Part shown: in pieces, positions 1 to 64,000 of the stretch
Position numbering within the stretch: position 1 is the first letter of the stretch
Layout: the number at the start of each line of letters is the position of its first letter
NCBI GenBank assembly: GCA_964016885.1
Contig: OZ024743.1
Coordinates: forward strand, 55,862,001-55,926,000
Length of the DNA: 64,000 bases
Direction: 5' to 3'
Source: Eledone cirrhosa
Lineage: Eukaryota
Notes under the pieces: model-generated
What the model saw: the letters and a program-made list of their open reading frames with translations, nothing else
What the model was told of the DNA's origin: nothing
Databases searched by the model: none
Position numbers and translations under genes: made by a program

Positions 1-219
1 AAGAATCTCATTGAGTTATATTACATAATAGAGGTCGAATGTGTGAATGAAAAGGAGGATAAACATTGGTGAGCATGAGTGTGAGGGAGCACAGAGAGAG
101 AGACAGAGAGAACAAGGAGTAAGTGAATGAGTGAATGATGATAATGTAATGATAGGTGTGGTGGTGGGAGGAGTGAAATTAGAAAAGAGAGGACAGGAAT
201 TGAGTGAATGAATGAATAA

Positions 220-463
220 GTAAAAGATTAGAAATAGAGAGAAGGAGATGGAAAGAGAGTTGGGTAGAGAACTGGGGAGGAGGAAAGATAGAGAATAAAC
301 AGGGACGAGTGAGTGAAAGATGAGAAAATAATGAGAGAGGGAAGCAATAGAGAGAAGGGGGAGAGGTTTAGGAAAAGAGAGACCAAGAAGAGACGAGTGA
401 GTGAGTGAAAGATGAGAAAGTAGTGGGGGGGAGTGAGAGAGAAAGAAAGAAAGAAAGAAAGAC

Positions 464-494
<31 letters not shown>

Positions 495-691
495 ACAGAG
501 AGAGGAAGAAAGAGAGGGAGAGAGAGAGAGAGAAAGAAAGACAGAGAGAAGAAGGAAGAGAAAGAGAGAGAAAGAAAAGAGAGAGAGAAACAGAGAAAGA
601 AAGAGAGAAAGAGAGAAAGATTGCGAGAAATAGAAAGAGAAAAAAAAAGAAAGACAGAGATACAAAGAGAGAAAGAAAGCGAGAAAGAGAA

Positions 692-722
<31 letters not shown>

Positions 723-800
723 AAGATAAAAATTACGAGAGAATGAAAGAGAGGGAGAAAGAGAAAGAGCGAGAGGGAAATAAATAAAGAGAGAGAGAAC
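220..800. repeat. GA/GAAA purine-rich simple repeat
   Basis: Runs of gaga/gaaa; the ORFs here are low-complexity E/R/K or L/S/F artefacts. Confidence 0.9.
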
Positions 801-984
801 GTGAGTTAGATTGATTGATTTTTTTTCCACCCTAAATCGAGTGACCCCTATTTATGAGGGTATGAATGGGTTTCTGACATTGATATATATCTATATAACC
901 TTTAACTCTTACTATCTTTACAGGGTGACACTTTTGGACAGCTTTACCGACATTTATTTACCACATCCAGCCAGCCCACCATAA

Positions 985-3900
985 CACTACACAACAACAC
1001 TACATCACAACACTACATCACACTACAACACTACACCACAACACTACACTATATCACAACATTACATCACGCTACAACACTACACCACACCACAACACTA
1101 CACCACAACACTACACCACAACACTAAACCATACCACAACACTACATTACACCACAACACTACACCACAAAGCTGAACCACACGACACCACTACATCACA
1201 CCACAACACTACACCACACCACATCACACCACAACGCTACATCACATCCAACACTACATCACACCATACCACACCACACCACACTACACCACAACACTAC
1301 ACAACAACACTACACCACAACACTACACTACACCACACCACAACACTACACCACACCACAACACTACACCACAACACTACATTACACCACAACACTACAT
1401 CACACCACAGCACTACACTACACCACAACACTACACCACAAGACTACGCCACACCACAACACTACACCACACCACAACACTACACTACACCACAACACTA
1501 CACCACACTACAACACTACATCACATAACAACACTACACCACACCACAACACTACATCACAACACTATACCACAACACTACACCACACCACAACACTACA
1601 CTACATCAAAACACTACACCACACCACAGCACTACACCACATTACAACAGTACACCACAACACTACACCACACCACAACACTACACTACATCACACCACA
1701 ACACTACACCACACCCCACTACACTACATCAAAATACTACATCACACCACAACACTACACCACATTACAACACTACACCACAACACTACACCACACCACA
1801 ACACTACACCACAACACTACAACACATTACAACAGTACACCACAACACTACACATCAACACCACACCACACTACACAACAACACTACATCACAACACTAC
1901 ATCACACTACAACACTACACCACAACACTACACTATATCACAACAGTACATCACGCTACAACACTACACCACACCACAACACTACACCACAACACTACAC
2001 CACAACACTAAACCATACCACAACACTACATTACACCACAACACTACACCACAAAGCTGAACCACACGACACCACTACATCACACCACAACACTACACCA
2101 CATCACACCACAACGCTACATCACATCCAAAACTACATCACACCATACCACACCACACCACACTACACCACAACACTACACAACAACACTACACCACAAC
2201 ACTACACTACACCACAACACTACACCACAACACTACATTACACCACAACACTACACCACACCACAACACTACATCACACCACAACACTACACTACACCAC
2301 AACACTACACCACAAGACTACGCCACACCACAACACTACACCACACCACAACACTACACTACACCACAACACTACACCACACTACAACACTACATCACAT
2401 AACAACACTACACCACACCACAACACTACACCACAACACTATACCACAACACTACACCACACCACAACACTACACTACATCAAAACACTACACCACACCA
2501 CAGAACTACACCACATTACAACAGTACACCACAACACTACACCACACCACAACACTACACTACATCACACCACAACACTACACCACACCCCACTACACTA
2601 CATCAAAATACTACATCACACCACAACACTACACCACATTACAACACTACACCACAACACTACACCACACCACAACACTACACCACAACACTACAACACA
2701 TTACAACAGTACACCACAACACTACACATCAACACCACACCACACCACACTACACCACAACACTACGTCACACCACAACACTACACCACAACACTACACC
2801 ACAACACCACACCACACTACACCACAACACTACGTCACACCACAACACTACACCACACCACAACACTACACAACATCAAAACACGACATCACACCACAAC
2901 ACTACACCACATCCAACACTACACCACAACACTACACTACAACACTACACCACAACACTACACCAAACCACAACACTACACCACATTACAACATTACACC
3001 ACAACACTACACCACACTACAACACTAAACTACATCACACCACAACGCTACAACACACCACAACACTACACTACTTCACAACACAACATTACACCACATT
3101 ACAACACTACACCACAACACTACACCACATCACTACACCACATCACTACACCATACCACAACACCACACCACACCACAACACTACACTACACCACAACAC
3201 TACACCACACCACAACACTACACCACACCACAACACTACACCACAACACTACACCACACCACAACACTACACCATACCACAACACTACACCACAACACTA
3301 CATTACACCACAACACTACACCACAACACTACACCACAACACTACACCACACCACCACACTACACCACAACACTACACCACATCACAACACTACACCACA
3401 CCACAACACTACACCACAACACTACACCACACCACAACACTACACCACACCACAACACTACACTACACCACAACACTACACCACACTACAACACTACATC
3501 ACATAACAACACTACACCACACCACAACACTACACCACAACACTATATCACAACACTACACCACACCACAACACTATACTACATCAAAACACTACACCAC
3601 ACCACAGCACTACACCACATTACAACAGTACACCACAACACTACACCACACCACAACACTACACTACATCACACCACAACACTACACCACACCCCACTAC
3701 ACTACATCAAAACACTACATCACACCACAACACTACACCACATTACAACACTACACCACAACACTACACCACACCACAACACTACACCACAACACTACAA
3801 CACATTACAACAGTACACCACAACACTACACCACAACACTACACATCAACACCATACCACAACATAACACACCACACCACAACACTACACCACAACACTA

Positions 3901-4730
3901 CACCACACCACAACACTACACCACACCACAACACTACACCACACCACAACACTACACCATACCACAACACAACACACCACAACACTACACCACAACACTA
4001 CACCACACCACAACACTACACCACACCACAACACTACACCACACCACAACACTACACCATACCACAACACGAAACACCACACCACAACACTACACCCCAC
4101 AACACTACACCACACCACACGACATCACACTACACCACATCACACCACAACATTAAACTACATCGCAATACCACACCACAACACTACACCACATCACAAC
4201 ACCACAACCAACACTACACCAAACCACAACGCTTCACCACACCACAACACTAGACCACATCACATCACACCACATCACACCACAACACAACACTACACCA
4301 CACCACACCATATCACATCACAACACACCACACCATAGCACAACGCTGCACCCCTACCACACAGCAACACCACACCACAGCAACACCACACCACACAACA
4401 CCACAACACCACAACACCACACAGCAACATCACACCACACCACAACAATACGCCACAACGCCACAACACCACAACACACCGCAACAACACATCACAACCC
4501 CACATCACACCGCACCACATCACATCACACCACATCACACCACATCACAACACTACACCACATTACAACACTACACCACACCACAGCACCACAACACCAC
4601 ACCACATCACAGCACACCACACCATAGAATACATATCACATCACACCACACATTTCACACATATACCATAAACCACATATTTCACACACACACATCACAT
4701 GCCAGACACATCCACCACACACACACATAT
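985..4730. repeat. CACAACACTACAC-type degenerate satellite with internal ~0.88-kb tandem duplication
   Basis: Units such as caacactacaccacac. Rare variants (acaaagctgaaccacacgac, acaagactacgcc) recur at ~1168/~2051 and ~1438/~2311. Confidence 0.9.
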
Positions 4731-4974
4731 ATATTCTCACAAGAGCGCGCTAATAGACCATACACATACATACACCATACACATATACCGCACACATACA
4801 CCATGGTGATGATGATAACCAGCAACAGTAACATCAACATCATCATCATCATGGGGATGCTGCTGCGTACTGATGATGATAGTGGAGATGGTGGTGTTGG
4901 TGGTGTTGGTAATGATAACGATGATGGGGGTGATGGTGAAGATGGTAGTAATGATGATGGCGATATAGTAACAA

Positions 4975-5500
4975 ACTGAGGTAGATTTAATCGACTTATT
5001 TCTTCCTTTCAAATTGCTGGCCTTGTGCCTAAATCAGAAACCATTATTATTGGGGTCGAACAAATAAAGTACCAGTAACGCACTGGGGTCGATTTAATGA
5101 ACTTTTCCTTCTACCCAAATTGTTGCTCTTGTTCTTAAATCAGAAATCATTATTATTATAGTTACGTCCCTTTACGATCTGAGTTCAAATCCTGCCGAGG
5201 TTGACTTTGCCTTTCATCCTTACGAGGTCGATAAAATAAAGTACCAGTAATGCACTGGATAATTGCTGGCCTTGTGCCTAAAGTAGAAACAATTATTATT
5301 AGTATGGCGGTGGATTGGCAGTATCGGTAGAGGGTAGGACGCCATGCTTTGATGCATAGAGTTACGGCCCTTGCCATTCTGAGTTCAAATCCCGCCGAGG
5401 TTAACTTTACCTTCCATCCTTACGGGGTCGATAAAATAAAGTACCAGTAATGAACTGAGTAATTGCTGGCCTTGTGCCAAAAGTAGAAACAATTATTATT
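4975..5500 (+). mobile_element. Cluster of tRNA-derived SINE copies
   Basis: Box-B-like gagttcaaatccc followed by ttgcctttcatccttacggggtcgataaaataaagtaccagt. The same family recurs at ~14460, 18355, 20250-20830, 21620, 34390, 59375 and 63295. Confidence 0.8.
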
Positions 5501-5985
5501 AGTGTGTCGGAGTTAATAGTAATTAATAACCATTTAAGGACATTCTAGATTCTCTAGAAATGATCTGAAGTATGAAAAGAACCGTCACTTTTCCCTCTTC
5601 TCCCACAATCATCTACATCTCTACCTTCAGGCTATGCAATAATGATTCCTCTTCACACATCTTCAGATCCGAGTAAGCTCAATACAAACTGCTTGAGAAA
5701 ACAATGTCAACAATGTGTGAGTGCGTGTGTGCATGTGTGCGTGTGCGTACGTATATATATGCTTAGGGTGTTTAAGTTTGTGTAACTTGGCGTTTCGTCT
5801 TAAATACCAGACTATAAATTAAATACCAGACATGAACTGTTTCATTCGTACAGGGCCAGAACTGTTTCATTCGTATGAAATAATCCGAATGAAATAATTC
5901 TACTCATGTAGGAGCCAGCCTCCTACCTTAATGGTCGCTATATTTATGGTACGTCAAAATTATTTATAAAACTGGTTATATATTG

Positions 5986-6051
5986 TATTTTATCTGACGA
6001 AGGCATGCCATATTTTTAATATGGTATCCCTGAAATATGTATAATGAAATA
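5986..6051 (+). ncRNA. Minimal type I hammerhead ribozyme (family A)
   Basis: tattttat-CTGACGA-stem II (agg/cct, atgccatatt/aatatggtat)-GAAA-tatgta-TA-atgaaata; stem I pairs over 8 bp with one G.U. Confidence 0.75.
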
Positions 6052-6091
6052 AATATGGTTTTATAAATATAGTTTCCATTTGTTTAATATC

Positions 6092-6135
<44 letters not shown>

Positions 6136-7434
6136 ATATATATATATATTATTATAAAGTGAGGTTTTTTTACAAAATGAAAAATAACCGAGGTGTCCTA
6201 CACGAGTGAAAGTATAAAGAAAAAAAGATGAAATCGAAAATGCAACTGGAGTCTTACTTTTAAAAATATATATATACTTATTTGGTTCCTTTACCGGTTT
6301 CGCAGTTCTTCTGCTTTTCAAAAGTAGAGTTGAGATGGAGGGTCTGTGGTTTTTCTCACATCTGGTTGATCTTTGAATGTTACTTGTTTTATATGGGAAA
6401 AAGTGGCTCGAAACGCCAGGTTTTTAGAGAAGTAATTTGATTGGTTGGTGAATAAGTATAATAAATTTCGCGCCAGTTCGCGTTACAAAGTTCTTCAAAC
6501 AGGGGAAGGGGGGGGGGGGGGGGGCTCAGGTTGTTCTTTCATATATGAGTGAAGTTTGGTTGGTTGATGCAGTCACGTGAATAAGCACATCAGCTTTCGC
6601 GCCAGTTTGTTTGAATTTCTTTTTACTTAAAAAACGAAGGGTTTTTTTTTATAAATGTAATTTGATTGGTTATAAATGAAATTATGACTGTCACGTGAAC
6701 AAGTTCATTAAATTTCGCGCCCGTATTTGGGAATTTATTTTGTAGCCTTTTAGAGAATTTTATGACAAACAAAAGATAATGGTCAAGAAAAATGGGATGG
6801 GAGAATTGTTCTGGTTCAGTGAATATGGCTGGTTCACTGGTGTGTCAGAATTCAGACTTTCTATTGAAATAAAGAAAGTAGAGATATGTATGTTTATTTG
6901 TGTGGTTGTGTGTGTGTGTGTGTGTAGGAAGATGATTTTATTAGTAGAAATGGGGAGGGAGTTGTGCGTATGTGTGTGTATGGGTGTTATGTGTGTGTGG
7001 GGGGAGTATGTTAAGATGGAGAGAATATATATATTTTGTGTGTATGTATGTGTGTAGGAAAGTGATTCTATTAGTAGAAATGGGAGAGGGAGTTGTGTGT
7101 GTGGGGGGGGGGGGGATATGTGTGTGTATGGGTGTTATGTGTGTGTGGGAGTATGGTTAACATGTTAAGATGAAGAGAATATATATTTTGTATGTGTGTG
7201 TGTGTGTTTGTGTGTGTGTGGGTGTGTAGGAAAATGATTCCGTTAGTAGAAATATTTTTGAATGAACATACTTTCCTTATTTATTCGTATTTGTTTAGTT
7301 GTATTGTCAGCGCAAACGTATGTTAAGGTTTATTTAGTTCGGGTTTTTATTTTCTAAAGTAGAATGTGTTATGTGTGTGTGTATGTGTCTGTTTGAATGG
7401 TTAGCATGTTATGGTGTTGACATAATGTATATTA

Positions 7435-9220
7435 AACCATATTTAATGCTGGTCTATATTTTTGAATAAACATATTTTCCTCATTTATTCGTATTTGTTC
7501 TGTTGTATTGTCAGCGCAAAGGTAAAATGGGAAGACTTGGAATTTGGGTGTCTTATTACTTGCGCATATGTCTAGATGTGTACTTAGTGGTATCTGTCTC
7601 GTCGTTGGATCTCGTAATTGTTGGCGATGAACTGTCATTCTGTTTCTGAGTGTGAGTTTAGTTTGTCCTATATAATCTTCATTGCATCCTTTACATTTAA
7701 TGGCATAAAGTAGATTTTTTGATGAGCAAGTGAAGTGATTTTTTACAGCAAAATTTTGTCCTGATTGAAATGTATACGTGTTGCCTTCAATGAGGTGAGT
7801 GCAGGTTCCACAATTAGAGCGACCACATTTTTTGATAGTTGGTTGTGGGTTTGTGGTAGGTAATTTGGCATGGTGAGTAATGTTTTCAGTGATTTCGGTT
7901 GTCTTTTGCTTTTGATTATTTTGTGTGTTTCAAGGGCTTTTTTCATTCTTGGGTCTTGTTTCAATAGTGGGATGTTCTTGTGAATAGTGTTGTAAGCTTC
8001 CGCATTTCTTGGGTTGTGTGTTTAGATATATGAAAGAATATTGGACGTACCTTGAATTTGTTTCTGTTTTCGTAATTCATCAATGCCTATTGCTTTAGCC
8101 CTTTCTATTCCATTATTTATTAGTAATGGTGGGCACTGTCTTTCGAGTAGAATTTCCTTTAATTCTTGAAGTCATTTATTTCGCGTTTCATAATTGGAGA
8201 CAATTGTGCAAATTCTTCTTGCTAAATTAAAAGGAATGTTCGTCTTCGTGTGCTTTGGATGGTTGGAGGTGAATAGCAGGTATTGTTTGGAATCTGTTGG
8301 TTTGTAGTGTATGTCAGTTTCAATATTTGTCTCTTTTTTTTAAGATTAAGATGTCCAGAAATGGGAGTTGATCTTGGCTGTATTCCATTCTGAATTGGAT
8401 GTGGTTATTGATGCCGTTAATTAAATTTTTGAAATCATTCAGTTGGTCGACTGTGTGGGACCAAAGAATGAGACAATCATCCAAGTAGCGTTTCCAATTC
8501 TCTGATAAATATTTGTGGAAGTTCAATCCGTATTTTGATTTGGACTGTTCATATATCTGGACTTCTAAGTATGCCATGACTAAGTTGGCATAAGTTGGAG
8601 CGGCTTTTGTACCCATCGCAGTCCCCGATATTTGCTTGTAAGTACTGCCATCGAAATCAAAAAAGTTGGTTTGTAAGATAAATTTTAATCCCTCGGTGAT
8701 GAAGCTTTTTTCTATTCTGCCAGGTATCTCATTGGGATATTTCTCTAGCCAGAATCCTATTGCTTCTAGTCCGTATTGGTGTGGGATCGTTGTGTAGAGA
8801 TTCACTATATTGAAAGACACAATAATAGTGTCGTTGTTGACATGTTTGGGGAGGTGGTTTAAGAGGTCCAGATCGTCTCTTACAAGGCTTGGTATGTGTT
8901 TGAGAATTGACTTTAGTAGTATGTCTATAAAATTGCTCAGTGTGTGTGTTTCACATTGTGGGCCCGCTACAATTGGTCTTAATTTAAGGTCTGTGGGGTA
9001 TTGTGTGTTCACGCAGGCTGAGGTGGATTATTTACAGGCATCCTTACTTATTTTACACATTTGGATCTTCGGAAGTCTGTAAAGGTTGCTGGTTTTGTAT
9101 TCAAAATGTGTTAAATAATCGCGTTCCTTTTTAGTTAAGTCTTCCTGGTATCGACAAATCAGTGTGTTTAATCTGGTCATTGGTTTTGATTGCTGGTAGT
9201 TTTGTACTCTTTCATAGTAA
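7435..9220 (-). pseudogene. PLE reverse transcriptase and GIY-YIG endonuclease, frameshifted
   Basis: Motifs LPKI, LRPIVAG, NLYTTIP, GTAMG..AP.YANLVM, WKRYLDD, LPFLDI; C-terminal HRQQ..H and E..FIQKYRPALN. Split across several ORFs. Confidence 0.9.
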
Positions 9221-9386
9221 TTAGTAACGCGAACTGGCGCGAAATTTATTATACTTATTGACCAACCAATCAAATTACTTCTCTAAAAACCTGGCGTTTC
9301 GAGCCACTTTTTTTCCATATAAAACAAGTAACATTCAAAGACCAACCAGATGTGAGAAAAACCACAGACCCTCCATCTCAACTCTA

Positions 9387-9422
9387 CTTTTGAAAAGCAG
9401 AAGAACTGCGAAACCGGTAAAG
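9387..9422 (+). ncRNA. Hammerhead variant with U3-A8 core in PLE pseudo-LTR (inverted copy at ~6290-6325, minus strand)
   Basis: ctt-TTGAAAA-gcag aagaa ctgc-GAAA-ccgg-TA-aag. Confidence 0.6.
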
Positions 9423-9485
9423 GAACCAAATAAATATATATATATATTTTTTTAAATAAGACTCCAATTGCATTTTCGATTTCAT

Positions 9486-9520
<35 letters not shown>

Positions 9521-9707
9521 CAATATCAATAAATAGAAAATATCTTTATAATACCATATTTTATTTAATAAGGATATTTTCCATTTATTATTATTGTTAA
9601 TATTAATAATACTCCAGATAATTGTAGAGTGCTTCAATTCTGTTATACAATTAACACTAGTGGATAATAATCAACAAACCATATAACTCTTTGTTTATAT
9701 ATATATA

Positions 9708-10172
9708 TGTAGCGAAATCTGTCCACACCTTGAAACCTGGGTGACACAGAAAGGTCAAATTCTGGGTCACCTCCTTTTCGGCGTAAACAAAGTAATGCGT
9801 GAGTGATCCCTCGAGGCGGGAAACAGAAAACGACAGGTATAAATAGCCTACACCAGACCAAGCAACTGGCAGATCGGAGCAGTACACGAGAGAATATCTA
9901 TGCAAGACCTCTAACTACAGACCTGGAGGTCTACAGACTGCTACAGACCTTTACTCTCTCTCTCTCCTAGTCTACGGTCTTCTCACCTTCTCTGGCCACA
10001 AACTACACCAGCATCATGAAGCAACGTCAAAAACATCTTCAACCGTTATAACTCTTAGTAAAATATTCTTTGTTCATTTATGAAGCGAAGTGAAGTAAAT
10101 CTTTTATGTCAAAAGTAAACCAGCTATTCGTGTTATTTCTTCTAATGATAACTACTAACCAGCTTCGCTTCA
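9708..10172 (+). mobile_element. Probable solo LTR inserted in (TA)n
   Basis: TG...CA ends with short inverted termini tgtagcgaa/ttcgcttca, internal TATA-like gtataaatag (~9837), 465 bp, TA repeats on both sides. Confidence 0.5.
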
Positions 10173-10224
<52 letters not shown>

Positions 10225-11794
10225 AATTCATTATATTAAAAAGGGAGTCTTGTTTTTCTGCAGTTTCGCCTGTTTATCACAGGGTCATCAGACAAGACCT
10301 GGAGAGGGATGGGCTCGCTAGAAACGCCACTACGGTGCCCCTACGACTCTATCAGAAGTTACGAGACCATTAAGTGTATAACATGGCTCGCACTTTAAAT
10401 TACAGGTACAACTAATTTTTTGCCGAACATGCCTAACCACTAAGACCCGTGCCTTCACAATATCAGCTGTAGCTATGAAAGGAGCCTGCAAATGTTTGAT
10501 CCGCCCACTAGAAATAGCAGCCAAAATATTCCTTACGAGAGGCGCAGGCATGGCTGTGTTGATAAGAAGTTTGCTTCACAACATCACATTCTTACAATCA
10601 CATGTGAAAGCGTATTGCTTTGAGGCTTAATTAGTCATTTTTTTTTGTCAAATGAAACCGTACTGTATAAGAAAATGTTTGTAGGTAAAATTATTTTTCT
10701 TTTAAAATGTATTTTTGTTTGCAATGCTTACTTTTAATGTACTCTCCATAATTATACCTTTTTATCAACAGAACAACCTGCTCATGAAATACACGTGTAT
10801 CTTTAACACAGTTCTCAGGGAGATTCAGCCTAACACAGTTTGTGGCAAGACCGACCCTTTGCATTACAGATTCAACTCATTTTATTTCCCCACTGTAGTT
10901 ACTTTGGGCTCCCAAATAATATGGGCCTCCCAAATAATAGCGGCCAAATAAACAGGTGTGGGAGAAATCGGTAATTTGTCTAGGTTGTCTCCGTTGGTTT
11001 AAAAAAACAACAACAGAATTAGTCGTTTAGTTTACATATTGAGACCCCAACCCATCCTATTTATTTCATAACGTATGCGATTCATAGTAATGTACTTTTT
11101 TTTGTCATGTATAAAGTTTTTTTAATGTATGATATAAAGAAAATTAATTGCTGCAGAATGCAACCACTTAAAATATAATTTCACCGGAGAAAGATTAGCA
11201 AAATTTGATAAGCTTGAGGAAGGGTTGGAATAAAAAAAGGGAGATTGGAAAAATTCTGGAAAATTAATAAGCGATGTAGAGTGCGATTATTCGAGTCCCG
11301 AGAGTATGTGAAATAAAATGTCTTGCTCAAGGGTACAACCTCCCCATTGGGAGCCGAACATCCAACGTTACGGTCTTCTCGTGAAATTAACGTAATTTTC
11401 AGGGAGGGGGGGGATTCAACGAGACATGGTGTATGACAAACAGAACGCGAAATAAAGTATCTAGATCAAGGTTACAAAACGTTATGGTGAATTAAATATA
11501 TTGCTGTTATTGTTATTTCTGGTGCTGCTGTTGTTTTTATTGATATACATACTTGTTTGTCGCTGTTTGTTTGTTTCTTTATTGCTGTTGTTGTTGTTGC
11601 TGTTGTTGCTGCAGTCACACTAAGGACTGGAACCCCACACCATTCTACCACACGACATTCCAGCTAATTACAAAACGTGCCAGTGAATGCCGCCATATTG
11701 TCTAGACTAGAAACAGACGTAACTAGCAACATTTTGTTATTTTACCCTTCCTAGTACACTATTATATTTACTGCAGCCATTATTTCTCTCCCGC

Positions 11795-12351
11795 CAAGCC
11801 ACCACCACCACAACCATCACCACCACCATCGCCAACATCACCAACACCACCACCACAACCACCACACCCACCACCACTATCACCATCATCACCACCACCA
11901 CCATCACCACCACCATCACCAACATCACCAACACCAGCACCACAACCGCCATACCCACCACCACTATCACCACCACCATCACCAAAACAAACACCACTAC
12001 CTCCATCACCACCACTATAGCCACCACTACCACCACCACCACCACCATCACCACCACTACAGCCACCACTACCACCACCACCATCACCACCACCATCACC
12101 AACCACACCGCTACTATCACCACCATCATCATCACCATCACCAACACAATCACCAACACCACCATAACCATCACCAGCACCACCACCACAACCACCACCA
12201 TCACCACCAGCACCAGCACTACCACAACCACCACCATCACCAACACCACCACCACCACCACCACCACAACAACAACAACAACAATAAGCACCTCTGCTCT
12301 TGCTCCTCTTTTTCTTCCTTCTATTCTCTCCCATACTCTCTCTCTCTCTCC

Positions 12352-12413
<62 letters not shown>

Positions 12414-12750
12414 GCATTACCACAACCGTCATGCTCATCCCCATCCCCATCACAACTACCTACACCGCCATTACCACCATCACCATCATCATAACTATCA
12501 TCCACCACTAGCACCATCACCATTACCTACCATACCACCATCACCATCATCCACCACTACCACTATCACCATCACCACCACTACCACCATCACCCACCAC
12601 TACCACCATCACCATCATCCACCACTGCCACCACCACCATCACCATCGCCATCACCCACCACTACCACCATCATCATCACCATTACCCACCATACCACCA
12701 TCACCATCAACATCACAGACCACTACCACCCCCACCATCATCGTCGCCAT
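11795..12750. repeat. (CAC/CAT)n degenerate trinucleotide tract with embedded (CT)n
   Basis: Direct inspection. Confidence 0.9.
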
Positions 12751-13650
12751 TGTATTTTTGTTGTTGCTGTTGATGTTGTGTATCCGAAATATATGTCAAC
12801 TTTTTCAATTCATTTATCATTCATTCATTAAGGAGTAAATTAAAATATGCACCAGTAAGATACCAGGGGAACATAGTTGAGCACTAACTGCCAGCCTTGT
12901 GTTTTGCCAGAGACCTCATAATATTTCTTTTAAGACATTCTCATCCAATCAAATGATGGGTTCTGATTTAGACACAACACTAACAATTTTGGGGGCAGGG
13001 AAAGTCGATTAAATCGACACCAGTGTGTTACTGGTACTTTATTTTATCAGTCCCATAAGGATGAAAGGCAAAGATAACCAGAGATAACAATGGAAATGCT
13101 TTGAAAGGGCCAATCAAACTCGCAGGATTTATTATTGCGAGTGACCAGCTCCGTTCCGATAGCCGTGAGTAAGGAGATTTATTGCATTTACAGTCCTTTC
13201 CTCTACTTTCCTATACAACCAGATCTACCCTTCTTTACTATTTCCACCTTATCTTTTCATTACTTAATTTCATTTTTTTTTTTATATTTCCATCATTGTA
13301 CAACTGCTATTTATAAAATATAGTTGACATAATAAAACCATAGCTAAACAAAAAATGTTATCTATATAGAAAAGGGACTCGAAAATATTTATTCATTAGA
13401 AAGGAAAGAATTTCATGAAGAAAGCGTAGAGAATTGAACTTAGAACCCTTCGTTCAATTCTCGGACCGGGTGATGTGTTGTTTCCTTCAGCAAGACACTT
13501 TATTTCCCGTTGCTCCAGTTTACTCAGCTGTAGAAATGAGATGATAGGACTGGGGTCCCTATCATTAAATTACCCAAGACACCTCCAACGAGATATACCT
13601 TTGAGGAGGCCAGCTAAACCTGCATAGGTGTGAGCTGTCATACACACACA

Positions 13651-13705
<55 letters not shown>

Positions 13706-13716
13706 TTAATAGAGAA

Positions 13717-13950
13717 ATGGCTTCTACAGGAATAGAACTATTTGATTCGTTTGAAATCATCAGGAATGCCGGGTGACATAATAGTTAATATTGATATGAT
13801 TAATCCACTACTTGATATCTGTCCCTACAACTATGCCCAATACCACCCCACGATCACTATGAAACCTATAAACATCAACGACTTACTATGTTACCCGGTA
13901 TTCTTGATGATTTCATACGAATGAAACAGTTCTAGTCCTGTAGAAGACAT
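13717..13950. mobile_element. Fold-back element with inverted HHR pair
   Basis: Right arm ttc-TTGATGA-tttcatacgaat-GAAA-cag ttctagtc ctg-TA-gaa (13901-13945); reverse-complement copy at 13717-13770. Confidence 0.65.
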
Positions 13951-14126
13951 CTACATAAATATTGAAACTCTTACATACCTAATCACCAACATTTAGCTAG
14001 GGATATACTACTGACGGGAAGCTTAAAATGGATTGCTTAAAATGGTTTATCCTCTCAGCATTACAGCGTAACTTCCATGGGTAAGCACCTTCATTATCTG
14101 CACTATATATATATGTATATATATAT

Positions 14127-14325
14127 AACGAAGAAGGTGTGGTAAGGAACCGGGTGGACCATAACGCACCAGAGTACTCGACAATTATAGTAGTAGAGTG
14201 GGTAATAGGAAAACAGTCAGGACCCCGACGGCGAGATCCGAGTTCGATCAGCTAGATCCGAGTTCGGATCTAGCTGGTCGAAACGGCCGGAGCTCAGCCG
14301 TCGGGGTCCGGACTCTTTTCCAATA
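14127..14325. mobile_element. Family-B hairpin element in (TA)n
   Basis: aacgaagaaggtgtggtaaggaaccgggtggaccataacgcacc...gaccccgacggc / gccgtcggggtcc fold-back; same family at 30527, 44646, 46082, 62521, 62766. Confidence 0.75.
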
Positions 14326-14667
14326 TATATATACAGAGAGAGAGAGAGAGAGGGGGATAATAGATATAGATATAGTAACGTCAAGTAACTGTATGTTCAC
14401 CAAAGTGAGCACTCAATGCTTAGTCTCCAGTAGGCATATTGGTGTTCTACTAATCAGAGTTTAATAATAATTGTTTCTACTTTTGGCACAAGGCCAGAAA
14501 TTATCCCAGTGCATTACTGGTACTTTATTTTATCGACCTTGTAAGAATGAAAGGTAAAATTAACTTCGGCGGGAATTGAACTCAGTTCATAAAGGGCCGT
14601 CGAAGTTTGAAAGCCACGACAATGCGGGTTTGGAAGGAGAATAATTAAATCGTAAGAAACGAGGCTT

Positions 14668-14706
<39 letters not shown>

Positions 14707-17700
14707 GTGTGGTTGTTGGTATGTATTTGTATTTGTGTGTATTTGTGTTTCTGCGTGTTTGTAATTACGTTTACTATGTATTCATGTCTTGTGTCTAGCG
14801 CCTCCTCAAAAAGATATCAATAAAATAAGTACCAGATTTGAAAAAATGTCTTTCTGATTTCAACAATATTAACTAAATCCCTTTCAGGTGATGCCCCAGC
14901 ATAGCCGTAGTCTAATGAACTGAAACAGGTACAAGAATAAAAGAATAAATGGTGGAGAAAAATCATCAGAAAGATGGCGACGAAGAGAGTGGAATGGCGG
15001 GATATTTTCGCAAACTTTACATCACAATAATATTGTTTAATTGGATGCAACTTCCTGTACTCCAGTCTTTATGTCAAGAATTTACTGGAAGCAATTCATC
15101 AAGCCTATCTCTCTAATTTGAAACGTCTCTTTACTCCCCCCCCTCTCTTCCTCTCTCTCACTCATTCTGTCTCTCTCTTTCTTCCTTTCCTTATTTATTT
15201 ATTTATTTCATTTTCATTCTATATTTCGCTTTATTTTTCACTCCATTTCTTGCTACTCCGCTTAGTTTCTTTTAGTTCATTAAATATTCTCTTCGGATCA
15301 ATTCTTATATTTATGTGTTTTGTTGTTGTTGTTGTTTATCTCCCTCATATTCCCACTTATTCTTTCATCCCCTCATTCCTATACACATTCACCAGTCTTA
15401 CTCAGTGTCTGTCTAGATTTCTCTCTATATTTTCATATTTTTCCTACCTTTTCTCTTCATTTCTTGTAATGCACTATTACTGACTTGTCTATATTTCTCA
15501 CTATCTTCCTCGCTCTCTTTCCTCTTTTTTTCTGTCTCCCTCCACTCTCTCCCCCGCTTTCTACAGAAGTTCCTATATTTCTACCACTCTTTATAATTTC
15601 CCTTTCTTTTCCTCCCAACGTTCTCTTTCCTCGTCTTCTTATCATTCTAAGCTTTCTTTATATATCCACAGAAAACGAATTCACTCACCGTAAATCCATT
15701 GTCGAATAATTTGGTTCCTTGGACGGTCAGTTAACCACCGCAGCAGTTTACATTAATAGAACTCTCGGAAAAGTTAAATGAATCAACTCTGATTGGATGT
15801 CTATGCTAAACTGCTAGCGCCCTCTATTGAAAGTCAATTGAATAGAAAGGAAAACAGAATCCAACGTAAGCACATTTTACTGATTGCTTTCGTCTCTGAG
15901 GAATGAGAAAATGTGTTCCGAAGGCGACTTTATGCGCCATATATCGCTGCGCTTGGTTGGTTTCTAGCAACTGGGAAATAAGAATCCAGTTCTTGTTAGA
16001 AGGCGGAATAATTTTAGCCGTACAAAGCATATACTTAGGTGAGATTTAGTTAATTAAGTGTACAACTGTTAGAACACCTAAATATCTAGAAACATTCCCC
16101 ACTGTTTCGTTATAATTGATTTTTATTGGACGTTTGTGCGAACATAATCAGAAAATATTTTGGACTTGAATTGGACTGAGAATTAAAACCGTTTAAATGA
16201 TCGAAATATCGTTCACAGAAAGCTAGTTCCGTCACAGACACATTCTAGTCACCCATCACATTGTCTTTTTACCGCTACTACAATGGCCTCTGCTCTTCTG
16301 AAATGGTTGATCTCGTGCTACCCCCACTCAGCCATACCACATGTCCTTCTTCCATCACTAACAGATACCCTTCAGCCATTGGCCAATAGACGTTCTGTTT
16401 CCTATTTCTACCCTCACCCCAATGGACTCTGCTCCTTACATCTGGCTTATTACATGCCACCTTTCTTCAAGGATACCCACCTCAGACGCCCCTCCTCCTC
16501 TCATTCCCCATATTATGTCCACCCTGCACTTGCCACTATGCCCATTCCTTCCTCAACAGAACGTCGTCTTTTTCCTCCAGGAGTCGACCTGCAAAACTTT
16601 ACACCGAACTTCAATAGAAAATGTTATGGGCACGACCCCTTTCTCCGGATCAAACAGAAAAATATTGTAGAATCTCCTCGTCTCGAACCATACCTGGGGC
16701 CAATTACCCCTTTTCCGCTTCATATCTCATTCCTGCCAACATGTCAGCTATACGAATGAGATATATAAATACACATGACCAGTAATCGCTATGAAAGCAA
16801 GGTTGCTTGTTCAACGACATCAGGTCACTTGCTATAAATATGAAACCCGTCAGCGAAACCAGGAGGCATAAAAGGAATGTATGGAGGTATCTGATAGAAG
16901 TGGGGTTTGCAAAAGCCTCCAAAATCTGATCAAAAGTTTCCATCTCTGTTAGAAGTAACGATTCGATTTTCTGAATGCGCCAGTGTGGCCAATGTGCAAT
17001 TGCATAAAGTCATCTAGACCGTTTCTAGATATGATTTTGTTTATTAAGCTAGCAGATAGGGATAGCATAAGGTACTCCCAATTTCAGACAAGAAGAAGCA
17101 ATTAGATGTGGCATCGCAAAGCTAGAAGTATGGACGTGGACCATTTCTTCAATTCGAAACAAAAATGCCGTATTGTCAGAGCTAAGGTATGTGTCCTTGA
17201 GACGCAAGGGAAAGAAAACTGTTCGATGAGCTCATGTGGCAGGGGCACAGTGAGGCAACAAAGCCACAATTTGATTTTTAGCAGACCAGGATGGCATGTT
17301 GTTCAATTCCAAGCAGATATATGCAGCTTTCCAGCGGCTCTTTCCACAACTGTTCGGAGAGAATGGGGGGGGGGGGACCTAGATGGTAGTGGACTGTAGT
17401 TCCTCCGTCGACGATCTACTGGCTTTCGAAGGTGCGGAGCGCTGCGAAAAGCCTTTGCCAGGTAATTCTTTAGGCAGCTGATCTCTTTGACTACAATTCT
17501 GGTTATAGCGAAGACCGAGACTTGGCACTTAGCATCTGGGATGTTGTCAGGCGCTCACAACTCTCTGCTTATTGGGCAATGCGGTTAGCATTAGATTTAC
17601 GGCTAGATTAAACGTTCTATTGAAGACAAGCGGTGAGTTACAGCTGGGGACAATGGAGAATTTACAAAAACCGCTAGCCTGGTAGTGCTACTGAAAGGCA

Positions 17701-18709
17701 CTGTCGGGTCCAATCAAATTCGACAAGCACGGAAATGTCCGATGGACTTAGACGTATTGTGTGCGTGCATTGCTGACTTGTAGAGTTCTGTCGAACAGTG
17801 ATTGTCACGTGGAGGACGGATCCGTCTATCGGCCGACGCCATCGCGAAAATATCTACGCCGCCTCCGTTTGGTTGCGAAGGACGGGCAGTTTTGCCCTGT
17901 CTGGTGGCTATGGCGAAAGAAGTTGTGTGGTGTACGGGACTGAAAGGACTGAAAGACAAATACATCTTTATTCGGCCGAGCCCTCATCGACGTTTTCATG
18001 TTCCACTTTGAAAGGAAAATGAGGGTGGAGAGGAAAGGATTGCCTCCTAATTAAAAGCCAGTATGGCCTGTGTGAATAGACCTTCTCATGAATAGGTCTA
18101 CGCATGTCCCTAGGGAGAGCGGCATTATCCAATGGTGTTCTTGTCTGTCACGATGATTTCGGATCTGTGGTATTCTTAAATTACTCTCTGGATAGTGCTC
18201 CCTACTATTGGGGAATTCTGTTGTTATTAATTGTTCTTGTTACTTCCCTGTCTGGGAAGGGGGTTCTGTCCACTCGATTATTGTAAATCTCCACTATCCC
18301 TCTTTATTTGTATTGTCCTTTGTGTATAGGCCCTTGTGACCAATAAAGAAATTATTGGCGGTGGAATGACAGAATCGGTAGAGCGTTGGACAATATGCTT
18401 TACGGCATTGAGTAACAGCCCTTTACGTTGTGAGTTCAAATCCCCACACCGAGGGGTTAGCTTTGTCTTTCATCCTTACAGGGTCGATAAATAAAGCACC
18501 AGTAACGTACTGGGGTCTATTTAATCAACTTTCCCCTCTCCTCCAATTGTTGGCCTTGTGCCTAGATCAGAAACCATTATTATTATTTACCAATCAACAA
18601 ATGATTGATCATGATCTTGTTTTGTATTTTTTATTATTATTTTTCCCTATCAATTAAAGCAAGTAATTTTTAATACTCGAGTTTATTGCTCTCGTTTGTC
18701 TTCACTCAG

Positions 18710-19385
18710 TCGGCTGGTTGGTTGGGTGGCGGGTCGGCTGGTCAGCTTGTTGGCTGGTTGGTTGGGTGGTTGGGTGGCTGGTTGGCTGGTCGACTGGTTG
18801 GTTGGTTGGTTGGTCGACTGGTTGGCTGGTTGCCTGGTTGGCTGCTTGGCTGGTCGACTGGTTGGCTAGTCGGCTGGTTGGCAGGTTGGCTGGTTGGCTG
18901 TCGACTGGCTGGTCGACTGGCTGGTTGACTGGTTGGCTGGTTGGCTGGATAGCTGGTCGGCTAGTCTGCTGGTCGGCTCTTTAGTTGGTTGGCTGGTTGG
19001 TTGGTTTGCTGGTCGGCTAGTCTGCTGGTCGGCTGGTTGGCTAGTTGGCTGGCTGGCTGGTTGGTTGCTTGGATATTTGGCTGGTTTGCTAGTCGAGTGA
19101 TTGGCTGGTCAGCTGGTCGGGTGGTTAGCTGGTTGGCTGGTTGGCTGGTTGGTTGGTTGGTTGGTTGGCTGGTTGGTTGGTTGGGTAGCTGGTTGGCTGG
19201 TTGGCTGGTTGGCTGGTTGGCTGGGTGGTTAGGTGGTTCGGTGGTTCGGTGGTTGGGTGGCTGGTTAGCTGGTTGGCTGGTCGGCTGGTTGGCTGGTTGG
19301 CTGGTCGGCTGGTTGGCTGGCTGGTTGGATGAGAGGCTGGTCGGCTGGTTGGCTGGCTGGTTGGTTGGCTTGTTGATTTGTTGGT
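18710..19385. repeat. (GGTT/GGCT)n tetranucleotide satellite
   Basis: Direct inspection. Confidence 0.9.
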
Positions 19386-20249
19386 TTGATTTGTTTTTCG
19401 AAATAATGCTCCATTTTTCATCATCCGTTCTTCCTGTTGGTTGCCAAACGGCTGTCAATAGCATCATCAGCAGCAGCACTCTTAGACATCAGACATTCTA
19501 CAGGTTAGTCCCAAACTCCATTCATCATCTGCACTCTGCTGCCACCTAGCGGATGTTTTAGGTTAAACTTCAACGACCTGCTCACACATAACCAATAAGT
19601 CAATGAGGGATTTATATAGAATTTCGTCGCCTCTTTACAACTCTTTCCTCACAATTATCTCTTTCCTCCTCTTTGCTCATCTTTGCTTCTTTCTTTCTTT
19701 CTTTCTTTCGCCTTCCAGTCGTTCATTCATACTTTTTCTTGTCTATCTATCTTTCTATCTTTCTTTCTCTCATTTGTTTCTCTCTAACTTTCTTACTTTC
19801 TTACTTTCTTCCTTCCCTCATTTGTTCCTTCGTTCTTTTTCACTCTTTCATCCCTCCTTCTTCTTTCCTTCCCTTTTCTTTCTTTTTCCTTCCTCCATTT
19901 TGTCTTTCTTTCCTCCTTCCTTCTCTCAATTCTTTTTTTTTACTTTCTGTCTTTCATTCTTACTTTAATTCATTCCTTGTTTCTCGTTTTCTTTCCTACT
20001 TTTTCGAACCATCTATTCATTCATTAATTTTTCTTCATTCTTTCACTCGGTATTTTTCTTTCTTTTAACATTAATTTTTCTTTCTTTCTTTCTTTGTTTT
20101 TTCATCATTTCTTCAGTCATTCATTCATCCAGTCAGTCATTCATTCATGTTTTCTTTATTCTATCTCTTAGTCGTTCTTTCCTGCATTTTCTTTTCGTGT
20201 TTCTTTCTTTCACTTTTTCTTTCTTTTATTATTTATTTGTCTCTTCAGG

Positions 20250-20835
20250 GGTGGTGGACGGGCAATAATCGGTAGAGCGTCGGACAACATGCTTTGCGGC
20301 ATATAGTTTCGTCCCTCACGTCCTTACGGGGTCGATGAAATAAACCCTAGTAAGTACCAGTAACGAGGTTTACGGCATTGAGTAACAGTCCTTTACGTTG
20401 TGAGTTCAAATCCCCACACCGAGGGGTCAACTTTGCCTTTCATCCTTACGGGGTCGATAAAATAAAGTACCAGTAACGAACTGGGTACATTTAATTGACT
20501 TTCTTCTCCCCCTATTTTGATGACCTTGTGCCTAGATCAGAAACCATTATTAGTTTATCTCATTACGGGGTCGATAAAATAAAGTACCAGTAATGCACTG
20601 GGTAATTGCTGGTAGAAACAATTATTAGTTTATCTCATTCAAAGGGCGGTGCATTGGCAGTATCGGTAGAGGGTCGGACATGCTTTCCAGCATAGTTACG
20701 TCCCCTTACGATCTGAGTTCAAATCCTGCCGAGGTTAACTTTGCCTTTCATCCTTACCGGGTCGATAAAATAAAGTACCAGTAAGGTATTGGGTAATTGC
20801 TGGCCTTGTGCCAAATGTAGAAACAATTATTAGTT
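20250..20835 (+). mobile_element. Tandem cluster of tRNA-derived SINE copies
   Basis: Repeated ggtagagcgtcggac...gagttcaaatcc...ggggtcgataaaataaagtaccagt. Confidence 0.8.
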
Positions 20836-21896
20836 TATCTCATTATTTTCATCAATTCGTTCATCTATTGATTGTTTCTTTCTTTCTTTTCTCTTCGTCT
20901 GTCTATGCTTTTCATTTTCTTTCTTTCTGTTTTATCATTTCTTTCTTTGTTACCTTTCTTTCAGTCATTCAATATTTTTTGAATTTGCCTCATTGTTTCT
21001 TTTTCTTCTGTCCACCATTCATTCTTTCTTTCTTAGTATATTTTCTTAAAGCCAACCCAGCTGCCCACTGAGCATTACGTAGATTCGCTTATAGCTACAC
21101 CACTTCTGTTTATCAGGCCTTAACACTCTCTCCGTAAAACTCTCGTATCAGGAACTTATACAAGAGTTTGGTATTTAAATGCCTACAATTATATAAATGC
21201 CACCTAAAATATTTATGAAACTTAACCAAGGTTCCTTCCAATAATTTAAAATCCTGGCTGGAGACCCAGGGGTAGTACCCGAGTAAGATGGTTGGATGTG
21301 GATAATATTTATGAACTCGGCTGGTTACGTTTGGGGCTCCTGCCGGATCAATTGCTTGTGGCAGGACCCGCCGGAAGGCGTGCTTGAATACTTAACCTAT
21401 GAGATGCAACCTCGTAAAGAAGCAGCTAAACATGCATACGCATGAGCTATAACAACATTCATATGAGACACAGCTAGAATCCCTACCATTATAACAACTG
21501 AGAAACCTCCTATAAGATGAAACTTAGTAGATATGTAATACAGCAAAAATGTGTAGCAAGCAAAGATTAAAGTCTTTCTTGTCGGTTTATTTGTGTGTCT
21601 ATCATGTGATTAGTCATATAATTGTTTCTACCTTTGGCACAAGGCCAGCAATTATCCCAGTGTATTACTGGTACTTTATTTTATCGACCCCGTAAGGATG
21701 AAAGGCAAAGTTTACCTCGACGGGATTTGAACTCAGACCATAAAGGGCCCTAATTCTTTGCTGCAAAGCATGGTGTCCGACCCTCTACCGATACTGATAA
21801 TCCACCCCCCATGTGATTAGTCATGTAATATGTACTAATATAATATGCATTCAGGTATGTATGTAGGTAGATAGGTAAGTATATATATATATACTA

Positions 21897-22320
21897 TAGA
21901 GTAAAGCATGTCCAGAGAATTATTTTCCGAAGTAAATAATATGTCCCCTGAAGAGCTCTAAAACTCGAGTATTATCCTTAATAAGGTATCTCAAAAGTGA
22001 GCGAAACTCTTGGGTGTGGATTTAGTGATTTAATCCTGGTATGTATATAAGCATTTCTAACATAAATTTTACCTAATTATGTATGGTTGACCGTATATTT
22101 AATTAATTTCCACGTGCTGTTGAAATGTTGAGTAAATATTCTATAGCGGTTATACACGAACACGCCGCAGTGGCGTATTTATTTACTGTTTCTTCATAGA
22201 TGCCTTTTATTCTTAAAGCCTGGTCTAATTGATTTTTGTGTGGTAAATTATGCTGATTGGGAGTAAAGATGATGTATATATATTATCAAATAATTCTCTG
22301 GACATGCTTTACTCTAGTAT
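21897..22320. mobile_element. Inverted-repeat element with degenerate HHR
   Basis: Inverted ends tagagtaaagcatgtccagagaattattt / aaataattctctggacatgctttactcta; internal ccc-CTGAAGA-gctc...gagc-GAAA (~21945-22015). Confidence 0.55.
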
Positions 22321-22450
22321 TTTGCTCTGATTATTTAATTTATTAATTCTTCATTGAGCCACATCGTGAAAAGTTGCCAAAACACATATATACCTGTGAC
22401 TTTGTTTAATTGGTGTATGTGTAAATATTTATATATCTATATATATATAT

Positions 22451-22481
<31 letters not shown>

Positions 22482-22493
22482 TAATATAATATA

Positions 22494-22541
<48 letters not shown>

Positions 22542-22663
22542 GACAAACATAGAATATTCGAAAATATTCTGTATGTTTAGAATAAACATTTTGAAGACCC
22601 AATCGCTATAGAATAGAATACGTCACGTATTACAATTTGAGATTCTCGATAAAAGCAAGGGAA

Positions 22664-22706
22664 GTAACCTACGCGTTTCATTCTTATTAGAAATCATCAG
22701 GATTAC
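22664..22706 (-). ncRNA. Type I hammerhead ribozyme, left-arm copy (also at 22976, 23288, 23600, 23912, 24224)
   Basis: Reverse complement of gtaatc-CTGATGA-tttctaataagaat-GAAA-cgcg-TA-ggttac. Confidence 0.88.
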
Positions 22707-24600
22707 ATATCCAATGCTTTTATCGAGAACGACACAGCTAGAGACTTATAGAATACTTAGCTGTGTACAGGAACTGGTTTGAAAGAGCGGTAGCCGGTCC
22801 GGCAGAAATTAGAATTTGGATTTAATGCTCTGAAATAGCGATATATATGTGAAGACAAACATAGAATATTCGAAAATATTCTGTATGTTTATAATAAACA
22901 TTTTGAAGACCCAATCGCTATAGAATAGAATACGTCACGTATTACAATTTGAGATTCTCGATAAAAGCAAGGGAAGTAACCTACGCGTTTCATTCTTATT
23001 AGAAATCATCAGGATTACATATCCAATGCTTTTATCGAGAACGACACAGCTAGAGACTTATAGAATACTTAGCTGTGTACAGGAACTGGTTTGAAAGAGC
23101 GGTAGCCGGTCCGGCAGAAATTAGAATTTGGATTTAATGCTCTGAAATAGCGATATATATGTGAAGACAAACATAGAATATTCGAAAATATTCTGTATGT
23201 TTATAATAAACATTTTGAAGACCCAATCGCTATAGAATAGAATACGTCACGTATTACAATTTGAGATTCTCGATAAAAGCAAGGGAAGTAACCTACGCGT
23301 TTCATTCTTATTAGAAATCATCAGGATTACATATCCAATGCTTTTATCGAGAACGACACAGCTAGAGACTTATAGAATACTTAGCTGTGTACAGGAACTG
23401 GTTTGAAAGAGCGGTAGCCGGTCCGGCAGAAATTAGAATTTGGATTTAATGCTCTGAAATAGCGATATATATGTGAAGACAAACATAGAATATTCGAAAA
23501 TATTCTGTATGTTTATAATAAACATTTTGAAGACCCAATCGCTATAGAATAGAATACGTCACGTATTACAATTTGAGATTCTCGATAAAAGCAAGGGAAG
23601 TAACCTACGCGTTTCATTCTTATTAGAAATCATCAGGATTACATATCCAATGCTTTTATCGAGAACGACACAGCTAGAGACTTATAGAATACTTAGCTGT
23701 GTACAGGAACTGGTTTGAAAGAGCGGTAGCCGGTCCGGCAGAAATTAGAATTTGGATTTAATGCTCTGAAATAGCGATATATATGTGAAGACAAACATAG
23801 AATATTCGAAAATATTCTGTATGTTTATAATAAACATTTTGAAGACCCAATCGCTATAGAATAGAATACGTCACGTATTACAATTTGAGATTCTCGATAA
23901 AAGCAAGGGAAGTAACCTACGCGTTTCATTCTTATTAGAAATCATCAGGATTACATATCCAATGCTTTTATCGAGAACGACACAGCTAGAGACTTATAGA
24001 ATACTTAGCTGTGTACAGGAACTGGTTTGAAAGAGCGGTAGCCGGTCCGGCAGAAATTAGAATTTGGATTTAATGCTCTGAAATAGCGATATATATGTGA
24101 AGACAAACATAGAATATTCGAAAATATTCTGTATGTTTATAATAAACATTTTGAAGACCCAATCGCTATAGAATAGAATACGTCACGTATTACAATTTGA
24201 GATTCTCGATAAAAGCAAGGGAAGTAACCTACGCGTTTCATTCTTATTAGAAATCATCAGGATTACATATCCAATGCTTTTATCGAGAACGACACAGCTA
24301 GAGACTTATAGAATACTTAGCTGTGTACAGGAACTGGTTTGAAAGAGCGGTAGCCGGTCCGGCAGAAATTAGAATTTGGATTTAATGCTCTGAAATAGCG
24401 ATATATATGTGAAGACAAACATAGAATATTCGAAAATATTCTGTATGTTTGTCTTCACATATATATCGCTATTTCAGAGCATTAAATCCAAATTCTAATT
24501 TCTGCCGGACCGGCTACCGCTCTTTCAAACCAGTTCCTGTACACAGCTAAGTATTCTATAAGTCTCTAGCTGTGTCGTTCTCGATAAAAGCATTGGATAT

Positions 24601-24643
24601 GTAATCCTGATGATTTCTAATAAGAATGAAACGCGTAGGTTAC
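24601..24643 (+). ncRNA. Type I hammerhead ribozyme, right-arm copy (also at 24913, 25225, 25537, 25849)
   Basis: Stem I gtaatc/ggttac, CUGAUGA core, stem II ttct-aata-agaa, GAAA, palindromic stem III ACGCGU, GUA cleavage triplet. Stem I is extended by ttctcgataaaagca/tgcttttatcgagaa. Confidence 0.88.
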
Positions 24644-26048
24644 TTCCCTTGCTTTTATCGAGAATCTCAAATTGTAATACGTGACGTATTCTATTCTATA
24701 GCGATTGGGTCTTCAAAATGTTTATTATAAACATACAGAATATTTTCGAATATTCTATGTTTGTCTTCACATATATATCGCTATTTCAGAGCATTAAATC
24801 CAAATTCTAATTTCTGCCGGACCGGCTACCGCTCTTTCAAACCAGTTCCTGTACACAGCTAAGTATTCTATAAGTCTCTAGCTGTGTCGTTCTCGATAAA
24901 AGCATTGGATATGTAATCCTGATGATTTCTAATAAGAATGAAACGCGTAGGTTACTTCCCTTGCTTTTATCGAGAATCTCAAATTGTAATACGTGACGTA
25001 TTCTATTCTATAGCGATTGGGTCTTCAAAATGTTTATTATAAACATACAGAATATTTTCGAATATTCTATGTTTGTCTTCACATATATATCGCTATTTCA
25101 GAGCATTAAATCCAAATTCTAATTTCTGCCGGACCGGCTACCGCTCTTTCAAACCAGTTCCTGTACACAGCTAAGTATTCTATAAGTCTCTAGCTGTGTC
25201 GTTCTCGATAAAAGCATTGGATATGTAATCCTGATGATTTCTAATAAGAATGAAACGCGTAGGTTACTTCCCTTGCTTTTATCGAGAATCTCAAATTGTA
25301 ATACGTGACGTATTCTATTCTATAGCGATTGGGTCTTCAAAATGTTTATTATAAACATACAGAATATTTTCGAATATTCTATGTTTGTCTTCACATATAT
25401 ATCGCTATTTCAGAGCATTAAATCCAAATTCTAATTTCTGCCGGACCGGCTACCGCTCTTTCAAACCAGTTCCTGTACACAGCTAAGTATTCTATAAGTC
25501 TCTAGCTGTGTCGTTCTCGATAAAAGCATTGGATATGTAATCCTGATGATTTCTAATAAGAATGAAACGCGTAGGTTACTTCCCTTGCTTTTATCGAGAA
25601 TCTCAAATTGTAATACGTGACGTATTCTATTCTATAGCGATTGGGTCTTCAAAATGTTTATTATAAACATACAGAATATTTTCGAATATTCTATGTTTGT
25701 CTTCACATATATATCGCTATTTCAGAGCATTAAATCTAAATTCTAATTTCTGCCGGACCGGCTACCGCTCTTTCAAACCAGTTCCTGTACACAGCTAAGT
25801 ATTCTATAAGTCTCTAGCTGTGTCGTTCTCGATAAAAGCATTGGATATGTAATCCTGATGATTTCTAATAAGAATGAAACGCGTAGGTTACTTCCCTTGC
25901 TTTTATCGAGAATCTCAAATTGTAATACGTGACGTATTCTATTCTATAGCGATTGGGTCTTCAAAATGTTTATTATAAACATACAGAATATTTTCGAATA
26001 TTCTATGTTTGTCTTCACATATATATCGCTATTTCAGAGCATTAAATC

Positions 26049-26123
<75 letters not shown>

Positions 26124-26990
26124 ATGCATATATGTATGTATGCATGTGTGTACAGGTATGTATGTGTGTATGTATGTATGTAGATAAGTAGGTAGGTTGG
26201 TAGATATGTATGTGTGTGTGTGCTTGTAAGTTTGTATGTATGTAAGTAGGTAGGTAGTTAGGCTGATATGTATATATATATATATGTACTACGTATGTGT
26301 GTATGTACGTACGTATGTGTATATGTATGTATGTACGTACGTATGTGTATATGTATGTATGTACGTATGTATGTACGTACGTATGTACGTACGTATGCGT
26401 ATATGTATGTATGTTCTTTTGGTTGTATTATTTTATAAATTTTCACCCATAGAAAGAAAGTCGGTTTCTAACATGGAAACAATACTCTTTCATTGGAATT
26501 TAGACACCATGATCTAGGTAAATACGTATGTATGTCTTTGTCTATGTGTGCAAGTATGGCTGCTATTGCATGTGTGGATCTGTATGTTTTGAGTTATAAG
26601 TGTACGCGTGCATATATTTCTGTATCTAAATATGTGTATATGAAGTTATTACATTGCTGAATTTCCGAAATGTATGTATGTATATATACATGTATGTATG
26701 TATGTATGTATGTATGTATGTATGTATGTATGTATGTATGTATGTATGTATGTATGTATGTATGTATGCATGCATGCATGCATGTATGTATGTATGCATG
26801 TATATATGTATATATGTATCTATGTATGTATGTGCGTACGGATTTATGTGTTTATGTATGTGTATGCACATGTTTGAAAGTATATATATATATGTGTATG
26901 TATACATATATCTGTGTGTTTGTGTGTATTTATGTACGTGTGTATGCGTTTACGTACGCATTATGCATATATGTATGTATATCTATTATG

Positions 26991-27028
<38 letters not shown>

Positions 27029-27464
27029 AATGTTTGCATGTACGTATATATGTAGGTATGTATGTAAGTATGTATGTATGTATATACGTACATATATATG
27101 TAACTATGTATGTACGTCTGCTTGGCCTCATCACCAATGGTCGTTTATCTTGGAAATATATCAGACTAGTTTCTACTTAAAGACAGACTAAGACTGTTAT
27201 CATAGTGAACCTTGCTAGATCAGTTTTGATCTTAGTTTGATTAACGACTTCGCACATGGACTGCTTTACATCAATGTCATTAATAGTAATACATCAAAAC
27301 AGGAGAATTATGCTGAGAGAAGTTTCAGCCTATTTGTCCCACTATATCGTGTATCAAAAGAGAAGATCAGCTTAGTGTTTAAGGTTATATATCACTATGT
27401 CAGTGACTAACCAGCAATATTTATTGCAATGAAGCTTTTCTACTTCTTAATTTACAAATTTTCG

Positions 27465-27935
27465 AGTTGTACTTGTCTGGCGAGTGACTTCATCTGAAAC
27501 GCTGTGTTGAAACTAAAGCAATTATATCGGGGAAGAGTCATTTTAGTCACAGTTGTACTTGTTTGGTACGTGACATGATCTGAGATCATGTGTTGAAATT
27601 AGAGCAATTATATCGCGGAAGAGTCATTTTAGTCACAGTTGTACTTGTCTGACAAAAGACATCATCTGAGACCGTGTGTTAAAATTAAGCAATTACATTA
27701 TGGAAGAGTCATTTTAACTACAGTTTGTATTTATCTGGTACGAGTCTTGAAAGGGTCATTTTGGCCACAGTTGTACTTGTCTAACAAGAGACATGATCTG
27801 AGACCCTTGTTGAAATTAAAGCAATTAAATTGTGGAAGAGTCATTTTGGTCACAGTTGTACTTGTCTGACAAAAGACTTGACCTGAGAGAATGTGTTAAA
27901 ATTAGAGCAATTACACCGTGGAAGAGTCATTTTAG
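27465..27935. repeat. ~86-bp degenerate minisatellite, ~5.5 copies
   Basis: agttgtacttgtc...ggaagagtcatttt recurs at 27465, 27551, 27637, 27722, 27769, 27854. Confidence 0.85.
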
Positions 27936-28199
27936 CAATTCAAAATCACACAAGAAGGTTTAAGTTCACCGTTTTCTACATGGACCTTTTCACAGTTTCA
28001 TTGCAAGTTACAACTGTTTTACAAGCACTCCCTTGTACATGGATAGCGTGACACACCTTGTGTATTATCTTTACTACTACACACCTGGAAAATCCGTCAA
28101 TGTGCCTTTGGTGTGGATATAGGCTGCAGTGTGTGTGTGTTTGTATGCGCGCGCGCGCGTGTGTGTGAGTGCGTGTGTGTTGTATGTGTATGTAAAGAA

Positions 28200-28480
28200 T
28201 CGTGGATTAGTGGTTAAGATGTTTGGCTCAGGATCGTAAGGTCGTGAGGCCGATTCCCGGCGGCACATTGTATCCTTCAGCAAGAAACTCATTCACCTTG
28301 TTTCCGTTAACTTGGCTGGTAAAAGTTAGTTGCATCTGTAAATCCAACGGTCAGCGATGACTCTCCCTCACCCTCCCAATGCCATGCTGAACTTCACTGA
28401 GAACTACGTTAGAGATACATGTATCTGTGAAATGTTCAGCCACTTGGGCTTAATTTCACAAGCACATGTCTCTGTTGACT
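28200..28480 (+). mobile_element. tRNA-derived SINE (second family)
   Basis: Box A-like gtggattagtggtt and box B-like ggccgattccc, followed by tgtatccttcagcaagaaact; related pieces at ~13450 and ~38655. Confidence 0.6.
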
Positions 28481-28943
28481 GAAATACATACATGCATACA
28501 AAAAATACATACATACATATATACACACATACACGATAGCTGTCCCCTCGTTATCGAGTATGGCCATTGCACGTTATACCATTATTGATAATTATTAATT
28601 AATTCTATCGTGCAATGCCTGTGCTTGAAGGTATTTTTTAAAGTGAGGAAAGAATGTGCACTGAGCCAATCTCACTCTCTGAGCGACAGTAGCTATAACC
28701 TGAAAAGAAGAAAAGATCAACATCATCGGTAACTACTGAGCCGCAGGTTTTATATCGGAGTTATCCCAGTTTCCTGAGTTGCCTTCTCCTAGAAGAATGC
28801 CCTGACAAAGGCTCGGTGTTTTTCACTCCCAGCGGTTTAACCGCGCGGTACATACATATATACATACACACACACACATACATACATACATACATACATA
28901 CATACATACATACATACATACATACATACATACATACATACAT

Positions 28944-29930
28944 CTGGAGGAGAGATATGGAATAAAGCCTGATATAAATCTCTGACCCAGAGGAATCGGA
29001 AGATCCTATTCAATGTTCAAACAAGATTAAAAAATTGACCAATTTACAGAAAAAGTTGTGCATGGATACTTGAAACGTAAAACATAGACCATAGAGGGGA
29101 TAAACCACTCAAAAAGACTGGCATGGAGTTCCGACAAGTTTATGACATCACACCTTGAGGGATATCTCTATGCAATACAGGAACAAGAACTCCCTACCAA
29201 AATATCTGCTGCACAAAAGAGGAGGGCCATCAGCTGACAATAAATGCAGGCTGTGTAAAACAAAGATCGAAGATGTAAGCCATATTATTGCCAGCTGCGA
29301 AAGAATGTCATCTCTCTACTACCTCCCCATGAGACATGATTGGATAGCTAGAACCATCTGGAACGCACTTCGGAAAATAAAATTTAAAACAAACGAGGAA
29401 GAATATATTGAGACAGATGGCACTAAAGAATACTGGTGGAACCTGAAAATAAAAACTGCCACCAAATTAAAGCACAACCGGCCTAATATTGTTGTTTGGG
29501 ACCACACGTTGAAAACGTGTTCTGTTGTGGAGATCAGCTGCCCACTTGATGTAAACGTTGTCAGAAAAATACAGGAGAAGGAGGACATCTACGGACCATT
29601 GATGAGGAGTTTACAAATCCAGTATCCAAGATACACCTTTAGCTTCATACCCATCATTATTGGAGCTGCGGGTTATATACCAACCTGCTTGGACCAATGT
29701 ATAACTGAACTTGGATTTGCGGACAAAGAGCGCAGCTCCCTAATTCATAGTCTACAAATAGCTGCGATAGCTGGCATCTTCAAAATTTGCAAAACATTCT
29801 TGCGATTCAAGGGATGACAATTTCTTTTCTTTTACAACCTTGCCACCAGGAAGGTGGCCGGTCAAAAATATACCCGAAATTAAGAGAAAGAAAGAACATA
29901 CATATATTACATACATACAAACATACAATA
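28944..29930 (+). mobile_element. 5'-truncated RLE non-LTR retrotransposon in (TACA)n
   Basis: ORF 29155-29817 carries CRLC..H....C, RHD, NRPNIVV..VVEISCP..K...Y (restriction-like endonuclease); TACA repeats at both ends. Confidence 0.85.
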
Positions 29931-30526
29931 CATGATGCTGCAACTCGATTTCGAGTAATGCCATCGCTTGATACTATGAATATTACGGACCTGGCGTTTT
30001 AATCTTGCTCGGGACTTGCCTACGCCAGCTACGTCACATATCAAGCGATGTCTGTGCCTGAAGCTTTTTTAAGTAAGGAAAGGCTTTTCACAGAGCCAAT
30101 CCTACTATCTGAACGTCGAATGCTTTTACCCAAATAGTAGAACTGATCTACATCATTGGATGCAAACGAAGTCACAGGTTTCATATCAGAGTGATCTTCT
30201 CCTAGAGAGATGTATTAATGAAGACGAATGGTCTCTCACTCCACTTCCCCACCCCACCCTAAAAAAAACTTTGTTAGAGGGCCGTTGACTCTCCTGAATT
30301 ACTCCGCCTTTTGACGGGTTTCGTCTTGATGTCCAAAATCACCCTCCTTGCCAAGCAAACTTGGTGGTGTTGCCGGTTGAGTCGCCGGCGACCTGACCAT
30401 ACACGGGTTGTACTGGGTTACATGTTACCAGTAACGCTGAAGAGCAACCTGACAAAACATACATACATACATACGTACATACATGCATGCATGCACAAGT
30501 ATTTATGTGTATATATATATATATAT

Positions 30527-30712
30527 AACGAAGGAAGTGTGATAAGGAACCAGGTGGACCATAACGCACCAGAGTATTCAATACTTTGGGTAGTAGAATG
30601 GGTAATAGGAAAATGTTCAAGACCCCGACGGCAGAGCTCAAGCCGTTTCGACGGCTATTTCCCATAGCCGTCGAAACGGCTTGAGCTCTGCCGTCGGGGT
30701 TTTGAACATTTG

Positions 30713-30715
<3 letters not shown>
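30527..30715. mobile_element. Family-B hairpin element
   Basis: Fold-back centred on ggctatttcccatagcc; flanked by (TA)n. Confidence 0.8.
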
Positions 30716-30747
<32 letters not shown>

Positions 30748-30750
<3 letters not shown>

Positions 30751-31173
30751 CTTAAAAAAGGGAATGAGAGTAAGAAGAAAACAAGAACGAGGGGGGGGGG
30801 AGTTTTCCTCGTCAGTTGTCTCCTGGAGGTCTCGGATATTTCAACGATTTAAAGACAATATATCTACCCCCAGGGCGTTCAATAACCGGGTAAGTTATTG
30901 GGAAAACGGAGGAGGGAGAGAAGGTAAAAGGGGAAAAGAGAAAACAGCGAAAAAAACAACAAACTGAAGAATGTGCAGCAACTGGAGAGAAAATCCATGA
31001 TCACAGGGGTAACAGAACATAAGTTCGAGAGCGTGTGATCGAACGAAAAAGGCGACTGACCCAAGCGAGTGTGAGTGAGAAAAAGACTGCTAGAAGGAGA
31101 CAACTGACGAGGAAAACATCCCCCTCCCCACCGTTCTTGCTTTCTTCTTACTCTCATTCCCTTTTTTAAGCCT
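30748..31173. mobile_element. Element with ~75-bp terminal inverted repeats
   Basis: aggcttaaaaaagggaatgagagtaagaagaaa...ttttcctcgtcagttgtctcc and its reverse complement at ~31097-31173; contains CTGACGA but no complete HHR. Confidence 0.7.
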
Positions 31174-31193
31174 AACTTAACTAGCAACTACAC

Positions 31194-31425
31194 AGTAGTT
31201 CCACAACAGTTAATTCACCATTTCCGAGAACAATTGTTTCACCTTAGTCGGATCATCAGCTCTGTTTAAATGAGATTTTACGGAAAAGGAAAAGCAATTA
31301 TACGTATAATTATACGTATAATTGCTTTACCTTTTCCGCATAATCTCATTCAAACCGAGCTGATGATCCGACTAAGGTGAAACAATTGTTCTCGGAAATG
31401 GTGAATTAACTGTTGTGGAACTACT
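31194..31425. mobile_element. 232-bp near-perfect palindrome carrying an HHR in each arm
   Basis: Centre 31309/31310 (tatacgtataattatacgtata). Confidence 0.85.
31355..31395 (+). ncRNA. Type I hammerhead ribozyme
   Basis: ccgag-CTGATGA-t cc gactaa gg t-GAAA-caattg-TT-ctcgg; perfect 5-bp stem I and palindromic stem III. Confidence 0.8.
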
Positions 31426-31492
31426 TCTACCAAACTCGTCCCATACACTGAGTGCTCTACAACTACGGATATAACCCATCAGTGTTCTATTA

Positions 31493-31557
<65 letters not shown>

Positions 31558-31954
31558 AACAGACATGTTCACGTGTACATGAGCTGTAATCCTTAGTACA
31601 AACCATTTGTCATCTTGTCGAACGATACATCAGAAATTATTTTAATGCTGACATAGAGCAGAAAATGAATTTAAATTAACTCTACTTCTGTTATCAAATA
31701 GACAATTTCCTTCTGTATTCTTCTCTATAATTGATTAATGGAGTTTGGCCAAATTCCAGGGATTGTTAAGATTCTCAGCTCTACAAGACTAGCACCGTTT
31801 TCTTGCTTAGCACTGACAATGGAATGTCACTACCAGATTAAACGGTATTTAACAGAGAAATTTATGATCAGCCGACAAACTTGTATAATTTTAATCAGAT
31901 AAATCGTCTTGATGTCATTTAGATTAGAACTATCATACTGACATATTAGAGTTA

Positions 31955-32926
<972 letters not shown>

Positions 32927-32997
32927 TATATATACATATTTTAATATATATATATATATATATTAAAATAATAATAATAATGATAATAATAATAATA

Positions 32998-33510
32998 ACA
33001 CATTCTGAGAAATGGTATGAGCATAGGCCAGAGGCGGTGATGGAGAACAGTCAGGTGAAGGTGCTGTGGGATTTTAGGATACAGACGGACAAAAAACTGG
33101 AACACAATAGACCTGACCTGGTGGTTGTGGACAAAGAAAAAAGATCGTGCCTGATTGTGGATGTGGCCTGCCCGTTCGACACGAGAGTGCAAGAGAAGGA
33201 GAGGGAGAAGATTAACCGATACCAGGACCTAAAGTGGGAGGTGAAAAGGATTTGGAACTGCCATGAAGTCAAAGTGATCCCGATTGTCATAGGCGCACTG
33301 GGGACTATCTCCAAAGGTTTCCAGGGATGGTTAAAGAAAATCGGCCCCTTCACGCTTTTTGGAACGCTTCAAAAGGCATGCTTGCTTGGAACAGCAAGAA
33401 CCCTCCGATACGTCCTGAATATCTGAGGCTGCAGGTAGTGGCTTGATATTCAATCCAACGGACTTTCCAGTTAACCAACATCAATGACTGATATTCAAGG
33501 AATAACAATA
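32998..33510 (+). mobile_element. R4/Dong-like RLE retrotransposon 3' fragment in (TAA)n
   Basis: WDFRIQTDKKLEHNRPDLVV..IVDVACP..EKINRYQDL..PIVIGALG; TAA repeats at both ends. Confidence 0.85.
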
Positions 33511-33512
33511 AC

Positions 33513-33543
<31 letters not shown>

Positions 33544-33544
33544 T

Positions 33545-34380
33545 ATCCCTTCATAGTACGTTCTTTAAGAAAACTGAATTTAGAGATCCACAGACATGGA
33601 ACTGGTTAAAAAGAGGAGACCTTAAAAAAAATCAGAAGGAATGCTAATGGCTGCGCAAGAGCAGGCTCTCAGAACGAAGTGGGTGAAACACCATATTTAC
33701 AAGGAGGAGGCTAGTCCACTGTGTAGGTTTTGTGGAGAGAGAGAGGAGACTGTGGCTCACTTTGTATCCGAGTGTAAACACCTAGCCCAGACTCACTATA
33801 AAGGCTGGAGACATGATGTGATAGGCAGGGTGATCCATCTATGCAAAGTAAACAATTTACCACATTCTGAGAAGTGGTATGAGCATAAGCCAGAGTCGGT
33901 GATAGAAAACGATCAAGTAAAGGTTCTATGGGATTTTAGAATACAGACGGACAAGAAATTAGAACACAATAAGCCTGATCTGGTGGTTTTGGACAAGGAA
34001 AAGGATCGTGCCTGATTGTAGATGTAGCCTGCCCATTTGACACGAGAGTGCAAGAAAAGGAGAGAGAGAAAATTAACCGATACCAGGACTTAAAGTGGGA
34101 GTTAAAAAGGATTTGGAAGTGCCATGAAGTCAAAGTGGTCCCGATTGTCATAGGCGCACTAGGTACTATCTCAAAAGGTTTCCAGGGATGGTTAAAGAAA
34201 ATTGGCCCCGCCCCGCTTTTTGGAACGCTACAAAATGCATGCTTGCTGGGAACAGCAAGAAACCTCCGATACGTTCTGAATATCTGAGGCTGCAGGTAGT
34301 GGCTTGATATTCATTTCAACAAAATTTCCAGTTAACTAACATCAATGACTGAGACTCAATGAACAATAGTAATAATAATA
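33545..34380 (+). mobile_element. R4/Dong-like RLE retrotransposon 3' fragment (same family, frameshifted)
   Basis: AAQEQALRT, CRFC..ETVAH..SEC, RHD, KPDLVV; 3' UTR matches the previous copy; TAA tail. Confidence 0.85.
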
Positions 34381-34575
34381 ATAATAATAAAATTGTTTCT
34401 ACTTTTGGCACAAGGCCAGCAATTACCCAGTACATTACTGGTACTTTATTTTATCGACCCCGTAAGGATAAAAGGCCATGTTGACCTCGGCGGGATTTGA
34501 ACTCAGATCGTAAAGGGACGTAACTACGCTGGAAAGCATGTCGGACCCTCTACCAATACTGCCAATTCACCGCTC

Positions 34576-34656
<81 letters not shown>

Positions 34657-34657
<1 letters not shown>

Positions 34658-35450
34658 TGATTATATCGGCACAAGATCAGTGTCTGCCAACAAAAAATTA
34701 CCAAGCCAACATAATAAAAAATGGGTGCAGCCCATTATGCTGTGTATGCAATAAACAACCAGAGACCATTGACCATATAATTTCAATGTGCAGTCCTATA
34801 GCTCCAACCGAATACCTAAACAGGCATGACAGAGCTGCACAATACATACATTGGATAATGTGTAAGCATTTTGACCTGCCCCATCAAAAGAATTGGTGGG
34901 AGCATCAACCACCTCCCATACTTGAAAAAGATCACATCTCAATCTTGTGGAACTTTAGCATCCAAACAGACCGAAAAATAGATGCAAACAGACCTGATAT
35001 AATATTGAAAGACTTTCAAAAGAGGGTATGCCTGCTAATTGATATGTCTGTTCCAACAGACAAGAATGTATCTATAAAAACATTTGAAAAATTGAGCAAG
35101 TATAAGGACCTGGAGATAGAAATTGGAAAAATGTGGAAATTGAGAACTAAAACAATACCAGTGGTTGTAGGCGCTCTGGGAATGATACCTAAGGGGTCTA
35201 ATGATTACATATCGCAAATCCCAGGAAACCCGCGTATAGGAGAAATACAAAAGATAGTACTAATGGGAACAGCCCATATACTAAGGAAGATTCTGTCAAT
35301 ATAAGTACATCACAAGTCTAAACACTAAAGATGCATGTGTGAATATGTATGTTCTTTCTTGAACATGGCGGACCTTGTTGTCTCTTGAGGTCACTGGTTG
35401 TGACTTGGTGATGTATGAACATAAAGCAAGATAAATGCAACTGTAATAAT
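34657..35450 (+). mobile_element. R4/Dong-like RLE retrotransposon 3' fragment (second family)
   Basis: AQDQCL, RHD, NRPDIIL..LIDMSVP..EKLSKYKDL..PVVVGALG; embedded in (TAA)n. Confidence 0.85.
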
Positions 35451-35501
35451 AATAATAATAATAATAATAAATCGAATATATATCACTATAGCATCATTAT
35501 T

Positions 35502-35561
35502 TATTTCGTTATATATATTTCAGGGATGCTAAATCATAGCATACCTTCTTCAGACAAAATA
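35502..35561 (-). ncRNA. Hammerhead ribozyme (family A) downstream of the Naiad-type ORF
   Basis: Minus strand tattttgt-CTGAAGA-agg tatgcta tgatt tagcat ccct-GAAA-tatata-TA-acgaaata. Confidence 0.8.
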
Positions 35562-36206
35562 CAATATTAGAGGTATAAAGTGTTATGTGACATACTCGTA
35601 AAAGAGACCGCAAGCGATGAATTCAAAACGGGTATGTGATTCAAAATCTCAAAATTTCCTAGGATGTAAAGATATTGGGAAATATGAAAATAAATAAATA
35701 AATAAATAATAAGGACAGTTAAATTAGACGTTTCATATTTTTTTTAAAATAGCGTAATAAGATTGGTCAGAAAAAAACAGTTTGATGCTTACATCTTATT
35801 CCCAAGCGGAGAGATATATATAGATATAGATATACATACACAAATATATATATATACATACGCTTATATATATCTATATATAGATCGAGATAAATATCTT
35901 ATATTCTAATGTTACGAAAAAATAAAGGTATATTTTATATATATTGTATTTACATAAGTAAATAAACAAACAAAGATAAAGAACTCAGATTAATTATAAT
36001 AACAATTATATTATTTTAAAAATTTATTATTGGGGCCTATAATGTAAGCATAATATATATATTATGTCAAGGAATATAAAAAATGACATTTATTATGTTG
36101 TTACGATATATATATGTATATATCTAAGAAAACCCGTAATTTTAATTATATATCTATATATAGATAACTATTAAATCAATCATACAAATAAAACAAATAA
36201 ATAAAT

Positions 36207-37680
36207 TTAGCTATATATTTTGTGAAATGATCTGGAAATGTTGTGCAATCAGGCGCTAAATATCTCTGTTCTTTTATTGATAATAGATTTTGTATTACTA
36301 ATAATATGAAGAATTTCAGTATTACAGAGATTACAATATTTAGAAATAGAAGACTTTACATATGGCGAGGCGTTAACCAGCTTATGCCAAGATAATGAGT
36401 AATCTATGTTTTTGTTTCTTAGAGACCATATCAACTGAGATAGGGGAGTCGAGAATTTCTTATCCATTATTTTAAAAGTATGCGTATGGTTATACCAACT
36501 TTCCTTAAATTTAGATGAAGTGGCACCTATATAGTTATACGACTTATCATTAGTTTTAACAATGTATTTATACACTAGATACGGTCAAGGCAGTTATTTA
36601 ACGGGCACGATAGACTGTTCTTACAATTACAATTCTTTGTGCTATTATTTGATGATAGAGCTCTACTATTAAGATGTATGCTATTATTATTGCTTGTGCT
36701 ATTATCAATATTACTACTGTTAGTGTTGGGGGTTATTTCTATTTGATTCATTTTAAGATTTCTATTATTAATTTTTGCTATATTTTGGGCGATATTCATA
36801 GTTGTTGAGTATGATAGTTTGATGTATGTCTGTTAAATATCTGGTAATATTTATGGGTTCTAGGGAAACATTTATTGAGAGCGCGAAAGAACTGTTGTGC
36901 TAACCTGGTTTTGATTCCTAAAGATAGTGGTGGAGAGTGCCATAAAATAGAACGGGATCTGGCTTTTCTATTCGATTTGTTATTTTTGTTTATATGTAAG
37001 TTATGCTGGTTATAAGGGTGATTTATGTTATTAATATTAGAGGAATTATTTTCTTTATAATAAGGGGTATAATTATCCTTATCTATGTAACTAATTTTAT
37101 TAGAGTAGCCTGCTCTATGTAGGGCCTCATTATAGTATTCTGCCTTATTGTCAAATATATCTTTATTAGCGGAGAGTCTAGAAAGTCTAAGCTGAACACT
37201 AATAACTATAGCTTTCTTAACGTTTTTAGGGTGGTTAGAATAGAAACTAACATAGTTTAGGTTTTCATTTAATTTATGGAATGGGTAGTGTAGGCCAGAT
37301 TTAAGATTTAAGATAATGTCTAGGAAATTGACTATTTTATTATGTTTTTCGATTTCTAGTTTAAGGCCATAATTATTAAAGAATTCAATTATAATTTTCT
37401 TTTTCATATTAAGGGCACTTTACTATGGTTATTTACTATAAAAAAAGTGCATCATCACGATATAAACCTCCAGCAATTTCCGGAAATTTTCTATGTATAG
37501 TGTTAAAGATGAAAATACCAACGAGGTCCGTAACCTGAGCTGAGTCCGAGGATCCCATAGTAATATCAAAATTTCCAGGTCTATCAGTGCTGGTCCAAAG
37601 ATCACGATTAAATTCAATAAGGGGTTTTCTCGCCGTCAAGATAGTGCTTATTTCATCGCTTGATAGATCTGTGTGTTTTG
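36207..37680 (-). pseudogene. Naiad-type Penelope-like RT + GIY-YIG, 5'-truncated and frameshifted
   Basis: FDITMGSSDSAQVTDLVG, GLYRDD, VNFLDI, SNHP, CNC...CPL..C, VYK..YIGAT...YNH, CNLC..E, NKRTEIFS. Confidence 0.85.
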
Positions 37681-38095
37681 ATGTTTATATATATATATAT
37701 ATATAACAAAATTTGTTTTCGCTCTTAATGTGGTGGATACCTAAATGTATTCATGAGTGAATAATAATAATATTATGATAATATCATATTATTATTATTC
37801 GGTTTGTTTACGAGCAAACAACCTCATAAAATACATGTGGCAATTGTTTTCGGAGTGTCTAGCTCCTTGTCAACATTATGTATTCTCCTTTCTTGCTACC
37901 CGCTGGAACTGTTAAGAATTCATAGTATTCTCAAATGTATACATCCGCTGATTAACCTCATTTACATACCGAGCGATTTTCGGCTGACTGTTTTTTTTTC
38001 AGCTCCCGCTGGGACAAAAGCATGACGTTGACATCTACCACGTGGTGTTTTATGAGGCTGTTTACTTGTAATAATATTATCATAATATCATTAAT

Positions 38096-38185
<90 letters not shown>

Positions 38186-38269
38186 TGAAATAGAATAGAA
38201 GCGGGCCGTAACATCATCGTCAACATTTCCCATTTGTGGAATGCTCAGCCACTTACACATTTAAGTGAA

Positions 38270-38582
38270 AGCGCGTTACTTCGGGATTAGGGTATTTTAG
38301 AAAAAGCACCCAGTCCACACTATAAGGTGGTCGTGCTGGTGACACGAAAAAAAGTGCCCAGTCTAGTCGGTGAGGTGGTCGATTTGGTGCCACAATAGTC
38401 CACACTATAACTTGGTTGGTATTAAGAAGGGCACACAGCAGTAGGAACCAAGCCAAAATACAGATCAGTATGAGCATGGTCTCCAGGCCTGACTTGTCAC
38501 ATAACGTGACAACCCGTTTAATCTATGCAAGCGTGTAAAATGGATGTTAATCGGTGATGATGATGATGACAACGACGACGAC

Positions 38583-38622
<40 letters not shown>

Positions 38623-38640
38623 TTGACGATGATGATGATC
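38270..38640 (+). mobile_element. SINE with (GAT)n tail
   Basis: ggttggtattaagaagggcacacagcagtaggaac...aaatggatgttaa followed by (GAT)n. Confidence 0.55.
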
Positions 38641-39225
38641 ATGATTATCGTATGTTCGGGAGTCCGATTCTCGCGAGCATGATACTTTATTTCAAGTTTT
38701 TCCAGTCACCCCACCCCAAATAGCTGCACCTGTAATTCAAAGGGCTACCCTTGTCATACACACTGTGTCTCTCCGAAACCTCTCTGAAAACTACGTTATG
38801 GTACACACACGCGTCTGTGGTATTCTCAGCTACTAGCTAGTTAATTTCACGAGCAGGCTGATCCAGTTTTTGAACAAGTAGAATACACGTTGTGGGAAGC
38901 GACGTAGTCTATACATGACACACGCATCATAATCTAATTTACTGCCAAAGTTAACAAATGATATGTGACTAAATCATTGTTAGCGAGCGCATTTCGCTTG
39001 CATAGAATTTATAACATCTATTAGACAACATATTTCCAATGGGACATGCTTAAATCATTACATTCAATATGGCTTTAAATGTTGTATCATATAACAGCAA
39101 AAGTGAAGAGTTAAATATAAATAAAGATAAATGGAAAAATGACGCTGATTAGAAGACATTTTGACAGAATAAACAGTTCTGCGTAGTCTACACACTCTAA
39201 CAAACAAACCGTCACACACACACAC

Positions 39226-39291
<66 letters not shown>

Positions 39292-40068
39292 ATATATATT
39301 AATATAAATATATGAAACATATATGAATGTGTGTAAATATATGCATACGTACACCAACATACACACACATACATATATATATAAGTTATGAAACGAAAGG
39401 AGCTGTGTGGTTACTAAAAACAAGGTTTAGGATGGTGGTTAGGAAGGAACAGGAAGAGAAAGGAAGAAAGGAGTTTCCCGAACCGATGTTTTATTAATCA
39501 AAAGACCAGGTGGAAAAGGAGAGAGAAAGAGAGAAAAAAAGGAGAGAGAAAAGGAAAGAGAGGAAAAGGAGGAACAACAGGGGAGGGGGGAGAGATGAGG
39601 AGAGAGGAAGAAGGGGAAAAAATAGGAAAGGTATAGAAGAAGTATACAGGTCCCATCGTGGGAAGACACAGGTGGAAGAAACATACAAAAAAGTAACCGT
39701 GGAAAAATAGGGAAAGTAAGTTGTGGCCAACCTGGGAGACATTAGCCTGGTGGTCAGCTACGACTCAGAGCTGGTATAATCGTGCTGCCTCTCACATAGA
39801 CAGGAGAAAGTGAGAGAGAGACACGGGCAACCAAATGTGAGGAGGGGAAGAGAAAGGGAGATAATCCAGAAGGTTTTTTTTACGACGGTGTTAAAAACGT
39901 GCCGCAAAGATTGCGGAGAGAGAGGCCACCACGGCACGTGTAAACACGTCAACAATCAAAACCGAACCGATGGATAGAGAGAGAGAGAGAGAAGGAGAGA
40001 GAAAAAAACATATATATATATATATATACGATATTAACAAATGGAAACTATATTTATAAAACCATATT

Positions 40069-40133
40069 TATTTTATTATACATATTTCAAGGATACCATG
40101 TTAAATTATGGTATGCTTTCATCAGACAAAATA
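40069..40133 (-). ncRNA. Hammerhead ribozyme (family A)
   Basis: Minus strand tattttgt-CTGATGA-aag cataccata attt aacatggtat cctt-GAAA-tatgta-TA-ataaaata. Confidence 0.75.
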
Positions 40134-40209
40134 CAATATATACCAGTTTTATAAATAAATATTGACATACCCTTACAAAATGCAACCGTTACTTTTATAT
40201 ATATGTATA

Positions 40210-40314
<105 letters not shown>

Positions 40315-41627
40315 TATACAATTATCAAAGTTCTGTTTAAATCATTTAATAGCTGACAATCGTTTCTTCCTTCCAAACTCTCGTTTGGAGTCATCGGAGC
40401 ATTATCAATGTTTGCACATATAATTACCCTCCTATCCAACTGAACAATAATATAGATATATATAAATTGATCTTGTGAGCAACAGTTTCGTATTTACAGG
40501 GTGGAATGGATGTGACATATATTTTACGAGAATTGTACAATAATTGTACAAACATTCAAGTTCAAATTCAAATTCAAATTCAAATTAAAATCAAAATCAA
40601 AATCAAAAGCACGGAGTGGAATACATGCAACAGTTAAAACAAGGGAATAGTCCAAATATTAAGGAAGCATTGAGGAAGCAGTTTTGAGAAAGGAAGAGTC
40701 CGATAACAATTCATATGCAGGCGTGTGGATAGTGTGACTGCGTAAGTCATATACATGAGAAGGAGATAAGTAAAGCTATTATGCATATATAGATGAATAA
40801 ATACTGCAGTTGAAGCAAATATGTTAATGTATTAGAGTCTATGGTGGGTGTTGAATGTTGATGGTGTTCGAATTAATGTGTGTTGAGAAACATACAGTTT
40901 TTGCATACTTTTCCATGACATATGTTGAATTAAATTTCAGTTTATATTGAGTGTTTTAAGTTAGTTAGAGCAATGGATTGTAAATTAATCTTAATGAATT
41001 CATATTCATAGACTATATTTGATCAACTGTTAAATGTTCAATCGTTAGTTTCCGGAAGTGAATAAGGGGAGCTAATGCGTAAGGGGAGGTAACTAGCTAA
41101 TTAAGTTCAATTCAGTTATTAAAATTCTTTGTTCTAATACACAATATAATGTGATACCATTGGATCTCTGTTACATAACCCTGTATATTTATGCCTGATT
41201 TTAAATACAGTGTATTCTACTATCATACATTACATTAAAGGTTTCTTTAGATTGTTATCTATTCATTACTGGACAAGGTATATGTTATGAAGGATTATAC
41301 AGCTGTTAATATGTCATAGTAGATATGCCATATGTGCAATAATATATTCCCTAATATAGAATGCTATTACATTATATATTTAATTATAAGTGTATATATA
41401 CTTCATTACTATTATGTTGTGTAATTTAAGCATTTAATTATACAATTACAAATGCACACATAGTTTATCATCACACATTACATTAAATTTGTGTTGTTTT
41501 ACAATGGTCAGTAGGTCTCGTAGAGCCCGATGCTTGCTAAATTTTGTTTCGCACGTCGTACTCACTGTAGGTGATGTCAAGCTTTCTGAAGCATCTCATC
41601 TCCATAGCCTGTATCCTTTTTTATCTT

Positions 41628-42018
41628 CTACTAGCAGTGGTACCCGGCGTTGCACGGGATAAGGTATTTTGGAACGCGGATCGCCAACAGACCTAATCGT
41701 GGCAAAACTGCATCCCTGGACAATATGTAAAGAAAATTATCAGAATAATGGCTGGATAATCTTTAAGATTTTCCTCGATGAAGCTGAAAAAAATGAAGTT
41801 TTTCACCTAATGCGGGTCCTAGGCCATAATAAAGTTGGATTTTCTTTGCTCACGGTAAGAAGAAGAGACTAATACAGAGTTACAATTTCAAGGAAATCGG
41901 TTTTTCCTAGGGGATCAAAAAGTTGAATTTTTTTATGTCCATAACACTCCCTGAAACATAAGTAATACACATTTGAAAAAAGTCGGTTGGGTACTTCTCG
42001 AGTTTTTAGGGATTCAAA

Positions 42019-42093
<75 letters not shown>

Positions 42094-42363
42094 ACACACA
42101 CAGACATCCTCAGGGAAACCGTAATGCAGACAGCCAGACATACAGACAGATATTATAAGGGCGCGACGTTATATGTATGTATCTATCTAAAAAGAGAAAG
42201 ACTAAGAATTATAGAGAGAGATCGCTAAATCGCCTAATGCGATCCCTAAGGCATTGAAAATTTGAAATCTGTTTTGCTCAGAACACTCCCTGAAACATAA
42301 GTATTACATGTGCAAGGTTTGAAAACAGTCGGTTGGGTGCTTCTCGGGATTTAGGGATTCAGA

Positions 42364-42436
<73 letters not shown>

Positions 42437-42560
42437 CCTCAGTTTTATATATATAGATATAAATAAAAGTCGAATCCTGTCCGTCCGTGTGTCAGTCTGC
42501 TCGTGGGATAAATGAGTTAAAACGAAGGAAGAGGATGGTGAAAATTCTACGGCGAAAAAA
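41628..42560. mobile_element. Probable non-autonomous Helitron-like remnants
   Basis: actagcagtggtacccggcgttgcacggg hairpin motif; duplicated aacactccctgaaacataag..agtcggttgggt + (CA)n blocks. Confidence 0.4.
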
Positions 42561-42600
42561 AAAATCAGCGTTTCAACTTTTGCACAAAGCTCTGTGTGAG

Positions 42601-42671
<71 letters not shown>

Positions 42672-42922
42672 CATTGTGTGTGAATGTATCAGTATGTAAA
42701 AAGGTATTGATGAGATGTGTAATTGATTTGATTGGTTTGCTCTTCACATCAGTTAGTAAGAATAGAAGTCATTTGACGACACCTTTTTGTTTATAATTGG
42801 CTCTCCTGTTGCAGGTTCAATCTGTGGAATAGTGAAATGATACCCATCTTGTCCATTCCACAACATAACAGGATACTGGAGAACATCCTAAGAGGGATGA
42901 GTTTCTGAAACACGTTTAAGTA

Positions 42923-43158
42923 ATGCCACCCTTTTTAGCCTCTCTCAACCCGTAGTTATGCCACCCTTTCTAACCTCCCTCCTCCCGTAGTTATGCCACT
43001 CCTTGTAGCATCCCTCCTTCCGTACTTATGCCACCCTTTCTAGCCTCGCTCTTTCAGTAGTTATGCCAGCCTTTGTAGCCTCTCTCCGTCCGCAGTCATG
43101 TCACTTTTTTAGCCTCCCTCTACCGGTAGTTATGCTACCCTTTCTAGCCTCCCTTTTC
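42923..43158. repeat. 35-bp minisatellite, ~7 copies
   Basis: atgccaccctttctagcctccctc..cgtagtt at 42923, 42958, 42993, 43028, 43063, 43098, 43132. Confidence 0.85.
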
Positions 43159-43319
43159 TATCGGATGACACACTATGGCACTGGGAAGTTTGAGGGACAC
43201 AGTATGGAAATATGGAACTAGGGTGCCGCACTATAGCACTGCGAAGGTATGGTGGCATACTATGGAACTGGAGAACAGTAACGTAGAGAATCTAGTAGCT
43301 AATCAGTGGCCGCTCGCTC

Positions 43320-43600
43320 CTTCTTCTTCTTCTTCTTCTTCTTCTTCTTCTTCTTCTTCTTCTTCTTCTTCTTCTTCTTCTTCTTCTTCTTCTTCTTCTT
43401 CTTCTTCTTCTTCTGCCCACTCCTGAGATAGTCGTGGGGGCAGAGTCCTCAAACATGCCTTCCAGAGAGTCCTATCGGAAGCAACCATCTCTAAATGATC
43501 CAGCTGGATCTCCAAGCGAGACCAACCGAACCTATGAATGTTATCCAAATATCTTGCTTGAGGTCTGGTCCGCCGTGGAGTAGGGTAATCTAAAATCATA
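43320..43600 (-). mobile_element. RTE-like LINE 3' end with (GAA)n tail
   Basis: RRTRPQARYLDNI...ASDRTLWK motif followed by GAA repeats. Confidence 0.6.
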
Positions 43601-43903
43601 GAATATAGAATAAGAACAGTTCAGGGACTTACTACCTCTGTTGACAACAAAAGATTCCTCTCTGTGAATGAAAGACGCCTGCCTGCGATGTGCGATGTTC
43701 AATGGTAGTGAAACTTTGGCAGTGAATGCAGATGATATGCGAAAGATGGAAAGGAATAAACAAGCCTGCTTCGATGGTTAAAGTGCGTAAAAACGAAGCA
43801 TCACAAGTGTTGAAAAAGACACACATTACGCATATATACACTATATAAAAATATGTATATATATATACACACACACATACTCCTCCCACCACACACCACA
43901 CAG

Positions 43904-43973
<70 letters not shown>

Positions 43974-44383
43974 TCCTGAGTTGCCTTCTCCTAGAAGAAT
44001 GCCCAGACAAAGGCTAGGGGTCCTTTACTCCCAGTGGTTTAACCGCGCGATCGGATGTCCAGCCCAACTATTTCTATGTCCCCGCGCATATACATACACA
44101 TGCACACATGTATATACATATATACATATACATACTTATGTACATTTGTATATACATATTTACATATGTTTGGATGGCTATTGACTTTTATGAGTTCTTC
44201 CGCCTTTTGTCAGGTTTTGTTTTTTGTCCTGCAGGGTTTCTAAAATCACCCTCCTCACCAAGTAAACTTGGTAGGGTTGTCGGTTTAATCGCCGACGACC
44301 CGAGGATGCGACAGGTTGTACTGGGTTACATGTTACCAGTAGCACTCAGGAGTGATCCGACATACATACATACATACATACAT

Positions 44384-44477
<94 letters not shown>

Positions 44478-44583
44478 GCAAACAAGGAAGTAGGACCGTC
44501 AAACACAAATCCGAACGGAGACACACCCAGAACAAATACAAAGAAATCATCGAATGTCCGATTTGACGAAAGTCGATCGACTG

Positions 44584-44645
<62 letters not shown>

Positions 44646-44647
<2 letters not shown>

Positions 44648-44833
44648 ACGAAGGAAATGTGGTAAGGACCCAGGTGGACCATAACGCACCAAAGTACTCA
44701 ATACTTAGGGTAGTAGAGTGGGTAATAGGAACAAGTAAGACCCCGACGGCTGAGCTCAAGCCGTTTCGACGGCTAATTCTGTACTCAATTAGCCGTCGAA
44801 ACGGCTTGAGCTCAGCTGTCGGGGTCTTACTTG

Positions 44834-44836
<3 letters not shown>
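44646..44836. mobile_element. Family-B hairpin element
   Basis: Fold-back centred on aattctgtactcaatt; (TA)n flanks. Confidence 0.8.
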
Positions 44837-44900
<64 letters not shown>

Positions 44901-45283
44901 ATAGAGGTGTAACACACGAGTTATGATATATTGGTAAAAGGAAAAGAAAATGCTGACAAATTGTTCCCAGTGAAAAATAGTTTAATTAGGAATAAGTAAA
45001 AATTAGTAATAGTATTGGTTAGTATTCAGTTTTGGTTTTAAGTTTTACCGGTTGCGCATTTCTAATGCTTTTCAAAAATAATTTTGAGATAGAGCGCCCG
45101 TGATGTTTGCTCTAATCTGATTAGTTTTGGAAATTCTACCTATTTTATGTAAAAAAGGTGGCTCCAGATGTATGAAAAAATTCTTGTGGTCAAAACAATT
45201 TTGGTTGGTCGGTAGAGGTCATGTGAATGTTAAAAATTGGTATGATTTTCATGGGTATGTCTCTATTTATAAAACAAACTTTG

Positions 45284-45347
45284 TATTTTATCTGATGAAA
45301 ACGTACCAATGTTGTCTTGGTACCCTTGAAATATATATAATAAAATA
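45284..45347 (+). ncRNA. Hammerhead ribozyme (family A)
   Basis: tattttat-CTGATGA-aa acgtaccaa tgttgtc ttggtac cctt-GAAA-tatata-TA-ataaaata. Confidence 0.7.
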
Positions 45348-45391
45348 AATATGGTTTTATAAATATAGTTTCCATTTATTTAATATCATTG

Positions 45392-45526
<135 letters not shown>

Positions 45527-45948
45527 GAAGTTGGAAATAGCACGGAAAATATATTTAAGGGTCTGCTTTTCTTTTTTTATCCTTTCTTTGATTCGTCAAA
45601 GTGACATTATTGAAAAGATGACGTTATTGAAAAAATGAGAGGGACAATTCTTCTTAAAAAAAGATTTATAATGTATATAATATATTACCGGTTTCGATGT
45701 ATTATTAAAATTCATCTTATCAAATGTTGAGTATTGAAATAAAAATTAAAAAGAATTAATAGGAGTTGAAAGCTAAAAATTAAAGATTTAAAATTAAAAA
45801 TTAAAATCAGATGTTGGAGTCAGTTTTCTTCCATCTTTCTAGCTCAAAATTTTGTGGTAGTGAAGATAGCGAAAATAGCAGCAACTGTGCTTCTTCACAG
45901 AACAAAGTTGTTTTTTGGCAACATCCTCTAAATATGTATGTGTGTATA

Positions 45949-46395
<447 letters not shown>

Positions 46396-46412
46396 TATAT
46401 ATATATATATAG

Positions 46413-46502
<90 letters not shown>

Positions 46503-46669
46503 CAAAATAAGATGCTGGGGTTACATATATCGTTTAATCATTATAATTATTTCCACGGTTCTCCATGCAATCGAGATGTCCTTCAAGCATTTGCTGTTGA
46601 TTATGAGAACGGTATCCTCAGATGAAAACCGATAAGTTTGATATGTCACTGGCAGGAAAAACGCACGTT

Positions 46670-47176
46670 CTATTGCTTGTGTGCCCAGCAGACATATCAG
46701 TTCCTTGAAGGGTTTGCCAGCCGTCGTGTTTGCTAGAAAAAGCTATCAGATTCCTGAGGATGTAGAGACCCACCAGGTCAGTAACCTGCGCCGAGTCGGT
46801 CGATCCCATCGTGATGTCAAAATTCCACTCTCTCCTAGTCCAGAGCTCACCGTCGAAATCTATCAGTGTCTACCTTTGCACTGCAGGCCGTTAAAACACT
46901 CTATCACTTCCCCCGTTCTGGATCATTGCTGTAATTTGATATTTTTTTTAAGTGTTGGTATGATTCTGTCCAGTATTCTTTTGCTAATACACCTGATGTT
47001 AGACTTTGATGGTACTATAAGTCTGACTGGGAGTTCGGTTTGTGATCCTTCAGCAAGATACGGGGTTCTTTGAGTTGGTAAGGTCCGCTTTTTTCGTTGA
47101 TAGCTTTTTCTAGCAAACGCGACGGCTGGCAAACCCTTCAAGGAACTCATATCTCTGCTGGGCACACAAGCAATAG
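46670..47176 (-). mobile_element. Naiad-type RT fragment between 79-bp inverted repeats
   Basis: LPVRLIVPSKSNIRCISKRILD and FDITMGSTDSAQVTDLVGLY; inverted repeats at 46670-46748 / 47098-47176. Confidence 0.75.
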
Positions 47177-47203
47177 GACACACACACACACACACACACA
47201 CAT

Positions 47204-47276
<73 letters not shown>

Positions 47277-47562
47277 CATACATGCATATATATATATGTT
47301 TATCGTTTTCAAGGCATTTCATCCAATTGAAAATATTCGATCCGTTCCATCCCCTGAGGCCCTTGCGAATGCAGAATCAGTTTCGATCTATAATAGATAC
47401 TGCCTTGAGCTGATCGTCAGAGAAACATGTAATATGCTAATAAATTGTGTTTTGCTGCATCACTGATTCCACGTTATCTATAATAATATACTCTGCTGTG
47501 CGCGAGCATCGAGTGCTCAAACGTCATACCGCCTACGGACGCATCTATTGCAACCTTACAGC

Positions 47563-47672
<110 letters not shown>

Positions 47673-47930
47673 ATCTAGTTGACAGACGAGAGAAAAAAGA
47701 TCTCAATACCGAAGTAGAATTTAAATATTAATTTATTATGACTATGTAGTGAGAGTGCAGGTGAAATTCCAGAGTAAGAAGACTCACTACTGAGCCATAA
47801 TAACTGAATATATATAATTAAAACGACAGTTGAATAAGGCACTCAATAATTTATGAGAGTAGGATCATGTTTATTTCATATACAAATGATTTCTAGATGA
47901 CTAGAGCTATTTCATTTGTATGCAAACATC

Positions 47931-48693
47931 GAATTAATAAGTAAGGCATGCAAGGAAGCCACAGACATAGTCATTAATGTACCCTCACCCAATGATCTCA
48001 AATTAAGACCTATAATAGCAGGCCCCGCTTGCGAAACCCACCGCCTTAGCAACTTCATTGATACCCTTCTCAAGCCTTTTCTCAAACACATCAAAAGCTA
48101 TATAAGGGACGACCTAGATATGCTCAATCACCTCCCTAATATGCTCCTTTCTGAACAAACCCTATTAGTGACGTTCGATGTAGTCAACCTATACTCCAAC
48201 ATCCCCCACAACCTAGGAATAGAAGCTATCCAATTCTGGCTGGAAAATTACCACAATGAACTCCCACAACGCATCAAAAAAGAACTCGTGATAGAGGGAC
48301 TCAAATTTATCTTGGAGGACAATTACTTCGTTTTCAATAACAAATCCTACAGGCCGAAATTTGGGACCGCTATGGTAACGAAAACAGCCCCCACTTATGC
48401 CAACCTAGTCATGGGATACCTGGAAATCACCCTCTACACTAAAGTACTAAACAAATTTGGAAACACTCTCCACTTACACATAGAAAGGAACTGGAAGCGA
48501 TATCATAGAAAGGAACTGGAAGCGATATCCTTTGGCACGAAAATATCGAGAAACTTAAAGAAGTTCACACCCTTGTAAATGGGCTCAACACGAATATTAA
48601 CTTTACGATGGAATACAGCCATCAACAACTCCCCTTCCTCGACATCCTCATTAAGATTCATAAAAAAAAAATAGAAACAGACGTATACTACAA
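47931..48693 (+). pseudogene. PLE reverse transcriptase fragment (paralogous to 7435-9220)
   Basis: LKLRPIIAGP, FDVVNLYSNIP, GTAM..TAPTYANLVMG, WKRY, LPFLDI. Confidence 0.9.
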
Positions 48694-49322
48694 GACCTCT
48701 ACCGACCAATCAAAATTGTTTTGACCACAAGAATTTTTGCAACACGAATTGGCGCGAATCTTATTTTAATACATCTGGAGCCACTTTTTTCACATAAAAC
48801 AAGTATAATTTCCAAAACTAATCAGATTAGAGCAAACATCACGGGCACTCTATCTCAAAATTATTTTTGAAAAGCATTAGAAATGCGCAACCGGTAAAAA
48901 CTTAAAACCAAAACTGAATACTAACCAATACTTATTACTAATTTTTACTTATTCCTAATTAAACTATTTTTCACTGGGAACAATTTGTCAGCATTTTCCT
49001 TTTCTTTTACCAATATATATATATATATATGTATATTGTGTTCGGAAAAGATTGTTTTGGTAAAAACAGGAGTAAGCAGGAGAAAGCTCTCAACAATCGT
49101 TGCTTTTAGTTACGATGGAGAATTTTATAAAAATAACAAAACAAGATGCTGAGGTTACATATATCGTTTAATCATTATAATTATTTCCACGGTTCTCCAT
49201 GCAATCGAGATGTCCTTCATGTATTTACATTCGCAAGGGCCTCAGGGGATGGAACGGATCGAATATTTTCAATTGGATGAAATGCCTTGAAAACGATAAA
49301 CATATATATATATATATATATG

Positions 49323-49458
<136 letters not shown>

Positions 49459-49793
49459 TGTGCGTGTGTGCATGTTAATTTATTTGTTTCATATAGAAAT
49501 GAATTCTATAAGATTAGAACTGTCTGCTTTCTGATGTTTACATACAAATGAAATAGCTCTAGTCATCTAGAAATCATTTGTATATGAAATAAACATGATC
49601 CTACTCTCATAAATTATTGAGTGCCTTATTCAACTGTGGTTTTAATTATATATATTCAGTTATTATGGCTAAGTAGTGAGTCTTCTTACTCTGGAATTTC
49701 ACCTGCACTCTCACTACATAGTCATAATAAATTAATATTTAAATTCTACTTCGGTATTCAGATCTTTTTTCTCTCGTCTGTAAACTATATACG

Positions 49794-49831
<38 letters not shown>

Positions 49832-50399
49832 GGGTGTATATATGTATATATATGTATATATATATATATATACTAGATGTCGAAATGGTAAGAGCTCAGC
49901 CGTGGGCTCCCAATTATTTTTGATATACCCATACTCTGCTACCCCAAGTATCGAGTACTCTATTGAGTATTGGCCTAACTAGTTTTAAACTGGCTCTATC
50001 CTGAATTATATATATTTATATATAATATAATATATATATATATATATATATGTGGGGGGGGGGGGGGTAAATATGAGAAAAACGTGCTGCGGGGTTGCTA
50101 CTGGTTTACATATGAATAAAGTTAGTCCTTCATCAGTGATCTTCCAACCATCATTGGTATTTCATCGCTTTAAAGACCATATACCTCCGGTTGGTGCGAG
50201 CAACGGCTAAAAAAAGTCGTTGGGACACGTAAATAAAGGGGACACGAGTGTAAACAAACAAAAATGGTGAAGCAACGAAAAATGAGGAAGAAGGAGTCAA
50301 GTCCCAAATTTATATGAATTTAAATTCGGTGAAATCGTGAACGAGAGAGAATAAAGACCATCAAACCTGGTTGGAATGTAAGCAAGGAAGGAATTCCGT

Positions 50400-50485
<86 letters not shown>

Positions 50486-51011
50486 GAATAATCGAGTATC
50501 GAAAAATCGGCGCACGAGTTCACGATAAACAAAATTCGAGATGAGCGGCAGAGGGCTCTATAATTCAAATAAATCAGAGCTATAACTATCGTTAAAATAC
50601 CGTCACACGTAGAATATGTCTACAATCAACCAAATAACCGAAAAGTTCGATATGGAAGATTCGGGACACTCAGATAAATTATCAATAAATCAATAAATGA
50701 AATGAATGTAAAATGCATACCCGGACCCACTAGAGAGATGGAATATCTAGCTTCTTGGGTTTCTGTAAATCCTTAAACCGTCATCTATCAGCTCACATAA
50801 AAATATAAGACTTACAGACAAGCGGGGGACTGGAGTTACTTCATCAACGAGCTTTGTCCGAATGGATGAAAAGACAAGACCCAGGCTAAAAATACGCACA
50901 TGGATTTCAGCAAGGGAGATAACCTTTATATCCGCAAAAATATTCGGAAAAATGTGGCAAAAACACATATCGAATAAGAGTGCTCAATAGACATGTTAAA
51001 ATAAACAGGGA

Positions 51012-51442
51012 CATTTATCGTTTTCGGTGCGCCGGCCGATTAACTCACTCGGTATGTAAATTAGGCTACTCAGCCGTTAATATGCATAAGGAAAATATAT
51101 ACTTTCAGACATTCAATCATCTGGCAGGAAGGTATACGGTGCTGACGATAGCTAATAAGCTTGAAACTAGTAAATCGTTCCTTTGTCAGTTTTGAACAAA
51201 AGGGCAACGATGGTTGCTGGACACTACGGCTTAATTCGGGAAGTTTGTTTACAAACACACCGAGCATTATAATAAATGTTCGGTAAATCCATACGTACAT
51301 ATATATATGTGTGCATGTATATATATATTATACATACTACTTTACGTCTCTATACATATATGTATGTACGTATACATACTTATATTTAAGTAACAGCCGT
51401 ACTAAGAGTGAGAGATGAAATTTCATTTCATTTTTTCCATTT
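51012..51442 (+). mobile_element. ~430-bp family-E monomer with HHR at 51136-51178
   Basis: acggtg-CTGACGA-tagctaataagctt-GAAA-ctag-TA-aatcgt; begins and ends with cattta; homologous to 60487-61395. Confidence 0.7.
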
Positions 51443-51487
51443 ATATATATATATATTTATATATATACATATTTATATATATATACA

Positions 51488-51541
<54 letters not shown>

Positions 51542-52185
51542 CACATATATGTGTGAGTGTGTGCATAGGTGTGCATAACCTTTTGCGAAGCGATGAAATG
51601 AATTTTCACTCAATATTATGTGTCTGGTTGTGTGTGTGCACGCGTGCGTGCGTGTATGTGTGTGCGTGTGTTTGTGTGTGCAAGTGTACATATGTGTGCA
51701 TGCGTGTGGTTTGCATGTATGTATGTGAGCATGTATGTTGATTGAATGTATATATATATGAGTGTGTGTGTGTATGTGTGTGTGAGTGTGTGTGCATGCG
51801 TCTGTGTGCGTGTGTGAGTGTGTGTGTGTGTCTGTGTACGTGCGTGTGTATGAACGTGAGTGTCTGTATGTGTGTGTTAGTGTAAGTGGTGTGCGCGTCT
51901 GTGTGTGTATGTGAGTGTATGTGCGTGTGAGTGTATGTGAGTGTATGTGTGTGTATATATGTGTGTGTGAGTGTGTGTGAGTGTGTGTGTGTGTGTATGT
52001 AAGTGTGTGTGTGTGTAAATAGGTGTAGGTATGGCGGTTGAGATGTGACAGAATGAGATAACCTTATCTGAACAGATGAAATGAATGTTCATACAAAATT
52101 ATATCTCAGATTTATAACTCTTGTTTTATTTCATACAATTCCTTGCACAAATTGTTTCCAGTCTTCCTTACAATATTGCCAGCAG

Positions 52186-52221
<36 letters not shown>

Positions 52222-52585
52222 ACAACAGCAACAGCAACAACAACAACAGCAACAGCAACAACAACAACAACAGCAACAACAGCAACCGATTGAAGAAGAA
52301 GAAGAAAAAGAAGAAGAAGAAGAAGAAGAAGAAGAAGAAGAAGAAGAAGAAGAAGAAGAAGAAGAAGAAGAAGAAGAAGAAGAAGAAGAAGAAGAAGAAG
52401 AAGAAGAAGAAGAAAATATGTTATGAAACAATGAATAAAAAGATATAACTTCTGCGGCAATTCTATCTTTCCTCTGTTTTATGTATTTCTATTACCAAAC
52501 GATTCCCCCTCTTACTCCTCTCTCTCACTGTCTATTTGTCTCTCTCTCACACACCCCTATATACATGCACACACACCTGCCCTCC

Positions 52586-52634
<49 letters not shown>

Positions 52635-52684
52635 ATGTGTGTATCTATATATTTATATGTATGCATGCATATACATACATATTT

Positions 52685-52721
<37 letters not shown>

Positions 52722-52793
52722 CATATATATACACATATATATATACATATACATATATATTTTTCTATATATTCTATATTCTGTGTGTGTGAG

Positions 52794-52830
<37 letters not shown>

Positions 52831-52876
52831 TATATATATATAAATATATATACATATACATATACATACTCACACA

Positions 52877-52930
<54 letters not shown>

Positions 52931-53839
52931 AAGATACACTTCTCTACCATCGTTTTCCCTTTCTTTCTTGAACCAATCTCCTCTCTTTCTTTCTCTCTCT
53001 CTCTCCCTCTATCTCTCTCTCTTTCTCTTTCATTCTGTCGCTCTAGACGATTTCATTTCGTTTCTATCACAACCCCACCCCCCCCCCTCCCCATCCACTC
53101 CCCCCCCGCTCCTCGCTCTTCTCCTTCACCGTTATCATCATCAACCCACAAAACATTATCATCAGCACCAACAACATTATCAACAACATTATCTGCATCA
53201 ACCACTTCTCCCACTACTACCACCACCACAAACCACCTCCGCCAACACCACCATTTTCTACCTTCCTATCTTTATTCTCGTAATCAACATCATCGTCATC
53301 ATCGACTTTGTAATCAGCATCATCAGCATCATCATAACCATCACCACCTCCACCAAGACCTCTTACATCTCCATCACTGCGACCCCCAACCCCCTCCAAC
53401 CACTACTTTTACTCTTACTCCACAACAACAACAACAACAACTGCAGCCCCACCATCACCCACCCATCCCACATTCTCTTTCCCCACCTTATCACCTCCAC
53501 CGTCACCTTCACCATCACCCTCATCATCATCATCATCAATAACAATGTCATTATCATCAGAATAAAGTTCATCATCATCATCGACAACATTATCATCAGT
53601 TACTTCCTTATCACCGCCACCTCCACCACCATCAACACCTACACCAACAACAATAACAACACCACCACTACTCTAAGACATTATGTTTTCCCCACCACTT
53701 AGACACGCGTCTCCACACACACAAATACACACAGCTACACAGGTACACACTCATCTATACACATACACACACACACTCACCAACCAGCTATTTGTTCCAT
53801 CACCTTCCTCCCTCGCTCTCACTCTCATTGATTGCACCA

Positions 53840-55580
53840 TCACACTACCACCACCACTATCACACTACCACCACCACTATCACACTACCACCACCACTAA
53901 CTAGCACACTACCACCACCACTATCACACTCTCCACAACAACCACAACCACCACTACTATCAACAACACCAACAACACCATCACACTCTCCACCACCACC
54001 ACCACCACCACTACCACTACCACTATCACACTACCACCACCACTATCATACTACCACCACCACTATCACACTAGCACCACCACTAACTAGCACACTACCA
54101 CCACCACTATCACACTCTCCACAACAACCACAACCACCACTACTATCAACAACACCAACAACACCATCACACTCTCCACCACCACTACCACTACCACTAT
54201 CACACTACCACCACCACTATCACACTACCTCCACCACTAGCACACTACCACCACCACTATCACACTCTCCACAACAACCACAACCACCACTACCATCAAC
54301 AACACCATCACACACTCCACCACCACCACCACCACCACTACCACCACCACTATCACACTACCACCACCACCATCACACTACCACCACCACTATCACACTA
54401 CCACCACCACTATCACACTACCACCACCACTATCACACTACCACCACCACTATCACACTCTCCACAACATCCACAACCACCACTACCATCAACAACACCA
54501 ACAACACCATCACACTCTCCACCACCACCACCACCACTACCACTACCACTATCACACTACCACCACCACACTACCACCACCACTAGCACATTCTCGACAA
54601 CAACCACAACCACCACTACCATCAACAACACCAACAACACCATCACACTCTCCACCACCACCACTACCACTACCACTATCACACTACCACCACCACTATC
54701 ACACTACCACCACCACTATCACACTCCCAACAACAACCACAACCACCACTACCATCAACAACACCAACAACACCATCACACTCACCACCACTACCACCAC
54801 CACCACCACAACCACCAATATCACACTCTCCACCACCAACACTACCATCAACAACACCAATATCACACTCTCCACCACCAACACTGCCATCAACAACACC
54901 AACAACACCATCACACTCACCACCATCACACTCAGCACCACCACCACCACAACCACCAATATCACACTCTCCACCACCAACACTACCATCAACAACACCA
55001 ATATCACACTCTCCACCACCACCACTACCATCAACAACACCAACAACACCATCACACTCACCACCATCACACTCAGCACCACCACCACCACAACCACCAA
55101 TATCACACTCTCCACCACCAACACTATCATCAACAACACCAATATCACACTCTCCACCACCACCACTACCATCAACAACACCAACAACACCATCACACTC
55201 ACCACCACCACCACCACCACCAACCACCACCACAACCACCAATATCACATTCTCCACCACCAACACTACCATCAACAACACCAATATCACACTCTCCACC
55301 ACCACCACTACCATCAACAACACAAACAACACCAACAACACCAACAACACCATCACACTCACCACCACCACCACCACCACCACCACAACCACCAATATCA
55401 CACTCTCCACCACCAATACTACCATCAACAACACCAACAACACCATCACACTCACCACCACCACCACCACCACCACCACCACAACCACCAGCACTACCAT
55501 CAACAACACCAACAATACCATCAACCTCTCCACCACTACCACCACTATCAACAACAACACCATCAACTTCTCCATTACCA
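53840..55580. repeat. CAC/CAA-rich degenerate minisatellite
   Basis: Recurrent accactatcacactacc and accatcaacaacaccaa units. Confidence 0.9.
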
Positions 55581-56193
55581 CCACCACAAACACACAATTG
55601 CACTCCCACCATCAACGTCGACGCCTACCGCCATCCACACCACTATCACACTCTCCACCACCAACACCATCAACCGCTCCACCACCACCACTACCACTAC
55701 CAACAAAAAAAGAAGAACAATAATAATACCATCAACCTCACCATCACCACTACCCCTACCAGCAACAACACCATTAACCCCTCCCCCCGTCCCGCCCCCC
55801 AGCATCATCACCACCACTACCAGCAACAATACCATTACCCCCCCCCCCCATCCCCACCCCCATCCCCACCACAAACTCACAAACGCACTACCACCACGAC
55901 GACGATGACGGCAGCTAACACCACCACCACCACCACCACCACCACTATCGCCACCTCCTTCTTCACCACCTCCTATCCCTCATCGTTTTCCTCCTCCCAA
56001 AACAATTTCTTAGCTTGCAAAACAGGTTTTGATTTACAGTAACCATTCTGAAAACGTTATGGACTCGCTTCTCATAAATATTTCTACGGAAAGAAACACA
56101 GCTACCATTTTTTTTTGCTGTTCTTATTCTTCGTTTAACCTCTAACTTCCCTCAAACTCTCTCTCTCTCCTTCTCTCTCTCTCTCTCTCTCTC

Positions 56194-56255
<62 letters not shown>

Positions 56256-56405
56256 AATTTTTTCTCTCACTCACTCTTCTCTATATTTCTTTCTTTCTCC
56301 CGCTCTTCATCTCTCTGTCTTTGAAACTATTTATTCCGTCTATCTCTCTATTTCTCCCTCTCCCTCCCACCTCTCTCTCGCTTTATATGATATATACTTT
56401 TATGG

Positions 56406-56440
<35 letters not shown>

Positions 56441-57576
56441 CACACACACACACATATATATATACATTATATAGTTCTATCTGTTTGTTTCAAAATTCGT
56501 TTTGCAAATCTATGAGAGAGGGAGAACGAAATTTGGCTAAGGAATAAGTGTGTCTGTGTTTGTAATTGGAATGTGACATATAAATTGGCTACTTTACGAG
56601 GACAAGATGTCTTCCTGTAGTTCTAGTCTTTTCAATCGTCAACATAACGATAAGATCTTCGTCCATTGACAATAAGCAAGTTTCGTTACCGCCAAATTCC
56701 CACCCACTCCTCTAAATCAAGATGGTGGTTTAATTTACGATATCATTACACCTTATATACATTTCTTCCATCTCTACTAATCACACAAATTTCACATATC
56801 TTCTCTTTTCTCAATTATTCTTCTCTCTTTCGCCAATAAACAACCAGCTTCCTCCATCCCCATCACCAACACTACCACCACCATCACCACCACCACCACA
56901 ACAACAACAACACCAACCACGACCACCATCACCACAATCACAATAACATCAACAACCACAACTACAGCCACAGCAACAACGACCAGCATCACCACAATCA
57001 CCATAACAGCCACCACCACAGCTACAACCACGTCCACCATCACCACAACCACAATAATAACAGTAACCACGACCACCATCACCACAACTACAACATTAAC
57101 CACCACAACAACTACAATCACAGCAACCTCGACCTCCGTCAGCACAATCACAATAACAACCACAATTATCACAACAACCACAACAACTACAGCAACCACG
57201 ACCACCATCACCACCACCATCACCACCACCAAAACAACAACAACAACCACCACCACGACCACCATCACCACAATCACAATAATAACCACAACCAACCACA
57301 TCTACAACAGCCACCACCAAAACAACAACCAGCATCATCAACCACCACCACCACTACCACCACCACCACTACCACAACCACCACCGCCACCACAACCACC
57401 ACAACCACAAGCACCAATATAACCACAAGCACCAATATAACCACAAGCACCACTACAACCACAACCACCACTACCACCACCCATACTACTACTATTATTT
57501 CCAACACTATCACAACCGCCACTACCATCACCGCCACCACCATCAGCGCCACCACCATCACCGCCACCACCACCCA

Positions 57577-57630
<54 letters not shown>

Positions 57631-57714
57631 CACTACCACTACCACTACTACTACTACTAATACTAATACTAATACTAATACTAATACTAATACCAACACT
57701 ACTACCACTACTAT

Positions 57715-57785
<71 letters not shown>

Positions 57786-58160
57786 TTACTACTACCACTA
57801 CTCTCATTATCTCCAACACTATCACCATCACAACCACCAACACCACCATAAAAGATATCACCATCCATTACGAGCACTGCCGTCATCACTATTCCTACTA
57901 CCACCCCAACACTAGCAACAGCTATACCATCTACATTGCAGCACCTCCACCATCGTCACCAGCAATAAATCTACCACTACAACTACAACCACCACCACCA
58001 CCACCATTAATACCATTACCATTATGACTACCACCAACATCACCAATACCACCGCTACCAACTCCACCACCACCGATACAACAAGCACCACTACTAACCT
58101 CACTGATACTACTCCAACCACCGCCGATACTACAATCATAATGACAACCTGAATCACTAT

Positions 58161-59363
58161 CACCACCAATGCCACTATCATCAATACCACCACCGCCTTA
58201 ACACTACCTCTACTAGTACCATCACTACAACCACCACCACCAATGCCACTATCATCAATACCACCACCGCCTTAACACTACCTCTACTAGTACCATCACT
58301 ACAACCACCACCACCAATGCCACTATCATCAATACCACCACCGCCTTAACACTACCTCTACTAGTACCATCACTACAACCACCACCACCAATGCCACTAT
58401 CATCAATACCACCACCGCCTTAACACTACCTCTACTAGTACCATCACTACAACCACCACCACCAATGCCACTATCATCAATACCACCACCGCCTTAACAC
58501 TACCTCTACTAGTACCATCACTACAACCACCACCACCAATGCCACTATCATCAATACCACCACCGCCTTAACACTACCTCTACTAGTACCATCACTACAA
58601 CCACCACCACCAATGCCACTATCATCAATACCACCACCGCCTTAACACTACCTCTACTAGTACCATCACTACAACCACCACCACCAATGCCACTATCATC
58701 AATACCACCACCGCCTTAACACTACCTCTACTAGTACCATCACTACAACCACTACCACCAATGCCACTATCATCAATACCACCACCGCCTTAACACTACC
58801 TCTACTAGTACCATCACTACAACCACCACCACCAATGCCACTATCATCAATACCACCACCGCCTTAACACTACCTCTACTAGTACCATCACTACAACCAC
58901 CACCACCAATGCCACTATCATCAATACCACCACCGCCTTAACACTACCTCTACTAGTACCATCACTACAACCACCACCACCAATGCCACTATCATCAATA
59001 CCACCACCGCCTTAACACTACCTCTACTAGTACCATCACTACAACCACCACCACCAATGCCACTATCATCAATACCACCACCGCCTTAACACTACCTCTA
59101 CTAGTACCATCACTACAACCACTACCACCAATGCCACTATCATCAATACCACCACCGCCTTAACACTACCTCTACTAGTACCATCACTACAACCACCACC
59201 ACCAATGCCACTATCATCAATACCACCACCGCCTTAACACTACCTCTACTAGTACCATCACTACAACCACCACCACCAATGCCACTATCATCAATACCAC
59301 CACCGCCTTAACACTACCTCTACTAGTACCATCACTACAACCACCACGACCAATGCCACTATC
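58161..59363. repeat. 74-bp near-perfect tandem repeat, ~16 copies
   Basis: caccaccaatgccactatcatcaataccaccaccgccttaacactacctctactagtaccatcactacaaccac; period 74 (58168, 58242...). Confidence 0.95.
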
Positions 59364-59658
59364 AGTATGACTACAGTAGAGGGTCGGACGCCATGCTTTG
59401 ACGTATAGAGTTACGGCCCTTGCCATTCTGAGTTCAAATCCCGCCGAGGTTAACTTTGCCTTTCATCCTTACGGAGGTCGATAAAATAAAGTACCAGTAA
59501 TACACTGAGATAATTGCTGGCCTTGTGCCAAAAGTAGAAATAATTATGACAACTATCATCATCACTATCCCCACCACCACCACCAACAACAACGACAACA
59601 ACATCATGTCACCACCATCATCACCACTATCACCACTACCACCACAACCACCACCACC

Positions 59659-59716
<58 letters not shown>

Positions 59717-59771
59717 TCATATCACCACCATCATCACCACTATCACCACTACCACCACAACCACCACCACC

Positions 59772-59829
<58 letters not shown>

Positions 59830-59884
59830 TCATATCACCACCATCATCACCACTATCACCACTACCACCACAACCACCACCACC

Positions 59885-59916
<32 letters not shown>

Positions 59917-60000
59917 CAACAACATCATATCACCACCATCATCACCACTATCACCACTACCACCACAACCACCACCACCACCACCACCACCACCACCACC

Positions 60001-60032
<32 letters not shown>

Positions 60033-60433
60033 CAACAACAACATCATATCACCACCATCATCACCACTATCACCATTACCACCACAACCACCACCATCAC
60101 CACTATCACCACTACCACCACAACCACAACCACCACCACCACCAACAACAACGACAACAACATCATGTCACCACCATCATCACCACTATCACCACCACTT
60201 ATACTGCCACAGCGGGTATTGTATGTAGTAGTGTACATCAAATGTCCATAAATGGGCTGAATGAGCAACTCAGTACATGGAAAAAAAGAAATTGATTCCT
60301 TTTCTGAAGAAAAAGATGACAGTGACTTCGAAGTTTAGATGAAATGTATTTTCAACCGTAATGTGGTTTCTTAACTCCATCTAGGACACGATTATCACTA
60401 GAAACCTAAGGTAGCCTCAACAAATGTAGTATG

Positions 60434-60486
<53 letters not shown>

Positions 60487-60488
<2 letters not shown>

Positions 60489-61395
60489 TATGTATACGTA
60501 CATATATATATATGTATACAGACGTACAGTAGCATATATATACATACATACACACACATATATATATGTACGTATGGGTTTACCGAACATTTATTATGAT
60601 ACTCGGTTTGTTTGTAAACAAACAGCCCGAATTATTAGCCGTACAGTGTTCGTCAACCATCGGTGCCCTTTTGTTCAACATTGACAAACGAACGATGAAC
60701 TAATTTCTAGCTTATTAGCTGTCATCAGCACTCTATACCTTCCTGTCAGTCGATTGAACGTTTGAAAGTATATACGTTCCTTATCCATATTAACGGCTGA
60801 GCAGCCTAATTTCCATATCGAGTGAGTTAGTCGGTCGGGTGTACCGAAAACGATAAATGGAAAAAATGAAATTTCATTTCTCACTCTTAGTACGGCTGTT
60901 ACTTAAATATAAGTATGTATACGTACATACATATCTGTATACAGACGTACAGTAGTCATTTTTTCCATTTATCGTTTTCGCTACACCCGGCCGACTAACT
61001 CACTCGATATGCAAATTAGGCTGCTCAGCCGTTAATATGGATAAGGAAAGTATATACTTTCAAACGTTCAATCGATACGGTGCTGCTGACAGTTAATAAG
61101 CTAGAAACTAGTTTATCGTTCCTTTGTCAGTGTTGAACAAAAGGGCAACGATGGTTGCCGAACACTGTACGGCTAATAATTCGGGCTGTTTGTTCACACA
61201 CAAACCGAGCATTATAATAAATGTTCGGTAAACCCATACGTACATATATATATATATATATATATATATGTGCATGTATGTATGTATATATACATACTAC
61301 TGTACGTCTGTATACATATATGTATGTACGTATACATACTTATATTTAAGTATCAGCCGTACTAAGAGTGAGAAATAAAATTCCAGTTTTTCCTT
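60487..61395. mobile_element. Family-E ~424-bp unit: >1-mer tandem followed by an inverted copy
   Basis: aagtatgtatacgtac at 60487 and 60911; strand switch at ~60956. HHR motifs on the minus strand at ~60694-60733 and on the plus strand at ~61077-61119. Confidence 0.8.
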
Positions 61396-61410
61396 ATATA
61401 TATATATTTA

Positions 61411-62030
61411 TGCTCGCACCAACCGGAGGTATCTGATTTTTAATGCGATGAAATACCAATGACGGTTGGCAAATCACTGATGAGGGACTAATTTTATAAT
61501 ATGTAATCCATGTAATCATATATATTTACCTAAACTGCGATTATCTGTTTCTCTCTTTCTCTCTTACTGCTCCCCCGTTCTCTCTGTTTCTCTCACCTTC
61601 TTTCGCCCCTCTGTCAGTTAACACTTTATCTCGACTGACCTCTTCCTCGCACTTCCACTCACCCACTCTCTGTTTCTCCCCTTCTCACTTCCTCCCGTTC
61701 GCTAGTAGTGGGGTTCCTTCTTTCTCACACCGCACTCACGGCGTACGGTCTGCTTCTCTGACCGCTCATGAAATTCACCCAGCTTATGCTGATCGGATAA
61801 CTACCATGTGGCTTGCTGTTTTTCCAACCTTCGGTTTGCTTTTCCTTCTGTTGTTTACTAGTCTCACTCGCTTTACGCGTTTTACTTGTCCCAATAGCTT
61901 ATTTTAGTTATTGCTCGCACCAACCTGAGGTATCTGATTTTTAATGCGATGAAATACCAATGACGGTTGGCAAATCACTGATGAGGGACTAATTTTATAA
62001 TATGTAATCCATGTGCAACCATGCAGTATT
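61411..62030 (+). repeat. ~105-bp direct repeats (61411-61513, 61912-62014); homolog at ~50100-50200 (minus strand)
   Basis: tgctcgcaccaacc.gaggtatctg...caCTGATGAgggactaattttataatatgtaatccatg; pLTR-like arrangement. Confidence 0.7.
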
Positions 62031-62044
62031 CTTCTCCCCTTGTT

Positions 62045-62500
<456 letters not shown>

Positions 62501-62520
62501 ATATATATATATATATATAT

Positions 62521-63005
<485 letters not shown>

Positions 63006-63030
63006 AAAAAATAGAATATATATATATTAT

Positions 63031-63293
63031 AGATAACGAGGAATCAATGATGCATCAAAACCCAATTTATTAACATATTACACATGTTTCTCCGACGACC
63101 AGTTCAAGGCAGGATCTTTTACAGATCGAACCCGACTGTGCATTCACAAGGTCTTCAGATATGTTTAGCGCTTTCAAAGCATTTCATCGGATGCAGAGTT
63201 AGGTTCGATCTGTAAATGAGTTGATCGTCGGTGAAACATATGAAAAGTGTTAATAAATTGTGTTTTGCTGCATCACTGATTCCTCGTTATCTA
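63031..63293. mobile_element. Imperfect inverted-repeat element (homolog at ~47296-47480)
   Basis: agataacgaggaatcaatgatgca... / ...tgcatcactgattcctcgttatct. Confidence 0.65.
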
Positions 63294-63459
63294 TAATAAT
63301 TGTTTCTACTTTTGGCACAAGGCCAGCAATTATCCAGTGCATTACTGGTACTTCATTTTATCGACCCTGTAAGGATGAAAGGCAAGTTATACTCTGCTCT
63401 GCGCTAGCATCGAGTGCTCAAACGGCATACCGCCTACGGACGTATTTACCTGCAACACT

Positions 63460-63581
<122 letters not shown>

Positions 63582-63829
63582 TAACAAATTTAATATACAA
63601 CTGGCTTCTACAGGACTAGAAGTGTTTCATTTGAAAGAAATTGAGTATTTACTTACTGTGGTTACCACCGATTGAACCTGGGACTCACACATATATATAT
63701 ATATACAGAGAACTCACTAGCAAAACCGAAAACTATAAGAGCTGAAAAATATCTGTTAACATGTTAAAATATACCCCACACCTTACAGACACATTCCTAC
63801 TGACCATCCCTCTACCACGAATTACTCTG

Positions 63830-63870
<41 letters not shown>

Positions 63871-64000
63871 TCTTAATAGGCATTTGAACTGTCAACAGGC
63901 TGCGGTTCGCACACACATTCCTGCTGACCATTATCACAACAACGAACCTCTTTACTACTACTACTACACACACACACACATATTTGTTTTGAAAGACTTA

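Follow-up and report, generated by a model that had tools for sequence, protein, structure and literature searches.

Insertions of a hammerhead retrozyme of Eledone cirrhosa start at two internal sites, with a short alternating run as a likely alignment aid at one of them

About two thousand insertions of a hammerhead-bearing, tandemly repeated unit in TA microsatellites of the Eledone cirrhosa genome (3.0 Gb) share two start points of copying, here called A and B. The two sites, the use of one of each per insertion, the TA flanks, the register of the junctions at A with an alternating (AT)4 run of the unit, and the shift of the B junction together with a single substitution are read directly from the genomic junctions. 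The run itself is probably an alignment aid at one of two starts that an enzyme would fix. It is probably not the determinant of TA targeting.

Structure of the insertion and its unit

The window, i.e. the whole 64,000-nt stretch of contig OZ024743.1 that was analysed, contains a two-armed (head-to-head) palindrome of a 312-nt unit at 22539-26053, inside (TA)n (Table 1). The units in the window were identical apart from two single substitutions, and copies were 99% identical. With its length and a GC percentage of 34.6, the unit fits the size and composition of non-LTR retrozymes (150-450 bp, GC below 50%).

Table 1. Features of the two-armed insertion, in positions of the window.
Feature	Position	Strand	Remarks
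Left target microsatellite, (TA)n with interruptions	22425..22538		Pure TA from 22500
Site A junction	22529..22539	+	Flank against unit ATATATATGT: 9/10 bases match in register
Left arm, 6 units + 40 nt	22539..24450	+	Antisense to ribozyme; cDNA sense on +
Type I hammerhead motif, first unit	22650..22715	-	Recurs every 312 nt; sub-threshold Rfam match
First internal 36-nt "tail" copy, site B (u276-277) to site A (u312)	22814..22849	+	
First internal (AT)4 run, u303-310, then GT	22841..22848	+	
Palindrome centre, at the unit's own imperfect hairpin	24417..24450		
Right arm, 5 units + ~50 nt including tail	24444..26053	-	cDNA sense on minus
Site B junction	26052..26053	-	Dinucleotide AT (u276-277) is all that is shared with flank
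Right target microsatellite, (AT)28	26052..26107		

Unit positions (u) are numbered from u1, the G of GAAGAC, at 22851. G 22539 (u1) is the first unit-specific base at site A, and the final T of the left microsatellite (22538) is equally readable as u312.

The hammerhead in each unit sits on the outward-pointing strand, and its core (CUGAUGA/GAAA/GUA) and stems are visible, so that a type I motif is present in the unit. The Rfam model HH9 scored 20.6 bits (E 0.023), under the gathering score of 52, at which no match was returned in the window. Cleavage is predicted from the conserved core to take place after GUA, between 22670 and 22669, which puts site A 131 nt from it along the RNA and the (AT)4 run, in an internal position, at 133-140 nt. 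No ORF over 34 amino acids was found in a scan of the unit, which thus codes for no protein, and the RT + GIY-YIG ORF of an autonomous Penelope-like element was absent from it. In folding, the whole unit surpassed its shuffles (z -3.7). The 161 nt around the tail were not clearly better than shuffles (z -1.6), and therefore no structure at the start sites is claimed. By the sequence features tested, the element is a non-LTR retrozyme with a Penelope footprint.

A preceding sequence-only reading had described the left end correctly. Pure (TA)n at 22500-22538 runs directly into GAAGAC (from 22539), whereas every internal junction has the form GCG-ATATATAT-GT-GAAGAC. The (AT)4 tract is the sole alternating run over 4 nt in the unit, and the ribozyme sense of the left arm is minus. 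The right end (26052-26053), overlooked in that reading, is a second TA-joined start in another phase of the unit, with AT shared. Elsewhere in the window, at 58161-59364, a 74-nt unit is repeated in 16 copies of 99% identity within a CAC-rich region.

Start sites of the genomic copies

Two sets of cDNA-5′ ends were collected, one from 38 further loci fetched by BLAST of the unit (41 elements, 75 ends) and the other from 15 loci found through an anchor in the ribozyme core, which takes no account of the ends (16 elements, 28 ends). The first set gave 34 ends at A, 36 at B and 5 elsewhere, and the second 14, 13 and 1, respectively. The A and B windows together make up 11% of the phases, yet they took 70/75 and 27/28 of the ends. 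Where both ends of a two-armed element lay at A or B, one of each was used in 28/29 cases in the first set and in 11/11 in the second. The sole B/B element (L048, 2059-4150) has mirrored flanks and may be an inverted duplication or an assembly fold-back.

It had been predicted from the window that the starts would not be uniform over the 312 phases and that the flanks would be TA-enriched, and both proved correct, the latter with a TA run at the join in 70/75 ends versus 5% of window positions. That the starts would cluster at the AT run was borne out for site A and failed for site B, where AT alone is shared; the flanks at B were as TA-rich as those at A. The spacing of 36 nt from A to B equals the size of the Penelope "tail" (30-40 nt), which is bounded by two start sites, and the inverted arms and the microsatellite target are both features of Penelope-made insertions. 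In the whole genome, the run with its context was present in 17,443 exact internal copies, and a 310-nt sister unit was about eight times commoner than the 312-nt unit.

Register of the junctions at sites A and B

At site A of the window, nine of the last ten unit bases match the flank in register, with G311 as the sole mismatch, and this phase is the best of 312 (rank 1) for match to (AT)5. The genome contained 140 exact copies of the junction without GT and 59 of the junction that keeps it; 28 of the first 30 GT-keeping matches were true ends, and the second end of the GT-keeping elements was B in 14/14 where visible. Classes were assigned on the first 100 matches of each pattern at A and B, and in families H and X described below, with the register at A and the family X counts taken by hand. 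For the 312-nt unit (first 100 of 245 matches at A), 52 junctions were GT-less, 29 GT-keeping, 15 otherwise in register and 4 out of register, and for the 310-nt sister (first 100 of 1,713) the numbers were 46, 41, 11 and 2.

Register with the run was accordingly kept in 96/100 and 98/100 of these junctions. To this extent the idea that the RNA carries a built-in priming site complementary to TA holds, as the run aligns the primer; it does not hold for the pair of sites, since the run explains one of the two and the modal product lies 2 nt past it. Site-A junctions with no terminal match were in register in 13 cases versus 3 out of register (p 0.02, in a small test), and the 10 commonest of them could be first-base misincorporations. 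A subfamily without the run was sought among polymorphic sites seen in at least three of the loci examined, and none was found, for which reason the run's own contribution at A is not isolated; a T-ended primer with one base pair could account for most of the site-A register. In contigs from two other organisms the run was unchanged, in 1 and 5 contigs, which are too few to speak of conservation.

Site B in turn provides a natural experiment. A single substitution between the 312-nt unit (GAATTTGG) and the 310-nt sister (GAAATTGG) shifts the AT by one base. Among the first 100 of 199 matches to the former template, 67 had the junction AT-TT-GG and 4 had AT-T-GG. For the latter template (first 100 of 1,409) the preference was reversed, with AT-TT-GG once and AT-T-GG 62 times. 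The B junction shifts along with the AT, and therefore pairing, of two bases, sets the register. Matches of one base were rare at B (4 and 3 of 100) and were the mode at A (52 and 46 of 100), which suggests help from the upstream run at A. For TA match, site B ranked among about 54-146 of 312 phases. In the sister unit another ATATA lies in register 3-7 nt beyond A, and 4/100 junctions used it; from this little use it follows that the start position is fixed. The run probably does not choose the start site.

The closest competitor to alignment by the run, which we nevertheless hold to be unlikely, is purely positional initiation. In this reading the start is set by the enzyme, pairing is confined to one or two bases at the primer's end, and the run is there by coincidence or as what remains of a captured TA flank. 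One or two bases do suffice at site B and in family Y (see below), the modal product at A matches at a single terminal base, A+T make up 65% of the unit, and no homology is reported in the accessible text of an in vitro study (PMC11167929). Coincidence accords poorly, however, with the finding that the best-matching phase of 312 is site A itself, with the in-register excess among junctions without terminal match, with one-base matches being the mode at A and rare at B, and with the UA-rich short ends of two unrelated families.

Other hammerhead families and the choice of target

The retrozyme of family X is unrelated and about 470 nt long. It contains internal TA runs far longer than (AT)4, and these were read through in 15/16 passages; the passages come from six elements and are not independent, and the sixteenth is a nested insertion. 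Its short end lies at a 5-nt or 4-of-5 match, where about 60 of the first 100 of 4,220 matches join. At 60486-61393 the window itself contains a two-armed family X insertion in (TA)n, one end of which is short and the other long. In another locus (L064, ~2311-4312) an array of the 312-nt unit lies within an internal TA run of a family X unit, i.e. retrozymes target each other.

Short ends of family H joined to TA numbered 12,038. Of the first 100, 89 used a single junction, past which the sequence was TATAT or TAAATATA; with the latter template the mismatch was kept in 0/100 (first 100 matches). The family adjoins pieces of ORFs with DKT or CxCX5C motifs in 6/30 loci, and as these motifs are given for the Hydra clade in the accessible text of PMC8557442, family H is likely the end of a Hydra element. 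The 312-nt unit had no match to family H ends in 30 loci, the comparison being with this family alone. Directly beyond the short end, families X and H both have 5 to 7-of-8 UA bases.

The short ends of family Y shared 1 base with the flank in 3/6 cases and up to 4 in the others, and the commonest of them has no run. A run is thus dispensable, as these ends share 1-4 bases. Family Y (L033, L035, L041, L180) has a hammerhead stem II like that of the 312-nt unit and tails of about 55-70 nt. Further hammerhead motifs in the window were located at ~5994-6090 (+), 45327-45390 (+), 40125 (-), 35553 (-) and 10291 (-), the first three of which are family H ends joined to (TA)n. Long RT + GIY-YIG frames were found in L155 (2806-5622, -), L156 (2275-5565, +) and L157 (2488-5022, +), and these Penelope-like elements are candidate autonomous partners.

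These families bear on a stronger version of the priming idea, in which the AUAUAUAU run both selects the TA microsatellites and dictates where copying starts. It draws on the top rank of site A for (AT)5 match, on the perfectly paired product in 25-41 of 100 site-A junctions, and on the UA bases past the short ends of families X and H. We consider it improbable, as half of the starts are at site B with two shared bases, the modal A product skips the GT, family X passes longer TA runs, the commonest family Y short end lacks a run, and TA targeting has been tied to the endonuclease linker in the accessible text of Craig et al. (PMC8557442). The same site B, family X and family Y findings limit the built-in priming site of the sequence-only reading, which is partly supported on the whole. 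Because A and B belong to one event, pairing at A might still, in formal terms, have a role in target choice. The run more likely aligns the primer at an enzyme-fixed site.

Arms and palindrome centres

Diagnostic alleles were common to both arms in 84/87 comparisons from 68 elements, counted per element, when 2,000 shuffles gave 13% (maximum 32%), which is consistent with one template or one source for the two arms. The centre lay at most 40 nt from the mirror position in 10/34 elements, versus 26% expected, and centres without filler overlapped by at least 2 bases in 11/22, versus 18% expected. Centre positions and overlaps therefore favour a join between the 3′ ends of two target-primed cDNAs rather than fold-back. 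In one element (L058, 1815-8768) an arm of about 22 units (6,954 nt) faces an arm of about one unit. No clean pattern emerged for higher-order periodicity in long arms.

Fold-back, with the second arm self-primed at the unit's hairpin and one target-primed end per insertion, is very improbable and largely refuted as a general route. It does suit the centre in the window, which is exactly in the hairpin with a 7-nt overlap between the arms (24444-24450) and may still be such a case, and self-priming is proposed for Penelope inverted repeats in the accessible text of PMC3846280. Mirror-position centres were nevertheless at about the expected frequency, some arms cannot fit within their partner (L031), and a self-primed arm would have no reason to terminate at a fixed site showing AT microhomology.

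Origin of the GT-less junction

Internal junctions lacked the GT in 33/17,476 cases (0.19%) versus about half or more at the ends. Given this and its 140 exact genomic copies, the junction in the window is no product of chance. Internal divergence was 0.28% in GT-less and 0.27% in GT-keeping elements (p 0.69), i.e. both are of the same age; elements with identical first 200 bases were dropped, after which 29 GT-less elements and 28 that keep GT remained, and the divergence estimate used 26 per class. The same haplotypes produced both kinds of ends. In contigs of the public run X1, possibly the source sample, G>A was found at that base in 22 contigs (60,140/491,200 in depth), and the GT-less junction is thus not an assembly artefact. 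As the loss of GT is end-specific, unrelated to age and present in run X1, it arises at initiation. The form is due either to priming with an A-C mismatch or to a 2-nt slip within TGTG, which yield identical letters and which sequence alone cannot separate.

That all copies were perfectly primed on the run and later lost the GT by assembly error or microsatellite slippage is barely conceivable, since, although TGTG next to (AT)n could contract, the counts, the equal age of the classes, the shared haplotypes and the run X1 contigs refute it, save for a contraction both immediate and specific to long flanking tracts.

Relation to known elements

According to the accessible text on the Penelope element Poseidon PAc and the Hydra clade (Frangieh et al. 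2024, PMC11167929; PMC8557442), these share with the 312-nt element two starts bounding a tail of 30-40 nt, which is found at one end. Further common traits are that copying begins 3′ of the hammerhead, that both strands are cut and extended, that the arms are inverted and that (TA)n is the target. For PAc in vitro, two internal start sites flank the tail, and both strands are cut and extended (PMC11167929). The 312-nt element differs in that it encodes no protein and its arms are multimers of one unit. Moreover, its junctions follow 2-9 matching bases, whereas PAc initiation is reported in that text as non-homologous to the target (PMC11167929).

The tandem non-coding unit of 150-450 bp, the type I hammerhead and the low GC are in turn those of metazoan non-LTR retrozymes as given in the available parts of PMC7229834 and 10.64898/2026.07.22.740005, where mobilisation by Penelope-like elements via target-primed copying is proposed. 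Unlike in these accounts (Cervera and de la Pena 2020, PMC7229834; Li, Clavereau and Pollet 2026, 10.64898/2026.07.22.740005), as far as their available text goes, the insertions here are two-armed, with fixed starts, a tail and a microsatellite target; the words "tail" and "priming" are absent from the available text of Li et al. (10.64898/2026.07.22.740005), and "microsatellite" and "inverted" from that of Cervera (PMC7229834).

An RNA stretch complementary to a simple-repeat target and near a hammerhead is also present in the endonuclease-deficient Terminon/Athena elements, in the accessible part of a review (PMC6431247), where it comes straight after the ribozyme, at the 3′ terminus of the RNA, and pairs with the telomere overhang. 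The present run, unlike this, has an internal position, 133-140 nt away from the predicted cleavage, and is used by one of two starts, with a mismatch tolerated; Terminon-type structure is, in the same part of the review, limited to telomere-associated elements. A literature search, with most subscription papers outside it, gave no account of junction register, or of microhomology, where copying of retrozymes or Penelope elements starts. What was known already is the class of element, its tail and its preference for TA; to these the present junctions add the evidence on register.

Proposed mode of initiation and its significance

From the junctions we infer that both strands of a (TA)n tract are likely cut by a Penelope-type enzyme supplied in trans. 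Each of the two cut ends then likely primes cDNA, at one of two fixed positions that lie 36 nt apart within the RNA. The 3′ end of (TA)n would pair with local UA bases, i.e. the AUAUAUAU run, possibly over its full length, at A and the bare AU at B. Pairing of the cut TA end with the AU run of the RNA, often imperfect, would set the exact join, and the two cDNA 3′ ends would then join in the middle of the insertion.

It is possible, though we lean somewhat against it, that endonuclease-dependent Penelope elements and their retrozymes use a telomerase-like alignment region. This would be a short, selected UA-rich patch just 3′ of a start fixed by the protein, able to pair with the cut (TA)n primer and to tolerate a mismatch near the primer's 3′ end, and a single enzyme dimer would prime the two DNA ends on the same small RNA circle. 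The accessible text of PMC8557442 treats as an open question how inverted insertions arise from Penelope-type enzymes and why these favour microsatellites. The about two thousand young insertions represent a natural mutagenesis series on this question, in which primer-template pairing of 2-9 bases sets the join and the site stays fixed, and from them come both a template of 312 nt and precise predictions for reconstituting the reaction with telomerase's closest relatives.

Follow-up and report, generated by a model that had tools for sequence, protein, structure and literature searches.

In a microsatellite-rich animal genome of 3.0 Gb, we analysed a window of 64,000 nucleotides that holds an array of 6.13 copies of a 312-nt unit followed by 5.16 copies in reverse orientation, with (AT)n microsatellites on both sides (22425..22538 and 26052..26107). 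The left arm (22538..24450, + strand, 1913 nt) keeps the 312-nt period up to 24450, and the right arm (24444..26053, - strand, 1610 nt) keeps its reverse complement from 24444 to 26053, the two having a 7-nt microhomology in common at the inner junction (24444..24450). Every unit contains a hairpin with an 8-bp inner stem, a CGAA loop, a 2-nt bulge and a 6-bp outer stem; seven copies lie on the + strand (starting at 22545, 22857, 23169, 23481, 23793, 24105 and 24417), the last of which (24417..24450) occupies the inversion centre, and five reverse copies follow. The initial annotation had described this hairpin in every unit, its bulge kept at the inversion, and the passage from the seventh hairpin into the complement of the preceding sequence, all of which is borne out here; the CGAA loop is kept there as well. 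Private changes were found at 22580 in the left arm and at 25737 in the right arm, the mirror position of the latter (23130) being without change. The flanks of the array show no mirror symmetry, the exact 50-nt junction sequence is unique in the genome, a target-site duplication is unreadable within the (AT)n runs, and poly(A) is absent from both ends. Dispersed SINE-like repeat copies, which we take to resemble octopus SINEs, flank the array (20250-20850, 21620-21810 and others). Rfam microRNA matches at the array centre were rejected, as they only reflect the palindrome.

On the evidence of its sequence, the unit is a 312-nt non-LTR retrozyme with a type I hammerhead ribozyme, inserted in (AT)n. 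Eleven hammerhead copies, each with core and three stems, were placed in the array: six on the - strand of the left arm (22675 to 24235, in steps of 312) and five on the + strand of the right arm, the first at 24601..24643 (motif read in the sequence, with the core CUGAUGA at 24607, GAAA-CGCG-UA and a predicted cut after 24637) and the further cores at 24919, 25231, 25543 and 25855. Each copy combines CUGAUGA, a 4-bp helix II with U-U at its base, GAAA and a one-pair helix III capped by CGCG, and stem I is lengthened by a 15-bp helix (unit positions 99-113 with 171-185; 24578..24664, + strand). The common variant 124T converts a G-U pair of stem I to A-U, and the Rfam match to Hammerhead_HH9 (E=0.02, 20.6 bits against a gathering score of 52) supports the assignment weakly. 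The unit has no coding capacity, its longest stop-free frame spanning 56 codons, and its length and GC content (~0.35) fall within the retrozyme monomer range (170-400 nt, GC <45%); in size, GC and ribozyme it fits the non-LTR retrozymes described in the available text of Cervera and de la Pena (2020; PMC7229834). That text proposes that retrozyme circles are copied into tandem cDNA by Penelope-like elements (PLEs) and treats the entry of the circles into genomes as a hypothesis; a PLE origin of retrozymes is supported in the accessible part of Li et al. (2026; 10.64898/2026.07.22.740005). PLEs are present in the genome studied here, as indicated by 150 scored GIY-YIG matches and by ORFs in which a reverse transcriptase (RT) precedes a C-terminal GIY-YIG domain. 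As an element, the unit is a newly described member of this established class.

Because the hammerhead sits on the strand opposite to the left arm, the left arm reads as top-strand (antisense) cDNA and the right arm as bottom-strand cDNA, with both cDNA 5' ends facing outward into (AT)n. The left arm begins at unit position 306 (start site B) and the right arm at unit position 270 (start site A), and the 36 nt between these sites form a 'tail' at the right end only (26018..26053, + strand). The unit probably acts as a reverse-transcribed RNA, which is probably circular. A monomer circle would be the simplest template, and uniform passes would be expected as well from a linear multimer whose source array was uniform. 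We found no excess of stops at the ribozyme cut site of the kind that would mark a ligated circle (10 arm ends compared to 11.0 expected) and no excess of errors there (1-2 per 369 passes at unit positions 124-126).

The family to which the array belongs is estimated at 430 near-identical insertions, flanked by AT-rich or (TA)n targets. We fetched 159 loci, 39 of them through a whole-unit search (39 of 485 candidates scored), 118 through an exact end pattern and two through the hairpin pattern. Inversion is the norm of the family: 136 of the 159 fetched loci are two-armed and 23 one-armed, and the polarity is + then - in every two-armed locus listed. The set used for the counts below comprises 128 two-armed loci, five having been dropped (one duplicate, one with an N gap, two with long inner gaps and one truncated when fetched) and the focal locus set aside together with the two loci found through the hairpin pattern. 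Several loci have features of their own. The longest arm, of 22.3 units, belongs to L057 (G000:C2:381021435-381028767), in which nearly all passes carry a private variant and a few variants appear in isolated passes; it may represent either a very long single run or later turnover of units. A tandem array of a 310-nt unit variant, older and more diverged, lies 1.9 kb from a young insertion (L056:6540-7968), and the insertions at L138/L139 and L163 were duplicated along with their flanks through later segmental duplication.

Outer ends were assigned to class A (unit positions 262-280) or class B (unit positions 296-12). Across the 128 loci they cluster at unit positions 270 (A; 104 ends) and 306 (B; 95 ends), 36 nt apart, a clustering that is partly due to selection, since in about 118-120 of the 159 loci one end was chosen by an exact A or B pattern and only the other end is a free observation. 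The same clustering is seen in loci found by the whole-unit search without an end pattern. Among the 128 unselected two-armed loci, 117 combine one A with one B end, 10 have one atypical end, one is A+A and none is B+B; facing pairs in the raw pattern lists are likewise A+B in 31 of 31 cases. The focal array, with B on the left and A on the right, is an ordinary family member. The longer arm starts at A in 45 and at B in 71 of the 117 loci. Lock-step progress of two RTs did not emerge from these data: the lengths of the two arms are correlated (rho 0.31, P=0.0006), but loci in which both arms stop at the same place (14) are not clearly more frequent than expected (9.4; P=0.08).

Both arms of a locus derive from one template. 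Arms of the same locus agree in 200 of 210 informative site comparisons, compared to a fraction of 0.14 for shuffled pairs (maximum 0.23 in 1000 shuffles), and passes within an arm agree at 283 of 300 multi-pass sites, the other 17 being non-uniform. Of the variants private to one locus, ten are fixed across both arms and 20 are confined to part of the passes, and the 118 fully covered loci contain 39 haplotypes. The ribozyme cut site is crossed twice or more in 100 of 234 arms, and the cDNA run has a mean length of ~490 nt. In many loci, unit position 248 varies more than any other site among the passes of a locus (16 deviations in 274 passes), perhaps reflecting a template base that is modified or hard to read.

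The inner junctions follow no comparable rule of position. The distance between the two inner ends around the unit is flat (8 loci within 10 nt versus 8.6 expected; 35 within 34 nt versus 29.5, P=0.15). No insert is present in 101 of the 128 junctions, with a median microhomology of 2 nt, and microhomology of at least 3 nt occurs in 33 of these 101 compared to 6.7 expected; the 27 junctions with inserts include longer ones that largely match nearby unit sequence. The 15-bp stem served as junction site in three of the 128 loci, all among the 101 insert-free ones, versus 0.03 expected, and long pairings are favoured at junctions in general. A recurring microhomology junction was noted in four pairs of separate loci (L059/L158, L131/L189, L056/L105 and L076/L113).

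The initial annotation had attributed the inversion to the hairpin, on which a nascent cDNA 3' end would have snapped back to prime the copying of itself, and had set the mapping of inversion centres in other copies as the test. As DNA, the 34-nt hairpin is stable for its length (-7.6 kcal/mol, z -6.7, none of 200 shuffles as good). Inversion centres are not enriched at it: both inner ends lie inside the hairpin in two of the 128 loci versus 2.3 expected by permutation, and 30 arm ends fall within it versus 30.2 expected from exposure. Genome-wide we found five hairpin-centred junctions, with ~4 expected among the estimated 430 insertions. All five are near the symmetric register, with spacers of 22-26 nt where 8-34 nt would have been allowed (P ~0.002 when the focal junction is left aside), and four of the five keep the loop, the remaining one being a loop-less TTCGAA palindrome. 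Since the number of hairpin-centred junctions approximates expectation while all five are near-symmetric, we conclude that the hairpin does not attract inversions and that it fixes the register in those cases in which both ends come to a halt inside it by chance. What stands of the earlier proposal is cDNA copying, in that the unit behaves as reverse-transcribed, and a role for the hairpin in the register of the junction; what falls, by the very test that the initial annotation had set, is hairpin self-priming as the cause of the inversion. At the focal centre the hairpin likely only helped the joining of two cDNAs.

Other elements in the same genome share this build. A protein-coding family with a C-terminal GIY-YIG domain (L221) is two-armed in the same way, with start sites 40 nt apart, and among its matches listed for the initial 70 Mb of contig 1, which comprise 69 A and 100 B ends, the facing pairs are A+B in 50 of 50 cases. 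Eleven fetched elements of the GIY-YIG family, ~430 nt in length (contig 1, for example L254-L264), are near-perfect palindromes with a 40-nt tail; they are centred at or beside the same GATC, and several carry variants mirrored in both arms. Such palindromes may mark a site at which RT is strongly arrested or a hotspot of fold-back, or they may be palindromic elements that propagate themselves. Their single centre and mirrored variants are not explained by plain random end joining and count against the explanation that we favour below. A second hammerhead family (L197:2441-2866; G000:C1:267124889-267125314), with 3225 first-look candidates, also forms two-armed insertions in (AT)n. Its sequence matches the 312-nt unit at 76% over the start region and the hairpin, in which a pair of the inner stem has changed in a compensatory manner; this comparison suggests that the hairpin is kept as an RNA structure beside the start sites. 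When 28 loci were examined for an autonomous partner sharing the start region of the unit, no protein-coding match appeared and only this second, non-coding family matched. Further short elements in (AT)n (L221:3631-3830; L210, L214 and L217) carry almost the same hammerhead core as the unit.

Taken together, the loci have outward-facing cDNA-sense 5' ends, one start of each kind, one haplotype running through all passes, and scattered inner ends with an excess of microhomology. Because of the polarity, the one-of-each ends, the shared haplotype and the finding that many arms are not contained in their partners (see below), we infer that both target ends prime cDNA on one RNA. We consider it probable that the array is a single retrozyme insertion, in which a Penelope-like RT extended both (AT)n ends on one RNA, probably circular, and the cDNAs were then joined. 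The enzyme, a Penelope-like RT with a GIY-YIG nuclease presumed to act as a pair, would bind the RNA and cut the (AT)n site, after which one DNA end would be extended from start site A and the other from start site B, 36 nt away. Both cDNAs would run on along the circle for several rounds with strand displacement, and their 3' ends would then be fused by host microhomology-mediated end joining at whatever short pairing was available, which at the focal junction would be the 7-nt pairing supplied by the outer stem of the unit's own hairpin. We arrived at this mechanism because three lines of information can be put together: in vitro results on a PLE protein (PMC11167929), the features of PLE insertions (PMC8557442), both as given in the available text, and the genomic counts reported here. 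With more reserve, we lean towards the broader proposition that programmed twin priming is the normal insertion route of PLEs, in which a dimeric RT would sit at two fixed RNA sites and each subunit would take one DNA end; on a retrozyme circle the two would run round one after the other, and a single event would then yield the tandem arrays together with the inverted arm and the tail at one end.

The alternative in which a single primed cDNA folds on the hairpin and copies itself into the whole right arm is geometrically possible at the focal locus, where the 1913-nt left arm contains the 1610-nt right arm, mirrored back to the first A site, and it is also possible at two more (L096 and L194) of eight junctions at long intrinsic stems. 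At five of these eight (L053, L056, L105, L159 and L195), however, the stem-bearing strand is too short to template the other arm. An arm copied from the first must lie within it. Of the 117 loci whose ends are both typical, 48 (compared to 31 if arm lengths were independent) have two arms that each reach beyond the other, so these 48 loci were not self-copied. Nor would self-copying lead one to expect an arm that stops precisely at site A, the starting point of 104 arm ends, and neither an enrichment at the hairpin nor an excess of small loops was seen. Pure snap-back is refuted as a general route and is a minor route at most; for the focal array we give it hardly any credence. We regard it as equally far-fetched that a plain tandem array was rearranged later or that the inversion is an assembly or library fold-back artefact. 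Hairpins and palindromes are a known source of trouble for assembly, and no junction-spanning piece was found among the listed public contigs of X1, X2, X3 and X7 or the raw reads of X21, runs that possibly come from other individuals and whose records were filtered, so that we count this result neither way. Against an artefact or later rearrangement, the flanks are not mirror images, the right end falls at start site A, and the locus follows the rule of B on the left and A on the right, with fixed polarity, as do more than 100 independent loci. The reality of the junction rests on this fit to the family-wide pattern.

A combination of the two routes, in which both ends are primed and the longer cDNA then folds back, here on the hairpin, copies part of itself and anneals through this copy to the second cDNA, deserves more weight, although we judge it rather unlikely. 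Under this scheme the hairpin would be a true self-primer at the focal locus. It predicts the same sequence there as end joining does and agrees with two arms of similar, unusual length, and it is not bound by the containment test. A cDNA ending at unit positions 26-34 folds readily (-4.4 to -7.6 kcal/mol), the retained loops and near-symmetric registers of the hairpin-centred junctions would be natural outcomes, and a sporadic variant at L036 recurs in mirror position at the register with the smallest loop. Fold-back priming is, moreover, known at breaks in yeast (PMC11724301) and has been proposed for L1 cDNA ends (PMC11702581), according to the available portions of these papers. Fold-back should nevertheless produce small loops, whereas the distances between inner ends are flat, and the loop-less TTCGAA junction is natural for pairing between two strands and not within one. 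Sporadic variants are mirrored in only 2 of 122 cases, which is a weak argument in that many arose after insertion and only some may be RT errors. Priming at both ends followed by end joining is the reading that we retain.

Priming from both ends offers a testable mechanism for the tandem and inverted structure and the 'tail' of Penelope-like insertions, which were previously unexplained. The young, near-identical retrozyme family provides a base-level record of one-of-each starts, one template, several rounds and free end joining, and it would tie the two start sites observed in vitro to the two DNA ends. It also implies that retrozyme 'satellites' can arise in full at once, and in the form of long palindromes. 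Neither the one-of-each rule nor a both-end model for PLE or retrozyme inversions was found in the literature searched, which consisted of main texts outside subscription.

The closest parallel is PLE insertion. In vitro, a PLE protein, which is predicted to be a dimer, cuts DNA with a preference for AT-rich sites, extends both strands and starts at two internal sites that bound a 30-40 nt tail (Frangieh et al., 2024; PMC11167929). PLE insertions are tandem or inverted, with a one-sided tail and (TA)n targets, and their origin is called undefined in the available text of Craig et al. (2021; PMC8557442). The retrozyme loci resemble them, as far as the accessible parts of PMC8557442 and PMC11167929 describe, in their (TA)n targets, in a tandem copy plus an inverted 5'-truncated copy, in two internal RT starts and in a 30-40 nt tail at one end, to which the 36-nt tail of the focal array corresponds. 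They differ in that the retrozyme template is a non-coding unit passed several times, and Frangieh et al. (PMC11167929) did not link the two start sites to opposite ends of one insertion or to inversion. The available text of the retrozyme studies (PMC7229834; 10.64898/2026.07.22.740005) does not describe two-armed inverted insertions, fixed start sites or both-end priming; for tandem growth, Li et al. (2026), in the portion available, discuss local amplification, whereas each array studied here looks as if made by one insertion event.

Fold-back inversion at DNA breaks (PMC11724301), like the self-annealing of L1 cDNA (PMC11702581), is similar to our case in that a 3' end pairs at a short inverted repeat and the centre is non-perfect. 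From such a route one would expect small loops, contained arms and mirrored errors; across the retrozyme family small loops are not in excess, neither arm contains the other in 48 of 117 loci, and mirrored variants number 2 of 122, the last being a weak test. L1 twin priming (Ostertag and Kazazian, 2001, as related in excerpts of PMC2246262 and PMC11702581) shares more with the retrozyme loci: RT is primed on one RNA from both sides of the break, the two cDNA ends meet and are joined in the middle, often at microhomology, and the arm polarity is equal. According to the same excerpts (PMC2246262; PMC11702581), however, twin priming is a minority outcome for L1, whereas it is the rule in the retrozyme family (136 of 159), and the second L1 primer pairs by chance close to where the first cDNA ends, whereas both retrozyme starts are fixed, 36 nt apart. 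The inner breakpoints of L1 lie 1-10 nt apart, in contrast to the unrelated inner ends of the retrozyme arms, which are spread flat around the unit, and, unlike in L1 twin priming, the retrozyme arms overlap, copying the same sequence for several rounds.
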